From the IMG/VR virus record IMGVR_UViG_3300025466_000012, positions 32,001 through 96,000 of that record: 64,000 nucleotides of DNA. One strand, written 5' to 3'. This document shows, piece after piece, positions 1-64,000 of the stretch. Origin of the DNA: a virus. Made by a program: the position numbers and the translations under genes. Numbering within the stretch: position 1 is the first letter of the stretch; each line of letters opens with the position of its first letter. Below the pieces are notes generated by a model. The model had not been told where the DNA came from, made no database searches, and was given only the letters and a program-made list of their open reading frames with translations.

Positions 1-2
1 GC

Positions 3-587
3 AGTCCATCGCAAGGCCTGTTGATGCCCAAACTGAAGTATCGCTTCAGAGTCAGCTTCCAGAATTTTGGAGTATCAAGCCCAGTAACAGAGCTGACCAA
101 ACAGGTGGTGGATTTCACTCGTCCCAACGTGACTTTTGAAAATATTGATCTTCCTATCTACAACAGTACTATCAAGTTGGCTGGCAAATACAGCTGGCAG
201 GACATCACTTGCAACATACGTGATGATGCTGCTGGTAATGTGACTCGACTGGTTGGCGAACAACTACAGAAACAGTTGGATTTTGCTGAAATGAGTAGTG
301 CCAGTTCGGGTATTGACTACAAGTTTACCACAGTGTTTGAAGTGCTAGACGGCGGCAATGGTACCAATGCTCCAATCGCGTTAGAGACCTGGTCCATACT
401 TGGTTGCTATCTACAAGGTGTCAACTACGGTGATATGAATTATGGCACAAACGAAGCCATGCAGATTGCATTGACCATCCGCTTCGACAATGCTGTACAA
501 GGTGTTGGCGGAACAGGTCCTGGTGTAGGACAAGCAATTGGTCGTACATTGGGTGATGTGGTCACTGGTGTTGGTACTGCACAATAA
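3..587 (+). CDS. Tail tube protein, T4 gp19-like (5' end probably outside the window)
   Basis: Frame is open to the window edge. Motifs LMPKLKYRFRV, KLAGKYSWQDITCNIRDD, ETWSILGCY and IALTIRFDNA are typical of gp19-like tube proteins. Confidence 0.8.
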   Translation, partial: SPSQGLLMPKLKYRFRVSFQNFGVSSPVTELTKQVVDFTRPNVTFENIDLPIYNSTIKLAGKYSWQDITCNIRDDAAGNVTRLVGEQLQKQLDFAEMSSASSGIDYKFTTVFEVLDGGNGTNAPIALETWSILGCYLQGVNYGDMNYGTNEAMQIALTIRFDNAVQGVGGTGPGVGQAIGRTLGDVVTGVGTAQ

Positions 588-600
588 CTGATAGACCGCC

Positions 601-1794
601 ATGAACCTTAGCTCGTTTGGCGAGAACATCTTACAAGGATTCTTTGGTACCGATCAATTAAAAGATTATAGTCATGCTTCTAGAACTTTTAGAAGCAACA
701 ACTATGAACTGACTCCAAGAACCAAGTATCTATTCCACTGCTTTTTCAATATCAACTCGGGCGAAATTCCGGCCCTGCGCACGGCTTTTGCAAACAATGA
801 CATAGCCAGTGTGGGGCTCATGGTCAAGACAGCCGATTTACCCAGCTTTGAAATTTCAGCCGAAACCCTGAATCAATACAATCGCAAAAGAATAGTACAG
901 ACCAAGATCAACTATCAACCGGTCACTATCACTTTGCATGATGATCAAAGCGATCTTATCAGGAATCTCTGGTACAACTACTACACCTACTACTACAAAG
1001 ATCCCACCTACGGTTACAACAACGTGCCCAACACCAGTGGCAGTCTAGGCCGGTCTCAAACCTTGCAAAATGGATTTGGGTACAATACCTCCGACACTTA
1101 TACCAATAGACAAAATACCGATTGGGGATTTATAGGCGAAAGCTATACTGACAGTAGCGCAGGCAATGCCTCAGGAAACAACAACGGAAAGCCTAGATTT
1201 TTCAACGATATCACCATATACGGTCTGGCACAAAAACGATTTGCCAGCTATATCTTGATCAATCCTGTCATCACCAACTGGAAAAGTGATCAGTATGATT
1301 ATAGCCAAGGTGCTGGCACCATGAGTCATACCCTGACTATCAGTTACGAATCAGTCAAGTACAACAGCGGAGCCATCGGCGGCGCACAACCCAGCACCAG
1401 TGTGCCAGGATTTGCTGATCCAGCCCACTACGATACAACCAAGAGCAAGCTGTCAAGACCAGGTGGTACTGCCACAGTGTTTGGACAAGGCGGTATCATT
1501 GATGCAGTATCGGGGGTAACCCAGGATCTTGAAGCCCTGGCATCGGGACAGGGTGGATTACAAAATATTATTGGTGCTGTACAAACAGCCGGCACGGCCT
1601 ACAACACGTTTAAAAATGTCAACCTAGGACAGATAGCTGGTGCAGAAGTGCAGGGAGTAGCTACCAGTGTGATACAACAGGGTTTTGCTGGCAACATGCG
1701 ACAGGCCACTGCCACTGGCAACGGTCAACTGTTTCTAAATCCTCCTAGAGTAAATACTTCGGGCGCCACTATACAATCACAACTGGGATTATAA
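601..1794 (+). CDS. Tail tube-related or baseplate junction structural protein (gp48/gp54-like)
   Basis: Tube-like motifs VKTADLPSF, LNQYNRKRIVQTKINYQPVTITLHDD and LTISYE; adjacent to the tail tube gene. Confidence 0.55.
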   Translation: MNLSSFGENILQGFFGTDQLKDYSHASRTFRSNNYELTPRTKYLFHCFFNINSGEIPALRTAFANNDIASVGLMVKTADLPSFEISAETLNQYNRKRIVQTKINYQPVTITLHDDQSDLIRNLWYNYYTYYYKDPTYGYNNVPNTSGSLGRSQTLQNGFGYNTSDTYTNRQNTDWGFIGESYTDSSAGNASGNNNGKPRFFNDITIYGLAQKRFASYILINPVITNWKSDQYDYSQGAGTMSHTLTISYESVKYNSGAIGGAQPSTSVPGFADPAHYDTTKSKLSRPGGTATVFGQGGIIDAVSGVTQDLEALASGQGGLQNIIGAVQTAGTAYNTFKNVNLGQIAGAEVQGVATSVIQQGFAGNMRQATATGNGQLFLNPPRVNTSGATIQSQLGL

Positions 1795-1797
1795 ATC

Positions 1798-2157
1798 ATG
1801 GGTTCTGTAAACTACGCTAATCCCAACAAAGATGCCACAGTACAAATCTTTGATCAATTTTATGCTTACCAAAGTTCAGTCTCTGTTGACGAATACGATG
1901 CAGTCAATAGTTATTTTGTCAGTCAGTTTGGCACCGGTGAAGCTGCAGGAAACTTTACTGTGAGTCTGTTTAGAACAGCAGAACTCAGTGGTACACCAGT
2001 CATGACCTTATTGCAAGAAATACGCGGCCAGACCGGACCAGATCTGACGCTGAGTCTGTCCTACTTTCTCAACGCCACTCGCAGCACTAGCACTCTGTTG
2101 GGGATCAATGTCAACACACAGCCCAATTTTTACGTGGCACACAACATCCGTAGCTGA
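1798..2157 (+). CDS. Hypothetical protein in the structural cluster
   Basis: 119-aa ORF tightly packed between structural genes. Confidence 0.6.
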   Translation: MGSVNYANPNKDATVQIFDQFYAYQSSVSVDEYDAVNSYFVSQFGTGEAAGNFTVSLFRTAELSGTPVMTLLQEIRGQTGPDLTLSLSYFLNATRSTSTLLGINVNTQPNFYVAHNIRS

Positions 2158-2215
2158 CTTAGTCAGAAAAGTAGAAAATGTTCATTACGTATTGATATAT
2201 TATAGGAAATGTACC

Positions 2216-2659
2216 ATGCCCAATTTCTCTAGAGGAAAATTTGTAGTTACAAATTCTCAAAAATATGTAGGAAAAGGAGAGCCAACTTGGAGAAGTAGCT
2301 GGGAATGGGCTTTCATGAATTTCTGCGACAACAACAACAATATATTGCAATGGGCCAGCGAACCAGTTCGCATACCCTACCAACATCCGCTTACAGGCAA
2401 AATGACCACCTATGTTCCGGATTTTATTGTGACCTATCGTGGACCCAACAATACCACCCGTGCTGAACTGATTGAAATCAAACCTACCAGCCAAAGTCGT
2501 TTGTTGGAAAACCAAAGTCAGCGAGATCGTGCCCAAGTGGCAATCAATCATTGCAAATGGGCTGCAGCTTCAACCTGGTGCAAGCGCAACGGACTCACAT
2601 TCAGAGTCATTACCGAAACAGATATCTTTAGACAAGGCAAGCCCGGCCGCGGTAAATAG
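2216..2659 (+). CDS. Head completion nuclease, T4 gp4-like (TnsA-N/PD-(D/E)XK fold)
   Basis: Motifs WRSSWE, WASEPVRIPY, YVPDF and LIEIKP. Start moved to ATG 2216, after AGGA. Confidence 0.8.
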   Translation: MPNFSRGKFVVTNSQKYVGKGEPTWRSSWEWAFMNFCDNNNNILQWASEPVRIPYQHPLTGKMTTYVPDFIVTYRGPNNTTRAELIEIKPTSQSRLLENQSQRDRAQVAINHCKWAAASTWCKRNGLTFRVITETDIFRQGKPGRGK

Positions 2660-2662
2660 GGT

Positions 2663-3151
2663 ATGACAAAGAAATTAGAAGAATTATTTCAGTTCGATCG
2701 ACTCGACCCTGTCTCGGAAACTGATGAACCAATACTCACTGTGGAACAAACTCGTGAAACTATTGTGGCCATTGACACCAACATAGACAAAATTGATGCG
2801 GCCTTGCCGGGCATACAAGATCTTGATACCTTGGATCGAGAACTGGATGAATTGGCCGACTTGGCCAAACAAAGCTACCAGGATCTCAGTGATCTGGGCA
2901 TGAACATAGAATCCAGATTCGCAGCCGAACTGTTTGCTGTGGCTGGTACCATGCTGGGGCACGCACTCACCGCCAAAACTACCAAGCTGAACAAACGATT
3001 AAAGATGATTGATCTACAGTTGAAGAAACTCAAACTGGATAGAGATGCTCCCGAGACCGACGATATACCCACAGCCGAAGGACATTTGATGAGTCGCAAT
3101 GATCTGCTGGAACGCTTGATTGCCACTCGAGATCAAAAAAATCAATCTTGA
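2663..3151 (+). CDS. Possible terminase small subunit (gp16-like) or other helical head protein
   Basis: Helical and acidic; the segment AAELFAVAGTMLGHALTAKTTK resembles the gp16 core. Assignment is by resemblance only. Confidence 0.4.
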   Translation: MTKKLEELFQFDRLDPVSETDEPILTVEQTRETIVAIDTNIDKIDAALPGIQDLDTLDRELDELADLAKQSYQDLSDLGMNIESRFAAELFAVAGTMLGHALTAKTTKLNKRLKMIDLQLKKLKLDRDAPETDDIPTAEGHLMSRNDLLERLIATRDQKNQS

Positions 3152-3157
3152 TAAATA
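3151..3157 (+). promoter_or_regulatory. Late promoter-like motif ATAAATA
   Basis: Resembles the T4 late promoter TATAAATA; lies 18 nt upstream of the 3175 start; the motif recurs before many structural genes. Confidence 0.55.
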
Positions 3158-3174
3158 TCATATAAGGAAAAATT

Positions 3175-3783
3175 ATGAAAAAATTCCACGATTATCTGGC
3201 CGAGTCCGAACGAACCTATAACTATCGAATCAAGATAGCCGGCGATGTACCAACCGGATTCGTCAAGGACCTGGGTGAAAAACTCAAGCAGTTCGACGTT
3301 GTAAAAATGTCAACAGCCAAGACCACACCAGTACAGGCACGCCTGAACGACTTTCCAGAAATTGAAAACGATCGAGTCACACACATGGATGTGGAGTTCC
3401 GGTATCCGGCTGTAGAGCCGCAGATCAAACAGATTGCGCAACTGTTGATGTTTGATCCCAACAGAATCAGAATGTTGACCACACCCTACGAGGACAGCAT
3501 GGATGAGGAAACTCGCAAGATCCAAGAGCAAAACCAGGATCTTCTCGCAGATACAGATTTTCCTGCACCCGACAAACAGCAAAAGGCCTTGTACAAAGAC
3601 TACAGTACCGAATACAACAATCATGCTGTGTTAAAAAATGCGTACAGAAGCGAATACACCGTGGCCGGTGGACCAACACCAGCCGCCAAGACAACCAATG
3701 ATCTGCCCATGGGCAACAAGAGTCCAATGACCACGATCAAGTTGCCACCAAAACCGCCCACCGGCAGTAAACCAAGAGGATAA
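3175..3783 (+). CDS. Putative capsid-internal protein with capsid-targeting-like N-terminus
   Basis: Starts MKKFHDYLAE; preceded by ATAAATA and AAGGA. Confidence 0.55.
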   Translation: MKKFHDYLAESERTYNYRIKIAGDVPTGFVKDLGEKLKQFDVVKMSTAKTTPVQARLNDFPEIENDRVTHMDVEFRYPAVEPQIKQIAQLLMFDPNRIRMLTTPYEDSMDEETRKIQEQNQDLLADTDFPAPDKQQKALYKDYSTEYNNHAVLKNAYRSEYTVAGGPTPAAKTTNDLPMGNKSPMTTIKLPPKPPTGSKPRG

Positions 3784-3785
3784 AC

Positions 3786-5825
3786 ATGGATAATTTTTTC
3801 TACAATCTAAACAAAAAGATGGCTGATCTGGCCAAACAACAGGATCTGACCGAAGGCGCCGTGAACGAACGCGACATGGGCAAACACAACAATGCCACCA
3901 CCGGTTTCAAGGCTTTGGCCAAGAAAGCCGGCAAAGAATATGGTAGCAAAGCGGCCGGCGAACGTGTGGCTGGTGCTCAATTCCAAAAGATGAAAAAAGC
4001 CAGCCAGCTGGAAGAAGACGGCATGGAAGAAAGTGCCTTACAAGGTTATCTTGGTAAAAAGAAATATGGCCCCGAAGGCATGCAGGCCCTGCAAAAGGCC
4101 GGTCGTGAACATGCAGGCAAAGCCAAAATGGACAAGATCCGCGATCGCTATGACAAGATGGACGAAGCTGACATGGAAGAAGGCAATGCCTTCAGCGGCG
4201 CATTGGCCAATGCCAAAAAAGATCATAAAAGCGAATTTGAAGTCGATGGAAAAAAATACAAAGTGGTCGAAGCTGATCCGACTGGCATGGAGGAAGGTGC
4301 AGGTAACGAGCCCGACACCGAACACCAGATAAAACAACCTCGTCACAAAGTGGGCCGAGGCGAACTCAATCAAGTTGCTGGTATGCAAAATGTCAAGTCA
4401 CACAATCGAGAGCATCCGCTCAAGAATGTTGCCAAAGGCATCAAGGCATTCGTCACAGGCAAAGAAGAACCCATGGACGAAGAAAAAGAATCACGCAGCA
4501 AAGGTACAGCGTTTGATCCTGAGCACATGAAAAAAAGCAAAACCGACCGAGAAGGCACTGGCAACTTTGACAAGAAAAAAGTCAGTACCGGTACCGTGTA
4601 CACTCGCCGTCACCGAGAAGATGACGAAGAAGAAGTCAAGAGCGATCAACCCAAGAAAAAAGGCCGTCCAAAAGGTCCTGCCAAAGGTCCTGAGCGTGTG
4701 ACAGCCAAAAGCTACAAATACAAACAAGGTCGCCCAGTTAAAGAAATGGAAATTCCTATTACCAGTCAAGGCGAATACGACCAAGAAGGCGACGAAGTCA
4801 AAGGCGACATGCACACCGTGATCCGTCATGCCCAAGAACTAGAAAAGCACTTGAGAGACAGTGAAAATCTACCAACCTGGATCATTGAAAAAGTGGGCCA
4901 GATCAAGGGCATGATGACCAGTATCTCGGATTATATGTTGTCACAACACGAACGTGGCGCCGAACACGAAACCGGCCAAGAAGGAATCCGTATTGCCGAA
5001 AAAGCAGTCAGTGTCAAGCAACGTAGGGCTGCTGGCATAGCACATGCCGCACAAAAAGGCGAGATACCTAAAAAAGAATTGCGCGGAGCATCAAAAGCCA
5101 TGGCCCAGATGCCAGCCGGAGAACTACACAAGTTTGCAAGCACCAAAGAAAAAGGCCTTCCAACAAAAGTCAAAGAAAACGGCAAACCAGACTTTTTAGA
5201 TCTAGACAACGATGGCAACAAGACTGAGCCAATGAAACAGGCAGCCAAACAGGTCAAGGGCAAGAAAAAAGAAGTTGACGAAACCACTACCTCGGGCAGT
5301 GTGGCCACGGCTACAGCAGCTCCCAAAGCCAGCAAGGGTATGGCATTTGGCAAGGGTGTGTACGAAGGTGCCATCGCTGAAAGTTACGAAAACAAGTTGA
5401 GCAACATGCTGGCAGAAGGCATGAACGTCAGCGTAAACATGGGACAAGACGAAAGTGGACAGATGCGTAACAACATCACAGTCAGTGCTGACGGTGAGGA
5501 AGCTGACAAGTTGGCCCAGTTGTTAAAACTGGCCGGCATGCATCATGAACCTGAAGCGGCCTGTGCAACTTGCGGAAGTGCACCATGCGGCTGTGCCGAG
5601 CAGGTAGACGAGAATCAACCCGATTGGCCAACCAACACCGAGACCATGGACGGACATGATCCACACATGCGAAATCACTCAGGTGGCCTAAACGGTGCCA
5701 AGAGCAGTGGTCAGACCACTATACCAGTTCTTAACCGCAACAGACAGCGTCAGACCAGCATGGATGAAAATGTCGAACTTGAGCGCACTCTTTTTAAAAC
5801 ATGGAAGAATTACAAAGGCCAATGA
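3786..5825 (+). CDS. Large modular, Lys/Glu-rich putative internal head polyprotein; includes a DUF3008-like segment
   Basis: Basic modules separated by hydrophobic-X-E sites (MEEG, MEES, MDEE, VDET, IAES, LAEG, VDEN). KAVSVKQRRAAGIAHAAQKGE...FASTKEKGLPTKV resembles DUF3008. Confidence 0.6.
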   Translation: MDNFFYNLNKKMADLAKQQDLTEGAVNERDMGKHNNATTGFKALAKKAGKEYGSKAAGERVAGAQFQKMKKASQLEEDGMEESALQGYLGKKKYGPEGMQALQKAGREHAGKAKMDKIRDRYDKMDEADMEEGNAFSGALANAKKDHKSEFEVDGKKYKVVEADPTGMEEGAGNEPDTEHQIKQPRHKVGRGELNQVAGMQNVKSHNREHPLKNVAKGIKAFVTGKEEPMDEEKESRSKGTAFDPEHMKKSKTDREGTGNFDKKKVSTGTVYTRRHREDDEEEVKSDQPKKKGRPKGPAKGPERVTAKSYKYKQGRPVKEMEIPITSQGEYDQEGDEVKGDMHTVIRHAQELEKHLRDSENLPTWIIEKVGQIKGMMTSISDYMLSQHERGAEHETGQEGIRIAEKAVSVKQRRAAGIAHAAQKGEIPKKELRGASKAMAQMPAGELHKFASTKEKGLPTKVKENGKPDFLDLDNDGNKTEPMKQAAKQVKGKKKEVDETTTSGSVATATAAPKASKGMAFGKGVYEGAIAESYENKLSNMLAEGMNVSVNMGQDESGQMRNNITVSADGEEADKLAQLLKLAGMHHEPEAACATCGSAPCGCAEQVDENQPDWPTNTETMDGHDPHMRNHSGGLNGAKSSGQTTIPVLNRNRQRQTSMDENVELERTLFKTWKNYKGQ

Positions 5826-6340
5826 AAAATCTACGAGACTATCTTGCTGAATCAGAATCTTGGATGCTGACACCAGCAGCTGGTGACGACTTTGGAATAG
5901 AATTGGCTGATGGCAGTCTAGTAGAATCCTATGTGTTAGAATCAGAATCGGGTGATGTATTGTTGGCAGCCACGACAGAAATTGTCACAATGCTAGAATC
6001 GCGTGGCATGTTGAGCGATCATGAAACCGATGAAGAAATCGTTCTTGAAACCATGGGCTACGGTACCTTGGTTGGTGAAGAGGAAGACGAAATGGACGAG
6101 GCCAAATATCACGGCCGCGAAGTACCGCTTGGCAAGCCCATGAAGGGCGATGTAAAAAAATCAAAAGTGTATGTGAGAGATCCCTCAACCGGCAACATCA
6201 AAAAAGTAAACTTTGGTGATCCCAACATGCGAATCAAAAAAAGCAGTCCTGCACATAGAAAAAGTTTTAGAGCAAGACACCATTGCGAGAACCCCGGATC
6301 ACGACTAAAAGCCCGTTATTGGTCGTGTCGTGCATGGTAA
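5822..6340 (+). CDS. Putative internal head protein with a basic C-terminal domain
   Basis: ATGA overlap with the upstream gene; starts MKNLRDYLAE; basic domain after MDE (AKYHGREVPLGKP...KARYWSCRAW). Confidence 0.6.
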   Translation: MKNLRDYLAESESWMLTPAAGDDFGIELADGSLVESYVLESESGDVLLAATTEIVTMLESRGMLSDHETDEEIVLETMGYGTLVGEEEDEMDEAKYHGREVPLGKPMKGDVKKSKVYVRDPSTGNIKKVNFGDPNMRIKKSSPAHRKSFRARHHCENPGSRLKARYWSCRAW

Positions 6341-6356
6341 TTAAAAGGAAAACAAA

Positions 6357-6836
6357 ATGAGTCAAGCAAATGTCTACACTTCGGTCGCAAATGCTGTCTG
6401 GTACACAGACAAATGTGAAATAGTGACCGAAACAGCGGTCAGTTACAATGTATATGTGGTACAAGCCGGCAACAAGCGTGTGGGATTAACTGGTTCTGTG
6501 ACCAATGGAAGCAATGTCATGTTGACCGGTCAAGCTGCAGCCGGCATGGTCAATGCTACCTTTGTTACCGGAACCGGTGTGGCCAATACCACTACCGTGG
6601 TCAGTGTGGTCAACGGACAAAGTCTTACCATGAGTGCCAACGCTACCAGCGACAGCACAGGCCCATACACGCTGACCATGGGAGCTCCTGGCAACTTGTA
6701 TAGTTCAGCTGTACAGGTGGCAGCCAACAGCAAACAGACAGTGTATGTGGGTTCCGGCAACTATCTCACTATCACTGGTTCGGGATTTACTGCCAGAGAA
6801 ACAGGTACAGCAACATCAGCTACCGCAGGACACTGA
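6357..6836 (+). CDS. Small Thr/Gly-rich, beta-rich virion protein
   Basis: AAGGA RBS; composition typical of virion beta-strand proteins. Confidence 0.5.
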   Translation: MSQANVYTSVANAVWYTDKCEIVTETAVSYNVYVVQAGNKRVGLTGSVTNGSNVMLTGQAAAGMVNATFVTGTGVANTTTVVSVVNGQSLTMSANATSDSTGPYTLTMGAPGNLYSSAVQVAANSKQTVYVGSGNYLTITGSGFTARETGTATSATAGH

Positions 6837-6838
6837 TC

Positions 6839-7216
6839 ATGCGAGCCCGCGAGTTTATAATCGAAGAAAAAGAAGGCAAGTTGAATCCTGATCATTCATC
6901 AGTGATGCCAACTGCACGCAGAATTCGTGATCGAGGCGGATATGATCGTACCAATCATATGAATCGCATGATGATGGCATTGGCCATGCACGACGGCAAA
7001 ACAAAAAATGCCATACCAAAAGAACAAATGGATCCCAACAGCTGGGTAGAAAAATATAACACAGCACATCCTTATACCAAAGAAGAAGACAACATGATAG
7101 TCGGCGCCATGAAAACGCTGGGTTCAGATCATCATCATGTGATATCAGACCATCGCAGTATTGAACCAACAGATGTACACAAAATCAGCCCAGTCAAAGG
7201 ATTTGGCGGTTATTGA
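6839..7216 (+). CDS. Hypothetical protein with capsid-targeting-like N-terminus
   Basis: Starts MRAREFIIEE. Confidence 0.55.
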   Translation: MRAREFIIEEKEGKLNPDHSSVMPTARRIRDRGGYDRTNHMNRMMMALAMHDGKTKNAIPKEQMDPNSWVEKYNTAHPYTKEEDNMIVGAMKTLGSDHHHVISDHRSIEPTDVHKISPVKGFGGY

Positions 7217-7252
7217 TCCATGAATATCACACAATCAACCAAGGAGTATCAC

Positions 7253-7966
7253 ATGAAAAAGTTTTTATTTACAGCCGTATTGGCATTGATGTCCATCTCG
7301 GCACAGGCACAAATCGCCACACAATGTCCACAGTTTACCGTGAACGGTACCCCCAAATATCAAGCACATCCGGGTGATCAGGAATTGTGCAAGACCAACT
7401 ATGCTGTGATACATCGTTGTGATGTCAAAGCACCGGTTGCAGTATTTGAACACCTTACACCGGCAGTCATTACCGGCCCAGCCAAACGCAAAGACAATTT
7501 CAGACCCGATCCAGCTGTGACAGCCACGTGCCAAGCACAATTGGCCGACTATGCCACTGCCGGCAATATCTACGATCGAGGACACATGGCACCAGCTGGC
7601 AACAACACTGTAAATGACGCTGTCATGAGTGAAAGTTTTTTCTTGTCAAACATGGTTCCGCAAGTGGCCAACAACAATCGTGGTATCTGGAAACAGCTGG
7701 AAACCTGGGAACGTGATTGGGCACTCAAAGGTGGTGACTTCTACATCATATCGGGTGGCATCTACAATCCGGGTCACAAGGTCATTGGCAACGGTGTGGG
7801 TGTTCCTGATGCCTTGTACAAGATCATCGTTGATAAAAAATCTGGTCAGGTAATGGCCTACATGATGCCCAACACAGCACTGCCTGTGGCCGACTTGCCA
7901 AAATACCAGACTACCATGACTGCGATCGAGCAGGCCACTGGCATGCAATTTAATTTGGGCAAGTGA
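7253..7966 (+). CDS. Secreted DNA/RNA non-specific endonuclease (NucA/EndA family)
   Basis: Signal peptide MKKFLFTAVLALMSISAQA; DRGH active site; ESFFLSNMVPQ and NRGIWKQLE motifs; AAGGAG RBS. Confidence 0.88.
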   Translation: MKKFLFTAVLALMSISAQAQIATQCPQFTVNGTPKYQAHPGDQELCKTNYAVIHRCDVKAPVAVFEHLTPAVITGPAKRKDNFRPDPAVTATCQAQLADYATAGNIYDRGHMAPAGNNTVNDAVMSESFFLSNMVPQVANNNRGIWKQLETWERDWALKGGDFYIISGGIYNPGHKVIGNGVGVPDALYKIIVDKKSGQVMAYMMPNTALPVADLPKYQTTMTAIEQATGMQFNLGK

Positions 7967-8020
7967 TTGGCATCAACATAATTACTGTATGCGAAACATC
8001 AACTACAGTGATTTAACACC

Positions 8021-9580
8021 ATGGCCGACGAAGCCAATCTAGTCAAGGCGCCACATCGGCGCCAGACCTACACCGAAATCCAGCTGTCAGAATTTGTGGC
8101 CTGTATGGATCCAGTCACAGGTCCGCACTACTTCATGGATAATTTTTTCCATATCCAGCATCCAACCAAGGGCAAGATGCTGTATCGGGCGTTCGACTAT
8201 CAAAAACGCCTGATTGACACCTATCACAACTACAGATACAGCATCAGCATGATGCCTAGACAGACTGGTAAAAGTACCAGTGCTGCCGGTTATTTGCTAT
8301 GGATGGCCATGTTTCGCCCAGACAGCACCATCTTGATTGCTGCACACAAGTACACTGGTAGCCAAGAGATCATGCAGAGAATACGTTATGCCTATGAGCT
8401 GTGTCCGGATCATATCCGTGCCGGTGTGACCAGCTACAACAAGGGCAACCTGGACTTTGAAAACGGGTCAAGGATAGTATCGACCACTACAACAGAAAAT
8501 ACCGGTCGTGGTATGAGTATCACACTCCTGTACTGTGACGAGTTTGCATTCGTGCGTCCCACCATAGCACGCGAGTTCTGGACTTCGATCAGCCCTACCT
8601 TGGCCACTGGTGGTAAAGCCATCATTACCAGCACCCCCAACTCAGACGAAGATCAATTTGCCTTGATCTGGAAAGGAGCCAATCGATGTGAAGACAGCTA
8701 CGGCAATCCTACCGAGATCGGCATCAATGGATTTAGAGCTTATAGAAGCTACTGGAACGAACATCCAGATAGAGATGAACGTTGGGCCTCAGAACAGCGA
8801 GCCCAGCTGGGAGACGATCGTTTCCGGCGCGAAATGGGTTGCGAATTCTTGATCTACGAAGAGACCTTGATAGCACCAGCCAAACTGGTAGACATGACCG
8901 GAATTGATCCGGTCGCGACCATAGGACAAGTGCGATGGTATCAGACACCCAAACCGGGACGTATCTACACTGTGAGTCTGGATCCCAGTCTGGGCACCGG
9001 TGGCGACAATGCGGCCATACAGATATTTGAAGCCAATACCACCGAGCAGATAGGCGAGTGGAAACACAACCGGACAGCCATACCTGAACAGATACAACTG
9101 CTGGCATCGATCTGCGCCCATATCAACGAAACAGTAAAAAATCCTGAAAACATCTACTACAGCGTGGAAAACAACAGCATAGGTGAAGCAGCCTTGGTCA
9201 GCTTGCAACAGTACGGTGAAGAAAACATCAAGGGCTATTTTTTAAGCGAAAGCGGAGCTGCTGGCCGCACGTATAGAAAAGGGTTCAATACCACACACAA
9301 GAGCAAGATAGCTGCCTGCTCCAAACTCAAGACCTTGATCGAAACCGGCAAGATGAAGATACGCAGCAGGCCTTTGATCAGCGAACTCAAAACCTTTGTG
9401 GCAGCCAAGATGAGCTATGCGGCCAAAATTGGTGAAAGCGACGACTTGGTCATGGCCACCTTGCTGGCTGTACGAATGATGCAACAGCTACAAAACTATC
9501 ATCCTGAAATGGACCGTCAGTTGAGAGATTTCAGCGACAACCTGATTCCACCAATGCCATTTGTGGCCACATTACGATAA
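8021..9580 (+). CDS. terL: Terminase large subunit (T4 gp17-like)
   Basis: Walker A MPRQTGKST, Walker B LLYCDE, TSTPN coupling motif, nuclease motifs SLDPSLGTGGD and DDLVMA. Confidence 0.95.
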   Translation: MADEANLVKAPHRRQTYTEIQLSEFVACMDPVTGPHYFMDNFFHIQHPTKGKMLYRAFDYQKRLIDTYHNYRYSISMMPRQTGKSTSAAGYLLWMAMFRPDSTILIAAHKYTGSQEIMQRIRYAYELCPDHIRAGVTSYNKGNLDFENGSRIVSTTTTENTGRGMSITLLYCDEFAFVRPTIAREFWTSISPTLATGGKAIITSTPNSDEDQFALIWKGANRCEDSYGNPTEIGINGFRAYRSYWNEHPDRDERWASEQRAQLGDDRFRREMGCEFLIYEETLIAPAKLVDMTGIDPVATIGQVRWYQTPKPGRIYTVSLDPSLGTGGDNAAIQIFEANTTEQIGEWKHNRTAIPEQIQLLASICAHINETVKNPENIYYSVENNSIGEAALVSLQQYGEENIKGYFLSESGAAGRTYRKGFNTTHKSKIAACSKLKTLIETGKMKIRSRPLISELKTFVAAKMSYAAKIGESDDLVMATLLAVRMMQQLQNYHPEMDRQLRDFSDNLIPPMPFVATLR

Positions 9581-9590
9581 ATAATAAATC

Positions 9591-12557
9591 ATGGCAAAAG
9601 AAACTATTGGAAAAAAACTCTACGATTTGCTGGCCACCCGGGACTATGACAACTTCCAGGCCCTGGACAGCGCCACTGGCAAGGTACCCGTAGATCCCAA
9701 AACAGGTGCACAGAATGTGGGCGAAGCCAACATGTTTGTGTTTGACTGGAGCTCCAGTCGCGGCAAAAACTACGGTACTGCTGTGATCTTGTTGACCGAC
9801 GATCATGATCTTGAACTGTACTTTGGCGACAACCTAGGCAAGACCATGGAAGATCGCGAAGACAAAAACGAGTGGTTTGCATTCATGGAGCAGCTGAGAC
9901 ATTTTGCCACACGTACCAATTTCAACGGATTCAGACCGCTCAACATCAATCAACTGAGACACAGCCTGCAAGGGCAAGCTGCCATCCGGGAAGGACTTTT
10001 TGAAAGCTGGCAAGGTCGCAAGAACATGAGCTGGAACGGTGTGGCCACCGAAGCCAGACTCATGATACGTCACAAAAGAGACCTTGGACCCGACGAAGCC
10101 AGACACAGATATGTGGAGAGCCTGTTCATTGAAACAGCAGAAGGTGAACGTTACAAATTGCCATTTGTGAATCTAGGCGGTGGCAAGGCCATGCTGGAAC
10201 ATGTGCGCCAGGGTGGCAGACCCTACGATACAAGAGGTCAACACATAGCCAACATGATCCAAGAGATCAATATTTTGAGCAGATTTGAACGCAGCGTGGC
10301 CGGCGATGCCTTGATGGAAGGCGATACTGCGCAACTGGTGACCGAAGCTCACGGGTACAAACACAGTCTCAAAACCAATCTCAAACGTCTGGCTACCGGA
10401 CGCGGATACGCAGACTATTTTGAATCATGGAATCCGGCCAGCATCACTGAGCAAGATGTGGTAGTGGAAAGTCTCAAGCAACTGTTTGTAAAACAGACTC
10501 TGGACACCAGGATTGAACAAGCACTGCCGTTACTGGCAAAGATACAACAACAAGGACAAGCTATGAAAGAAGCCACGATATTTGAAGCCTGGGCCAACCG
10601 CCTGGTAGAAGGAACCTGGAGCCTGCCGGACACTCCAGAAAAACAGCAACAGCTGATAGATTTTATGAGCCAGGAACAACCGGTTGGTGCCGATGCTACA
10701 GATGCCACTGAGCAACTGTATGACATCCTGGGCGATGATCAGTTGTTTGATCGACTGAGTGAGTTGGCCGATCAGCACCCTGACAGCGATTGCCGCCAGT
10801 TGGTTCTGGACCGCATGCAGGAACTCAGCGATGATCCAGATGTGCGAGAGGCCTTGGAAAAACTCAATGTCAACACAGATGCTACCATGCACCCAGCGGC
10901 GGCTACTCCAGCCGATCTAGGCGGTGATAGCGATGGCGGCGACATCGATGAAAGCATGAGTGACCACCAGCATCATGTGTGGACTGTGCATTTTGCCGAC
11001 GGAACCCAGCGTCGTGTACCAGTAGGCAGCGATGAATTTGATTACGAAATCAAACGTATCCAGGATCATTTTGCCAAACAGGGACTTGAAGTGGTTGACG
11101 TGGACACAGATACTGCCATACACGGTGAACCACCCGCTGAACCAGAAGATTATGAAAAGACCGAAGGTGTCGCAGAAGGTCATGCAGACCAACAACGCAA
11201 AGTGTTTAAGAAGAATGGCAAGCCAGTAGGCGAAGTCGGTATTGACCGTGAATCGAGCCCAGGTGTTGGTCAGTATTACATGAAGCATTATGCTAGTGGT
11301 AAAGATTTGTCTGGGTATGATTCATACGAAGAAGCAGTAGCAGAACTAAAACATTGTCTAAAACAAGGTGTCGCAGAAGGTCATGCAGACCAACAACGCA
11401 AAGTGTTTAAGAAGAATGGCAAGCCAGTAGGCGAAGTCGGTATTGACCGTGAATCGAGCCCAGGTGTTGGTCAGTATTACATGAAGCATTATGCTAGTGG
11501 TAAAGATTTGTCTGGGTATGATTCATACGAAGAAGCAGTAGCAGAACTAAAACATTGTCTAAAACAAGGTGTGGCGGAAGGCTCAACTACACGAGGTGGG
11601 TTTGGTGGTTCAGCCAGTCAAGCACATCACGAAATTGAATGGCTTAAGAATAAGATTGAAACACTGAAACCGTTGTTGACCAAGAAACCCGGTGTTGCTC
11701 GTCAAATACGAGATTTGGAAAGACAGATCCGTGAGAGAGAACTGGCTATGGCATATCACGATCAAGGTGTGGCGGAAGATGCAATCCAATCTTTACGCAG
11801 AGCCGCTGGCTTGAATGAAAATGTGTTACGTGATAGCACCGGCAGCACACTGGATCATATTGCTGATAAATTCAAACGTGACATCCGAGATTTTGAAGCC
11901 ACAGGCAATCTCAGTGATGATTTGTTTGACGCACTATACGATTATTACCAAGATGACATGCCATACGGTGTACAAAAAGCTCGCTCGGGCGATCCGCACG
12001 ATTGGATCGCAGATCGAATCACTCAAGACTTAGGGTTACAACCAACCGATCTTGATCCGTTTGAAAAATTCAAATTGCGTAATAACGCAGCTCGTGACCA
12101 AGCAGGCATGCCACCCAATCCAGATTTCCAAGAAGAACGTGATCCACATTCGGTAGATGGCGGCATGGCCAATGCGTTGTTGGCTGACGATGCCGTCTGC
12201 AACATGAGCGATCATGGTCATCATTGCCCGGTACACGGAATTGAAGAATGTTGGGGTGCTGAATCCATGCCCGGTATGGAAGAAGGCGCAGTTGGAGCTG
12301 TAGCAGGTGCAGTACTAGCTCCTGAACTGGGACCACTGGCCAGCCGTGTTGGTAGCATGGCACAAGATGCCATGACCGATTCAGATGACGACCTTGACGA
12401 AGAAGGATTTGGTCTCAACCCAACTCCGGCAGCCATGGAAGAAGAACGCAGTCCGTTGGCTGGCATATATGGACATTCGGGCAAGATGAAGGAAGTGGGC
12501 CGTGACGTCGGCTTTTTGGACAGACTGAAAGAGCTGGCCGGCATGCGACAGGCATAA
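9591..12557 (+). CDS. Large modular putative capsid-internal polyprotein with a GVAE(G/D)-linked cassette array
   Basis: ATAAATA at 9577-9583; repeated hydrophobic-X-E sites; four GVAE linkers at 11166, 11367, 11568 and 11766. Confidence 0.65.
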   Translation: MAKETIGKKLYDLLATRDYDNFQALDSATGKVPVDPKTGAQNVGEANMFVFDWSSSRGKNYGTAVILLTDDHDLELYFGDNLGKTMEDREDKNEWFAFMEQLRHFATRTNFNGFRPLNINQLRHSLQGQAAIREGLFESWQGRKNMSWNGVATEARLMIRHKRDLGPDEARHRYVESLFIETAEGERYKLPFVNLGGGKAMLEHVRQGGRPYDTRGQHIANMIQEINILSRFERSVAGDALMEGDTAQLVTEAHGYKHSLKTNLKRLATGRGYADYFESWNPASITEQDVVVESLKQLFVKQTLDTRIEQALPLLAKIQQQGQAMKEATIFEAWANRLVEGTWSLPDTPEKQQQLIDFMSQEQPVGADATDATEQLYDILGDDQLFDRLSELADQHPDSDCRQLVLDRMQELSDDPDVREALEKLNVNTDATMHPAAATPADLGGDSDGGDIDESMSDHQHHVWTVHFADGTQRRVPVGSDEFDYEIKRIQDHFAKQGLEVVDVDTDTAIHGEPPAEPEDYEKTEGVAEGHADQQRKVFKKNGKPVGEVGIDRESSPGVGQYYMKHYASGKDLSGYDSYEEAVAELKHCLKQGVAEGHADQQRKVFKKNGKPVGEVGIDRESSPGVGQYYMKHYASGKDLSGYDSYEEAVAELKHCLKQGVAEGSTTRGGFGGSASQAHHEIEWLKNKIETLKPLLTKKPGVARQIRDLERQIRERELAMAYHDQGVAEDAIQSLRRAAGLNENVLRDSTGSTLDHIADKFKRDIRDFEATGNLSDDLFDALYDYYQDDMPYGVQKARSGDPHDWIADRITQDLGLQPTDLDPFEKFKLRNNAARDQAGMPPNPDFQEERDPHSVDGGMANALLADDAVCNMSDHGHHCPVHGIEECWGAESMPGMEEGAVGAVAGAVLAPELGPLASRVGSMAQDAMTDSDDDLDEEGFGLNPTPAAMEEERSPLAGIYGHSGKMKEVGRDVGFLDRLKELAGMRQA
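11164..11572 (+). repeat. Perfect in-frame tandem duplication, 2 x 201 bp (67 aa)
   Basis: 11164-11364 is identical to 11365-11565 by direct comparison; identity continues 7 nt into a third linker. Confidence 0.95.
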
Positions 12558-12655
12558 ATATCATTGTGACAGGCTGAAGCGCATGCTATAATACAACATG
12601 CGCTCAAAACTGATCTACCAAACTAACTCAAGCAACTTAACCAAAGATGTAGCAA

Positions 12656-12747
12656 ACACTGACAGCAGAGTGTATAATCAGCTGTAAGGCAACATTTAAG
12701 GCAATCTTAAATCAACATTTTAAATCAACTTAGAAAGGCAACACAAA
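12656..12747 (+). promoter_or_regulatory. Putative gene-32-type translational operator (H-type pseudoknot plus A/U-rich tract)
   Basis: ACACT 12656-60 pairs with AGTGT 12669-73; ACAGC 12662-66 pairs with GCTGT 12681-85; followed by repeated TTAAATCAAC before the SSB start. Confidence 0.5.
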
Positions 12748-13734
12748 ATGGCGTCACTTAGCGAAATTAGAGCGAGACTAGCAGCATCAGAAAACAAACA
12801 GGGTACAGGTGGTAGCAGTGGTGGAGATGGAGCAATTTATCCACACTGGAATATGTCAGAAGGTGAAAGCGCCACCTTGCGATTCTTACCCGACGCAAAT
12901 ACCAAAAACACATTCTTTTGGGCCGAACGACAATTACTTCGTTTGCCATTCAACGGCATCAAAGGAGACATGGATTCAAAACAGGTGTATGTACAAGTGC
13001 CATGCGTAGAGATGTGGGGTGATCCATGTCCTGTGCTGGCTGAAGTGCGTACCTGGTTCAAAGACAAGAGCCTGGAAGAAATGGGTCGCAAGTACTGGAA
13101 GAAACGCAGTTACATTTTCCAAGGATTTGTGCGAAAGAATCCCATTGCTGACGACAAGACTCCGGCCAACCCCATCCGCAGATTTATCATAGGTCCACAG
13201 ATCTTTACCCTGATCAAGGGTGCCTTGATGGATCCCGAACTGGAAGAGTTGCCCACTGACATCATGCGTGGTCTAGACTTTACCATCGCCAAGACCAGCA
13301 AGGGTGGATATGCTGACTACAACACTTCAAAGTGGAGTCGTAAAGAATCAGCCTTGACTGAAGAAGAACAAACAGCTATCGCCGAACATGGCCTGTTTGA
13401 TCTCAGCACATTCATGCCCAAGCGTCCAACTGACGTGGAGCTCAAGATCATCAAAGAAATGTTCGAAGCCAGTGTAGACGGACAGAGCTATGATACTGAA
13501 CGTTGGGGTGCCTACTACAGACCAGCCGGTGTAACGGCTCCTGCTGGCACCGGCTCAACTCCAGCCATGGTCGATCTAGACGAAGATGCGCCAGCAGTCA
13601 AGTCAGTAGCGGCTCCAACTGTCAATGACTTTGATGACGAACCTGTTGCAACCGCAGCGCCAGTACAAGCCAAACCGGCCGCAGGCAACACACAGGACAT
13701 CTTGGCCATGATCCGCGCACGTCAAAAGCAGTAA
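12748..13734 (+). CDS. ssb: Single-stranded DNA-binding protein (T4 gp32-like)
   Basis: Motifs LRFLPD, PCVEMWGDPCPV, YWKKRSY and GLDFTIAK; acidic C-terminal tail; upstream of UvsX. Confidence 0.9.
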   Translation: MASLSEIRARLAASENKQGTGGSSGGDGAIYPHWNMSEGESATLRFLPDANTKNTFFWAERQLLRLPFNGIKGDMDSKQVYVQVPCVEMWGDPCPVLAEVRTWFKDKSLEEMGRKYWKKRSYIFQGFVRKNPIADDKTPANPIRRFIIGPQIFTLIKGALMDPELEELPTDIMRGLDFTIAKTSKGGYADYNTSKWSRKESALTEEEQTAIAEHGLFDLSTFMPKRPTDVELKIIKEMFEASVDGQSYDTERWGAYYRPAGVTAPAGTGSTPAMVDLDEDAPAVKSVAAPTVNDFDDEPVATAAPVQAKPAAGNTQDILAMIRARQKQ

Positions 13735-13755
13735 TCAACTATCAGTAACAAACAC

Positions 13756-13776
13756 ACCCAGGGACTGTCCCTGGGT
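13756..13776 (+). other. Intergenic hairpin (9-bp stem) between ssb and uvsX
   Basis: ACCCAGGGA-CTG-TCCCTGGGT; no U-tract, so possibly an mRNA stability or processing hairpin. Confidence 0.5.
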
Positions 13777-13796
13777 CTGACACAAGGAGCATAAAC

Positions 13797-14858
13797 ATGG
13801 CCAATAAACCATTTGACATATCAAAATTCCGCAAGGACATTACCAAGAGTATTGACGGACTCAGTATTGGATTTAACGATCCTACTGATTGGATTTCAAC
13901 CGGCAACTTTGCCTTGAACTATCTTATTTCAGGAGATTTCAACAAGGGTATTCCGTTGGGCAAGGTCACGGTATTTGCTGGCGAATCCGGAGCAGGTAAA
14001 AGTTACATCTGCTCTGGTAACATTGTAAAAAACGCACAACAACAAGGCATTTTTGTGATCTTGATTGACACAGAAAATGCGCTGGATGAAAAGTGGTTGC
14101 ATGATCTAGGTGTAAGCACAGATGAAAGCAAGTTGCTCAAACTCAACATGGCCATGATCGATGATGTGGCCAAAACAATCAGCACATTCATGATCGATTA
14201 CAAGGCCTTGCCCGATGGCGAGCGTCCCAAGGTGCTGTTTGTGATTGACAGCTTGGGCATGTTGCTTACTCCCACTGATGTCAATCAGTTTGAAGCAGGT
14301 GACATGAAAGGTGACATGGGTCGTAAACCCAAGGCACTGACAGCATTGGTGCGTAACTCGGTCAACATGTTTGGCAGTTTCAACGTGGGCCTGGTTGCAA
14401 CCAATCATACCTATGCCAGCCAAGACATGTTTGATCCAGATGACAAGATTTCAGGCGGACAAGGATTTATCTACGCCTCCAGTATCGTGGTAGCCATGAA
14501 GAAGATGAAGCTGAAAGAAGACGAGGATGGCAACAAGATCAGCGAAGTCATGGGTATCCGTGCTGGTTGCAAGGTCATGAAAACTCGCTATGCCAAGCCA
14601 TTTGAAGGCATGCAGGTCAAGATTCCTTACGAAACAGGTATGAATCCCTACTCGGGACTGACCGATTTGGCTGAGAAAAAAGGACTGTTGAAAAAAGACG
14701 GGAATAGACTAATGTTTGTGACCAGTGATGGTGAAATTATCAAACAGTTCCGCAAGGCCTGGGAATCAAACGAAGACGGATGCTTGGACCGGGTCATGGC
14801 TGATTTTGTCAATCAGCGAGAAACGGTAAGTACTGAAGATACAGCCACGGAGGAATAA
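13797..14858 (+). CDS. uvsX: RecA-like recombinase (UvsX)
   Basis: Walker A GESGAGKS; DTENALD and VIDSLG motifs; sits between SSB and UvsY. Confidence 0.92.
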   Translation: MANKPFDISKFRKDITKSIDGLSIGFNDPTDWISTGNFALNYLISGDFNKGIPLGKVTVFAGESGAGKSYICSGNIVKNAQQQGIFVILIDTENALDEKWLHDLGVSTDESKLLKLNMAMIDDVAKTISTFMIDYKALPDGERPKVLFVIDSLGMLLTPTDVNQFEAGDMKGDMGRKPKALTALVRNSVNMFGSFNVGLVATNHTYASQDMFDPDDKISGGQGFIYASSIVVAMKKMKLKEDEDGNKISEVMGIRAGCKVMKTRYAKPFEGMQVKIPYETGMNPYSGLTDLAEKKGLLKKDGNRLMFVTSDGEIIKQFRKAWESNEDGCLDRVMADFVNQRETVSTEDTATEE

Positions 14859-14860
14859 CA

Positions 14861-15109
14861 ATGACATTGGAACTGGTAAGCGAAATCTGGAGCGAGCTCC
14901 GGCGTTATGTAAACACAACCGATCGAGACGACGCAGCCGAATGCATGGTGTCGGTACTGATCGACAACAACATCGATGCTGACGAAATCAAATCTGCGTT
15001 CAAAACCGACAGTGAAGTCAGGCGTGCCTTGACCACCTATCTACAGAATCATGATGAGGATGAGGATGAAGAAGACTATGCCGATGACACCGACGACGAT
15101 GATTACTGA
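14861..15109 (+). CDS. Hypothetical acidic protein
   Basis: 82-aa ORF with GGAGG RBS and acidic tail. Confidence 0.6.
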   Translation: MTLELVSEIWSELRRYVNTTDRDDAAECMVSVLIDNNIDADEIKSAFKTDSEVRRALTTYLQNHDEDEDEEDYADDTDDDDY

Positions 15110-16244
15110 TTTTTATTGCAATCAAAAATTTTATTTTTTATCAGTTGATCTTGAGAGAAGGTCGGCATACTCGTGTTGCTCGGCTACTCCTTCAAAAATA
15201 GATATACAGTGGATCAAAAAAAATCCTGGAAAACTTTTTAATACTCCTCAGCTTCAGCAGGAACGTCAGGACATGTTGGCTAACATTGCGGTTGACAGTT
15301 GCAAAACAAACTGTTGGAATCCTGAACAAAACAACTTAGTAAGTCGCCGCATGATGTATAACGGCCAGATCAAAACTCATACCGACATAAACTCTCGGCC
15401 CGAAGTATTGAACATTGTGTTAGGATCCAGTTGTAATCTGACCTGTTCTTATTGCGACAAACAGTACAGCAGTGCATGGTTGAGAGATATCAAAACCAAT
15501 GGTGCCTACCTTGACTTACCAAAATTTAATTTGACCAGAGCAGATCAAATCTTGTCAAATATCAGTCAAAACGAGCATCTGGAATCAGATGGTTTTAACA
15601 CGTTGACAAAAGAAATTGGATCGTTTGATCGGCTGGATAAAGTTGTTGTTTCTGGCGGAGAACCCTTTCTGTTTAACAAATTACCACAGCTTTTAAACAA
15701 TCTGGGTCCGGTAAAACACATAGAGATTTTTACAGGGCTAGGAGTTGGTCATGACAGATTGAAAAATCAACTGGATAAAATCGACCATATCAAAAATTTA
15801 AAAATGATTGTCAGCGCAGAAAATATCGACAGATACTACGAATTCAATAGACACGGCAACAGCTATGATAATTTTTGTAAAAATCTTGAACTGTTGCGCA
15901 ATAGAGGATTTGATATCGGATTTAGCTCGGTGGTCAGCAACGTGACCATCTTTGGTTTGATCGATTTTGTTGATCGTTACGGCGACGAAAATATAATTTA
16001 TTCGATGTGCAACGACCCAGATTTTTTAAAATTGGGGGTGCTAGATCCCGACAGTAAAGATCGACTGATAGCTCAATTTGAATCCAGCACTATTACAATA
16101 CGAGAATCCATCATACAAAATTTACAAATATTGCCCACTGAACAACAACGTCAACAGTTTTCGACCTTTGTCAAAGAGTTTGCTCGCAGACGTGAATTGA
16201 GTCTTGGCATTTTTCCAAACAGCATGTTACAATGGCTAGAATAA
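15099..16244 (+). CDS. Radical SAM protein with N-terminal Cys-rich (SPASM/twitch-like) region
   Basis: CxxxCxxC motif CNLTCSYC; SGGEP; upstream YSCC and CxxxCW motifs; more AT-rich than neighbours. Confidence 0.85.
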   Translation: MITDFYCNQKFYFLSVDLERRSAYSCCSATPSKIDIQWIKKNPGKLFNTPQLQQERQDMLANIAVDSCKTNCWNPEQNNLVSRRMMYNGQIKTHTDINSRPEVLNIVLGSSCNLTCSYCDKQYSSAWLRDIKTNGAYLDLPKFNLTRADQILSNISQNEHLESDGFNTLTKEIGSFDRLDKVVVSGGEPFLFNKLPQLLNNLGPVKHIEIFTGLGVGHDRLKNQLDKIDHIKNLKMIVSAENIDRYYEFNRHGNSYDNFCKNLELLRNRGFDIGFSSVVSNVTIFGLIDFVDRYGDENIIYSMCNDPDFLKLGVLDPDSKDRLIAQFESSTITIRESIIQNLQILPTEQQRQQFSTFVKEFARRRELSLGIFPNSMLQWLE

Positions 16245-16253
16245 AAGGAAATC

Positions 16254-16706
16254 ATGTGGTATAGCAAAATAACCAGCGACATTGGCAATATTCCTGATTT
16301 TGTCAGCTATTACGAACAACAACTGTTGGAAGCCAAATTGGAATGTCGAGTAGGCGGTCTGATTGAAAAAAACATAACCACCTTACCTGGCATCACCGAG
16401 CATAGATTCAATCAGCTACAAGAAATCGAAGCTGTACTCAACTTTCTCAACATACAGCTGAGGAAAATCCGTCGCAAGCATTTCCAGAAATATCTAGAAG
16501 GCTATGCCAGGGCCTTGACCAGTCGAGATGCTGAAAAATACGTGGACGGAGAAGATGAAGTTATTGATTTTGAAACCTTGATCAACGAAGTGGCATTGTT
16601 GCGTAACAAATTTTTAGGCATAATTAAAGCATTTGAAAGCAAGAATTTCATGCTGGGGCATGTGGTTCGATTGCGAGCAGCCGGCATGGAGGACATACAG
16701 GTATGA
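16254..16706 (+). CDS. uvsY: Recombination mediator, UvsY-like
   Basis: Motifs RALTSRDAEKYVDGE and IIKAFESKNFMLGHVVRLRAAG; helical; close to uvsX. Confidence 0.8.
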   Translation: MWYSKITSDIGNIPDFVSYYEQQLLEAKLECRVGGLIEKNITTLPGITEHRFNQLQEIEAVLNFLNIQLRKIRRKHFQKYLEGYARALTSRDAEKYVDGEDEVIDFETLINEVALLRNKFLGIIKAFESKNFMLGHVVRLRAAGMEDIQV

Positions 16707-17467
16707 CATTTACCAACACACAACAGAGCCATGCTCACAGTCGTTATGTGATTGACCAGCTGTACGAGTACGATGATTTCATGAGCAGCATCGGCACCTT
16801 GATCGATATGGGCTGTGGTCGTGGCCTAGATCTCGATTGGTGGGCCACTGCTACCACCCGAGACGAGAATCCCGAACCGTTGAATATCCAATGCGTGGGT
16901 GTGGACCTAGACGATGACCCAGGTATTGGCAACAGATACGCCAACTTGGCTTATCAAAAAACTGATTTTGAACAACAGGGCATTGACTTGATCGGTCAGT
17001 CTCGTACCTATGATGTGGTCTGGTGTCATGACGCATTCCAGTATGCAATTGATCCGTTGCGCACCTTGTCACAGTGGTGGAACATCACCAGCGACGGTGG
17101 CATGCTGTATATAGGAATACCACAAACCACCAACATGCGTCGAGGGCAACAGGATTTCACACAGGTCTCGGGCTGTTATCACCACTATACCATGGTCAGT
17201 CTCATACATCAGTTGGCTGTATGCGGATGGGATTGTCGTGCTGGATTTTTCTCCAAACAGATAAATGATCCCTGGATACATGCTGTGGTATATAAAAGCG
17301 AAATTGGGCCGCAAGATCCGAGAACTACCACTTGGTATCAATTGGCCGAACAGGGGTTGATACCCGAAAGTGCTGCTCGTAGCGTGCAAGCACACGGGTA
17401 TTTGAGACAGCAGGATCTGGTAGTGGCCTGGTTGGACAAAGGTTTACAATACATGGGACATCAATAA
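16703..17467 (+). CDS. Class I SAM-dependent methyltransferase-like protein
   Basis: Motif I LIDMGCGRG; YDVVWCHDAFQY; GGMLYIG. Confidence 0.75.
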   Translation: MTFTNTQQSHAHSRYVIDQLYEYDDFMSSIGTLIDMGCGRGLDLDWWATATTRDENPEPLNIQCVGVDLDDDPGIGNRYANLAYQKTDFEQQGIDLIGQSRTYDVVWCHDAFQYAIDPLRTLSQWWNITSDGGMLYIGIPQTTNMRRGQQDFTQVSGCYHHYTMVSLIHQLAVCGWDCRAGFFSKQINDPWIHAVVYKSEIGPQDPRTTTWYQLAEQGLIPESAARSVQAHGYLRQQDLVVAWLDKGLQYMGHQ

Positions 17468-17468
17468 C

Positions 17469-17795
17469 ATGAAAACAGAAAGAATCTGGGGATACTATCG
17501 AGTGATCGACGAGACCCCCAACATGAAAGTCAAAGAATTGGTCGTAGAGCCAGGAAAAAGTCTCAGCATGCAACGGCATTTCAAACGCAACGAATTCTGG
17601 GTCATACAGTCTGGAGCCTGTGTGGTCAACCTGGAATCAGAATCGGTACCGTTGATACAGCACGAAATCATGGCCATTCCGGTTGAGGCCTGGCATCAGC
17701 TGACCAACCCATACAACGAGCCCTGTCATGTGATGGAGATACAGTACGGCGACGCCTGCGACGAAGCAGACATAGAAAGACAAGCTCTAAAATAG
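17469..17795 (+). CDS. Cupin, mannose-6-phosphate isomerase type II C-terminal-like
   Basis: Motifs WGYYRV, LSMQRHFKRNEFW, WHQLTNP and EIQYG..DIER. Confidence 0.85.
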   Translation: MKTERIWGYYRVIDETPNMKVKELVVEPGKSLSMQRHFKRNEFWVIQSGACVVNLESESVPLIQHEIMAIPVEAWHQLTNPYNEPCHVMEIQYGDACDEADIERQALK

Positions 17796-17818
17796 ACCCT
17801 GCTAGATGCAGGGTTTTT
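17796..17818 (+). terminator. Rho-independent terminator
   Basis: ACCCTGC-TAGAT-GCAGGGT followed by a T tract. Confidence 0.7.
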
Positions 17819-17823
17819 CATGG

Positions 17824-17852
17824 TTGACCAAAATGTCAAGATCGGTTATAAT
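17824..17852 (+). promoter_or_regulatory. Sigma70-type early promoter (conserved cassette, copy 1)
   Basis: TTGACC, 17-nt spacer, TATAAT. Confidence 0.85.
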
Positions 17853-17880
17853 GTATGTATAGTAACAAATTAGGAGCAAT

Positions 17881-18081
17881 ATGGCTTATACTGTTTTTGC
17901 ACACGATACCAGTTTTGGTCCAAGAAAAGGCCTAGAAGGCCCGTTCCATTACCCCAATGGTCAGGTGTTGTATTATGACAACAAGGCCGGTGAATATTGG
18001 GATCCACGCACAGATTTCTATGTGGAACGCGATCGTGTTGCTGAATTACAACAGTCGATACTGGACAGAATCCGCGGTTGA
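17881..18081 (+). CDS. Small early hypothetical protein
   Basis: 66-aa ORF with AGGAG RBS, directly after an early promoter. Confidence 0.7.
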   Translation: MAYTVFAHDTSFGPRKGLEGPFHYPNGQVLYYDNKAGEYWDPRTDFYVERDRVAELQQSILDRIRG

Positions 18082-18106
18082 CCCAAAATGAGCCATTTGC
18101 TATAAT
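18078..18106 (+). promoter_or_regulatory. Sigma70-type early promoter (conserved cassette, copy 2)
   Basis: TTGACC, 17-nt spacer, TATAAT. Confidence 0.85.
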
Positions 18107-18139
18107 ATTAGTACAGTGACAAAACAAGGAGCGCAACAC

Positions 18140-19159
18140 ATGACCAAAGTAAAAATTATAAACGGAATATACCGTAATCAACCTGTAAGAGATGTAGCAT
18201 TTACCCTGGTAAAAGGCCTGCAAATGGGCGCCAGAGGCAGTTTTGTCACTGTGGACAGCGAGGGTTATTTTGGACCCGAGTTTGACGTGGTGCGTATCAA
18301 AGTGGATGGCATCGAAGATGTGGAATTTGTGGGCGGTGATGCAGTTACAGCTCAACCGTCTGTGAAGGCAGTTGCCGTACAAGAAACTGACGAAGCAGTC
18401 ATGAGCCGTATCGGCGAACGATTTGATATCTTGGACCAAATGACCAAGGCTGCTATCGCCGGCGATGTGCGAGCCATGATTGTGGTTGGCCCTCCTGGTG
18501 TGGGCAAGAGTTATGGTGTGGAAAAACAGCTGGAACAGTCGGGCCTGTTTGACAAGTTGGCTGGACGCAGGATCAAGTACGAAATCATCAAGGGTGCCAT
18601 GACACCGATTGGTTTGTACTGTACCTTGTACAAGAATTCTGATCCATGCAACGTGTTGGTGTTTGACGACTGCGACTCAGTATTCCAAGATGACTTGAGC
18701 CTGAACATTCTCAAAGCAGCTCTGGATTCAGGCAAGAAACGCAGGATCTACTGGAATTCGGACAGTTCCATGTTAACCCGTGAAGGTGTTCCCAACAATT
18801 TTGACTTCAAAGGTGCCTGTATCTTTATCACCAACCTGCAGTTCCAGAATTTGAAAAGCAAGAAACTGCAAGATCACCTGGAAGCCCTGCAAAGTCGTTG
18901 TCACTTCTTGGACTTGACCCTGAACACACAACGCGACAAGTTCTTGCGTATCAAACAGATCTTCCGCAAAGGTGACCTGTTCCAGGACTACGATTTTAGC
19001 CCAGAACAGGGCGAAGAGATCCTGGACTACATGGATGCCAACAAGGATCGTTTGCGAGAGCTCAGTTTACGCATGGCACTCAAGATTGCAGATTTGACCA
19101 AGATCTCGGCAACCAACTGGAAAGCACTAGCAGTCAGCACATGTATGAAAAATAGTTGA
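18140..19159 (+). CDS. AAA+ type P-loop ATPase
   Basis: Walker A GPPGVGKS and Walker B VLVFDDCD; AAGGAG RBS. Confidence 0.8.
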   Translation: MTKVKIINGIYRNQPVRDVAFTLVKGLQMGARGSFVTVDSEGYFGPEFDVVRIKVDGIEDVEFVGGDAVTAQPSVKAVAVQETDEAVMSRIGERFDILDQMTKAAIAGDVRAMIVVGPPGVGKSYGVEKQLEQSGLFDKLAGRRIKYEIIKGAMTPIGLYCTLYKNSDPCNVLVFDDCDSVFQDDLSLNILKAALDSGKKRRIYWNSDSSMLTREGVPNNFDFKGACIFITNLQFQNLKSKKLQDHLEALQSRCHFLDLTLNTQRDKFLRIKQIFRKGDLFQDYDFSPEQGEEILDYMDANKDRLRELSLRMALKIADLTKISATNWKALAVSTCMKNS

Positions 19160-19217
19160 TGCTGGCCAAACCGATTAAGTAAAGATAGCTCCTGAGTAGT
19201 AATACTACTCACTTTAT

Positions 19218-19243
19218 ACAGGCCTTTCGGGGCCTGTTTTTTT
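19218..19243 (+). terminator. Rho-independent terminator with a TTCG loop
   Basis: ACAGGCCT-TTCG-GGGCCTGT followed by a T tract. Confidence 0.85.
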
Positions 19244-19277
19244 GATTTTGTCACTATAAGTGTGTTATACTAAATCT

Positions 19278-20294
19278 ATGCGAACAGCCAAAATAATAGT
19301 GCGTGACGAAGTCAATATCAAAATTGAAGGACTTGAGTTAGACGCAAGACGGGCCTTGGTCCGAGCTTTTGAATATGATGTGCCTGGTGCCAGATACTTG
19401 CCAGCAGTTAGACTGGGCCGTTGGAACGGCAAGACCAGCTACTTCCAGTTAGGAGGTAGTAGCTATGTGAATCTTTTACCCGAGATCGTGCCCATACTCG
19501 AGCAGTTCAATTACGATATCGAGCTGGATGACCAACGCGAATACTCAACCACTTTTGAATTTGCGCAAGTACACGAAAACAGTTTTGCACACATAGCTTG
19601 GCCCAAGGGACATCCTTCAGAAGGTGAACCCATGCAGTTACGGGATTATCAGGTCAGCATAATCAACGATTTTTTGATCAATCCACAATGCATACAGGAG
19701 ATAGCTACCGGTGCCGGCAAGACCGTGATAACTGCTGCACTATCAAACGCAGTGGCACCACTAGGGCGTACCATAGTTATTGTGCCCAACAAGAGCTTGG
19801 TCACACAGACCGAACGAGACTACATCAACATGCAACAGGATGTGGGTGTGTACTTTGGCGACAGAAAAGAATGGGGTCGGCAACACACTATCTGTACCTG
19901 GCAAAGCCTCAATGTGTTGTTAAAGAATACCAAGTCAGGTGTGGGTGATTGCACCATTGGCGAGTTCCTGGAAGATGTGGTGTGTGTGATTGTAGACGAA
20001 TGTTTTGCTGGAGATAGTAAAGTGCTGACTCCGGATGGATATAGGCAGATCAAAGATATTAAATCGGGCGATAAAGTTATTAACTATTCTGAGACTACCA
20101 AAGAGTTTAAAGTAGATACTGTAGTTAAACAGCATAAGAACCTGACAAATTCTGCTAGCGAAACTATGTTTGAATTAGAATTTGATAATGGCAACCAAAT
20201 ACAAGTCACAGGTAATCATAAGTTTCTTACTGATCGAGGCTGGGTCCGGGCAGATGCACTGACAGAAGAGCACGAAATTATTAATAAAACATAA
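19278..20294 (+). CDS. uvsW: UvsW-like SF2 helicase, N-terminal part fused to the N-half of a split intein
   Basis: Motifs LRDYQ, IATGAGKT and IVPNKSLV, then IVDE followed by Hint block A CFAGDSKV and block B TGNHKF, then a stop codon. Confidence 0.92.
   Translation: MRTAKIIVRDEVNIKIEGLELDARRALVRAFEYDVPGARYLPAVRLGRWNGKTSYFQLGGSSYVNLLPEIVPILEQFNYDIELDDQREYSTTFEFAQVHENSFAHIAWPKGHPSEGEPMQLRDYQVSIINDFLINPQCIQEIATGAGKTVITAALSNAVAPLGRTIVIVPNKSLVTQTERDYINMQQDVGVYFGDRKEWGRQHTICTWQSLNVLLKNTKSGVGDCTIGEFLEDVVCVIVDECFAGDSKVLTPDGYRQIKDIKSGDKVINYSETTKEFKVDTVVKQHKNLTNSASETMFELEFDNGNQIQVTGNHKFLTDRGWVRADALTEEHEIINKT
20001..20291 (+). mobile_element. Split intein, N-fragment (97 aa)
   Basis: Starts at Cys1; IKDIKSGDKV and TxxH motifs; ends at a stop codon. 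Confidence 0.9.
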
Positions 20295-20321
20295 ATACAT
20301 ATAACTAAAGCAGAGGTATTT

Positions 20322-21233
20322 ATGAAGAAAACAGCAGATCAGATGATGAAAATTATTAATAACAGATTAACAGAATATAGCCAACACACCAGAGTAGTTG
20401 AGTGGTCGGGTAAGAATATTATGTTATCAACCGGTAAAATATTAACAAATTCCGACAGGGCAAGATTTATAAAACGAATCATGAATACAAAAACTGATCT
20501 ATGGTGTCGTTGCATGGACAGATTGATAAGCGGTGAGATAACAGAACCTGAAATTAAATCCAAGTTATCTGCAATCGGTGGTACCGCAGTCCAGAAAAAA
20601 CACGGTAATACTATCAAAAAAAATCTTAATACCGGCATTCCCTGGAATGCCGGAACTAGAGGACAGAACATAGGTACCCGCGGAGCCCGAACACAAATAG
20701 TTAAAGATAAAATTAGTGTAAAAAATTCTGGGAGCAACAATGGAATGTACGGGGTTAGGTTGTCAGACTTGGACAAAAAAACAAAGTCTGAAATAATGAA
20801 ACAAAAAATATTGTCGGGTGAATTTACCCCAAACAGTAATAACAGAAATACACATTGGGAATCAACATTTGCTGGTAAATCATACCGGTCTAGTTGGGAG
20901 GCATTATATCAATATTTTAATAAAGATGCCGAATACGAAAAACTAAGAATCAAATATAATATTAACAATACAACAAAAATTTATATTGTTGATTTCGTAG
21001 ATTATATCAACCGGCAAGTTATAGAAGTTAAACCTCGAGAGCTATGTACTGGAGAAAAATTTCAAGCCAAACTAACTGCATTGACCGCCTGGGCAGAATT
21101 AAACAAATATGCGTTGATAATAGCAGACAAAGAATGGTTTCAATTACAAAATAACAATATAGATTATACAAAATTTGATGATAGTACTGCACGAAAAATA
21201 AAAGAACTATATGAAACTAATAAAAAGAACTGA
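20322..21233 (+). mobile_element. Free-standing putative homing endonuclease (NUMOD-like segments plus PD-(D/E)XK/TnsA-like domain)
   Basis: KNSGSNNGMYG; YRSSWE...YIVDF...IEVKP; AT-rich; lies between the two intein halves. Confidence 0.75.
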
Positions 21234-21315
21234 AATCCTCAAACCACTCGAAGTGTTTAATTTGCACATAGAAAACGATCACAATTACATTGTGGATGGT
21301 GCAGTGGTATCAAAT
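21211..21315 (+). mobile_element. Split intein, C-fragment (35 aa)
   Basis: Block F VFNLHIENDHNY; terminal Ser-Asn; +1 residue is Cys. Confidence 0.9.
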
Positions 21316-22053
21316 TGCCACATGGCCAAGGCCGATGCACTCAAAACACTCCTGACCGGCGTAATGAGTCGTATTCCCATCCGTTGGGGATTAACAGGAA
21401 CTATTCCCAAAGAACCATTCGAGTCGCAGGCCTTGAAGTGTAGTCTAGGACCAGTGATCAATCAGCTTACCGCCAGCGAATTGCAAGACCGTGGTGTGCT
21501 GGCCCAGTGTCATGTGAACATAGTACAACTGGTGGACCATGCCGAGTTTGCCAACTATCAAAGCGAACTGAAATTTTTGCTAGAAGAATCTGGACGTCTA
21601 GATGCCATGGCCAGTTTGATACGTCAGGTAAATGAAACCGGCAATACCCTGGTTCTGGTGGACCGGATCGCAGCCGGACAAGGACTTTTAGAACGTTTGG
21701 GCAACGGGGCTGTCATGGTATCGGGTGCGACCAAGGCCCAGGCCCGACAGGACGAATACGACGAAGTGGCCGATGCCACCGGCAAGATTATCGTGGCCAC
21801 ATACGGTGTTGCAGCCGTAGGTATCAACATACCCAGGATCTTTAATCTGGTCTTGGTCGAGCCTGGCAAGAGCTTTGTGCGGGTGATCCAGAGCATTGGT
21901 CGTGGCATCAGGAAAGCCGAAGACAAGGATCATGTTGAAATCTGGGACATAACCAGCACCTGCAAGTTTGCCAAGCGACACTTGACCAAACGCAAACAGT
22001 TTTATAAAGAGGCCAAGTACAATTTCACACAGGAGAAATTGGAGTGGAAATAA
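21211..22053 (+). CDS. uvsW: Split intein C-half (35 aa) fused to the C-terminal part of the UvsW-like helicase
   Basis: VFNLHIENDHNYIVDGAVVSN followed by CHMAK; helicase motifs WGLTGT, YGVAAVGINIP and QSIGRGIR. Confidence 0.92.
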   Translation: MKLIKRTEILKPLEVFNLHIENDHNYIVDGAVVSNCHMAKADALKTLLTGVMSRIPIRWGLTGTIPKEPFESQALKCSLGPVINQLTASELQDRGVLAQCHVNIVQLVDHAEFANYQSELKFLLEESGRLDAMASLIRQVNETGNTLVLVDRIAAGQGLLERLGNGAVMVSGATKAQARQDEYDEVADATGKIIVATYGVAAVGINIPRIFNLVLVEPGKSFVRVIQSIGRGIRKAEDKDHVEIWDITSTCKFAKRHLTKRKQFYKEAKYNFTQEKLEWK

Positions 22054-22092
22054 AAGGTCGTGCTGACTCGCAACATGTGCTATACTGAACAT

Positions 22093-22596
22093 ATGAAAAT
22101 ATTAACACTAGACCAAAACCAATCATTCGATCTTGATCATCTGCCTGAAGAAGTGGATGACATGAGATTTGCCATCCTGGACAACAGCAGTCCGTCCGAT
22201 CCTGACTATCACTACATACCCTTGATCTTTCTTGAAAGTTTTACTGCTCCGGCCTTGGTACTACGCATTGGCGAAAATCGTGTGCGCATGCCCATGGACT
22301 GGCAGATCTTGATCGGTGAACCCGACCTGGGCGACCTTGAAGTGTTGCCGCTCACGGCCATCAATGATCGGGGATTCAAGGCCTTCCAGTTCAATCCTAT
22401 CAGCAGTTTCAGGCCCAGTTTCCTGGACATCGAGATACTGGATGTGTATCAGGAAGTGACCTGGTATGCGCCCAAGCTGAAAAATGGCCAGATGTTGTGT
22501 GTGCCGGTTGCCGAGGGCGAACGCCCGGACTGTGTGTACTTTGTCAAGGACATCAGTCGCAACTGCGAAATAGTTGATTACAATAAAGCCTGGTAA
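22093..22596 (+). CDS. Hypothetical protein downstream of uvsW
   Basis: Intact ORF with phage-typical codon usage; preceded by GTGCTATACT, a -10-like motif. Confidence 0.65.
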   Translation: MKILTLDQNQSFDLDHLPEEVDDMRFAILDNSSPSDPDYHYIPLIFLESFTAPALVLRIGENRVRMPMDWQILIGEPDLGDLEVLPLTAINDRGFKAFQFNPISSFRPSFLDIEILDVYQEVTWYAPKLKNGQMLCVPVAEGERPDCVYFVKDISRNCEIVDYNKAW

Positions 22597-22597
22597 C

Positions 22598-22894
22598 ATG
22601 GGAAATTTAAAACCTGGCGCAACCCTTATATACGAGCGTGTGGGCGATGTGGTCTATGAGCGAGAGTTCGGTGCCGATCCAGCCAAGCGGCGGGTGGTGG
22701 GTTGGGATCATGTCATGGATCCCACCTATGATCATTATGATCCCAGAACAAAGATCGACTCTGCGATAGATCGTCTGAGACAGGACCGGCTATGGGGAGA
22801 AATTCGGCGAGCCGCACAAGAAAATACCGCACTGCGAGATGTGTTGGATCAAGCCGTGGCAATATATCAATTGAGCAGGCCCAATGACAGATAA
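22598..22894 (+). CDS. Hypothetical protein
   Basis: ORF starts immediately after the previous stop codon. Confidence 0.6.
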   Translation: MGNLKPGATLIYERVGDVVYEREFGADPAKRRVVGWDHVMDPTYDHYDPRTKIDSAIDRLRQDRLWGEIRRAAQENTALRDVLDQAVAIYQLSRPNDR

Positions 22895-23789
22895 AGTCAC
22901 GATTGAGATACACTCAGAAGGCGATGTATGGACCAATCGTGACAGCGTGATACAGCAATTGGGTACGGTCTCGGTTGATCAAGTGGTAATCATACATACC
23001 AGATTTGAAGGAATCAGTCTTGCAGCCTCCGGAGTGCTGGCAGTGTTGGGCGACTGGGTAGCGTCGACCGGGCGTGATCCCAGTACTGTGAAGGTCAATA
23101 CTCCCAATCAGTACGAAACAATACCTTATCAGTTTGAAAATAACCCAACAGTTCCACACTTTTTCAAACCCAGCCTGCTAAAATACCACCGTGCATGTAC
23201 CGCGATTGATCCTGACGCATCGTTGTTTGGACTGTTTGTTGGCAGATATACTGCCATGCGCAACACCATGGCCCGAGACATGCTCCATGGCTATTCGGAT
23301 CATACTGTCATCAGCGTGATGAATACTCCTAGATTGGGAGCAACCAACTGGTGGGATCCCGAAGTGGAACAGATCGGATCTTTAGACAATTTCGATCTGA
23401 TGGATCATTACAATCATGTGGCCGATATCAGCCAGAGTCTATTACAGTTCTACGATCGTTTCCAGATTGAAATTGTGTCCGAAACTGTTACTCTAGGCGA
23501 TTCATTTTTTCCTACCGAAAAGACCATACGTCCTATCGTGGGATCCAAACCATTCTTGTCTTATGCCACCCGAGGTTTCTTGTCTCGGTTGCGAGATCTT
23601 GGATTCCAGACTTTTGATAAATTATGGTCTGAGCACTACGATCAACTTGAAGGTGCTGACCGCTGGCATCAGATCAAGATAGTCATAGACAGCATAATTG
23701 AGCAAGGGTACGATCGCAATCTGGCCAACAAGATAGTACAATACAACTATGCTCATCAAAAAACAATAACCAATAGTAGACATGGATAA
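22884..23789 (+). CDS. Glycosyltransferase-like protein (paralog family with 59599 and 62636)
   Basis: Shared motif series IVSET, PTEKTIRPI, PF, LRDLGFQTF and YD. Confidence 0.45.
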   Translation: MTDKVTIEIHSEGDVWTNRDSVIQQLGTVSVDQVVIIHTRFEGISLAASGVLAVLGDWVASTGRDPSTVKVNTPNQYETIPYQFENNPTVPHFFKPSLLKYHRACTAIDPDASLFGLFVGRYTAMRNTMARDMLHGYSDHTVISVMNTPRLGATNWWDPEVEQIGSLDNFDLMDHYNHVADISQSLLQFYDRFQIEIVSETVTLGDSFFPTEKTIRPIVGSKPFLSYATRGFLSRLRDLGFQTFDKLWSEHYDQLEGADRWHQIKIVIDSIIEQGYDRNLANKIVQYNYAHQKTITNSRHG

Positions 23790-24234
23790 ACTCTCAATAG
23801 CCAACGAGATGGCACAATTTGACAGCAAGAATAGACAGTTCTATGACCAGCTCGCAGACGACGAGCAAAAAAAATTCAGCTCGTTTCTCATGATCAGGTG
23901 GGGCAGCACCGTGGCCGGCAGTCGGGCTCTACAAGAATTCTATCTTATTGCTACCAATCGGTTGCTGAACCGCAAATTTTCTGAAATAAGCACAGCCAAG
24001 CACAAAAAACTACAGTGGTTATTGGCCACCACAATAAGTCCAGGCATGGGCAATCAACGCCACGTCTGGATAGCGCCACGCAAGAAAACAGCCGGTGCCG
24101 GAACCATACGCAAGCAGTTGGCTGAACTGTTTCCTGACCGTCGTGATGACGAACTGGATTTATTGGCCCAGATAACCACCCAGGCCGAACTGGATATATA
24201 CTTGCGCGAACTAGGACAGGAGAAGAAAAAATGA
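23782..24234 (+). CDS. Possible clamp loader small subunit (gp62-like)
   Basis: FSSFLMIRWGS and HKKLQWL segments; size and position in the replication cluster. Assignment is by resemblance. Confidence 0.45.
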   Translation: MDKLSIANEMAQFDSKNRQFYDQLADDEQKKFSSFLMIRWGSTVAGSRALQEFYLIATNRLLNRKFSEISTAKHKKLQWLLATTISPGMGNQRHVWIAPRKKTAGAGTIRKQLAELFPDRRDDELDLLAQITTQAELDIYLRELGQEKKK

Positions 24235-24446
24235 TGGGATTTTTTAGACAAAAGCAGGTGGCCAAGGCACCAGCATACAAGGCCATCACGTTTGGCGGCT
24301 GGCGCTACACACCACAACCAGATATCACTGCTTATGAACTGAGCCTCCTGGCTCCAGTGTTTGGCAACATCATGCACAGACAAGATATCAAACCCTACAT
24401 CGAACAAAACAACCTTGTCAGACATTTCCAAATAGACGCCCAGTGA
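24231..24446 (+). CDS. Hypothetical protein
   Basis: 71-aa ORF overlapping both neighbours by 4 nt. Confidence 0.55.
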   Translation: MMGFFRQKQVAKAPAYKAITFGGWRYTPQPDITAYELSLLAPVFGNIMHRQDIKPYIEQNNLVRHFQIDAQ

Positions 24447-25114
24447 ACGTTTGTCAGTATTGCAAAAAACAATTTGTCAAGGAAACCAGCCTGGCTGTGC
24501 ATGTGTGCGAGCCAAGACGCCGCAGACAGCAGCAGGATGAACCCGGAGTGAGATTGGGTTTCCAGGCCTACATCAAGTTCTACGAAATGACCCAAGGGTC
24601 GGCCCGACTCAAAAGCTACGATGATTTTGCCGACAGCCCGTATTATCGTGCCTTTGTCAAGTTTGGTCGATACTGTGTGGATACTCGGGTGATCAATCCT
24701 GAGCAGTTCATGCGATGGGTGCTCAAACAAAACAAAAAAATCGATCACTGGTGCAGCGACTCTGTGTACACTGAATATCTCAGCCAATATCTTGTGCTGG
24801 AGAATGTGAACGATGCCATGGCACGAGCCATGGAATATGGACTGGCCTGGAGCGAGCGAACTGGCTATCCAGCTCATCACTGCCTGATGCATGGCAATGC
24901 CAATACCACTGTGCATGCTATCACAGCTGGACGAGTCAGTGCCTGGATCATATACAACTGTGCCAGTGGTCAGGAGTTCCTGGGCAATCTGGATAGCAGT
25001 CAGTTGACCATGATCTGGCCCTACATTGATTCGGATACATGGATGAAACGATTTGCAGATTATCCGGCCGATCAGGCCTATGTGAAAGAAATGCTACAGA
25101 AAGCCGGTTGGTGA
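24443..25114 (+). CDS. Hypothetical protein with N-terminal Zn-finger-like motif
   Basis: CQYC-x12-HVC motif; translationally coupled to the DnaE-like gene. Confidence 0.65.
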   Translation: MNVCQYCKKQFVKETSLAVHVCEPRRRRQQQDEPGVRLGFQAYIKFYEMTQGSARLKSYDDFADSPYYRAFVKFGRYCVDTRVINPEQFMRWVLKQNKKIDHWCSDSVYTEYLSQYLVLENVNDAMARAMEYGLAWSERTGYPAHHCLMHGNANTTVHAITAGRVSAWIIYNCASGQEFLGNLDSSQLTMIWPYIDSDTWMKRFADYPADQAYVKEMLQKAGW

Positions 25115-25680
25115 TGAGCGCAGATATTGACATTGACCTAGCAGATAGAGATCAATTATTACAGTTGATCCAGGCAACACCAGCACGTCAAATGCATCAA
25201 GGTCAAGTGCGTAGACATAATAGCGGTGTGTATGTCACAGACATACCTCGTGATCCGATTAATCAGTGTGCGGCCATAGACTATGCGACAGCAGAATCGC
25301 GTGGTTATTTCAAGATCGATCTGCTGAATATGACTGTGTATCAACTGTTGAAAGATCAGGCACACTACGACAGCATGTTGTCGCTAGAACCCAATTGGTC
25401 TCGCTTGTGGCGTGATCCTGAATGGGCTGGCCAATTGGTGCATGTGGGTAACTATACCGCGTTGCTGGAGCACATGAGACCCGATTCGATACCCCGTATG
25501 GCTGCTTTTATTAGTATTATTAGACCGGGTAAAGCGCATTTACAGAATCAGCCCTGGGATCGAGTGTTTGAGTCAGTATGGGACGGTGATGATTCCAAGG
25601 GATTTGTATTCAAACGTAGCCACGCAATTTCTTATAGTGCGTTGGTTGCCCTGCATATGAATATCCTTTCAGAAAAATAA
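25114..25680 (+). CDS. dnaE: Miniature C-family (DnaE/Pol III alpha-like) polymerase core, 188 aa
   Basis: DIDID, HNSG, YFKIDLLN, IIRPG and FKRSHAISY occur in the same order as in DnaE. Confidence 0.75.
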   Translation: MSADIDIDLADRDQLLQLIQATPARQMHQGQVRRHNSGVYVTDIPRDPINQCAAIDYATAESRGYFKIDLLNMTVYQLLKDQAHYDSMLSLEPNWSRLWRDPEWAGQLVHVGNYTALLEHMRPDSIPRMAAFISIIRPGKAHLQNQPWDRVFESVWDGDDSKGFVFKRSHAISYSALVALHMNILSEK

Positions 25681-25722
25681 CGCAATGGCTTTTTTTAAAT
25701 AAATACTCGTATGGAGGTTTAT

Positions 25723-26397
25723 ATGGGAAGACCCAAAGGTAGTTTAAGCAAAATATCAAAAATACAATATCCACGCAAATGCAATCATTGCGAGTATATG
25801 TCAAACACTCCGCAGATGTATTTTTATCACAAACAAACACACGAGCCAATACCTGCTAATACGTATTGCCATTTTGGTTGCGGCAATGTTGCGTTAGTTA
25901 AAAACACAGGAGGAAAATATACTTGTTTTAAAAAATGGTCTAATTGCCCTGAATATATCAACCAATTGTCATCAAGAACAAAGAACAGTTGGAAAGATGC
26001 AGATAACCGAAAAGAAAAAACCAGAGAAACTTTTTTACAACATTGTTGTGGTCAACCAGGTCCGCTTGCTAAAATGAAAAAAACTAAAAGAAAAAAATCT
26101 GGATTACTTACGCCGTTGATTGCAAAAGATTATCGTCACTATGCAAGAGCTATACGAAAAAAAGCACAACACTGGGCAAAGGAGCAAGGATATGTATTAG
26201 GACAACAAACATATCATGTTGATCATAAGTTTAGTATTCTGGATGCATGGCACGCTGATTTAGCAGAAGCAATCGTAAATCATCCATCAAACTTACAAAT
26301 TTTAGATGCAAAATTAAATAGCGGAAAAGGATCAAAGAGTAGTATCACCCTTGAAGAATTATTGTACAATATCAGTCAAGCCGACGCACCAGCGTGA
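25723..26397 (+). mobile_element. Free-standing HNH homing endonuclease-like gene
   Basis: YHVDHKFS...HPSNLQIL...N..K; Cys-rich N-terminus; AT-rich; GGAGG RBS; upstream ATAAATA. Confidence 0.75.
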
Positions 26398-26749
26398 TGC
26401 TTTTACGTTTGGTTTTTTTGCGTGCTATTTCGGCCAGACTGCATACAGGACCGTGTAGCACTGTAAGATCTTTGTTGATGAATGTTCTTAGACTGGGGCG
26501 GAACGGCTCCCATTCGGTCTTGAGGAATATGTTGATGGGAACACTTCGGTTGCTTTCCCACCACCATACATTGGCCAGTTCTAAAAATTTCTTTTTTTGT
26601 TCTAGATCCTGTATGGCACCAAAGTCATATATGGTGGTCACGACATCGTCTTGATTTTGTATGATGCCCACATACTCGTTGGTGGCATACACGCACAAAG
26701 TTATAAAAGGGTATTTTTCGGCCAGCTGCGCAAAGATGTCGTTACCCAT
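26372..26749 (-). CDS. Hypothetical protein
   Basis: 125-aa ORF on the minus strand with upstream GTAAATA on that strand (26776-82). Confidence 0.7.
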   Translation of the reverse strand: MGNDIFAQLAEKYPFITLCVYATNEYVGIIQNQDDVVTTIYDFGAIQDLEQKKKFLELANVWWWESNRSVPINIFLKTEWEPFRPSLRTFINKDLTVLHGPVCSLAEIARKKTKRKSITLVRRLD

Positions 26750-26836
26750 AAATATCGTATAAATCTATCATGAGATATTTACCAAATTGCAACCATACCC
26801 AAATCATTGCCAACCCACCACTGATAAATAACATGC

Positions 26837-27988
26837 ATGTACTCAACACAACTATATCTTTATCAGCAGATCACCCAGGTCGTGTGCTTGGACGACTCCG
26901 ACAGTGCTGCATTTTCCTACAGGTATAATCCAGTGTACGCCAAGGTCCTGACCATAAACAAAGGTGTTGACAATGTGCTGTTGTTTGAGTTCATCAACCA
27001 AAACGAAAAACCGGTCAACATAACCGGTAGCACATTTATTTTTCGCGTGATCAATACCCAAGGCGACACTGTGTTGATCGAACAGCCTTTGGTTACATTG
27101 AATGCAGCCACCGGCCGTGCCAAGGTCACCCTGTCGGCTTCGGACCTACTGGAAGTGTTGGCACAGCCTGCATACTACAGCCTGACTCGCACCAGTGGCA
27201 ATCTCACTGAACCGGTTTTTGTTGATGCACAATCAGGCGGTCGTGCACCATTGACTATTGCGGATTCGGTGTTGCCACAGTATACTCCCAGCCGTCCGCT
27301 TACCATACCCACTACCAAGATTTCTGCACAAGGCAGTCCAGACGGCACCAGCGTGGCCAATGCTTCTTACAACGACTGGTACTGGAACGGTAACCCCAAT
27401 GGCGCCAACTACTGGAACAGTTTTGCCATAACCGAATTTTACAGCAGTTTTGTCAAGCCCACACAGGCCATAACCACGGTACAGATGACTTTGGATCACT
27501 ATACCGGCACTATCAAGGCCCAGGCAGCACAGGACTACGAAGCAGTGCCGTTTAATGTGACTGAAAGTGTCACCTATCTCAACTATACCGGAACCATCTA
27601 CCATAACATCGTAGGCTGGTATCCGCTGGTACGCATGTGTTTTAACAACAGCATATTTGCTGTGCCCAACGGGCAAGGCGTCCCAGCCAACGCCTATGCC
27701 TACTGTGTAAACGGTCAGGTTGAAAGCATCACGATCCAAAATGCCGGTCGCGGCTACCTGGCTCCGCCCAAGATCAACATCATTGGTGAAGGATCGGGTG
27801 CCCAAGCCGAAGCCACCATAGATGACACTGGTGCGATTGCATCAATCACGGTGACCAATCCGGGATCAGGCTATTGGTTGGTGCCCAATGCTGGTATCAA
27901 CACTCCGTATTATCCGGTGGCACCCAACAATCAAGGTGCCATGGTCATAATCAGCACCGGATATGTGGTGGACCTTTTCTATAGATAA
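26837..27988 (+). CDS. Virion structural protein (baseplate or tail-associated)
   Basis: ATAAATA at 26824-30; repeated SITIQNAGRGY / SITVTNPGSGY beta-motifs. Confidence 0.6.
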   Translation: MYSTQLYLYQQITQVVCLDDSDSAAFSYRYNPVYAKVLTINKGVDNVLLFEFINQNEKPVNITGSTFIFRVINTQGDTVLIEQPLVTLNAATGRAKVTLSASDLLEVLAQPAYYSLTRTSGNLTEPVFVDAQSGGRAPLTIADSVLPQYTPSRPLTIPTTKISAQGSPDGTSVANASYNDWYWNGNPNGANYWNSFAITEFYSSFVKPTQAITTVQMTLDHYTGTIKAQAAQDYEAVPFNVTESVTYLNYTGTIYHNIVGWYPLVRMCFNNSIFAVPNGQGVPANAYAYCVNGQVESITIQNAGRGYLAPPKINIIGEGSGAQAEATIDDTGAIASITVTNPGSGYWLVPNAGINTPYYPVAPNNQGAMVIISTGYVVDLFYR

Positions 27989-28015
27989 CTGTGACAAAAC
28001 ATGCTATAATACAGC

Positions 28016-28972
28016 ATGATCGATGTGACTGCCTATCTGCCCGGAAGAATCAAACGCAACAGCTCGGGCTGGATCAACTTCGACGCTCCCTGTTGTATCC
28101 ATAATGGTACATCGGCTGACCACAGGAAACGTGGTGGCCTCAAAGTCCAAGAATCTGATTGGATCTATCATTGTTTCAATTGCGGATTTAGCACCAGCTT
28201 TACTCTAGGTCGCACCCTGACTGTGCGAGCACGTCGCGTGCTGGGGTGGCTCAATGTACCTGCGGAAGAAATTGAGCGCATGAATCTAGAAAGTCTACAG
28301 CATAGGGGTGCACTGGGTATCTTGGATGATCGACGCAACATGATGCAACAGCTCAGCAATATCAGATTTGACGAACATTATCTACCGAATCCAACGCAAC
28401 CCCTTGCTGAGGAGGCTGCTACATATCTGACCCGGCGTGCGATTCCATTGGATTATCCGTTCCTGAGTACCGGTATTGGACGACCTGGCATCATAGTACC
28501 GTTCACTCATGATCAAACAGTGGTGGGTCACTCAGTGAGATTCTTGGACAGCAGGATGCCCAAATATATACAACGCACGCAACCGGGCTATGTATTTGGC
28601 ACAGATCTACAACGCGATGCCTGGCACACAGCCATCGTTGTGGAAGGTGTGTTTGATGCACTCAGCATCGATGGCCTAGCAGTTTTGCATGCCGAAATCA
28701 ATGATGCACAAGTGCGTTTGATACGCAGTCTGGAACGCGACGTGATCGTGGTACCTGATCAAGACCTAGCTGGTATGAGTCTGGTGGATCGTGCAGTAGA
28801 ACTGAACTGGGCTGTCAGCATGCCCGAATGGCCCGCCGGAATCAAGGATGTGAATGATGCAGTAATCTGCATGGGGCGAGTGGCTACCTTGCTAACTATC
28901 ATGCAGTCCCGAGAGCACAATCGAGTCAAAATAGAACTAAGGAAACGACAAATTGTTAAAAGATTACGATAA
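28016..28972 (+). CDS. dnaG: DNA primase (Zn-finger plus TOPRIM)
   Basis: PCCIH...HCFNC zinc site; VVEGVFDA, PDQD and KDVNDA TOPRIM motifs. Confidence 0.88.
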   Translation: MIDVTAYLPGRIKRNSSGWINFDAPCCIHNGTSADHRKRGGLKVQESDWIYHCFNCGFSTSFTLGRTLTVRARRVLGWLNVPAEEIERMNLESLQHRGALGILDDRRNMMQQLSNIRFDEHYLPNPTQPLAEEAATYLTRRAIPLDYPFLSTGIGRPGIIVPFTHDQTVVGHSVRFLDSRMPKYIQRTQPGYVFGTDLQRDAWHTAIVVEGVFDALSIDGLAVLHAEINDAQVRLIRSLERDVIVVPDQDLAGMSLVDRAVELNWAVSMPEWPAGIKDVNDAVICMGRVATLLTIMQSREHNRVKIELRKRQIVKRLR

Positions 28973-29675
28973 ACTTTGGGTATTTGGTGACAGCTATGCC
29001 ACTACAAATTTTTGCGTAGACGCCAAAGATTCTTTCTGGGGATTAACAGCTAATCTACTGTCGACGAACACAATTTTTAATTATGCCTGGCCAGGAAATA
29101 GTTTTGATAGTGTAGTTCATGTCATGATCAGTGAGCAGAATTCATATGATTGGAAAAAAGATTTTTTCCTGATTGGAGTTCCGCCATTGCCCCGACTAAC
29201 TGTAGTCAGTAAAGATGATAAAAAAACAACAATCGGCCATAAGATTGACCCTATTTCTTGGCAAGACGATGCATTCAATGTTTTGTGTCATCACGGTATG
29301 GAAAATATTTCAAGTCATGTAGATAAAAAATTTGCTATACATGAAGACAGCACATGGACCCAAACTCAAGCTATGCGTAATATTTTTTTATTAAATACCT
29401 GGTTAGATTCAAAAAATGCCAACTACTTAATATTGAATTTGTCTGTGGATTTTTATCAAGATAATTCATCTGTTGGAGATTTTTTATTAACACATTGTTT
29501 ATCTCATTCACGCAACATATTGTTCCAGGATGGATACTATTCTATTAATTTAAATGTCAATGAGCCAGCAGATTTTAAACAACACGGATGGATGGGCCAT
29601 CATGGACCTCGGGGTAATAGGCATTATTTTGAAAAATCAATCATACCAGCATTAGAAAGAAATAAATTAATTTAA
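28953..29675 (+). CDS. SGNH/GDSL hydrolase-like protein
   Basis: N-terminal VFGDSY and C-terminal GHHGPRGN; AT-rich insertion between primase and helicase; TTG start. Confidence 0.55.
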   Translation: MLKDYDKLWVFGDSYATTNFCVDAKDSFWGLTANLLSTNTIFNYAWPGNSFDSVVHVMISEQNSYDWKKDFFLIGVPPLPRLTVVSKDDKKTTIGHKIDPISWQDDAFNVLCHHGMENISSHVDKKFAIHEDSTWTQTQAMRNIFLLNTWLDSKNANYLILNLSVDFYQDNSSVGDFLLTHCLSHSRNILFQDGYYSINLNVNEPADFKQHGWMGHHGPRGNRHYFEKSIIPALERNKLI

Positions 29676-29684
29676 AGGAATCGC

Positions 29685-31082
29685 ATGCTTAAAGATTACG
29701 GACTTGAAGTCCAACGCCTGTTCCTAGAAATGATGTTGCAAGACGCAGAAAGCTATGTGCGTGTGCAAAACATCTACAATCCGGAAAACTTTGATAGAAG
29801 CCTAAGATCAGCAGCCCAGTTCATCGCCGACCACAGCGACCAACACAAAACCTTGCCCACAGTGGCACAGATTTCGGCCAGTACCGGAATCGTGCTAGAA
29901 CACTTGCCTGACCTCAACGAAGGGCATTTTGAATGGTTCATGGCCGAGTTTGAGCAGTTTACTAGACGCCAAGAACTGGAACGTGCGATCTTGAAAAGCG
30001 CCGATCTCCTGGAAAAAGGCGAGTACGATCCGGTAGAAAAACTGATCAAGGACGCGGTACAGATCAGTTTGACCAAGGACATGGGCACAGACTACTGGGC
30101 CGATCCCAGAGCCAGGATTGATCGATACTTTAATTCAGGTGGACAAGTCAGCACAGGCTGGCCGCAGATGGATCGTATCTTGTACGGTGGATTCAGCAGA
30201 GGTGAACTCAATATATTTGCTGGTGGATCGGGATCAGGCAAGAGTCTTGTCATGATGAACATAGCCTTGAGCTGGTTGCAGATGGGACTGAGTGGTGTGT
30301 ATGTGAGTCTAGAATTGAGCGAAGAACTGTGTGCGCTCAGGACCGATGCCATGCTGGCTGGCATGAGCACCAAGGAGATCCGCAAGGACATTGACCAAAC
30401 CGAACTCAAGGTCAAGCTGGTCAGTAAAAAAGCCGGACAGTATAGAATCAAGGCCTTGCCGGCACAGAGCAACATCAACGATATCCGCAGTTATATCAAA
30501 GAAGTGCAGGTGCAGACTGGCATACGTGTGGACTTTGTCATGGTTGACTACCTGGATCTCTTGATGCCGGTCAGTGCCAAAGTCAGCCCCAATGACCTAT
30601 TTGTCAAAGACAAGTATGTGAGTGAGGAATTGCGTAACCTGGCCAAGGAACTCAATGTGCTGTTTGTGACAGCAAGTCAGTTGAATAGATCGGCCGTGGA
30701 AGAAGTGGAATTCGATCACAGTCATATATCGGGTGGTATCAGTAAAATCAACACAGCTGACAATGTGTTTGGTATCTTTACCAGTCGAGCCATGCGTGAA
30801 CGTGGCAAGTATCAGATACAATGCATGAAATCTCGTAGCAGTACTGGTGTGGGCATGAAGATTGACCTAGACTACAACATTGAAACCATGCGTATCACAG
30901 ACCCTGGCGAGGAAGAACAAAATAGTTTCAAACGTCCGGGTGGCAACCTCATGGACAGTATCCGTGCCAAGAGTACAGTGACTGCCGCAGATGTGCCGTT
31001 TGAACCAGACAGCGCAGTTGGCGCAGTGGATATACAAAGTGCCAAACTCAAACAATTACTGGGCAAGATCAAGACTGGTTGA
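29685..31082 (+). CDS. dnaB: Replicative DnaB-like helicase (gp41-like)
   Basis: Walker A GGSGSGKS; VMVDYLDL, TASQLNR and KSRSS motifs. Confidence 0.92.
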   Translation: MLKDYGLEVQRLFLEMMLQDAESYVRVQNIYNPENFDRSLRSAAQFIADHSDQHKTLPTVAQISASTGIVLEHLPDLNEGHFEWFMAEFEQFTRRQELERAILKSADLLEKGEYDPVEKLIKDAVQISLTKDMGTDYWADPRARIDRYFNSGGQVSTGWPQMDRILYGGFSRGELNIFAGGSGSGKSLVMMNIALSWLQMGLSGVYVSLELSEELCALRTDAMLAGMSTKEIRKDIDQTELKVKLVSKKAGQYRIKALPAQSNINDIRSYIKEVQVQTGIRVDFVMVDYLDLLMPVSAKVSPNDLFVKDKYVSEELRNLAKELNVLFVTASQLNRSAVEEVEFDHSHISGGISKINTADNVFGIFTSRAMRERGKYQIQCMKSRSSTGVGMKIDLDYNIETMRITDPGEEEQNSFKRPGGNLMDSIRAKSTVTAADVPFEPDSAVGAVDIQSAKLKQLLGKIKTG

Positions 31083-31136
31083 TTGGGACTCGATTGATCA
31101 GTGATCCATAAATAATAAAAAGATCCTGGACCCCAT

Positions 31137-31385
31137 ATGCAAAAGAAAACTCGTAGTATCCTGGAAGAACTAGAAAATCTCTATGCCGAGCGAGACAGCC
31201 GTCACGTGATCGAAAATCGTGCTGCCAACGTGATTGCCAGCGCCATACGCTTGCTGGAACAGATTGATTCCAGCTATACCAGCGAGCAGGCCGAAAATCT
31301 ACAACGCAAGTTGATCAATGCCATACGATTGAGAGATCCAGCCAAGTTCACCAGAACCGTGAGACGCACCGATGCAAATTCATGA
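31137..31385 (+). CDS. Hypothetical late protein
   Basis: ATAAATA at 31108-14; intact ORF. Confidence 0.65.
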   Translation: MQKKTRSILEELENLYAERDSRHVIENRAANVIASAIRLLEQIDSSYTSEQAENLQRKLINAIRLRDPAKFTRTVRRTDANS

Positions 31386-32220
31386 ACTGACTCTATCGCG
31401 CAAGCCGCAACTGAATGAAATCTTTGGCTTGGGCAAAAGCAAACAAGACAAAATAAATGCCCAGGCGGCCAAGTACGCCGGCAAATTACAAAAAAAAGTC
31501 AGCCAAAATGCAGGAACCACAGCACCATTGCAGACCGATGCCACACGCATGGCACAGGCCTCGGCCAAATTCCACGCCAATCCGGCTGCCCAACAATGGG
31601 TCAATAATGCTGTGGCCAAGTGGCCATCCGCAGCTGCAACTATAAAAGCCCAGGCACAACCCACAACAACCAACGCACCTGTGGCTTCGGCTTCCACTGC
31701 TGGCTCGGCTCCGGTCAGTATAGGTGGACAAACGCTGGATCCCAACAATCCGGCCCACGCACAGATACTGAGTCAGATGAAAAAACAGGGTATTTCAGAA
31801 GCCGCTGCCGGAGACAATTATGCCACACTGTTCCGCACCTGGGCCAATCAACAGCTCAGAACTGTCACACTGGATGCGCTAGAGCAGAATGCTGAGGTCA
31901 AAAACAAGCTAGAGTCGCTGATAACCCAGATCGAAGCCACGCAGAACAATTTGCCAGCCCAGACCAAATTGGTGGCTGAGTTTTTGAGTACGGCCGTGAT
32001 CGCCAACCATGTGGTTCAGGACCAGGCTCGTCAAGGACAATACAGTCCACAGACCCGTGCTGATGCCAACACCGAGTCTTCTATCAAACTGGATCCCATA
32101 CAACAACTCAATCTCAAACGACAGGCACGAGCCGCCGGAATTACCCAGGCCAGAACGACCGGCAATACCGACTTGGACGATTTCCTTCGACAAAACATGG
32201 GCATACGGATCACAGGATGA
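31372..32220 (+). CDS. Hypothetical Ala/Gln-rich putative internal head protein
   Basis: Starts MQIHEL; QLNE and ISEA sites. Confidence 0.55.
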   Translation: MQIHELTLSRKPQLNEIFGLGKSKQDKINAQAAKYAGKLQKKVSQNAGTTAPLQTDATRMAQASAKFHANPAAQQWVNNAVAKWPSAAATIKAQAQPTTTNAPVASASTAGSAPVSIGGQTLDPNNPAHAQILSQMKKQGISEAAAGDNYATLFRTWANQQLRTVTLDALEQNAEVKNKLESLITQIEATQNNLPAQTKLVAEFLSTAVIANHVVQDQARQGQYSPQTRADANTESSIKLDPIQQLNLKRQARAAGITQARTTGNTDLDDFLRQNMGIRITG

Positions 32221-34193
32221 ATATATTCGAAGGTGGCAACGTATTCAAAGATGCAGACGGTCGTGCGCTCACACAGCGTATCAATCAGGCCGATGTTGAT
32301 CCGACAGTCAATTGGCTGGAGCAGTTGACTGGTCTTGATCTACACGGCGACTTGGATCCTGACACAGCCGATTCGCAACACCCCGAAGGATATCCAGAAA
32401 AATGGTTGGGCACCACTGGCAAAAAACCCACATCGGGCGACCTAGATCTTGATTCAAGTGACACAACCAAAGATGCCTTACAACAGCGATTGACCCAATG
32501 GTGTGTCAGTCACAACCTGAACCCTCAAGAGTATGTTAAAAAAACTGGCAGTATTGTGCATTTCAGGACTCCAATCACAGGACGCCCTGATCAGGGCTAT
32601 GTGCAAACAGATTTTACATTTTTACCAAAACCACCATGGGGCCGATTTGTGCTCAGCGGCGGATCAGGTAGCCAATACAAAGGTCGTGAACGCAACGTCA
32701 TGATGAATTCGATAGCCAAAAGCATGGGCTATAAACTGAATCAAAACGATGGCATTGCCGACCGTGCTACCAACCAATTGATTACCGACGATCCAGACAA
32801 GACAGCCAAGCTGTTGTTAAATCCGCGTGCTACCCGTAGTGATCTACGTAATGTAGAAACTATATTGAAAGCCTTGGAACGAGATCCCAAACGCGATGCC
32901 AAATTGGCCGACTTCCGCGAACACATGAAACGCGAAGGCATTCCGTTTATGGAAACGGCCAACTCCGACCCTTATATCGAATACAGTGATGTGAACTTTC
33001 TGGCACGTCTGCGAGATCGTATCGTGAATCAGGGCATGCAGATCATCATCGAAGCAGATGTACAAGGCGGTCGTGCCAAAGGAATTGAGCATCTGGAAGA
33101 TCTTGTGTTCCGCAACGGCAGTGCTGGCATCAAACGAGCCATGGATATCGTCAAACACACAGCCGCTGATACTGGACGCACAGCCACAGTCAAATGGGAT
33201 GGTCGACCAGCCCTGGTATTTGGTCGCGAACCCGATGGCACCTTTGTGCTGACCGATGTGGCCGGATTTACAGCCCGAGGCTACAACGGCCTGTTCACCA
33301 GTCCCAAGCAGGCCATCTCTTTGCTGGCACAACGTGATCAAGAAGCCCAGCGTCAAGGACGTCCGGCCGGACGTGTGGCCTATCTTGGTCCCATCTATGA
33401 AAAACTATGGCCCATGCTGAGTGCAAGTTTGCCCAAGGATTTCCGTGGCTATGTGCAAGGCGATCTATTGTATACCGATCGTCCTGACGAAGAGGCTGGT
33501 AATTTTGTGTTCACGCCCAATGCCATCACGTACCGTATACCCATCGCCAGCGACATTGGACAGCGTATAGCACAAAGTGAAGTGGGCATAGCCATGCACA
33601 CACGCTATGCCGAACCTGGTGCCCCCAAAGAACCCATTGGCTCGATTGATTTTAAACGTGTGCCCGGTTTGTTATTGCTGGAACCGGTATACGCCAAAGA
33701 AAATGTGCGTCCAAATCGCAATCTAGTGCAGGCTCTGCGTAACGTGTATTCAGCATCGGGCTCGGCCATAGATGGACTATTCAACCCAGCCGAACTTAGA
33801 GCACTACAGATCACAGACTTGCCCAGACTGTGCATTGACTATATCAACAGTAGAGTGGGTACCGATTTTGACGACTTGGTCAACGGATTTGGTCCATGGT
33901 TGCAACGCACACAGACTCCTAGAAAGTATGCCAACATAGTGGAATACCTGACCAGTCCCAGAAGCAATCTTGAAGGCATGGCTGCTGCATTTGAAGCCTG
34001 GGCCCTACTACACGACATCAAGATGGACATACTGCGCCAACTGGATCTGCAACATCCAGGACAAGAAGGCTGGGTCATGGCCACCACAGGTGGCATGGCC
34101 AAGGCCGTGAATCGACTGGCTGGTGGATTTACTGCTGCCAACCGAGCCATAAACAATCCTGGACAAACCCCGGATTTTTCCTCTCCGGCATAA
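32217..34193 (+). CDS. Two-domain protein: Pol-beta-like nucleotidyltransferase plus KxDG ligase-like domain
   Basis: GTTGKKPTSGDLDL and VQTDF in the first domain; TVKWDG and VQGDLLY in the second; starts MNIFEG. Confidence 0.6.
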   Translation: MNIFEGGNVFKDADGRALTQRINQADVDPTVNWLEQLTGLDLHGDLDPDTADSQHPEGYPEKWLGTTGKKPTSGDLDLDSSDTTKDALQQRLTQWCVSHNLNPQEYVKKTGSIVHFRTPITGRPDQGYVQTDFTFLPKPPWGRFVLSGGSGSQYKGRERNVMMNSIAKSMGYKLNQNDGIADRATNQLITDDPDKTAKLLLNPRATRSDLRNVETILKALERDPKRDAKLADFREHMKREGIPFMETANSDPYIEYSDVNFLARLRDRIVNQGMQIIIEADVQGGRAKGIEHLEDLVFRNGSAGIKRAMDIVKHTAADTGRTATVKWDGRPALVFGREPDGTFVLTDVAGFTARGYNGLFTSPKQAISLLAQRDQEAQRQGRPAGRVAYLGPIYEKLWPMLSASLPKDFRGYVQGDLLYTDRPDEEAGNFVFTPNAITYRIPIASDIGQRIAQSEVGIAMHTRYAEPGAPKEPIGSIDFKRVPGLLLLEPVYAKENVRPNRNLVQALRNVYSASGSAIDGLFNPAELRALQITDLPRLCIDYINSRVGTDFDDLVNGFGPWLQRTQTPRKYANIVEYLTSPRSNLEGMAAAFEAWALLHDIKMDILRQLDLQHPGQEGWVMATTGGMAKAVNRLAGGFTAANRAINNPGQTPDFSSPA

Positions 34194-34236
34194 ATATTAG
34201 TAGGACCTCTGAGTCCATACACAAAGGAGAATCAAA

Positions 34237-34653
34237 ATGGCTTATATAACCGTAGTTTCCGGTGGCGCACAACCGGTATTCGCAACAGACGTATTAAATG
34301 GCTCTGTGGCTCAATCAGCAAACTTGGCTGCTCAACCAGTAACCAACTTCCAAGGTCCTAAATTAGACTTTTTTAGTTTGACAGCAAATGCCAATTTGTC
34401 TGTTGCAGGTGCAGGTAATGCAATGGGTTACGTTTCAAATGTATTGATGGCTATCCAGCAGATCAGCACAGTTGCAATGTACCAAGTCAGCCCAACTAAC
34501 CCACAAGTTTTAAACCTTGCAATTTTCCCAACTGGCGCTGCTAACACAGCTACATTGGTAGGTTTGGCTCAAACAGCCAATGCATCGGGTGGTTTAAACA
34601 TTGGTATTTCCACAGGCAATGTCAATACAACTGCTTCATTCGTAACACAGTAA
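34237..34653 (+). CDS. Small virion structural protein (possible capsid decoration)
   Basis: ATAAATA at 34190-96; AAGGAG RBS; Ala/Asn/Thr-rich; followed by a terminator. Confidence 0.55.
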   Translation: MAYITVVSGGAQPVFATDVLNGSVAQSANLAAQPVTNFQGPKLDFFSLTANANLSVAGAGNAMGYVSNVLMAIQQISTVAMYQVSPTNPQVLNLAIFPTGAANTATLVGLAQTANASGGLNIGISTGNVNTTASFVTQ

Positions 34654-34670
34654 TCGACTTTCGTCGTTAG

Positions 34671-34703
34671 AAAGCCCCGGCGTAAAATCCCGGGGTTTTT
34701 CTT
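34671..34703 (+). terminator. Rho-independent terminator
   Basis: GCCCCGG...CCGGGGT followed by TTTCTTT. Confidence 0.7.
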
Positions 34704-34736
34704 TGGCCGCATTGTGCGTACATAACTATATGCTAC

Positions 34737-35162
34737 ATGAGATTCTCTTGCACCACCTTGTTTGACATCACAGTTACCGGTATCACTGGACACTACAAGC
34801 CCGCACGAGTGCCGTTCCTGGACAGGGCCAACAATCGGATAGAAGATCAAGCTGCTTGGACCCGTGCCAGGAATCAACAACGCAACTGGGAAACCATCAA
34901 TCAGATCATAGGCCTACGTACCCAGATCACAGACTCCACTCTGCCGTCGCGGTCCGGACTATCGTGGACGTTTGAATTTGAAACCGAGACTCCGGGTGTG
35001 TACGGAACTGATGATGACCCAGTCTCTATACTGCTCAGCGATGCCCAAGGCGTGCCCATGATCGTGGATCTAGACAATCGTTCTGATTTGCCGGCCATGA
35101 TGATAGTGTCTGGTCCGTCTCAAAATATCTGGTTTGCGCCTGCAGAGCTAAATATATCATGA
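34737..35162 (+). CDS. Hypothetical protein
   Basis: Intact 141-aa ORF in a late cluster. Confidence 0.6.
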   Translation: MRFSCTTLFDITVTGITGHYKPARVPFLDRANNRIEDQAAWTRARNQQRNWETINQIIGLRTQITDSTLPSRSGLSWTFEFETETPGVYGTDDDPVSILLSDAQGVPMIVDLDNRSDLPAMMIVSGPSQNIWFAPAELNIS

Positions 35163-35422
35163 GCTCAACTACTGACATAGAGAAAAAAAGCCTCGAAGCA
35201 CATGTGGAACTGTGTGCCGAGCGATATAATGCACTGGAAACACGCATAGATAATGTGGACGAAAAGATCTCCACTCTCAGTCTCATGGTAGAAAAAGTAC
35301 ATGTAATGTTGCAAAAAATGTCAACCAAGCGCAACGATCAACTCATCACCTGGGGAGCAGGTCTGATTGGTGTATTGCTCAGCATCATTGGTTGGTTAAT
35401 CTCACACTACGCGGTAAAATGA
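35159..35422 (+). CDS. Small coiled-coil protein with a C-terminal transmembrane helix
   Basis: Heptad region followed by LITWGAGLIGVLLSIIGWLI. Confidence 0.6.
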   Translation: MSSTTDIEKKSLEAHVELCAERYNALETRIDNVDEKISTLSLMVEKVHVMLQKMSTKRNDQLITWGAGLIGVLLSIIGWLISHYAVK

Positions 35423-35922
35423 ACATAGATCAACAGATTGAACGGTCTCTTGCGACTGAATTTCCTAAATTATTAAAATTGTTTGTGTGTAAAACAGACA
35501 GCGGCGAATACGAAGCATTTGGCAAATACCGTATAGTGCCCGAAAAACCTGGCTATCGAGTATTTTGTTCGGCCACTGACGTGGGTGTGTTTGCCAACAC
35601 ACGCAATGCCATCAGTTGGTGTGTGGCCGACAAATATCGTTGCTACGATCTGGCACGTGATCTGCTGTGGTTGGATCAAAAACTCACAGCCATCACCGAT
35701 GATATCACGGTGCGTGCAGCAGTAGGCGATCGCAGTTCCGACCCGCAATTTCGAGAAGATATAACCATCAAGCTGGAAGGCAAGATCATCATGAAAAAAC
35801 AGCTGGAACTTCAATTGATCAATTGTGTCGAAAAGGCTAAATATTATCAACAACGAGGATTCGATAATGAAACTGCAAGAACTATCCGCAAGCCCAACAA
35901 AACAAGCCGCAAAGGTATTTGA
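35419..35922 (+). CDS. Hypothetical protein
   Basis: ATGA-type overlap with the upstream gene. Confidence 0.6.
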   Translation: MNIDQQIERSLATEFPKLLKLFVCKTDSGEYEAFGKYRIVPEKPGYRVFCSATDVGVFANTRNAISWCVADKYRCYDLARDLLWLDQKLTAITDDITVRAAVGDRSSDPQFREDITIKLEGKIIMKKQLELQLINCVEKAKYYQQRGFDNETARTIRKPNKTSRKGI

Positions 35923-36760
35923 AAGCTATTTTGGTGGTCGCGTGCGACCCGGCAACATGACCAAGAGTCAGGCACGCAATCTGCTACAACGTGTGCGTGG
36001 TCTGGTGCAAGAACACCGTGCTACTCCAGATTTTCATCACAGCGAACGCGATCCGGCTTATCTCAAGTTGATCATGATGGAACAGGTATTGAGCTCGCGT
36101 CTCAAAGAAGACATGATGCCGCCTCCAACACAGACACAGACACAGAGCCCGGCACAAGCAGCAGCCATGGCTGCACAAAATCTTTCTCAGAAGAAAAAAG
36201 CCGACCAAGATCAGCTCAAACAGATCGATGACCAGATACGTGCATTGCAAGCACAACGTAGCCAGATACAACAGCAAATGAATTCGCCAACCATGGAAAA
36301 TCGTGGTAGACGCAATAGCCTGTATCGTCGCTTGAGCGAAAGCGAAATACAGCAGGCACAAGTGGTTTTGGCTGCGCAGGACATGGTAGATCGTGTACAA
36401 AAGATACTGGAAGACGTGACCAGCATGCAGTTCAAAGATTTGCCAGCTTTGGCAGATCAGATCAAGAACGAAGTTGGCGCACAACAGGCCGCACAGTTCA
36501 ACCAAGATGCCTCAGCTGCCTTGGGTGGCCTGGTACAAAACCTACAGGCCAGCAAACAGCAACTGGAACAGGCCCTGAGTGTGGTAACCGGACAAGATGC
36601 CGGCATGCCTCCGGCCATGGGTGCAGTGGACAGTGAACAGCCCGCGATGGGCGAACCTGAACCAGCACCTGATGCTGGCAACAGTGATCTAGAAGCCGAC
36701 ATGGATCTGGACTCCAATCTAGGCTCGCCTCCGGCTGCACTGGGTCGTGGTCGCAGATAA
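35867..36760 (+). CDS. Coiled-coil putative prohead core or internal protein
   Basis: CTAAATA at 35837-43; starts MKLQEL; sites LKED, TMEN and LSES. Confidence 0.5.
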   Translation: MKLQELSASPTKQAAKVFESYFGGRVRPGNMTKSQARNLLQRVRGLVQEHRATPDFHHSERDPAYLKLIMMEQVLSSRLKEDMMPPPTQTQTQSPAQAAAMAAQNLSQKKKADQDQLKQIDDQIRALQAQRSQIQQQMNSPTMENRGRRNSLYRRLSESEIQQAQVVLAAQDMVDRVQKILEDVTSMQFKDLPALADQIKNEVGAQQAAQFNQDASAALGGLVQNLQASKQQLEQALSVVTGQDAGMPPAMGAVDSEQPAMGEPEPAPDAGNSDLEADMDLDSNLGSPPAALGRGRR

Positions 36761-37107
36761 TGCGCATGAGAGAAATATTTGAGGGCAACGACGTCAGCTC
36801 TCAAAAACTACTGGCCTTGAGTCAGTTCTTGGCTGGTCGAGCCAACGATCAAAATGCCCAAAAACAGATCAGCACTGACGCTTTTATCCAGGCTGCCAAA
36901 AGTCTAGGAGTAGAACTCAATGCCAACAATCTTTCTGATTACCTGCAACAAGAACCGCTCAAGGACATACTTGAGCCCATGGATCCGGGGTCGGATGTGA
37001 TACGTTTTGTTGGCAACCCTGCCGGTGGAGATGTGGGCATGCCGGTAGACCAGGCCCGAGCCGTGGTAGACAAAAACGCCAAGGCAGCTCTAAAAAGACG
37101 CACCTAA
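36760..37107 (+). CDS. Hypothetical protein with capsid-targeting-like N-terminus
   Basis: Starts MRMREIFEG. Confidence 0.6.
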   Translation: MRMREIFEGNDVSSQKLLALSQFLAGRANDQNAQKQISTDAFIQAAKSLGVELNANNLSDYLQQEPLKDILEPMDPGSDVIRFVGNPAGGDVGMPVDQARAVVDKNAKAALKRRT

Positions 37108-37111
37108 ATGG

Positions 37112-37140
37112 TTGACAATCTGTTATAAGTATACTACACT
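37112..37140 (+). promoter_or_regulatory. Sigma70-type promoter
   Basis: TTGACA, 17-nt spacer, TACACT, upstream of the envelope protein genes. Confidence 0.55.
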
Positions 37141-37159
37141 TATACACTAGGAGTTGACC

Positions 37160-37465
37160 ATGAAAAAACTTATTGCAACAGGTATTCTAACACTCGCTGT
37201 GACCAGTTCACTACCAGCTGAAGCACATTGGCGCAACGGTTGTTGCTATCGCGGTTACAGTGGCTGGGTGGCGCCGGCCTTGATTGGTGGTGTGATCGGT
37301 TACGAACTGTCGAGACCCTATTACTATGCTCCGCCGCCAGTGGTACTAGTTCAACCGCCGGTAGTGGTTCAACAACCGACTCCGGTTGATCCCCCAGGAT
37401 ATCATTGGCAACAGATGACAGATCCACAAACTGGCCAAAGCAAAATGGCCTTGATACCAAACTAA
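37160..37465 (+). CDS. Exported proline-rich small protein
   Basis: Signal peptide ending AEA; WVAPALIGGVIG; PPPVV tract. Confidence 0.7.
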   Translation: MKKLIATGILTLAVTSSLPAEAHWRNGCCYRGYSGWVAPALIGGVIGYELSRPYYYAPPPVVLVQPPVVVQQPTPVDPPGYHWQQMTDPQTGQSKMALIPN

Positions 37466-37473
37466 AGGAAATT

Positions 37474-38061
37474 ATGAAATCGTTATTGTTAGCATTATTA
37501 GTAGTAACAGGGGCCGCACAAGCTTCTAACAACTGGACCGGACTAGCTGGTCCAGTGACCAATTCCACTGGATTATGCTGGAGAAACAGTGCATGGACAC
37601 CGGCCACAGCCGAAACCAACTGCGACGGAGCCACACAGCCAGCGATCACAAAATCTGCCGAGCCTGTTGTTGTGCCCAAAGTTGAAAAATCAGTCGCAAT
37701 CGTGCAATTGCCTCCAGTGACATATTTGGCACAGTCCTTGTTCGATTTTGACCGTGCCGTGATCAAACCACAAGGTCTTCACACTCTTGATCAATTGGTA
37801 AAACGGTTAAAATCGGTCCATGTTGACAGCGTGATCGTGGTGGGACACACCGACAGTGTGGGCACCGATGCTTACAACATGCGATTGGGGCAACGACGAG
37901 CTCGAGCAGTGGCTGATTATCTGATCGGGCAAGGCATAGAGGCCAATCGTGTGTTTGCTGACAGCAAAGGCGAACGCGAGCCAGCTAGCACCAACAGCAC
38001 AGCATATGGTCGTTCCATGAATCGACGAGTGGTTGTAGAAGTCTACGGAACAGCCGACTGA
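37474..38061 (+). CDS. ompA: OmpA-family peptidoglycan-binding protein (betaproteobacterial type)
   Basis: Signal peptide; CWRNSAWTPATA...CDG; FDFD, GHTDSVG, YNMRLGQRRA and NRRV motifs. Confidence 0.9.
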   Translation: MKSLLLALLVVTGAAQASNNWTGLAGPVTNSTGLCWRNSAWTPATAETNCDGATQPAITKSAEPVVVPKVEKSVAIVQLPPVTYLAQSLFDFDRAVIKPQGLHTLDQLVKRLKSVHVDSVIVVGHTDSVGTDAYNMRLGQRRARAVADYLIGQGIEANRVFADSKGEREPASTNSTAYGRSMNRRVVVEVYGTAD

Positions 38062-38150
38062 TGGCCTATTCAGAAAAGTTACTCGATCATTATGAGAATC
38101 CACGCAATGTGGGTTCTTTTGCCAAAGACGAGGAAGGCATAGGCACCTGA
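38061..38150 (+). pseudogene. iscU: Truncated iscU 5' remnant (29 codons)
   Basis: Translates MAYSEKLLDHYENPRNVGSFAKDEEGIGT-stop, paralogous to the start of 38816. Confidence 0.9.
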
Positions 38151-38226
38151 ATTAAAAAACGTGTATAATCTTAATATAGGCATTTATAAATGACCACATA
38201 CAGGTACTCCAAGACTAAATACTTAT

Positions 38227-38826
38227 ATGAAAAGCAAGTATGGTTTAATTAAAAAATGTCTTCATTGTAACCAAGATTTTGAAACAAAACCTAGATACTT
38301 AGAGTATTGTTCAACTCCTTGTAAAAATCCAATCAATCGTCCTGGAAACACTGCTTGGAATAAAGGTATTAAACTTACTAACGAACAAAAGTCTAAATTA
38401 AATATCGAAGGTCTTAAAAAAGGACACGGTTGGAATAAAGGTTTACCAAACAAAAGACAGAGTCAAAAATGGAAAGAAAATAATCCTAATGCAGACGGCA
38501 AATTAAATAATCTAAGAACTAAAAAACCTTGTAACGATGCTCTCAAACTTTATCGAGGAAAAGTTCGTTATGCTACATATAGAACTATTAAAGAAATGAA
38601 AGTTAATAATGAGTGGGTTCCTGTGTTTGGCAAATATAAACATAGTTGGCAAATAGATCATATCATTCCTATAGTTCAAGGGTTTGAATTGGGAATAGAT
38701 CCCTATTTACTTGGTAGTAAAAAAAATATACAATTTATTAAAGGTGAAGAAAACAGATCCAAGTGGGATAGTTTTCAAACTAACGATGTAATAGAGTCAA
38801 TAACAGGAGAAACATATGGCTTATAG
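38227..38826 (+). mobile_element. Free-standing HNH homing endonuclease-like gene
   Basis: WQIDHIIP...NIQFI...EN..K; repeated AWNKG (NUMOD-like) segments; AT-rich; upstream CTAAATA. Confidence 0.75.
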
Positions 38827-40222
38827 TGATGCTGTTTTGGATCATTACGAAAATCCAAGAAATGTGGGATCGTTTAAGAAGGGTGACGAGGGTGTTGGAG
38901 TTGGACTTGTGGGGGCACCTAGTTGTGGAGATGTTTTACAGTTAAGTATAAAGGTAAATGATGTTGGAATTATTACAGACGCCCGGTTTAAAACTTACGG
39001 CTGTTTAACTAGTAATGCTCCTGTTAATACTCCAACCTGCATTAAAAAAATAAAAGATTTAAAAATCGGCGACGAGGTGTTGGCCTGGAACGGTGAAAAA
39101 ATTGTTAATCAAAAAATACAAAATATAATTAAACATTCGGTTGATGTTGATGAGTTGTTGATTATTACTTTTAAACGCGAGACGAGTAGAAAAAATACCA
39201 ATCCTGGCACCTTCTCATTAATTTGCACAAAAGAACATATATTTTGGAATGCCGATAATACACCAGTAGAAGCACAACAACTACAAGTAGGTCAAGAGTT
39301 GTATGAAATAACCGAACACGAGTTACGAATTCTTACAAATAATAGACATCGCACAGAACTCAAACAAAAAAATAGCAATAGAATGAAAGAATGGAATCAA
39401 ATTTTTGATCATTCAGTATTACCACAAAATCAATCCGGGTATGTGTGTAAAGATTTAGAAACCAAAAAGAAAAAATCTAGGATTGCTTCTTTAAAAAATT
39501 GGAAAGATTCTGATTATGTCAAAAAATGGCAACAGGGAATGGCACGAAGAGATTGGTCTAAACCTACTAGTATTGAACAAAAATATATTGATTTATTTGA
39601 AGAAAACAATGTAGCAATAAAATGGAGTGCTGGAAAGATATGGATTCAAACTGATGCAGGACCAGCAAGCCCAGATTTTATTGTTCCTGGTAAGAAAAAA
39701 TGCATAGAAGTGTATACAAAGCGTATGCCCAAATTCATGCAAGATAGGTCAGAAGAATCAAATTATGTAGTGAATCGTCGCAAACAGTTGGCCACAGCCG
39801 GCTACGATTCATTATTTTTAGCAATAGAAGATATTGATAAATCATTGTCAGAAGTGCAAAATTTCATTCATAACGGAATGAAAATTGTAGATGTTTCACC
39901 AATTACTCATTTAAATCAGTTACGCGGTTGTGAAAGAGATGGAAAATCAGTTGTGGTATATGATTTAAAATTAGAGGGTGGAGCTCATGTGTTTTTCTCT
40001 AACAGAGTTGGGTCACATAATTGTGGATCGGCTATTGCATCATCCAGTCTTATCACTGAATGGGTCAAAGGGAAAACACTGGACGAAGCAGGAAGCATTA
40101 AGAACAGCCAAATTGCTGAAGAGTTGGCGCTCCCGCCCGTCAAAATACATTGTAGCATATTGGCAGAATCCGCCATTACAGCGGCAATTGACGACTATAA
40201 GAAAAGACATAACCTAACATAG
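38816..40222 (+). CDS. iscU: Fe-S cluster scaffold IscU interrupted by an intein
   Basis: Exteins give HYENPRNVG, GAPSCGD, FKTYG-CGSAIASSS and LPPVKIHC; spliced length 128 aa. Confidence 0.93.
   Translation: MAYSDAVLDHYENPRNVGSFKKGDEGVGVGLVGAPSCGDVLQLSIKVNDVGIITDARFKTYGCLTSNAPVNTPTCIKKIKDLKIGDEVLAWNGEKIVNQKIQNIIKHSVDVDELLIITFKRETSRKNTNPGTFSLICTKEHIFWNADNTPVEAQQLQVGQELYEITEHELRILTNNRHRTELKQKNSNRMKEWNQIFDHSVLPQNQSGYVCKDLETKKKKSRIASLKNWKDSDYVKKWQQGMARRDWSKPTSIEQKYIDLFEENNVAIKWSAGKIWIQTDAGPASPDFIVPGKKKCIEVYTKRMPKFMQDRSEESNYVVNRRKQLATAGYDSLFLAIEDIDKSLSEVQNFIHNGMKIVDVSPITHLNQLRGCERDGKSVVVYDLKLEGGAHVFFSNRVGSHNCGSAIASSSLITEWVKGKTLDEAGSIKNSQIAEELALPPVKIHCSILAESAITAAIDDYKKRHNLT
39002..40021 (+). mobile_element. 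Intein (340 aa) with a central endonuclease-like domain
   Basis: Starts CLTSNA; block B CTKEH; VYDLKL; ends SHN; +1 Cys; internal TSIE...PDF...CIEV motifs (Vsr/PD-(D/E)XK-like). Confidence 0.92.
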
Positions 40223-40248
40223 AACAAATAACTTTGCTAAATAAAGTT

Positions 40249-40995
40249 ATGAATAGGTGTAAATGTGGTTGTGGAATATCACTTAGAAAAGATAATAGAA
40301 CTGGATACCAAAAAGGTCATAAACCATGCCCTATTTGCGGTACACTGATAAAGGGCTCAAGTATAGAGTGCTGTTCAAAATCTTGCTCTGCTAAACTACA
40401 CTGGCAAAGAAATCCAGATATGGCAGAATCTAGAACCTGGAATGCTGAACGATATGCTACTAGAGAACAGAATAGAGATACTTGGGTTAAAAACTTGTCA
40501 AATGCTTGCAAAGGTAGAACTCCTTGGAATAAAGATACGCAAGGATTACAAGTAGCGTGGAATAAAGGGTTACCTGGTAATTTTAAGGGAAAGAGGCACA
40601 GTTCTGATTATATTGAAAAAGTTAAAAAGACCAATCTTGAAAGATATGGTGTAGAAAATGTTGGACATTTTGCTAAAACTTCTCCTCGTAGTAAAAAAGA
40701 AAAATCTCTAGAAACAATTTTAATTGATTATGAGATCAATGTTAAAATTGGAAAATACAAACCAGATTATGTGAATGAATCAACTAAACACATAATAGAA
40801 ATTTATGGTGATTACTGGCATTGTAATCCAAAATTATTCAATAAAGATTTTTATCATCCTCAGCTGAAAAAGACAGCCGAAGAAAAATGGTTATTAGATT
40901 TAACTAGACAACAGTATTTTGAATCTTTAGGATACACAGTAGAAATAATATGGGAAAGCGAATTAGATGATTACCGTAACCGACACGGCCAGTAA
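40249..40995 (+). mobile_element. Free-standing Vsr-like homing endonuclease
   Basis: YKPDY, IIEIYGDYWH and GYTVEIIWE motifs; N-terminal CKCGCG and WNKG repeats. Confidence 0.8.
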
Positions 40996-41293
40996 AAAGA
41001 TTGCGCAGAATCTCCAACGCCGCGGACACGGTGTGGGTATCCGAGTGGGTGTGCGCACCACTGGGTGTTCGGGCTTGGCCTATGTGTTGGAATATATAGA
41101 TGACATAACCAAGACTTCTGGGGCCATCGATCATGCTCATGACGATTTTGTCATAAGAATAGACCAACGTGATATTGCCTATCTCGAAGGCATGACCATA
41201 GACTATGTGCGTCAAGGACTCAACGAAGGATTTGAATTCGTGAATCCCAACGAACGGGATCGTTGCGGGTGTGGAGAAAGTTTTCGCGTATGA
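40967..41293 (+). CDS. iscA: Fe-S cluster A-type carrier IscA
   Basis: TTGCSGLAY, GMTIDY and NPNERDRCGCGESF motifs. Confidence 0.95.
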   Translation: MITVTDTASKKIAQNLQRRGHGVGIRVGVRTTGCSGLAYVLEYIDDITKTSGAIDHAHDDFVIRIDQRDIAYLEGMTIDYVRQGLNEGFEFVNPNERDRCGCGESFRV

Positions 41294-41958
41294 AAATCTG
41301 CATAGTAGGATTTCCTAGATCTAGAAGTAGTCTTCTTTTAGAAGCTATCGGAAATCATCATGGAATACCTATTTTGGGTCAAGACTTGGAACAGATTGTT
41401 AGCTTACCTAACATAGCCCCACACTCTGAGCAGTACATGAAATTGCTGGCTGGAATACTAACCAAACCGGTTGGAGTAATAAGATTACATCCTGCTCAGC
41501 TTGCATACAAAAAAATCATCTGCGAATTTGACCTGTTTAATTTTGAACAGTACACCCACATCTATCTAACTGCTAGACGGTGTATAGCAGATGCAATCAG
41601 CAGCAATTTGGTAGCCCGCCATCTAAATATGTGGAACTACAATCAAGATAATCCGTCTCTCGAATTTGTGGAGCCTATCGAACTAACCGAGCAATATCAC
41701 AAAGATGTAAAACATTATGTGTATAGCGAGCATATTATGGCCGAATTACAATCGTATTTCTTGAATAAAAATATTAAATTCACACAGTTATACTATGAGG
41801 ATATTCCAGAATTTGTTAGAGACAATCTTGGAAATACCGATGTGTCTCATGTGAAGACCAATTATCAATACAGTACCATAATTAAAAACTACAATAGCAT
41901 AATGCAGTTATACCATATCTACAAAGAACAGTTACAACAGTTGACATTGACGCAGTGA
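41290..41958 (+). CDS. Sulfotransferase-like P-loop protein
   Basis: N-terminal VGFPRSRSS; SSNLVAR; LYYED; AT-rich. Confidence 0.55.
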   Translation: MKICIVGFPRSRSSLLLEAIGNHHGIPILGQDLEQIVSLPNIAPHSEQYMKLLAGILTKPVGVIRLHPAQLAYKKIICEFDLFNFEQYTHIYLTARRCIADAISSNLVARHLNMWNYNQDNPSLEFVEPIELTEQYHKDVKHYVYSEHIMAELQSYFLNKNIKFTQLYYEDIPEFVRDNLGNTDVSHVKTNYQYSTIIKNYNSIMQLYHIYKEQLQQLTLTQ

Positions 41959-41976
41959 TAGTGTTATAATAACACA

Positions 41977-42693
41977 ATGTACAATCCTCGATTCAATTAC
42001 CAACCCATACCCAGAGAAACTGTGGATGGTCGACGCTTGTATGCCACACCCGATGGCGGTCGACTGCCCAGCGTGACTACCATACTGGAGGCCACCAAAC
42101 CTGAAGAGAAACGCCAGGCATTGCAAAACTGGCGCAATCGTGTGGGGCATACACAGGCACAGGCCATCACGACTGAAGCGGCCAATAGAGGCACCAGGAT
42201 GCACAAGTATCTGGAAGATTATACAAAAACAGGTGCCATTGCTGATCCTGGATCCAATCCTTATAGCCAACAAAGCCATACCATGGCACAGACTATTATA
42301 ACAAACGGTCTGTGCCACGTGAGCGAGGTCTGGGGCTATGAGGTTCCGCTGTATTTTCCTGGCATCTATGCCGGAACCACGGATGCCGCTGGTCTACATC
42401 TGTATCAACCGAGCATTCTGGATTACAAGCAGACCAACAAGCCCAAACGACGTGAGTGGATTGAGGACTATTTCTTGCAACTGTGTGCCTACGCCGAAGC
42501 GCACAATGCAGTACATGGCACCGACATACAAAAAGGTGTGGTACTCATGTGTGTCAAACCCGAGATGGATGACCAAGGTAACTTGATCACTCAGCCGCAA
42601 TATCAAGAATTTGTCATTGAGGGCGCCGAGTTTGAACTGTATCGCCAGCTATGGTGGCACAGGGTTGAACAGTACTATCTAGCGAATCACTGA
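41977..42693 (+). CDS. PD-(D/E)XK exonuclease (Cas4-like phage exonuclease)
   Basis: LPSVTTIL, RGTRMH, YAGTTD, ILDYKQT and QLCAYA motifs. Confidence 0.8.
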   Translation: MYNPRFNYQPIPRETVDGRRLYATPDGGRLPSVTTILEATKPEEKRQALQNWRNRVGHTQAQAITTEAANRGTRMHKYLEDYTKTGAIADPGSNPYSQQSHTMAQTIITNGLCHVSEVWGYEVPLYFPGIYAGTTDAAGLHLYQPSILDYKQTNKPKRREWIEDYFLQLCAYAEAHNAVHGTDIQKGVVLMCVKPEMDDQGNLITQPQYQEFVIEGAEFELYRQLWWHRVEQYYLANH

Positions 42694-42887
42694 TTGACTG
42701 GGACACCGCCCAGCACTTCGTTGCCGTCAGCATCGATGTCATTGGGTATGTCGATCTGATTGCCGCCTCGGCTGGCCACGATTCCGGCACCTACCAGTTG
42801 TTGCATCAAAAAATGCACTTTCATTTCTAGAGTTCTCATCGCTGAATCTGGATCGATTCTTTCATCTCTTTCCCAATAGCCTGCCAT
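42687..42887 (-). CDS. Small hypothetical protein
   Basis: Minus-strand AGGAGAC RBS and CTAAATA motif upstream of the ATG at 42887. Confidence 0.6.
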   Translation of the reverse strand: MAGYWERDERIDPDSAMRTLEMKVHFLMQQLVGAGIVASRGGNQIDIPNDIDADGNEVLGGVPVNQ

Positions 42888-42953
42888 ACTGTCTCCTGTT
42901 TTGTCAGGATATTTAGCCCAAACTAAATACATCATAGACACAGAGGACAACAA

Positions 42954-43508
42954 ATGGCCATAGTACAGATCAGTCAGATCACCAATCGAAAAGGTTTACA
43001 ATCAGAATTGCCGCAACTGGCTGGTGCCGAGTTTGGATGGAGCACGGACACACGTCAGCTGTTTATCGGAAACGGTACCTTGCAAGACGGTGCTCCGGTC
43101 ATTGGTAATACCGAGATCTTGACCGAATACAGCAACATAGGTGCTTTGTTTTCTTCCACACAGAGTCAGTTCACGCAAGGCAGTTACACCAGGATCAACG
43201 GTCAAACTGTGACCCTGTTGGACAACACTGGGTCCGCAACCACGTTGTTCACGATAGACACAGTGCGTACACCCACTTTCAGTTTCGATTATTCGATTGC
43301 TAGATCAGGAGCCTATCGCGTGGGGACTTGGCGAGCGGCCGCAGCCGGATCGGCCACGCTGGCAACTGTGGATTCGGGCACTGAGAACACCAGTACCGGA
43401 GTCACGCTTGCTATCACACAGAATCTCACCACCATAACAGTAAGCTACACTACCACCAGTACCGGCAACAACGCGATACTCAACTATTCTATCTACTACC
43501 TGGCCTGA
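42954..43508 (+). CDS. Tail-fibre-type protein with Mtd N-terminal-like domain
   Basis: RKGLQSELPQLAGAEFGWSTDTRQLFIGNG motif; CTAAATA at 42923-29. Confidence 0.7.
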   Translation: MAIVQISQITNRKGLQSELPQLAGAEFGWSTDTRQLFIGNGTLQDGAPVIGNTEILTEYSNIGALFSSTQSQFTQGSYTRINGQTVTLLDNTGSATTLFTIDTVRTPTFSFDYSIARSGAYRVGTWRAAAAGSATLATVDSGTENTSTGVTLAITQNLTTITVSYTTTSTGNNAILNYSIYYLA

Positions 43509-43933
43509 TGTGGTCCACCAGCTTTCCTGAGCGTTTGGCCGGGTGGAAGAATCTCCGCATGACATGCCAAGATCTGGATGCTCGGACTGCACTAGAACAA
43601 ATCAATGCTTGGTGGTTTGGTACTCCGTGGCAACCGTATTATCTACACTGGGACGATGTAGAGACTTGGCCTGATCCGTGGGCTCTTTTGAGCGATGATG
43701 TGTATTGTGATCTTGCAAGAAGTCTTGGAATCATGTATACTATAAGCATGTTGGAACGTCAGGACCTTGCCGATGCCGAATTGATCATGTCACAAAATGG
43801 ACATAATTTAGTCTCGGTCGGTCAATCAAAATATATACTTAATTGGAGCCCGGACACAGTAGTAAATACTTCCTCCGATATACAGATACAACGAAGTCTC
43901 AAATTATCCGAGATCGCACAAAAATACGAATAG
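43508..43933 (+). CDS. Hypothetical protein
   Basis: Intact ORF coupled to the upstream gene. Confidence 0.6.
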   Translation: MWSTSFPERLAGWKNLRMTCQDLDARTALEQINAWWFGTPWQPYYLHWDDVETWPDPWALLSDDVYCDLARSLGIMYTISMLERQDLADAELIMSQNGHNLVSVGQSKYILNWSPDTVVNTSSDIQIQRSLKLSEIAQKYE

Positions 43934-43940
43934 AACAACA

Positions 43941-46265
43941 ATGAACCAAATCACCGTAGTAAAACGCAGTGGCCGTCGCGAACCATTGGATCTAGTCAAA
44001 TGGCAGGCACAGATAGCCAAGGTATGCCAAGGCATCGCCGACGTCAGCCAAAGCATGATTGAAATCAAAAGCCAGTTGCATTTTTATGATGGAATCACCA
44101 CCACGGAAATAGATGGAATCACGCTAAGAAGCATCGTGGATCTGATCGACGTAGAAAGCAATCCGGACATAGGCAATGTGAACTATCAGTATGTGGCTGG
44201 CAAACAACGACTCAGCATGCTGAGGAAAGATGTATATGGCAGCTATGATCCTCCGCATCTTTACGAAATCGTCAAACGCAATGTTGCTGTAGGCCTGTAT
44301 TCGTCCGAACTGCTGTCATGGTACAGCGAGGACGATTGGAACCGAATGAACGACATGATCGACCACGACAAGGACGAACTGTACGGATATGCTGCTATCG
44401 AGCAAATGATTGAAAAATATCTAGTGCGTAACAGAGCAACAAAGGAAATTTATGAAACTCCACAAGTTAGATACATGGTCGCGGCCGCTACTGTGTTTCA
44501 TGCCGAAGAACCCAACAACGCACGCCTGCGCTACATCAAGGAGTACTACAACTGTGCCAGTGACGGACTGTTCACTCTTGCCACTCCTGTGCTTGCAGGG
44601 CTTGGAACTCCTACTAAACAGTTTAGTTCATGTGTGCTTATACGTGCAGATGATGATCTGGATAGTATTTTTGCATCGGGCGAGATGATGGCCAAATATG
44701 CCAGCAAGCGTGCTGGCATTGGTCTAGAAGTGGGACGTCTAAGACCGCTGGGCAGTCCTATTCGTGGTGGCGAAATCATGCACACAGGCATGATACCGTT
44801 CCTGAAAAAATGGTTTGGTGATCTACGCAGTTGTAGTCAAGGTGGTATTCGCAATGCCAGTGCCACGGTGTTTTATCCCATCTGGCATCTACAGTTTGAC
44901 GATCTTATCGTGCTCAAAAACAACCAAGGTACCGAAGAGACTCGTGTGAGACACATGGACTATGGTGTGGTACTCAGCGCATTTTTCTGGCGTAGATTCA
45001 AGAACCGAGAGAATATTACATTTTTTGATCCCAATCAAGTGCCCGACCTGTATGAAGCTTTCTACAAAGACACTGCACGATTTGAAGAACTGTATGTGCG
45101 TTATGAGAAGCGGCAGGATCTACGTACCAAGACCATGGCAGCCGAGGATGTGTTCAAGGGTGGCATACTCAAGGAAAGAACTGACACCGGTCGAATCTAT
45201 CTGGTGTTCATCGACAACGTGCAACGTCAAGGACCGTTTGATCCTGAATTCCATACCATTTATCAGAGTAACTTGTGTATGGAGATCCTGTTGCCTACCA
45301 AGAGCTTCAAACGCTTAGACGATGACGAAGGCAGAATTAGTTTATGCACTCTTGGGTCGCTAAACTGGGGAGCATTTCGTAATCCAGAAGATATGCGTAG
45401 AGCAAATAGAATTTTGTTGCGTTCACTGAATAACATACTTGACTATCAAGACTTCTTATCTATTCAGAGTAAGTTAAGCAACGACGAGATTCGCCCTATT
45501 GGCATTGGTATTACTAACTTGGCCTATTGGCACGCTAAACGTGGATTAAAATACGGAACCCCGGAAGCATTAGCCGAAGTTAAAACTTGGACCGAACACC
45601 AAGCGTATTACTTAACAGAAGCTACTGTGGAACTTGCTAAGGAGCGAGGAGCTTGTTTACATTCTGCTAAAACACGATACGGACAAGGAATATTCCCGTG
45701 GGAATTAAGAGCCGCCGGAGTAAACGAACTTACTAACTTTACGCCAGAACTTGACTGGGAAGCATTACGTGAACAAATGAAACAATATGGTGTTCGTAAT
45801 GCCACTGTTATGGCTGTGGCACCTGTAGAATCAAGCAGTGTAGTAATCAACTCAACCAACGGCATTGAAATGCCCATGAGCCTTATTACCGTTAAAGAAT
45901 CAAAAGCAGGATCGCTCATCCAGGTGGCTCCTGAATACAACAAGTTAAAATCAAAATATCAACTTATGTGGGATCAGAAGGACTGTATTGAATATCTTAA
46001 AACCGCAGCTGTTATTGCGGCATACACGGATCAAAGCCTGAGTTCAAATACTTTCTATAATCCTGCACACTATCCAGATAGAAAAGTTCCTACTACATTG
46101 ATTGCCAAGAACTTGATGTTGGCCCATAAGTTTGGCCTCAAAACTCTATACTACTCACTAATAAACAAACAAGGTAGTAAAGGCCAAGATGACGAGGAAG
46201 CAACTGAATTGGAAGTGATTGATTTTGACGAATCTGAGGAGGATTGTGTGGCCTGTAAACTATGA
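43941..46265 (+). CDS. nrdA: Ribonucleotide reductase class Ia, alpha subunit
   Basis: N-terminal ATP cone (VVKRSG); FSSC, QSNLCME, CTLG and APVESSS motifs; C-terminal CVAC. Confidence 0.97.
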   Translation: MNQITVVKRSGRREPLDLVKWQAQIAKVCQGIADVSQSMIEIKSQLHFYDGITTTEIDGITLRSIVDLIDVESNPDIGNVNYQYVAGKQRLSMLRKDVYGSYDPPHLYEIVKRNVAVGLYSSELLSWYSEDDWNRMNDMIDHDKDELYGYAAIEQMIEKYLVRNRATKEIYETPQVRYMVAAATVFHAEEPNNARLRYIKEYYNCASDGLFTLATPVLAGLGTPTKQFSSCVLIRADDDLDSIFASGEMMAKYASKRAGIGLEVGRLRPLGSPIRGGEIMHTGMIPFLKKWFGDLRSCSQGGIRNASATVFYPIWHLQFDDLIVLKNNQGTEETRVRHMDYGVVLSAFFWRRFKNRENITFFDPNQVPDLYEAFYKDTARFEELYVRYEKRQDLRTKTMAAEDVFKGGILKERTDTGRIYLVFIDNVQRQGPFDPEFHTIYQSNLCMEILLPTKSFKRLDDDEGRISLCTLGSLNWGAFRNPEDMRRANRILLRSLNNILDYQDFLSIQSKLSNDEIRPIGIGITNLAYWHAKRGLKYGTPEALAEVKTWTEHQAYYLTEATVELAKERGACLHSAKTRYGQGIFPWELRAAGVNELTNFTPELDWEALREQMKQYGVRNATVMAVAPVESSSVVINSTNGIEMPMSLITVKESKAGSLIQVAPEYNKLKSKYQLMWDQKDCIEYLKTAAVIAAYTDQSLSSNTFYNPAHYPDRKVPTTLIAKNLMLAHKFGLKTLYYSLINKQGSKGQDDEEATELEVIDFDESEEDCVACKL

Positions 46266-46498
46266 ACTATCAACAGATTTACACTAATCTAATAATAAGT
46301 AAAGCACAACGGGCTAATGGCGGTAATGGACCTGCTAAACACAAAGAAGAATCAAAAAACAAAACTAAAGCATCAATGAAATTAAAGCCGCGAGCTAATA
46401 AAGTATGTCCGCATTGTAAAAAAGAAGGCGGATTCTTATCAATGAGTCGTTGGCACTTTGACAACTGTAAGGAAAAATATGTCACGAGCGCAATATGA
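46262..46498 (+). pseudogene. Degenerate homing endonuclease (catalytic domain apparently deleted)
   Basis: MNYQQIYTNLI start, NUMOD3-like KHKEESKNK and CPHC...RWHFDNC tail; only 78 aa. Confidence 0.55.
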
Positions 46499-47579
46499 TT
46501 TATCAACAAAAACAGATTATACACGCAGGAAAATGTTCCTCGATCCTGCTGGACCTGTCACAATACAACGGTTTGAAGAAATTAAATATCAAAAACTTGG
46601 TAAGTTTGAGCAGGAACAAAGAGGGTTCTTTTGGGTACCTGAAGAAGTATCGTTAACCAAAGATGCTAACGACTTTAAAGAGGCAAGTGACACAGTTCGT
46701 CATATCTTTACAAGTAATTTATTGCGACAGACTGCTTTAGATAGTTTGCAAGGTCGTGGTCCAGTGCAAGTGTTCAGTCCTGTATGTTCCATTCCTGAAC
46801 TCGAAGCACTGGTGATGGTGTGGTCGTTTATGGAAACAAACATTCACAGTCGCAGCTACAGTCATATCATTCGCAACATCTACAATGTGCCCAAGGACGA
46901 GTTCAATAGAATACACGACATCGAAGAGATAGTGGGCATGGCATCCAACATCGGAACTTACTATGATCGCTTGCACCGACTGAACAGCAACAAAGAAATA
47001 GAGCTCGACGTAGACGAACAGGAACACATCCGTGCTATCTGGTTGGCACTCAATGCCAGTTACGGGCTGGAAGCATTCAGATTCATGGTTAGCTTTGCTA
47101 CCAGCTTGGCCATGGTGGAGAATCGCATCTTTATTGGCAACGGCAACATCATCAGCTTGATCCTACAGGATGAGATCCTGCACAAGGACTGGACAGCTTG
47201 GATCATCAACCAAGTGGTCAAAGAAGATCCCAGATTTGCACAAGCACGCATCGACTGCGAGGAAGAAGTTTATGCCATGTACGCAGACGTGATACGAGAA
47301 GAAAAGGCCTGGGCCGACTATCTGTTCCAGAAAGGACCAGTAATTGGTCTCAATGCCAACATACTGAAAGATTTTGTAGATTTCATTGCTGTGGGTGCGC
47401 TAAAAGAAATTGGTATCAAGTATCGCTCACCGGCACCGCGTACTACGCCGGTGCCATGGTTCAACAAGCATGTGAACACATCAAACAAACAGACAGCGTT
47501 GCAAGAGTCAGAAAGCACCAACTATGTGATCGGAGTCATGAGTGATGTTCTAGATTACGACGCATTACCTGCGCTATAA
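46479..47579 (+). CDS. nrdB: Ribonucleotide reductase class Ia, beta subunit
   Basis: FFWVPEEV, ETNIHSRSY, LEAFRF, DEILH and ALQESE motifs. Confidence 0.96.
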   Translation: MSRAQYDLSTKTDYTRRKMFLDPAGPVTIQRFEEIKYQKLGKFEQEQRGFFWVPEEVSLTKDANDFKEASDTVRHIFTSNLLRQTALDSLQGRGPVQVFSPVCSIPELEALVMVWSFMETNIHSRSYSHIIRNIYNVPKDEFNRIHDIEEIVGMASNIGTYYDRLHRLNSNKEIELDVDEQEHIRAIWLALNASYGLEAFRFMVSFATSLAMVENRIFIGNGNIISLILQDEILHKDWTAWIINQVVKEDPRFAQARIDCEEEVYAMYADVIREEKAWADYLFQKGPVIGLNANILKDFVDFIAVGALKEIGIKYRSPAPRTTPVPWFNKHVNTSNKQTALQESESTNYVIGVMSDVLDYDALPAL

Positions 47580-47599
47580 TAACTCAAAGGAGAACAAAA

Positions 47600-47824
47600 A
47601 TGAAAGCCATCGTATGGTCAAAGAATCACTGCCCCTATTGTGATCAGGCCAAAAACTTGCTGAAACTCAAAGGTATCGAATACGAAGAAAGAAACATCAA
47701 CCAAGGATGGGACCGCGAGGACCTCATGGCTGCTGTGCCCTCTGCCAGAACTGTGCCACAGATTTTTCTAGACGATAAATTAGTAGGTGGATTTAACGAA
47801 CTTCGACAACTTTTACAAGGATAG
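47600..47824 (+). CDS. nrdC: Glutaredoxin
   Basis: CPYC active site; TVPQIF; VGGF. Confidence 0.93.
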   Translation: MKAIVWSKNHCPYCDQAKNLLKLKGIEYEERNINQGWDREDLMAAVPSARTVPQIFLDDKLVGGFNELRQLLQG

Positions 47825-47825
47825 C

Positions 47826-48122
47826 ATGCTTACTCTAGATCAAGTTTACACCATCAAGATAGCCAACGGTGACGAAATAGTGGCCAAGGTGGTCGCTGAA
47901 GATGTGGACACGTACACCGTGATCAGACCGCTCACGGTAATTCCCGGACGTGAAGGAATCAACATGGTCAACAGTTTATTCACAGTCGGCCCCGACGAAC
48001 CAGTCACTATAAATAAATCACAGGTGGCACTGTATGCTGTGGCCAGGCAAGAAGTATGCGACAGCTATCTAGAAGCCACCACTGGCATCAAGCCAGTGCG
48101 CAACAAGATCTTGATGGGATAA
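47826..48122 (+). CDS. Small Sm-like hypothetical protein
   Basis: TIKIANGDEIVAKV beta-strand pattern. Confidence 0.5.
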   Translation: MLTLDQVYTIKIANGDEIVAKVVAEDVDTYTVIRPLTVIPGREGINMVNSLFTVGPDEPVTINKSQVALYAVARQEVCDSYLEATTGIKPVRNKILMG

Positions 48123-48123
48123 C

Positions 48124-48414
48124 ATGCCAGGCTTTGTACAACGTGTGGGTGATGCTGATGTGGGCGGAGGAGTGATTCTAACCGGCGAGCCCACTGTGTT
48201 GGTCAATTTTAGGCCCATAGCCACTGTGGGCAGTTTGGTCAGTCCACATCCTCCTTGCGGCCACCCGGGCGGTGCACTGCACTGTGCAGCCGTGACCACT
48301 ACCAACAGTCCTACCATCTTGGCCGGATTCCGTCCCATAACCACAGCTGGCACTATTGACACCTGCGGCCATCCGCGTGTGACTGGGGCCTTCACCGTCA
48401 TAGCAGGATTGTAA
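48124..48414 (+). CDS. PAAR-motif spike tip protein (gp5.4-like)
   Basis: RVGD, PIATVGS, PH..C..H and D.CGH motifs. Confidence 0.8.
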   Translation: MPGFVQRVGDADVGGGVILTGEPTVLVNFRPIATVGSLVSPHPPCGHPGGALHCAAVTTTNSPTILAGFRPITTAGTIDTCGHPRVTGAFTVIAGL

Positions 48415-48415
48415 A

Positions 48416-49378
48416 TTGACTGTCACTTACCTGACTGCACTGCAACTGGATGCCGCAGCCGGTCTGTTGCAAAACACAGGCCTTGCAGCCAATGCGGCCC
48501 TGACCACGGCCATTGGCACCTACAACAGCACCGATCCAATCGGCAATCTGCTGAGTACCTTGGCCAATTCGACCTTGGCCAATCTTTCCAATGTGACCAT
48601 ACAAAGTCTCGAGAGCCTGGCCAGCAACACCTGTCCGGCCTTGGCTGACAGCTTGCCCACCGGCTACACCACTCTGACCGTGGATACCACCTTGTTTACT
48701 GGACTGCTGAGCAACACAGCTACATTGTACATGGGTCAAGGGGATCTTACCAAATTTGCACAGGCCCTGAGCCAGGCACAAAGCTATGTGGATCTGACTG
48801 CGATCTTTGTCAATTCGGCCATCAATAGCCAGACCTATCTGGGCAACACATTTACCAGCATGAACAATACCATCACGGGTGATATCACCACAGTGAACTT
48901 GGCCACTCAGGCTTTTGGTCAGGATCTGGCCAATCTGGGAGACTTGATTAACTTGAACGATCTGGGCAATTTTGGCAGTCCGCTGGGTCTGATACAACAG
49001 ATATACAGTGTGACTGGCGCCATACCCAGTGTCAGTATCATGTTTGTGGCAGTGGGTATACCAGTCAACGTGGTACTTGGTCTTGTTGACCCCACAATCA
49101 GTGTCACTGACAGCATACAACGCCTCATGTACACTGCCATGCAACAGATCACCGGCAACGACCTAGCACAGATACTGAGTGTGTTAAAAGTGACCACTTT
49201 GGGTATCACGACCATGGCTGATCTACTGAATCCGATCAAGTTGTTCCCCAACAGCTATGCCAGTCTCACTGTCCCGGCCAAGGGCCAGCCACGACCCATC
49301 TATGTCAACAGCACTGCCAGCGTGGATCGGGCCCTGATCAACGAATTGCCATCCTACATAATAAACAGCCTCGCATGA
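48416..49378 (+). CDS. Hypothetical virion protein
   Basis: Ala/Thr/Leu-rich; directly follows PAAR; TTG start. Confidence 0.55.
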   Translation: MTVTYLTALQLDAAAGLLQNTGLAANAALTTAIGTYNSTDPIGNLLSTLANSTLANLSNVTIQSLESLASNTCPALADSLPTGYTTLTVDTTLFTGLLSNTATLYMGQGDLTKFAQALSQAQSYVDLTAIFVNSAINSQTYLGNTFTSMNNTITGDITTVNLATQAFGQDLANLGDLINLNDLGNFGSPLGLIQQIYSVTGAIPSVSIMFVAVGIPVNVVLGLVDPTISVTDSIQRLMYTAMQQITGNDLAQILSVLKVTTLGITTMADLLNPIKLFPNSYASLTVPAKGQPRPIYVNSTASVDRALINELPSYIINSLA

Positions 49379-50325
49379 TACCCTACGATAGACTCAGCCA
49401 GATAGTACCAGCCGACCAGGCTCTGGCCTGCAAGGCCATCAGTGTGAGTCTGAACCAGATCGCCGGCATCACGACCATGACCTTGCCCAGCTTGGCCACT
49501 GTGGTCAGCGGCCAAGAGACCACTCGAGACTTGCCGTTAATTTCGGCCCTGACTGTGGCAGTACCGCCTGCGGTGGCCAATTATTTTACCAGCAACGTGG
49601 CTGTTGGAACAGGAACAGGAAACAGTATCGTGATCTGTGATGTTCTGGGCACCGCCAGCGGATTTGTCAGTGCCCCGGCTCTGGGCAATACCATATCTAG
49701 ATTCTCGACCATGGATCTTGCCAGTCTGACCACGATCTATTATACCATGGCGCAGGTGGCATCGGGCATTTGGACCACATTCGAACCGTTGAGTCCAACC
49801 GTCACGACCACCACTATCCCGGCAGGCTATCCGGCTGCCGGAACCTATGCCAGCCAAGACTTGGCCATACAGGCTCTGATACCCTTGGCCCAGGCCGAGA
49901 TTGCTGACCTGATCGTGCGATATCCCACGCAGACTTCGGCCATGAATACCGACTGGAACAACATGGCTACTCAGTTGACCTTGGAAAAACAGTTGCAGGC
50001 GCAAGCCGGACTGAATTTTGCCAATCTGGTGCCCAACAGTACCAGTTCCATGTACAGCTTTGTGTTCAACATGAACTCGTATGGAAATGATACACAGGTG
50101 GGTGGTCAAGCACAGCTGATCGAAGGTGTGGGCGATCTGACCACATTTACCGGTCAAGCCGTGATAGCTGCCATGCGAGAAGGTCGCAATCAGATTGGTT
50201 TGCAATCAGTGGGAATCACCACCAATGGTCCAATTCCGGCAGATCCAAATCCGCCTCCACTACAGGCCAATCTTATACCCAGCACCTACACAGCTCAACA
50301 AGCCGCAAATATAGTCGTTGTATAA
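49375..50325 (+). CDS. Hypothetical virion protein
   Basis: Composition similar to the upstream ORF; 4-nt overlap. Confidence 0.55.
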   Translation: MIPYDRLSQIVPADQALACKAISVSLNQIAGITTMTLPSLATVVSGQETTRDLPLISALTVAVPPAVANYFTSNVAVGTGTGNSIVICDVLGTASGFVSAPALGNTISRFSTMDLASLTTIYYTMAQVASGIWTTFEPLSPTVTTTTIPAGYPAAGTYASQDLAIQALIPLAQAEIADLIVRYPTQTSAMNTDWNNMATQLTLEKQLQAQAGLNFANLVPNSTSSMYSFVFNMNSYGNDTQVGGQAQLIEGVGDLTTFTGQAVIAAMREGRNQIGLQSVGITTNGPIPADPNPPPLQANLIPSTYTAQQAANIVVV

Positions 50326-50367
50326 AAACAACACTTTTCAAGCCCTGTTCGACGGGGTCAATTTTGG

Positions 50368-50396
50368 TTGACCAAAAACGCCCGTTCGGTTATAAT
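50368..50396 (+). promoter_or_regulatory. Sigma70-type early promoter (conserved cassette, copy 3)
   Basis: TTGACC, 17-nt spacer, TATAAT, then AGTAGTATAGT. Confidence 0.9.
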
Positions 50397-50425
50397 AGTA
50401 GTATAGTAAACGAACGGAGTCAAAC

Positions 50426-50647
50426 ATGGACCAAATGACTAAACAAATTGAAGGTTGGGGCGAAGTGGGTATAGACTCAGAAGCCAGCCCAGGCAATGGT
50501 CGATACTATGTCAAGTGCTATGTCAACGGCCACGACACAGTGGGATTTGACACTGAAGAGGAAGCTCTACTAGAGTTAGAGTTTATAATTCAAGGCCTTA
50601 AAGCATACTCCGATCCGGGCAGGCATACCCAATTACGTTTTGGTTGA
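50426..50647 (+). CDS. Small early protein homologous to the duplicated cassette in the 9591 polyprotein
   Basis: 24 of 40 residues identical, without gaps, starting at GEVGID. Confidence 0.75.
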   Translation: MDQMTKQIEGWGEVGIDSEASPGNGRYYVKCYVNGHDTVGFDTEEEALLELEFIIQGLKAYSDPGRHTQLRFG

Positions 50648-50672
50648 CCAAAAATGCCATTTCGGTTATAAT
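50644..50672 (+). promoter_or_regulatory. Sigma70-type early promoter (conserved cassette, copy 4)
   Basis: TTGACC, 17-nt spacer, TATAAT, then AGTAGTATAGT. Confidence 0.9.
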
Positions 50673-50703
50673 AGTAGTATAGTTAAATTTTTAAGGAGCC
50701 CAA

Positions 50704-50925
50704 ATGTTTAATGCAAAACAAACCCAATTGATGAATACCTTGGGTATTGTAAGCGACGCAGATCGCGAGCGCATGTACGAAAATTACTGCGAAATCAAGT
50801 TCGAATTACAGGCCAACGGTATGAGATCATACAGTTCTTTCACCAGTTTCCTTGAGAAAAAAGTGCAATTTGCCCTGATGCGTGCCCGTGAAAATGCCGA
50901 TAAAACCCTGGCACAGCTGGCCTAA
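50704..50925 (+). CDS. Small early hypothetical protein
   Basis: AAGGAG RBS; has its own promoter. Confidence 0.7.
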   Translation: MFNAKQTQLMNTLGIVSDADRERMYENYCEIKFELQANGMRSYSSFTSFLEKKVQFALMRARENADKTLAQLA

Positions 50926-50931
50926 AAACGG

Positions 50932-50960
50932 TTGACCCAAAATGACCCGTTTGTTATAAT
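50932..50960 (+). promoter_or_regulatory. Sigma70-type early promoter (conserved cassette, copy 5)
   Basis: TTGACC, 17-nt spacer, TATAAT, then AGTAGTATAGT. Confidence 0.9.
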
Positions 50961-50989
50961 AGTAGTATAGTCGATAACAAGGAGCTGAA

Positions 50990-51220
50990 ATGACAACAGT
51001 ACAATACAAAGTGGGCGATGATGTTAGCCACGGTATCGGTGGCGATCGCTATTACGATGGTAAAATTACTCGTATGACCAAGCGATTTATTTTCACCGAT
51101 TCCGGTCGTCGATACACTCGCAAAGAGGACAAAAATGGTCGTGTTTATTACACGCAGACCGGTTGCAAGTACTGTTATTTGATTCCGGGCAAACACGACT
51201 ACATGGACCCACATTTCTAA
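50990..51220 (+). CDS. Small early hypothetical protein
   Basis: AAGGAG RBS; has its own promoter. Confidence 0.7.
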   Translation: MTTVQYKVGDDVSHGIGGDRYYDGKITRMTKRFIFTDSGRRYTRKEDKNGRVYYTQTGCKYCYLIPGKHDYMDPHF

Positions 51221-51232
51221 TAGGAGAACAAC

Positions 51233-51649
51233 ATGGGAACAAGATCACTTACTTTTGTGTATGAAGAAGCATTTAATCCCGGCGACGAACCACAGCCGAT
51301 CATAAATCTTTATCGTCAGTATGACGGTTATCCTACAGGACACGGCGCAGAGCTGGCTGAATTCTTATCAACGGTCAAGAGCAATGGTATGTCGTGTTTG
51401 GCAGCTCAGTTGGTAGCTAACTTTAAAGACGGACCAGGTCAGTTCTATCTTTATCCAGTTACTGCCAAAGACTGCGGACAGGACTATGAGTATCACATCT
51501 ACCAGCAACAAGATACATTCCGCGTAGTGGTGGGAAATAAAGGCTGTAATATGTTTGGGCTCATCATGAGCGACAAGAACGACTATATCTTTGACGGCAA
51601 TGTCAAAGAATTTGTAAATTTCTGTACAAAGAAAGAGGAGATTGAATAA
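51233..51649 (+). CDS. Early hypothetical protein
   Basis: MGTRS...LYRQYDGYP..HG motif; AGGAG RBS. Confidence 0.7.
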   Translation: MGTRSLTFVYEEAFNPGDEPQPIINLYRQYDGYPTGHGAELAEFLSTVKSNGMSCLAAQLVANFKDGPGQFYLYPVTAKDCGQDYEYHIYQQQDTFRVVVGNKGCNMFGLIMSDKNDYIFDGNVKEFVNFCTKKEEIE

Positions 51650-51831
51650 TGGAATTCAATAAACGAATCAACTTGGTCAAGTACACTTTGACCCCAGATC
51701 AGATCATGTCGTGGGTAGGTGGGTTACATGACATACAAGCCGACATGATCGAAGAGGCCCTGGAGGACAAAGGCTTCCTGGGCTACCCAGAAGCAAACCA
51801 AATTATCAATCACATACGAGGACTGAAATAA
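51649..51831 (+). CDS. Small hypothetical protein
   Basis: TAATG coupling; AGGAG RBS. Confidence 0.6.
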   Translation: MEFNKRINLVKYTLTPDQIMSWVGGLHDIQADMIEEALEDKGFLGYPEANQIINHIRGLK

Positions 51832-52259
51832 TGGGATTAGACATGTATGCTTACAGTTCCGCTCGTGCTGGGCAATACACAGAATTTTGGCAGTCAGCCG
51901 AATTGCAGGATGATAAAGAGTTTACCAGTACAGTGGTATCTCAACCTGTAGAAATAGCCTACTGGCGCAAGCATCCTAATCTACATGGCTGGATGGAACG
52001 GCTTTGGTATCACCGCTGTCGAGAATCCGGGCAGAATATTGATGAGGACAGCTTCAATGGTATTGAACTGGAACTGACCAGAGAAGACCTTGACAATCTG
52101 GAGCATGATGTAACCAACAATCTGCTACCTGGCACCACTGGATTCTTTTTTGGCAGTGACAGTGACGATTACTATCGTGAAAAAGATCTAGCGTTCGTAC
52201 GGCGTGCCCGTGCCGACTTGTTTTTAGGTCTGCGTGTATTTTACAACTCCAGCTGGTAG
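51831..52259 (+). CDS. Hypothetical protein
   Basis: MGLDMY...YWRKHPNLHGWM motif; translationally coupled start. Confidence 0.7.
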   Translation: MGLDMYAYSSARAGQYTEFWQSAELQDDKEFTSTVVSQPVEIAYWRKHPNLHGWMERLWYHRCRESGQNIDEDSFNGIELELTREDLDNLEHDVTNNLLPGTTGFFFGSDSDDYYREKDLAFVRRARADLFLGLRVFYNSSW

Positions 52260-52266
52260 TAAATAT

Positions 52267-53649
52267 ATGACAACTATAGATTATGGATCAGAACAATTCA
52301 ACAGGATCAAAGTGGCCGCAGACTGGATCAGAGACCTAGAAGACAACGACAGCCGCAAGCACAAAGAGCTTGTGATTGAACGGGCCCTGGTAGCTGCTCA
52401 GTTGGGCTCGGCCAATGCCCAATGTTTCTTGTTCAACTGCTATCAGGCCTACAATCCCTACTATGTGTTTGGTGTCAAGAAAGTTCTAGAAACCAAAGGC
52501 TTAGAAAACAGACCCAATCCTTGGCCCAAGTTCTGGGCCATGCTAGAAGGTTTACGCACTCGTAGTCTTACCGGACACAATGCCAAGACCGCTATCGAAT
52601 CGATGAGTGAACAGTTTGACAGCATAGAATGGAACAACCTATGCCGTAGGGTCATCATCAAGGACCTGCGCTGTGGTATCACAGAAAAGACCTTGAACAA
52701 GGTGTTGGGTAATACGGAATGGAAAATTCCTACATTTACTTGTCAACTGGCAACAGATTCAAACGATCATCAAAGCAAAATGACCGGCACCAAGCGAATT
52801 GAATGCAAGCTAGATGGTGTGCGTGTGTTGGCAGTGATAACCAAAAACACCATAAATCTCTACAGCCGCAATGGCAAAAGATTTGACAATTTTCCACAGA
52901 TTGAAGCTGAACTTGAAAGTATCAGACCACAGCTGAACATACATCTGGGCAAGCTGGATGGCAGTGGTATAGTGTTGGATGGTGAAATTGTGGGCGAAAG
53001 TTTCCAGGCCTTGATGAAACAGGCACAACGTAAAACCAATGTGGAAACCAAGGACATGACCTACTATGTGTTTGACTGGATTCCTATCGCTGATTTTGAA
53101 CGTGGTTATTGGAACGCTCAACAACACAAACGCACCAATCTGTTAGAATCAAAAAAAGAAATATTCGAATCTACCCGGTCGGTCCGAATCATGCCTGGTA
53201 TGGATGTGGATTTAGACACAGCCGAAGGACACGATGTCATGCGCAGGTTTGCTACAGACGCTGTTGCGGCCGGTTATGAAGGTATCATGATCAAAGATGT
53301 CAATGCTCCATATGAATGCAAGCGGTCGACATTCTGGATGAAATGGAAACCGGTCATGACAGTGGATTTGAATATAGTGGGTTTTGAAGAAGGTACCGGT
53401 CGCAATCGTGGACGCCTGGGTGCTATAATATGTGAAGGAGTAGATGATGATCGTAATATTCGTGTCAATGTGGGCAGTGGTCTTTCCGACGCTGATCGCG
53501 ATCAATATTGGACCGCCCGAGATGACCTGCTTGGTCGAGTGGTTGAAGTGGCAGCAGATGCCGTCACCCAAAATCAAGATGGCTCTTACAGTTTGAGATT
53601 TCCTCGATTTGTGAGATTCAGAGGATTTGAAGCCGGAGAGAAATTGTGA
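52267..53649 (+). CDS. lig: ATP-dependent DNA ligase
   Basis: KLDGVR adenylation motif; LDGE, YYVFD, EGIMIK, WMKWKP and SLRFPRF motifs. Confidence 0.95.
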   Translation: MTTIDYGSEQFNRIKVAADWIRDLEDNDSRKHKELVIERALVAAQLGSANAQCFLFNCYQAYNPYYVFGVKKVLETKGLENRPNPWPKFWAMLEGLRTRSLTGHNAKTAIESMSEQFDSIEWNNLCRRVIIKDLRCGITEKTLNKVLGNTEWKIPTFTCQLATDSNDHQSKMTGTKRIECKLDGVRVLAVITKNTINLYSRNGKRFDNFPQIEAELESIRPQLNIHLGKLDGSGIVLDGEIVGESFQALMKQAQRKTNVETKDMTYYVFDWIPIADFERGYWNAQQHKRTNLLESKKEIFESTRSVRIMPGMDVDLDTAEGHDVMRRFATDAVAAGYEGIMIKDVNAPYECKRSTFWMKWKPVMTVDLNIVGFEEGTGRNRGRLGAIICEGVDDDRNIRVNVGSGLSDADRDQYWTARDDLLGRVVEVAADAVTQNQDGSYSLRFPRFVRFRGFEAGEKL

Positions 53650-53837
53650 ACTTTGGGGATCGAGATGGATTTGATGAATATACAGTGACATTCGTTTGCG
53701 GCGGAGACGAGATGCTCCGAATCACTCGAACAGGTTTTTATGTACGTGGACAAAGGCTCGAACAGGATGACTGTGAAGCTGAACAAGTGTATAATAGTTT
53801 TACGCAATGGCTGGCGTGGCAACAACTTCAACGATAG
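53646..53837 (+). CDS. Small hypothetical protein
   Basis: GTGA overlap with the ligase stop codon. Confidence 0.5.
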   Translation: MNFGDRDGFDEYTVTFVCGGDEMLRITRTGFYVRGQRLEQDDCEAEQVYNSFTQWLAWQQLQR

Positions 53838-54733
53838 GAGAATCAAATGAAAACTCAAACACAGAATCTTGCGTGGTTGCCGGATAAAAAATATTATGAG
53901 TATGCCTATCATAAGTTTTTTAATCCTGAAGTCAGCTATGCCGATTGGACGCCCTGGAACGAGTGGAATTATCCTGATAGAGATCTATTGAGATTTGATC
54001 ATATCATAGGACAGCAAATTGCTCACATACATAACAAGCGTGTGTTGGATGTGGCCTGCCATTTGGGATATTTGAGTTTGTTTTGTTTGCACAACGGTGC
54101 CGCGCAGGTGACTGGTACAAACATAAGAGACAGAGAACTGTCGATTGCAAGAGAAATAGTCCAGTTGGCCGGTTATACCAATTGTGAATTCGTAAACTCA
54201 AATATCTACAACATTGAAGAATTTTACAAATTGTGCGATGCACATGATACCATATTACTAAGTGGTATATTATATCATGTAAACAATCATTACCAACTGT
54301 TGAAAACCATAGCAGACTCATCAGCACAGACCTTGATATTAGAATCCAGTATCGAGCATGCGATCGATATTGCAGAGTATCCAATCGTCAACTGGCGCAT
54401 GGAAAATACTGACAGTCCAACTTCTGGTTTTGAAGACACCCAATCAACTACCTTTGTTGGAATACCAAATCACAAATGGATTGAACAGAGTTTGAAACAG
54501 CTTGGTTTCAAACTGACTTACAATGAAATAATTGAATTCAATACTCCAGTTGGCAGGCGTACCAAACGATGTATCTTGGTTGGTCAAAAAATTTAACTTA
54601 TACGAAAGTGAGCATGTGACATAACAAAAGTAGAGGAAAAACAACAATTGATCGAAACACTAAAATTTACTACACTTACAAAATATCAATGTGGGCGTGG
54701 TAGCAACACCTTAACCGATAGGAGAATCAAATG
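53832..54733 (+). repeat. 18-bp direct repeat flanking a methyltransferase cassette
   Basis: CGATAGGAGAATCAAATG at 53832-53849 and at 54716-54733. Confidence 0.85.
53847..54596 (+). CDS. Class I SAM-dependent methyltransferase
   Basis: VLDVACHLG motif I; GILYH; LILES; AT-rich. Confidence 0.8.
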   Translation: MKTQTQNLAWLPDKKYYEYAYHKFFNPEVSYADWTPWNEWNYPDRDLLRFDHIIGQQIAHIHNKRVLDVACHLGYLSLFCLHNGAAQVTGTNIRDRELSIAREIVQLAGYTNCEFVNSNIYNIEEFYKLCDAHDTILLSGILYHVNNHYQLLKTIADSSAQTLILESSIEHAIDIAEYPIVNWRMENTDSPTSGFEDTQSTTFVGIPNHKWIEQSLKQLGFKLTYNEIIEFNTPVGRRTKRCILVGQKI

Positions 54734-54925
54734 GCATCAACGTTAACAAAATTGACCAAGGTAAATGAATCAATTACCCTCAATCGCTATGACAACGGCT
54801 TCATGGTCGAAATCGGCGGCCGAGACAAGAAAGAAGATTGGAAAACTGCCAAGATCATGTGTAGCACCGAAGAAGAAATGATCGCTGTGATCCGAGAGTG
54901 GAATTCAATGGACGTGGACAATTAA
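54731..54925 (+). CDS. Small hypothetical protein
   Basis: AGGAG RBS; 64 aa. Confidence 0.7.
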   Translation: MASTLTKLTKVNESITLNRYDNGFMVEIGGRDKKEDWKTAKIMCSTEEEMIAVIREWNSMDVDN

Positions 54926-54927
54926 TC

Positions 54928-55437
54928 ATGGCCACATGGACTATCAAAACCTATCATAAAAAAAACTGCCAAGAAGTTGAACACTGGAGTCAAGACAACG
55001 GAGATGGTCGGATCACAGTCACCAACGGTTATCGTTACGGTGAGTGGACTGTGGAAACCACTGATGACAATCCTCCAGAATTCGAATTTACAGAAGTACC
55101 CGGCGGCAATGGCAAACGAGACAGCATCGACATGTACAACTGCCAAGGCTCCAACATAGAAAGCGTAGATCTTGTCGAAATGTTCGACGGTGGATGTTGG
55201 TATGACGTGGAAATCGAAGGGCTGGATGACGAGGCCGAAGAAGAAATCCAGGAATTCCTTGATGAAAACAGTACCTGGGATCTCGAAGATCGCGAACAAG
55301 ATCCTTGGCACCATAGCGACACTGAATGCTGGGTCTGGGGCCCGATCGAGATCTCTAACACAGTGTCTGGTGAACGTGTACGCATTATTTGTGCTGATGC
55401 GGATGGCAACGTGGTAGATTTCAAAGAGGAAGATTGA
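54928..55437 (+). CDS. Acidic hypothetical protein
   Basis: Intact ORF; ATG follows the previous stop codon. Confidence 0.65.
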   Translation: MATWTIKTYHKKNCQEVEHWSQDNGDGRITVTNGYRYGEWTVETTDDNPPEFEFTEVPGGNGKRDSIDMYNCQGSNIESVDLVEMFDGGCWYDVEIEGLDDEAEEEIQEFLDENSTWDLEDREQDPWHHSDTECWVWGPIEISNTVSGERVRIICADADGNVVDFKEED

Positions 55438-55438
55438 T

Positions 55439-56086
55439 TTGGTTAAAAAAAATGCATTTTGGACCTGGTTTGAACAAGAAGCCGAGCCCAACCTGGCGCA
55501 TCGAGCCAGCACATTTAGGCAGATGTTTGAATATCTGGATCAGCAATCGGGTCCGATTTGTATTATAGAAACCGGGTGTGCCAGAGCAGCCGGTAATTGG
55601 GCCGGTGATGGACAAAGCACTGTGTTGTTTGATAGATACGTGACCGAACGTGGTACAGACAGCCAAGTGATCACTGTGGACCTGAGCGAACAATCGGTAG
55701 TGGCCTGTAGGCTTTTGGTAGGTGATCAAACCACAGTGGCACAGGCCGACAGCGTGCGTTATCTGGACCACCTGGTGCGTACTGCCGATGGCCTCCACCC
55801 CAATTTGGTCTATCTTGACAGCTACGATCTAGATTGGGATTACTGGTTCCCCAGTGCTGCACACTGTCTCAAGGAATTCTCGGCCATACATCCTTTGCTC
55901 AAACCCAACACACTGACAGTGACAGACGACAGTCCTGCAGTCACGCACATCATGGAATCCGGAGAACGCACAATAATATCCGGCGCCAAGCCAGCCGGCA
56001 AAGGTCGCTTGTTGGCCGAGTATGCACAACAGGTTGGTATTGAACCCTTGTTTGCACAGTATCAAATAGGATGGATCGGACTTTGA
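55439..56086 (+). CDS. Methyltransferase-like protein
   Basis: IIETGC, DSV.YL, LVYLDS and DD motifs, typical of small class I O-methyltransferase-like proteins. Confidence 0.6.
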   Translation: MVKKNAFWTWFEQEAEPNLAHRASTFRQMFEYLDQQSGPICIIETGCARAAGNWAGDGQSTVLFDRYVTERGTDSQVITVDLSEQSVVACRLLVGDQTTVAQADSVRYLDHLVRTADGLHPNLVYLDSYDLDWDYWFPSAAHCLKEFSAIHPLLKPNTLTVTDDSPAVTHIMESGERTIISGAKPAGKGRLLAEYAQQVGIEPLFAQYQIGWIGL

Positions 56087-56625
56087 ACCAGTGCTCGGTC
56101 TGCAACTGTGACTACACCGATGATGAAGGTGGCATAGACGGCCACTTTGGCATGTTGCCAGTGAGTTTCTGCCCTACCTGCTTCAGTTGCATGTGCGACA
56201 TGGCCGGCCAGTTTATGGATCAAGAACATCCTGAACACGATGAACTGATCGAACATCTCAAAGGTGTACGCTACATTGTGATAAATGGAAATTATGGAGG
56301 GTTTGGTCTCAGCCGAGCCGCCGAACTGGCCTATCTAGATCGCACCGGAACAGTTTACACATTAGTAGATCGTGAAGATCGTGCTTCAACCATTCAACAA
56401 GGGCAACGTATCATGATCAACGGACGATATTGGAGCAGTCAAGCTATTGAAGCTATTGAACGCGATGATCCGGTACTAGTCAGCGTGGTGCGTGAAATGG
56501 GACCAGCGGCCAATGGCGAACATGCAGATTTGGCCATAGTACAAATTCCGGCCAACATTGAGTGGCAGATACAAGAATACGATGGTCGCGAATGGGTGGC
56601 TGAAAAACATCGCATCTGGAAATAA
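56071..56625 (+). CDS. Hypothetical protein with a Cys-rich N-terminus (start uncertain)
   Basis: CSVC...CPTCFSC; INGNYGGFGLS; EYDGREW. Confidence 0.6.
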   Translation: MDRTLNQCSVCNCDYTDDEGGIDGHFGMLPVSFCPTCFSCMCDMAGQFMDQEHPEHDELIEHLKGVRYIVINGNYGGFGLSRAAELAYLDRTGTVYTLVDREDRASTIQQGQRIMINGRYWSSQAIEAIERDDPVLVSVVREMGPAANGEHADLAIVQIPANIEWQIQEYDGREWVAEKHRIWK

Positions 56626-56643
56626 AAAAAGGTTAAATACACC

Positions 56644-58176
56644 ATGATATTTGGATCTGTTATTCTCGCCACCGCATTGTTGCTCAGTACTGTGGCTGCT
56701 TACTACTCAATCATGGGACTCACGGCCATATTTGCTGCGGCCGTGCTACCGGTCATGATCATGGGTGCCATCCTGGAACTGGGCAAGGTCGTGACCACAG
56801 TATGGTTGCACAACAACTGGTCTAGAGCCAGTTGGGTATTCAAGACCTACATGATTCCGGCTGTGTTCTTTTTGATGCTGTTGACCAGCATGGGCATTTT
56901 TGGACTACTGTCAAAAGCTCATTCGGATCAAAGCCTAGTATCAGGTGACGTCGCAGCCAAGATTGCCATATACGATGAAAAAATTCAAACTGAAAAGGAC
57001 AACATAGATGCAGATCGCAAGGCTCTCAAGCAAATGGATGAGGCTGTGGACCAAGTTATGGCACGCTCAACTTCGGAAGAAGGGGCAAGTAGATCCGGTG
57101 CAATTCGCCGAGGCCAGCAGAAAGAACGTGCTCGCCTCGCTCAGGACATTACAGCGAGTCAGCAGAGGATCGCCTCTCTCAACGAGGAGCGGGCACCTAT
57201 TGCCGCAGAAGTTAGGAAAGTGGAAGCGGAGGTCGGACCGATAAAGTATATAGCGGCCCTGCTGTACGGTGATAATCCTGACAGCAATGTGCTGGAACGT
57301 GCAGTGCGCTGGGTGATCATTTTGATCGTGTTGGTTTTTGATCCCTTGGCCCTGTGCCTGATCTTGGCCGCCAACAAGCAGTTTGAATGGGCTCGACAAG
57401 GCACAGGAGGATTCGTCCACGACACATCCGCCTATCCACCCAACGATGGACCCCTCACAGACAAACAGATCGAACAGCTACGACAACACAGCAAACAACA
57501 ACAGCCCACTGGCCCGGTCCGAGCCAAACAAACCCTATTTCAAGATTTTGAAGCAGTTCGAGAACCCAACAGCGACTGGATACAGACTGGTCCAGTCTTT
57601 GAGTACCATGATGACCATCCCGAATATGAATGGGATGATACACTCGATACCGATGTGGGTGAAAAGCCAACAGAGGAAGAAAAAGCCGCATACGAACAGT
57701 TTGTAGAGACCCGGAACGCTGGCAAATATCCAGAATCAGATTTACCAGAACCAGTGCAGGCTGAAGTGGCCTCGGCCGGTGGCGAGTACGTGGAAGTCAA
57801 CGGCAAACGGATGCACCACAAGGCCTTTGACCCGGCCAGTATCGATGCTGGCCATGCAGTGGAACGACAGCGTGCAGCCCGCCTACAAGCTGACAACGAG
57901 CCCGTCACACAGGCCACACAGGCCGGGTTTGGTACAGACTTTCCGTCTGATCCCAGCAAAGGTGATACCTTTGTGCGAGTAGATCGATTGCCCAGTACTT
58001 TGTACAAGTACAACGGTCGTGAATGGATCAACGTGGACAAAGAAACCAGCAACAGCTACCTTTACCAAGACAACTACCTGGACTATCTGATAGCTCGTAT
58101 CGATTCGGGCGAGTATGATCCTGAACTTTTGAGCGACACCGAGCGTGAAGCCATAGCAAGACGACTAGATATCTGA
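56644..58176 (+). CDS. Multi-pass membrane protein with coiled-coil and acidic regions
   Basis: Three or four N-terminal hydrophobic helices, a long coiled coil, another TM helix; TTAAATA upstream. Confidence 0.7.
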   Translation: MIFGSVILATALLLSTVAAYYSIMGLTAIFAAAVLPVMIMGAILELGKVVTTVWLHNNWSRASWVFKTYMIPAVFFLMLLTSMGIFGLLSKAHSDQSLVSGDVAAKIAIYDEKIQTEKDNIDADRKALKQMDEAVDQVMARSTSEEGASRSGAIRRGQQKERARLAQDITASQQRIASLNEERAPIAAEVRKVEAEVGPIKYIAALLYGDNPDSNVLERAVRWVIILIVLVFDPLALCLILAANKQFEWARQGTGGFVHDTSAYPPNDGPLTDKQIEQLRQHSKQQQPTGPVRAKQTLFQDFEAVREPNSDWIQTGPVFEYHDDHPEYEWDDTLDTDVGEKPTEEEKAAYEQFVETRNAGKYPESDLPEPVQAEVASAGGEYVEVNGKRMHHKAFDPASIDAGHAVERQRAARLQADNEPVTQATQAGFGTDFPSDPSKGDTFVRVDRLPSTLYKYNGREWINVDKETSNSYLYQDNYLDYLIARIDSGEYDPELLSDTEREAIARRLDI

Positions 58177-58180
58177 CTGT

Positions 58181-59377
58181 ATGGCCACACCAGACAAGTG
58201 CAGCTTCTGCATCAAGCACAAGGATCAGGTGGTAAAACTGATCGTGGTTGATGATGCAGCCATCTGCAACGAATGTGTGGACCTGTGCAGTGGACTGCTG
58301 ACTGATCCCAAGAAAAACACACGCAAGCGTGATCGCAAATTTCGTATACCGGACCCAAAAGAGCTGTATGAATACCTGGATCAGTTCGTGATTGGTCAAG
58401 AAACAGCCAAGCGTGCCTTGAGCGTGGCCATCGTGAACCATTACAAAAGAATCAGTTATGACGGTCTAGACCTGGAACTGCAAAAAAACAACATCATGCT
58501 GTTGGGTCCGACCGGGGTAGGCAAGACCCTTATGGCCCGAGTGGTGGCCAAGTATCTCAACGTGCCGTTCGTGATTGCCGACGCCACAACCTTGACCGAA
58601 GCCGGTTACGTGGGTGATGATGTAGATGTGTTGATCAGTCGACTGTATGTTGCTGCGGACGGTGATGTTGATCAATGTCAACGTGGTATCGTGTTCCTGG
58701 ATGAAGTAGACAAGATAGCACGCAAAAGCGAAAGCAACACCGTCAGCAAAGATGTATCAGGCGAAGGCGTACAACAGGCCCTGCTCAAACTGATAGAAGG
58801 CACTCGATGCCGCATCAATCCAGCAGGGAATCGGCGCAATCAGTCCAGTGATTCGGTTGAGATAGACACTCGAAATATCCTGTTTGTGGCCAGCGGGGCT
58901 TTTGTTGGTCTGTCGGAAATAATAAAAAAACGCACAGCTGGCACCACTATGGGGTTTGGCGCCAACACTGCCATAGTCTCAACCGATCTTGCACCCATGC
59001 CCGACGATCTGGTACGCTACGGACTCATACCTGAATTTGTTGGAAGGTTTTCTGGCACTGTGGTCCTGCAAGAGCTCGATCTCGATCAACTGCGAGCCAT
59101 ATTGATCACTATAAAAAACAATCTGGTAGATCAGTATCGTTGGTTGTTCCAGCAGGACGGAGTAGATCTGGTATTTGATTCAGACAGTCTGGCACTCATT
59201 GCCGGTCGCGCACTCAAGTCCGGCACCGGCGCACGTGGTCTACAGGCCGAAATCGAACGTGTGTTGTTGCCACACATGTACGATCTGCCACGCTACAGTC
59301 GCAACAACATACTTCACGTGGTCATCAACAAAGATCTGGTAAATACTCCCATGACTCTGTTACAGGAAAACACATGA
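58181..59377 (+). CDS. clpX: ClpX AAA+ unfoldase
   Basis: Zn-binding CSFC...CNEC; GPTGVGKT; TEAGYVG; FLDEVDK; MGF (IGF-like) loop; GARGL. Confidence 0.95.
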
Positions 59378-59595
59378 AATTATATGGTCGATCAGTCTTG
59401 GTCAAGGACGACAATGTAGAAAAGGCCTTGCGCAAGTTCAAGAAAAAGATAGCCGATAGCGGTCTCTTGAACGAACTGCGCGACCGCGAAACCTATACCA
59501 AACCAACCACTGCCCGTAAAAAGAAAAAAGCCGCAGCGCAAAATCGGTGGCGCAAGCAGTTGCAGGCACAACAACTTCCAAAAAAATTATACTGA
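59374..59595 (+). CDS. rpsU: Ribosomal protein bS21
   Basis: [24 protein letters not shown] and basic C-terminal helix. Confidence 0.9.
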
Positions 59596-59598
59596 TCC

Positions 59599-60594
59599 AT
59601 GGCCTATTGCAGGATAGTCAATCCCGGAGTGCTACGCTACAGTTGTAGCCAATATTCTCGACAGGCACTACAACACAGCTCGGCACTGGTTCTGTCAGAT
59701 CTGTCTAAAAATTCATTGACTGTGCATGATTTGACCAGCAATCTGTTGCTGATAGATTTCCTGGCCGAAGGACATGACCCCGACGTGATCGACCCCTTGA
59801 TCAAGTATCTCAGCACCATGATCGACGTTGCCCAGATACGGGTGTTGTTCAATGCCGCGGTCGACACCGACTCATTGCCCTACCGCGCCAGGTCATTTGT
59901 GACCCATTTTGCCAGTTGGGATGGAAGATTTGTCAATGACGGAGATCAAGCCAATGTGGTATTGGAACAAAAATTCCTGTGTCCGGTACGCAGGCCAAGT
60001 CTGGGACGGGCCTTGTTTGTCAGTCAATTGTTGTCCGCAGTGCCCAATGTGCGTGCCAGTTTTGGCAGCGGTTTTCCTACACACAGCCGCGATTTTCAAA
60101 AACATTTCCCCGATCATGTGTTGCCCATACTGTTCGATGGCGATGCTCAACAATACCAACACAATTTGGCGTCGGACCTGTTCCGCACCTGCCTGTTCAA
60201 CATCGTGGTCGAAACCAGCAATCAGATCGATACTGAAGGATGGACCAGCATTTTTATAACAGAAAAAACATTCAAGGCGTTTGATCTGTATCAGATACCT
60301 GTATGGTTCGCGGTTCCAGGTCTGGTCAATCAGGTGCGTCGGCTGGGATTTGATCTGTTTGATGATCTGGTTGATCACAGCTATGATTCTGAACCGGATC
60401 CCAAAATTCGATCCAGTCGGGTGATAGCTCAGATACAACAGCTGGACGCTGATCACAGTCTAGCAGATTGTCAACAGTTGCGCACACAAGTATGGCCACG
60501 GCTGTTGGCCAACCGAGACCGGCTGGACCAACTGACTGCTCAATACAATCACACCCAGGATCAGTTGATAGCCGAATTGATTGACACGCAGTGA
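59599..60594 (+). CDS. Glycosyltransferase-like protein (paralog family)
   Basis: NIVVET, FITEKTFKAF, PVWF, RRLGFDLFDD and HSYD motifs. Confidence 0.45.
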   Translation: MAYCRIVNPGVLRYSCSQYSRQALQHSSALVLSDLSKNSLTVHDLTSNLLLIDFLAEGHDPDVIDPLIKYLSTMIDVAQIRVLFNAAVDTDSLPYRARSFVTHFASWDGRFVNDGDQANVVLEQKFLCPVRRPSLGRALFVSQLLSAVPNVRASFGSGFPTHSRDFQKHFPDHVLPILFDGDAQQYQHNLASDLFRTCLFNIVVETSNQIDTEGWTSIFITEKTFKAFDLYQIPVWFAVPGLVNQVRRLGFDLFDDLVDHSYDSEPDPKIRSSRVIAQIQQLDADHSLADCQQLRTQVWPRLLANRDRLDQLTAQYNHTQDQLIAELIDTQ

Positions 60595-60603
60595 AAAAAC
60601 TGT

Positions 60604-60671
60604 TATAAATAAACATGTAGATGCCGATGGTCGGGTCTACACAGTCATCTTGCTTAATAAAGGAGAAAAAT
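60604..60671 (+). promoter_or_regulatory. Late promoter plus structured 5' UTR (ROSE-like RNA thermometer) of hsp20
   Basis: TATAAATA at 60604-11; hairpin at 60617-40; TCTTGCTT-AATA-AAGGAGA hairpin pairs the SD with a bulged G. Confidence 0.6.
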
Positions 60672-61103
60672 ATGACAAACACTTTAACCTTACGGTCTCT
60701 TGACCTTCCTTCGATACACAAATTTGGTATCGGATTTGATTCCATGTTTGATGAACTCAATCGAATACAGAATCAACAAACCAACTATCCGCCGTACAAT
60801 ATAGTGAAAATTTCAGAAGACAACTTCCTGATTGAAATCGCTGTGGCCGGATTTGCTCGAGATGAAATCGATATCCAGTTGGAAAATCGTGTGTTGACTG
60901 TGCGAGGAACCAAGACAGCATCAGCACATGACTATCTACACAAAGGTATCAGTGATCGTGATTTCGTAAGAAATTTCACCTTGGCCGAGCATGTGGAAGT
61001 GAATCATGCAGTGCAAAAAGATGGCATCTTGACTATCAATCTGGAACGTATCATTCCAGAGGAAAAGAAGCCAAAGACCATTGCTATCACTTACTCAAAG
61101 TAG
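60672..61103 (+). CDS. hsp20: Small heat shock protein (Hsp20/IbpA family)
   Basis: YPPYNI, IEIAVAGF, YLHKGI..R.F.R.F.L and DGILTI motifs. Confidence 0.95.
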   Translation: MTNTLTLRSLDLPSIHKFGIGFDSMFDELNRIQNQQTNYPPYNIVKISEDNFLIEIAVAGFARDEIDIQLENRVLTVRGTKTASAHDYLHKGISDRDFVRNFTLAEHVEVNHAVQKDGILTINLERIIPEEKKPKTIAITYSK

Positions 61104-61170
61104 TAAACTAGTGTAAATACAGTGGGCGAGTCTCGCCCACTGCTATACAACCAAGGTAAAAGGAACCAGC

Positions 61171-61479
61171 ATGTCACAATCAGACGCCATAACAAAAATA
61201 AAAATCAATCACGAGTTGGCAGAACCACCCATGTTCAAGGTCATATACCTCAATGATAGCCTGACCACCATGGAGTTCGTGATTGAAACCTTGATGAGTT
61301 TTTTTAATTATACCACCGAAACTGCTGTCAAGATCACCGAAGATATACATACTCTAGGTGCAGCCACTGTGGCAGTGTTGCCATATGAAATAGCCGAGCA
61401 AAAGGGTATCGAAGTCACAGTACATGCTCGCACACAAAATTTCCCGCTACAGATCAAGCTAGAACCCGAAGTGCCATAA
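61171..61479 (+). CDS. clpS: ClpS N-degron adaptor
   Basis: PPMFKVIYLND..TTMEFV; IH..G.A.V; FPLQIKLE. Confidence 0.92.
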   Translation: MSQSDAITKIKINHELAEPPMFKVIYLNDSLTTMEFVIETLMSFFNYTTETAVKITEDIHTLGAATVAVLPYEIAEQKGIEVTVHARTQNFPLQIKLEPEVP

Positions 61480-61518
61480 AACTAGTACAGCATAACACCC
61501 GGGCGGACAACTCTCAAT

Positions 61519-62307
61519 CTAGAACTTTATTTCAATGCGTTTGGGATGGTACACCGACTGTTTCCATTCGGTGTTGCCACGTCCGCGACAGTTGTTCACA
61601 TAACGGACTCCTTGGCTGATACGATCCACTGATTTGTGATAGTGCCCAAAGCACCAGGTGTCAATCTTGTGTTCGGTATCGCGAGTGAGCACAGTGCTCA
61701 TGAGACTGTTGCCCATGGTGTTGAACCTGTACTCACCACGCAGGTCCAGATCGTGTTCGATAAGCCAGCTGGCTGGCACAGTATGAGTGACCAACACAAT
61801 GCGTCGCACTTCTTGATGTGTTTGCAATCTTTTGACACTGTTGATCAGATACATGGCATCCTGGTATGCCCTGAGTTCGATTTCGTTACTGACCGGTGCA
61901 GGAAAACCATAGCGATCCTGCGTCCAGACTCGGGTTTCTTCAAGATCTATGTCGGCATCAAAATCGTAACTCCACCAACCGTTGGCAGCCAAGATGGCCA
62001 CACCATTGATTATGACCACATCGCTGTGCAAATAAACCACACCGGGTATGGATTTCAGGGTTTGTTCTACAGCTTGATAACTGCCGTTGAGGTCATCCAG
62101 TTGATGTCTATGTTCGTCGTTGCCATCTATATAAAACACAGCCTGGTAGCAACAAGCCAGGTGCCCGAGTGCATCTTCCATGGCTGCTGGATCTCGGCCA
62201 ACATCGCCGGCTACCACACAATAGGGACTGGTGGCTTGCCCGGTCCAGTCAAACTGCGGCCAGGTATCAACGTGTAGATCAGAAATTAAATCAAAGGCAA
62301 ATGTCAT
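61519..62307 (-). CDS. Calcineurin-like metallophosphoesterase
   Basis: SDLH, AGD, GNDEH, THTVP and FGHYH motifs. Confidence 0.85.
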   Translation of the reverse strand: MTFAFDLISDLHVDTWPQFDWTGQATSPYCVVAGDVGRDPAAMEDALGHLACCYQAVFYIDGNDEHRHQLDDLNGSYQAVEQTLKSIPGVVYLHSDVVIINGVAILAANGWWSYDFDADIDLEETRVWTQDRYGFPAPVSNEIELRAYQDAMYLINSVKRLQTHQEVRRIVLVTHTVPASWLIEHDLDLRGEYRFNTMGNSLMSTVLTRDTEHKIDTWCFGHYHKSVDRISQGVRYVNNCRGRGNTEWKQSVYHPKRIEIKF

Positions 62308-62331
62308 GATACATATTTAAAAGGAAATGCA

Positions 62332-62688
62332 ATGAACATAATATTTGGAACCGACCTAGTCGAAGGCATAGCGCAAAAACACACCCTGTTGGAATTGGAT
62401 ACCATACGTGTGATATCCACCGGCCAACTGAGCACAGCCTATTGTGTGGTAGAGAAGATACCAGTCGACGAGCTGACACGATTGGAAGAAATGAAAAATC
62501 TTCACGATGCCATGTTACAGGATTACAAGACCCGTGCCTGGAACGAGTGTGAAAAGAAGTTGCAACAACTCATGCACGCCTGGGGTACCGAGCTGGACAG
62601 TTTCTATGAGATCATGTTGGCCCGTGTCACGGAATTCAAGATCCAGGATCCAGGTCCATCATGGACAGCGGTCGTTGATCGAGACTAA
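62332..62688 (+). CDS. Hypothetical protein
   Basis: AAGGA RBS; intact ORF. Confidence 0.6.
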   Translation: MNIIFGTDLVEGIAQKHTLLELDTIRVISTGQLSTAYCVVEKIPVDELTRLEEMKNLHDAMLQDYKTRAWNECEKKLQQLMHAWGTELDSFYEIMLARVTEFKIQDPGPSWTAVVDRD

Positions 62689-63949
62689 GGCATATCTTGT
62701 CAGGATCTTGGGTTTGTGCAGACATTATTTTTTTTATACGATTGATATCTGCAATGTTAGGAAGGAGAATGCTAGTTTCATCAATCAACGCCTGCAGTTT
62801 GATAGGATCAGCTGTCTGATCATTCCAAAAATTTAAAAATCCCTGATAATCTTTAGATTGTGATACTTGTTGTATAGCAGTGTCTAGATTGGTTTTGAGT
62901 TCGGTTACTACCTGATCAAAAAATTCTGTGCTAAAAAAATGTTTGCGATTATGATCAGCTATGATCTGAGCTTGTGCAACACGTTCTTGGCGTATTTTAG
63001 GATCCCAGTTTTCTATATCTCGCATAAGACTGGTAATCTGTTTCAGTCTTGAATCAGAATCGGTTTCAAGGTCGTACTGCTCGGGCCAGATCTCGTCAAA
63101 AGTCCTAAATCCATAGTCGCGTAAATATTCCAGACTTCCATAAGTACCGGCCAATATGAATGGTTTGCCTAAAGCAATGGGTCGTAATATTTTTTCTGTC
63201 AGGTGCAAGCGCCCGTCGTCAAACAAGGTTTCCAATACCACTTCGATGTCGAACGTATTATAATCGTCAAGATCAAAGTCTGCGCTACTGTTACTGTCGG
63301 CGTCGGTTGGATGGAAATATTTTTCAAGATTGTGAATTGGTTTCCATTTTGGGTTATCAAATTGATGTTGTTGAAAGTGTGCTTGACAACCAGGATCTAC
63401 AGGATTGAACCAAGTACGACAACTATTAACCAAATCGTGGTCTATCAGGTAATCCAAAAATTTCAACCGGTATTCTCTGGTGCCGCCCCAAGATCTGTTG
63501 TACGCTAGAAATGTTTTTTGTGGGCAAGGATGTAGTACTACGTGCCGAGCATACCTAAACCAGTCTAGGGCAATAACAGCATGACTCCACCAATAACTTG
63601 GTACATAATTATCTTGTGTATATTGTTCTAGATTTGTGCTTCTTTTTTCGCTATGCAACAACACCGACTGTTGACGCATACTAGGGTATTTAAAATGCTT
63701 AAATTTTCCAAATAATGAGTCATATCTCACCATATTTTTATAAAAATCATAAGCGAGAGGTTCCTGATCGTGACAGTATATGTGTGGATGCATCACCTCA
63801 AGGTAAAAGTCTATAAGCCTTGTTGTAGTCAAATCTAGTAGATTTTTTGACCCGTGCGGGTAAAAACGATAAATTATAACACGATCTTTGAAAATGGATT
63901 GTGCAGTATCTTCAATGTACTGATACAGGCGATCTAATGGTATACTCAT
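62636..63949 (-). CDS. Glycosyltransferase-like protein (paralog family)
   Basis: EVVLET, LTEKILRPI, KPFI, LRDYGFRTF and YD motifs; minus-strand GTAAATA upstream (63956-62). Confidence 0.5.
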   Translation of the reverse strand: MSIPLDRLYQYIEDTAQSIFKDRVIIYRFYPHGSKNLLDLTTTRLIDFYLEVMHPHIYCHDQEPLAYDFYKNMVRYDSLFGKFKHFKYPSMRQQSVLLHSEKRSTNLEQYTQDNYVPSYWWSHAVIALDWFRYARHVVLHPCPQKTFLAYNRSWGGTREYRLKFLDYLIDHDLVNSCRTWFNPVDPGCQAHFQQHQFDNPKWKPIHNLEKYFHPTDADSNSSADFDLDDYNTFDIEVVLETLFDDGRLHLTEKILRPIALGKPFILAGTYGSLEYLRDYGFRTFDEIWPEQYDLETDSDSRLKQITSLMRDIENWDPKIRQERVAQAQIIADHNRKHFFSTEFFDQVVTELKTNLDTAIQQVSQSKDYQGFLNFWNDQTADPIKLQALIDETSILLPNIADINRIKKIMSAQTQDPDKICLSLDQRPLSMMDLDPGS

Positions 63950-64000
63950 GACTGGTATTTACAACAGATTTTAACTACATAAAAAAAATGATACTATATC

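What the first reader, a model, noticed from the sequence alone, without database searches (positions are those of the whole stretch)
50426..50647. Free-standing early gene is a homolog of the duplicated polyprotein cassette
Seen: GEVGIDSEASPGNGRYYVKCYVNGHDTVGFDTEEEALLEL (50426 ORF) aligns without gaps to GEVGIDRESSPGVGQYYMKHYASGKDLSGYDSYEEAVAEL (11164-11565 repeat), 24 of 40 identical, with visible DNA similarity. The free copy has its own sigma70 early promoter cassette. Inference: the same small domain is both made early and pre-packaged in the virion. This suggests a host-takeover or anti-defence effector moving between an early-gene pool and the polyprotein array.
Basis: partly seen in the sequence, partly recalled or inferred. 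Interest (0 to 1): 0.8.

Follow-up and report, generated by a model that had tools for sequence, protein, structure and literature searches.

The report
Early free copy of capsid-cargo module
A 73-residue phage gene behind a strong host-type promoter is a genuine, anciently diverged relative of a small module repeated inside a virion protein; the family is undescribed, widespread in uncultivated giant phages and normally single-copy, but its function is unknown.

Summary
ORF 50426-50647 matches both tandem cassettes of the 988-aa protein after the large terminase (24/45 identical, E 4e-14). It follows a repeated TTGACC-17-TATAAT cassette.

The window is part of a 200-kb fragment of an uncultivated giant phage. 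The shared unit is a ~57-residue, four-strand-plus-helix domain with no Pfam, PHROG, solved-structure or cultured-phage match. It occurs in 300 protein clusters.

About a tenth are free-standing small genes forming one clade. The rest sit inside multi-module proteins bounded by ..VAE|GHADQQ.. and ..KQGVAE|. Many of these start with a leader like the T4 capsid-targeting sequence. Related phages encode the T4-type prohead protease.

The two copies here are old paralogs (synonymous sites saturated), not a local duplication. All 49 other viral records checked hold exactly one copy, free or embedded. This phage has both.

Both forms are mobile: the free gene moves with its promoter cassette, and the embedded one moves as a block between different carrier genes.

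Best reading: a function needed at the onset of infection, delivered by injection or by immediate-early expression, as with T4 Alt versus ModA/ModB. Packaging, cleavage, timing and target are all inferred. The scan had already noted the GVAE array on this genome.

The parts
50342..50358 (+). Terminator-like hairpin after the preceding 316-aa ORF; the stem-loop half of a composite terminator/promoter cassette
   Evidence: 7-pair stem, 4 GC pairs, T-rich tail; sequence
50368..50407 (+). Promoter cassette: TTGACC (-35), 17-nt spacer, TATAAT (-10), then the conserved extension AGTAGTATAGT
   Evidence: 11/12 to consensus; the same extended motif occurs about 10 times in the genome, all on the + strand, each in front of an ORF with a Shine-Dalgarno site
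50416..50419 (+). Shine-Dalgarno GGAG, 6 nt before the ATG
   Evidence: Sequence; conserved in L006 and L091
50426..50647 (+). Free-standing 73-aa gene of the domain family. The stop TGA lies inside the -35 hexamer of the next promoter
   Evidence: 7 close homologs of 73-84 aa; AlphaFold2 pLDDT 80.7, strands at 3-8, 12-16, 27-31 and 37-41, helix 44-62
50459..50593 (+). Conserved core of the domain (G12-Q56): GEVGID.E.SPG.G.YY.K.Y...D..G.D..EEA..EL
   Evidence: Invariant columns in alignments A1 and A2; pN 0.31 against pS 0.84 versus the embedded copy
50644..50683 (+). Second promoter cassette, driving the next 73-aa ORF (50704-50925)
50932..50971 (+). Third promoter cassette, driving the 76-aa ORF 50990-51220 (phrog_9742, unknown function)
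50391..50687 (+). Mobile unit: -10 region, gene and next promoter. It is 93% identical to a copy in another phage whose core genes are only 65-68% identical, and it sits elsewhere in that genome
   Evidence: L006 5016-5312. Flanks in L006 correspond to window 18.1-22 kb, joined at the promoter motif of window 18076-18132
8021..9580 (+). Large terminase subunit, immediately upstream of the carrier gene
   Evidence: Terminase_6N/6C; phrog_36964 at 3e-111
9591..12557 (+). 988-aa carrier. The N-terminal domain (about aa 30-350) is shared with virion structural proteins. The C-terminal half is an array of small modules that recur in other carriers
   Evidence: phrog_13484 virion structural protein, 8e-9; PA5oct gp278, CBB gp276; same TerL-carrier-SSB-RecA order
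11166..11366 (+). Embedded cassette, copy 1 (67 aa, GVAE|GHADQQRK...KHCLKQ)
11367..11567 (+). Embedded cassette, copy 2, identical to copy 1 at 201/201 nt. It is absent from the 921-aa allele of sister strains
   Evidence: 988 minus one unit equals P0048 with 0 other differences
11166..11177 (+). GVAE linker 1 (putative prohead-protease site V-A-E|G)
   Evidence: motif class in PMC9026906
11367..11378 (+). GVAE linker 2
11568..11579 (+). GVAE linker 3
11766..11777 (+). GVAE linker 4; the right end of the block shared at 96-99% DNA identity with a different carrier gene in another phage

Best explanation
ORF 50426-50647 is a real gene. It is the stand-alone form of an undescribed, strongly conserved ~57-residue domain (four beta-strands and one helix).

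In this clade of uncultivated giant T4-like phages the domain is normally present once per genome, in one of two forms.
(a) A small free gene, often directly behind a strong host-sigma70-type promoter, so it would be made immediately after infection.
(b) A cassette inside multi-module head-associated proteins. There it is bounded by V-A-E linkers and often preceded by a leader like the T4 capsid-targeting sequence. A T4 gp21-type prohead protease would probably cut it free inside the capsid, and it would be ejected with the DNA.

Both routes put the same small protein into the cell at the very start of infection. The closest precedent is T4 Alt (injected) against ModA/ModB (early genes).

This phage has both forms because it holds the embedded copy in its terminase-adjacent virion protein, recently duplicated in tandem. 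It also carries a free copy on a mobile promoter cassette that has been exchanged with another phage.

The most likely activity is a small binding or inhibitor protein acting on a host factor, for take-over or counter-defence. The target is unknown.

Shown: homology, selection, promoter motif, the two contexts, one copy per record, and mobility of both forms. Inferred: packaging, cleavage, early timing and activity.
For: Homology and selection:
- E 4e-14 between the free gene and each cassette.
- pN 0.31 against pS 0.84 between the window's two forms. Across 741 pairs the median pN is 0.25 and the median pS 0.73.

Breadth:
- 300 clusters at 50% identity; 256 at E<1e-10; host proteins of 56-1991 aa.
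- 130-178 confirmed stretches in IMG/VR.
- Among the best 80 loci of the first scan, 57 lie in short ORFs and 23 in long ones.

Boundaries and leaders:
- The commonest flanks are EGHADQQRK upstream (95 copies) and QGVAE downstream.
- 86 of 202 carriers start with MK..EF.TE-type leaders, for example MKANEFIAEA.
- For comparison, the T4 capsid-targeting sequence is MKTYQEFIAE (PMC8442874) and gp21 cuts after L/I-X-E (PMC9026906).

Protease and head context:
- Peptidase_S77 scores above the Pfam cut-off in 5 of 5 long related records.
- In one of them the carrier lies 2.6 kb after the portal, protease and major head protein genes.
- The carrier's N-terminal domain is homologous to PA5oct gp278 (marked ESI-MS/MS in the record) and CBB gp276 (annotated virion structural protein), in the same gene order.

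Promoter:
-. Relatives of the free gene also have their own TTGAC..TATAAT promoters.
- T4 early promoters are excellent host-polymerase sites (PMC2988021).

Copy number: all 49 other viral records hold exactly one copy, including one 97%-complete 338-kb record with only the free form.

Mobility:
- The free cassette is 93% identical between phages whose core genes are 65-68% identical.
- The embedded cassette plus the next module is 96-99% identical inside a different 1487-aa leader-bearing polyprotein, in a phage otherwise 65-72% identical.

Precedent: Alt is injected, whereas ModA and ModB are early products (PMC2988021).
Against: - No direct evidence exists that the 988-aa protein is in the virion, is cleaved at VAE, or that its fragments are ejected.
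- The 988-aa protein itself has no CTS-like leader (it starts MAKETIGKK).
- V at P3 is similar to, but not the same as, the L/I of the T4 motif.
- No prohead protease was found in the window's own record, which is only 58% complete.
- Transcription could not be tested.
- The fold has no informative relative: best Z 5.9, which is background level.
- Most of the 49 comparison records are fragments, so 'one copy per genome' rests mainly on the 8 records of 39-97% completeness.
- If one copy suffices, it is unclear why this phage keeps three.
Confidence: 0.5

Rival explanations
1. The module is a capsid-interior housekeeping part, not an effector. It would anchor or organise cargo, scaffold or DNA inside the head. 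It recurs in so many carriers because every cargo protein set needs one such handle. The free copy would serve the same assembly role in trans.
For: - Nearly always one copy per carrier (120 of 128) and one per record.
- It is the most conserved part of the carriers, more conserved at the DNA level than the terminase (75-79% against 66-69%). That fits an interaction with a conserved phage partner.
- Carriers lie in or near head-gene clusters.
Against: - Free copies sit behind host-type consensus promoters among small genes of unknown function, not in late head operons.
- Many phages, including a 97%-complete one, have only the free form and no embedded copy, although they encode the same protease.
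- An anchor for cargo would be expected in every cargo protein of a genome, not once per genome.
Confidence: 0.2
2. The free early protein works against the packaged module rather than with it. As a look-alike it could compete with or cap the injected module of a second infecting phage, giving superinfection exclusion. Alternatively it could neutralise the phage's own injected copy once that copy's job is done.
For: - This genome, unusually, keeps both forms.
- The two forms belong to different, long-separated subfamilies.
- The free form was gained or exchanged horizontally on a promoter cassette.
Against: Most phages with the free form have no embedded copy to antagonise. The conserved core residues are the same in both forms, which suggests the same activity. 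No direct evidence exists.
Confidence: 0.1
3. The cassette is a selfish in-frame mobile element that spreads through GVAE-coding linker repeats without benefit to the phage. On this view the free gene is a domesticated or decaying offshoot.
For: - Exact 201-nt tandem duplication that is polymorphic between strains.
- A block at 96-99% identity in unrelated carrier genes, with its right edge exactly at a GVAE linker.
- Conserved about 15-nt linker DNA.
Against: - Strong purifying selection on the protein, with saturated synonymous sites.
- One copy per record rather than proliferation.
- A stable free-standing clade with its own ribosome-binding site and promoter.
- A confidently predicted compact fold.
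Confidence: 0.1
4. The match is chance or the 73-aa ORF is not a gene.
For: None beyond its small size and the lack of any database family.
Against: - E 4e-14.
- Homologs of the same length in many samples; the exact protein occurs on 31 contigs.
- Shine-Dalgarno site and promoter present.
- pN well below pS.
- Fold predicted with pLDDT 80.7.
Confidence: 0.01

Closest known systems
T4 internal proteins IPI/IPII/IPIII with their capsid-targeting sequence, processed by prohead protease gp21
   Same: Carriers of the embedded module often begin with a roughly 10-residue leader very like MKTYQEFIAE (PMC8442874). Module boundaries end in hydrophobic-X-Glu (PMC9026906). Related phages encode a Peptidase_S77 protease. 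The T4 cargo set is likewise diverse and poorly conserved, apart from the targeting signal (PMC3012670).
   Different: Here many small modules (30-80 aa) are strung in one polypeptide with repeated GVAE linkers, instead of one protein per leader. The linker has V rather than L/I at P3. The window's own carrier has no such leader; it is fused to a conserved virion-protein domain instead. There is no sequence or fold similarity to IPI*.
T4 Alt (injected head protein) versus ModA and ModB (early gene products), three homologous ADP-ribosyltransferases
   Same: One protein family is deployed both pre-packaged in the head and from early genes, so it acts before and just after phage gene expression starts (PMC2988021).
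   Different: The domain here is tiny, has no catalytic signature and is unrelated to ADP-ribosyltransferases. In most genomes only one of the two routes is used, whereas T4 keeps all three.
Polyvalent proteins of phages and conjugative elements (Iyer et al. 2017, PMC5512222)
   Same: These are multi-domain proteins combining unrelated modules with virion structural domains, predicted to be injected with the DNA and processed by a protease. ParB_N, a typical polyvalent-protein domain, is a partner of the module in some carriers.
   Different: Modules here are mostly very small and non-enzymatic. Processing is predicted to be done by the prohead protease at GVAE, not by a built-in zincin peptidase. 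I did not check whether this domain is among that paper's 131 listed domains.
PeSL cassettes (promoter-early stem-loops) of T4-like phages (PMC2839356, PMC4122927)
   Same: A terminator-like hairpin plus a conserved early promoter flanks small variable ORFs. The free gene has been swapped between phages, with break-points at the promoter motifs.
   Different: The motif sequence is specific to this phage group. Here the spacer between -35 and -10 itself carries an inverted repeat. Recombination was inferred from one comparison only.

Membership tests
T4-type capsid-targeted internal protein (CTS cargo) | N-terminal leader of about 10 residues resembling MKTYQEFIAE and ending in a protease site | tested here: not met
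   The window's 988-aa carrier starts MAKETIGKKLYDLL. However, 86 of 202 other carriers of the module do have such a leader, and other ORFs of this genome do too, for example window 6839 MRAREFIIEE.
T4-type capsid-targeted internal protein (CTS cargo) | Cleavage C-terminal to Glu in an L/I-X-E motif by the prohead protease | tested here: inconclusive
   Four G-V-A-E sites bound the modules, and the same boundary is seen in most embedded copies. V replaces L/I at P3. Cleavage itself cannot be observed with these tools.
T4-type capsid-targeted internal protein (CTS cargo) | gp21-type prohead protease (Peptidase_S77) encoded by the phage | tested here: inconclusive
   Not found in the window's own record, which is 58% complete. 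Found above the Pfam cut-off in 5 of 5 long related records that carry the domain.
T4-type capsid-targeted internal protein (CTS cargo) | Physical presence in the mature head and ejection into the cell | not testable with these tools
   Only indirect evidence: the N-terminal domain is homologous to PA5oct gp278 (ESI-MS/MS note in the record) and CBB gp276 (virion structural protein).
Polyvalent proteins (PMC5512222) | Two to 15 unrelated domains in one polypeptide, combined with virion structural domains | tested here: met
   The 988-aa protein has a conserved virion domain plus at least five small modules, each found in other carriers. Other carriers add DUF6321, ParB_N and ProQ_C-like modules.
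Polyvalent proteins (PMC5512222) | Domains with disparate biochemical (often enzymatic) activities | tested here: inconclusive
   No enzymatic domain is detected in the window's carrier. ParB_N occurs in one other carrier.
PeSL mobile promoter cassette | Composite terminator-like stem-loop plus conserved early promoter, repeated in the genome in front of small variable ORFs | tested here: met
   Hairpin at 50342-50358 and promoter at 50368-50396. About 10 copies of the extended motif, all on the + strand.
PeSL mobile promoter cassette | Break-points of gene swaps between related phages fall at the cassettes | tested here: met
   The L006 copy is 93% identical over window 50391-50687 only, and is joined to the homolog of window 18076-18132, another copy of the promoter motif. 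This is one comparison.
Early gene (host RNA polymerase, sigma70-type promoter) | Transcript present in the first minutes of infection | not testable with these tools
   Only the promoter sequence is available.
Known small-protein folds (HicB N-terminal, DUF1508/YegP, anti-CRISPR proteins, AP2) | Structural match clearly above background | tested here: inconclusive
   Foldseek against the PDB found nothing at E<=0.001. VIA-align's best was Z 5.9, with anti-CRISPR chains at Z 4.8-5.0, all within background. BFVD and the ESM Atlas returned only the family itself plus weak HicB/DUF1508-like rows.
Any curated protein family (Pfam, PHROGs) | Profile match | tested here: not met
   No family for the 73-aa protein, and none covering the cassette, at E<=0.01.

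The most novel reading that the evidence does not exclude
A previously undescribed ~57-residue domain is the one near-universal, single-copy 'first-minute' factor of a large clade of uncultivated giant T4-like phages. Each phage delivers it either by injection, after it is cut out of neuropeptide-precursor-like capsid polyproteins at GVAE sites, or by immediate-early expression from a mobile promoter cassette. Lineages switch route only rarely. The domain hits a conserved host target, in defence or transcription, that no known phage protein family addresses.
Probability: 0.25. Interest if true: 0.75.

Novelty: new variant of a known kind. Interest (0 to 1): 0.5.

Why it matters
If the reading holds, these phages show one small protein delivered by two interchangeable routes, pre-packaged or made at once. 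It is kept at one copy per genome and is more conserved at the DNA level than the terminase. That marks it as a prime candidate for a key early host-directed factor in a group of giant phages known only from metagenomes.

It also gives a clean handle on the GVAE-linked cargo polyproteins. The free form is a natural, ready-made construct of one released module. It can be expressed, crystallised and used for pull-downs without guessing cleavage sites.

The general principles are already known from T4: capsid-targeting leader, Glu-specific prohead protease, Alt versus ModA/ModB, and promoter-cassette shuffling. The advance would therefore be a new family and a new arrangement, not a new principle.

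Tried and rejected
- Near-identical and protein-level searches of 50,697 cultured-phage records with the free gene, the cassette and the surrounding DNA found nothing. The only exception was the distant N-terminal virion domain of the carrier.
- Pfam and PHROGs gave no family for the domain.
- Sequence search of PDB chains found nothing significant: best E 0.041 for a phage cell wall hydrolase and E 1 for AcrIIA15.
- The feature search of the ESM Atlas scored below 0.9 and was uninformative.
- Fold searches in four libraries gave no match above background.
- Complex prediction of the free domain with the cassette returned 'no answer' (score 0.01, controls not run). This counts neither for nor against binding.
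- Peptidase_S77 was not found in the window's own incomplete record.
- Literature searches for GVAEG and DUF6321 found nothing relevant.
- Recent intragenomic copying between the two forms is rejected: third codon positions are only 40% identical.
- Frequent exchange between the free and embedded pools is rejected: 4 changes on the tree.

Full report
WHAT IS THERE

The window is bases 32001-96000 of a 199.7-kb IMG/VR viral contig, estimated 58% complete. This implies a giant phage of roughly 340 kb.

Gene content and order are T4-like in the wide sense. Tail tube and head-closure genes come first. They are followed by the large terminase (8021-9580), a 988-aa ORF (9591-12557), a gp32-like single-strand-binding protein and a RecA/UvsX-like protein. 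The same terminase / virion protein / SSB / recombinase order occurs in Pseudomonas phage PA5oct and in Rak2-like phages such as Pectobacterium phage CBB. There the protein after the terminase is annotated as a virion structural protein, and the PA5oct record marks it ESI-MS/MS. Residues about 110-325 of the 988-aa ORF are homologous to those proteins: 27-31% identity, E down to 9e-14, and phrog_13484 at 8e-9.

THE OBSERVATION

ORF 50426-50647 (73 aa, GGAG six bases before the ATG) aligns without gaps to residues 547-591 and 614-658 of the 988-aa protein. Identity is 24/45, with 34/45 positives, at E 4e-14.

The repeat is a 201-nt unit present 2.1 times, and the two full units are identical at every base.

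At the DNA level the free and embedded copies share 58% identity and only 40% at third codon positions. The Nei-Gojobori proportions are pS 0.84 and pN 0.31. They are therefore old paralogs kept similar by selection on the protein, not a recent copy.

The promoter claim is correct as a sequence statement. TTGACC-17-TATAAT lies at 50368-50396, preceded by a terminator-like hairpin at 50342-50358. The same 40-nt motif stands in front of the next two small ORFs and about ten times in the record, always on the + strand. The stop codon of the 73-aa ORF lies inside the -35 hexamer of the next cassette.

THE FAMILY

A word-indexed search of 5.8 billion proteins found only seven close free-standing relatives. 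Searching longer proteins with a small alignment returned at least 373 hits. An exhaustive profile search of 1.84 billion cluster representatives found 300 clusters, 256 of them at E<1e-10, in proteins of 56 to 1991 residues. No cultured phage among 50,697 records has the domain, and neither Pfam nor PHROGs covers it.

Of 251 domain copies, 25 are in small stand-alone proteins of the type MD..K.I.G.GEVGID... The other 226 are embedded.

Embedded copies have remarkably constant edges. The commonest upstream context is ..(V)AE-GHADQQRK and the commonest downstream context is ..KHC(L/M)KQGVAE. Their host proteins are strings of small modules separated by GVAE-like linkers, up to eight per protein. 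Partner modules include DUF6321, ParB_N and a ProQ C-terminal-like domain.

Of 202 carriers that start with Met, 86 begin with a leader such as MKASEFTTEA, MKANEFIAEA or MKTLRDYINLIES. The T4 capsid-targeting sequence is MKTYQEFIAE (PMC8442874), and T4 gp21 cuts after L/I-X-E (PMC9026906).

All five long related records tested encode a Peptidase_S77 (gp21-type) protease above the Pfam cut-off. In one of them the carrier lies 2.6 kb downstream of the portal, protease and major head protein genes, next to another ORF that starts MKINQIVNEE. The window's own record shows no such protease, but 42% of that genome is missing.

TWO POOLS, RARELY EXCHANGED

On a tree of the 251 domain copies, 20 of the 25 free copies form one clade (support 95). 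Only four changes between 'free' and 'embedded' are needed, against a mean of 24 (minimum 21) for shuffled labels. Some of the remaining singletons are probably fragments or leader-plus-module proteins. The free form is thus essentially one old lineage.

Each pool is mobile in its own way.

The free gene, with the -10 region before it and the promoter after it (window 50391-50687), is 93% identical to a copy in another phage (L006). That phage's core genes are only 65-68% identical. There the gene sits next to the homolog of window 18.1-22 kb, joined at another copy of the promoter motif. In a third relative it follows ClpP, Cpn10 and DnaJ genes. This is the behaviour described for PeSL cassettes of T4-like phages (PMC2839356, PMC4122927).

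The embedded cassette is the only part of the carrier gene with detectable DNA similarity across phages, at 75-79% compared with 66-69% for the terminase. In one related phage (G049) the cassette plus the following module is 96-99% identical to window 11124-11778. That phage is syntenic to another part of this genome at 65-72% identity. There the block lies inside a different protein, a 1487-aa polyprotein with an MNLFD leader. The right break-point is exactly at a GVAE linker.

The tandem duplication in the window is a strain polymorphism. The cluster representative from sister strains is 921 aa, which equals the 988-aa protein minus one 67-residue unit with no other difference.

ONE COPY PER GENOME

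I searched 49 other IMG/VR records that carry the domain, 28 through a free copy and 21 through an embedded copy. Every one has exactly one match.

Most are fragments. Eight are 39-97% complete, however, including a 338-kb, 97%-complete record with only the free form. If a second copy were usual it would have been seen. The window's phage and its strain-level relatives are the exception. The exact free protein and the carrier's 921-aa allele are both recorded on contigs whose longest is 283,753 bases, which may be the same contig.

STRUCTURE AND FUNCTION

AlphaFold2 with a 33-sequence alignment gives a compact model: mean pLDDT 80.7, four strands (3-8, 12-16, 27-31, 37-41) and a helix (44-62). 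The last 10 residues, which overlap the next promoter, are disordered.

No library gave a match above background. Foldseek against the PDB found none at E<=0.001. The best VIA-align hit was Z 5.9 (MmoD), with two anti-CRISPR chains at Z 4.8-5.0. BFVD and the ESM Atlas returned the family itself plus weak HicB- and DUF1508-like rows. By my count from the sequence, the free protein is acidic (13 Asp/Glu against 6 Lys/Arg). This argues against plain DNA binding.

A complex prediction of the free domain with the cassette gave no verdict.

READING

The evidence best fits a small protein needed at the onset of infection that a phage can supply in either of two ways. It can be packaged in the head as part of a protease-processed cargo polyprotein, or it can be made at once from a host-type promoter. 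T4 gives the precedent: Alt is injected with the DNA, while its homologs ModA and ModB are early products (PMC2988021). T4 internal proteins are a diverse set of anti-restriction factors sharing only the targeting leader (PMC3012670).

I put about 0.5 on this overall model and less on the specific 'inhibitor of a host factor' activity.

The rivals are:
- an intra-capsid organising role (0.2);
- an antagonist or exclusion role for the free copy (0.1);
- a selfish in-frame element (0.1);
- chance (0.01).

What remains inferred is packaging, cleavage at VAE, early timing and any activity.

VERDICT

The homology, the two contexts and the promoter are real, and the two-route idea has a good precedent. 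Exchange between the pools is rare, however, co-occurrence is exceptional, and the function is untested.

The domain family is new to the databases, but the kind of system is known, so I rate it a new variant of a known kind with interest 0.5. Earlier first-stage notes of this scan had already flagged the GVAE array and the leader-bearing ORFs on this same genome. I used them as leads and checked them here.

Noticed in passing
window 50368-50396, 50644-50672, 50932-50960, 18070-18117; genome-wide list: The 17-nt spacer between the -35 and -10 boxes of the repeated promoter carries an inverted repeat. It is perfect in two copies outside the window (CCGAAAT-GAC-ATTTCGG) and imperfect in the window copies. 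It could be an operator for a phage or host regulator, or a recombination hot-spot.
   Followed up: no
window 11166-11567: The exact 201-nt tandem duplication is polymorphic. Sister strains encode a 921-aa protein that equals the 988-aa one minus one unit, with no other change. The junction carries the left-type linker sequence, which fits unequal exchange between the GVAE-coding repeats.
   Followed up: yes
window 11124-11778 versus L093 2959-3412 (G049, IMG/VR contig of 31,296 bases): A two-module block (the cassette plus the GSTTRGG...ERQIRERE module) is 96-99% identical at the DNA level inside a different, 1487-aa polyprotein with an MNLFD leader. That phage is otherwise only 65-72% identical. 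The polyprotein sits where this genome has a 707-aa MNLFD protein (genome 179932-182055).
   Followed up: partly
window 9591-12557, aa 370-455 versus 776-858; aa 446-517; aa 660-741; aa 741-817: The C-terminal half of the 988-aa protein is a mosaic. It has an internal diverged repeat and at least three further small modules, each found in other, otherwise unrelated carrier proteins.
   Followed up: partly
L093 (carrier residues about 990-1015) and protein P0011 residues 408-427: Some carriers hold, directly after a GVAE linker, a twin-arginine-signal-like stretch (..DRRGFLKGLGAAAVAG..; Pfam TAT_signal E 0.002, below the cut-off). If the linker is cut, the released fragment would start near a Tat export signal. 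This hints at an injected protein that the host then exports to the periplasm.
   Followed up: no
window 3175-3783 and 6839-7216: Two ORFs just upstream of the terminase begin with leaders like the T4 capsid-targeting sequence (MKKFHDYLAES.., MRAREFIIEE..). They may be further capsid cargo of this phage. Neither has a PHROG family.
   Followed up: partly
window 50645-50647: The stop codon of the free gene lies inside the -35 hexamer (TTGACC) of the next promoter. The last roughly 10 residues are predicted to be disordered, yet ..TQLRFG is conserved in close relatives, perhaps because the DNA is constrained as a promoter.
   Followed up: no
window 48416-50325: Two overlapping-stop ORFs of 320 and 316 aa directly upstream of the free gene are rich in Thr, Ser, Ala and Val. 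They have no Pfam or PHROG match and may be structural (fibre-like) proteins. If so, the free gene sits at a late/early boundary.
   Followed up: no
L177 10878-11525 (G005): Next to an embedded-form carrier, a 215-aa ORF with a CTS-like start (MKINQIVNEE) weakly matches the T7 gp0.7-type protein kinase / host-transcription inhibitor family (phrog_15752, E 1.6e-8). It is a possible packaged kinase.
   Followed up: no
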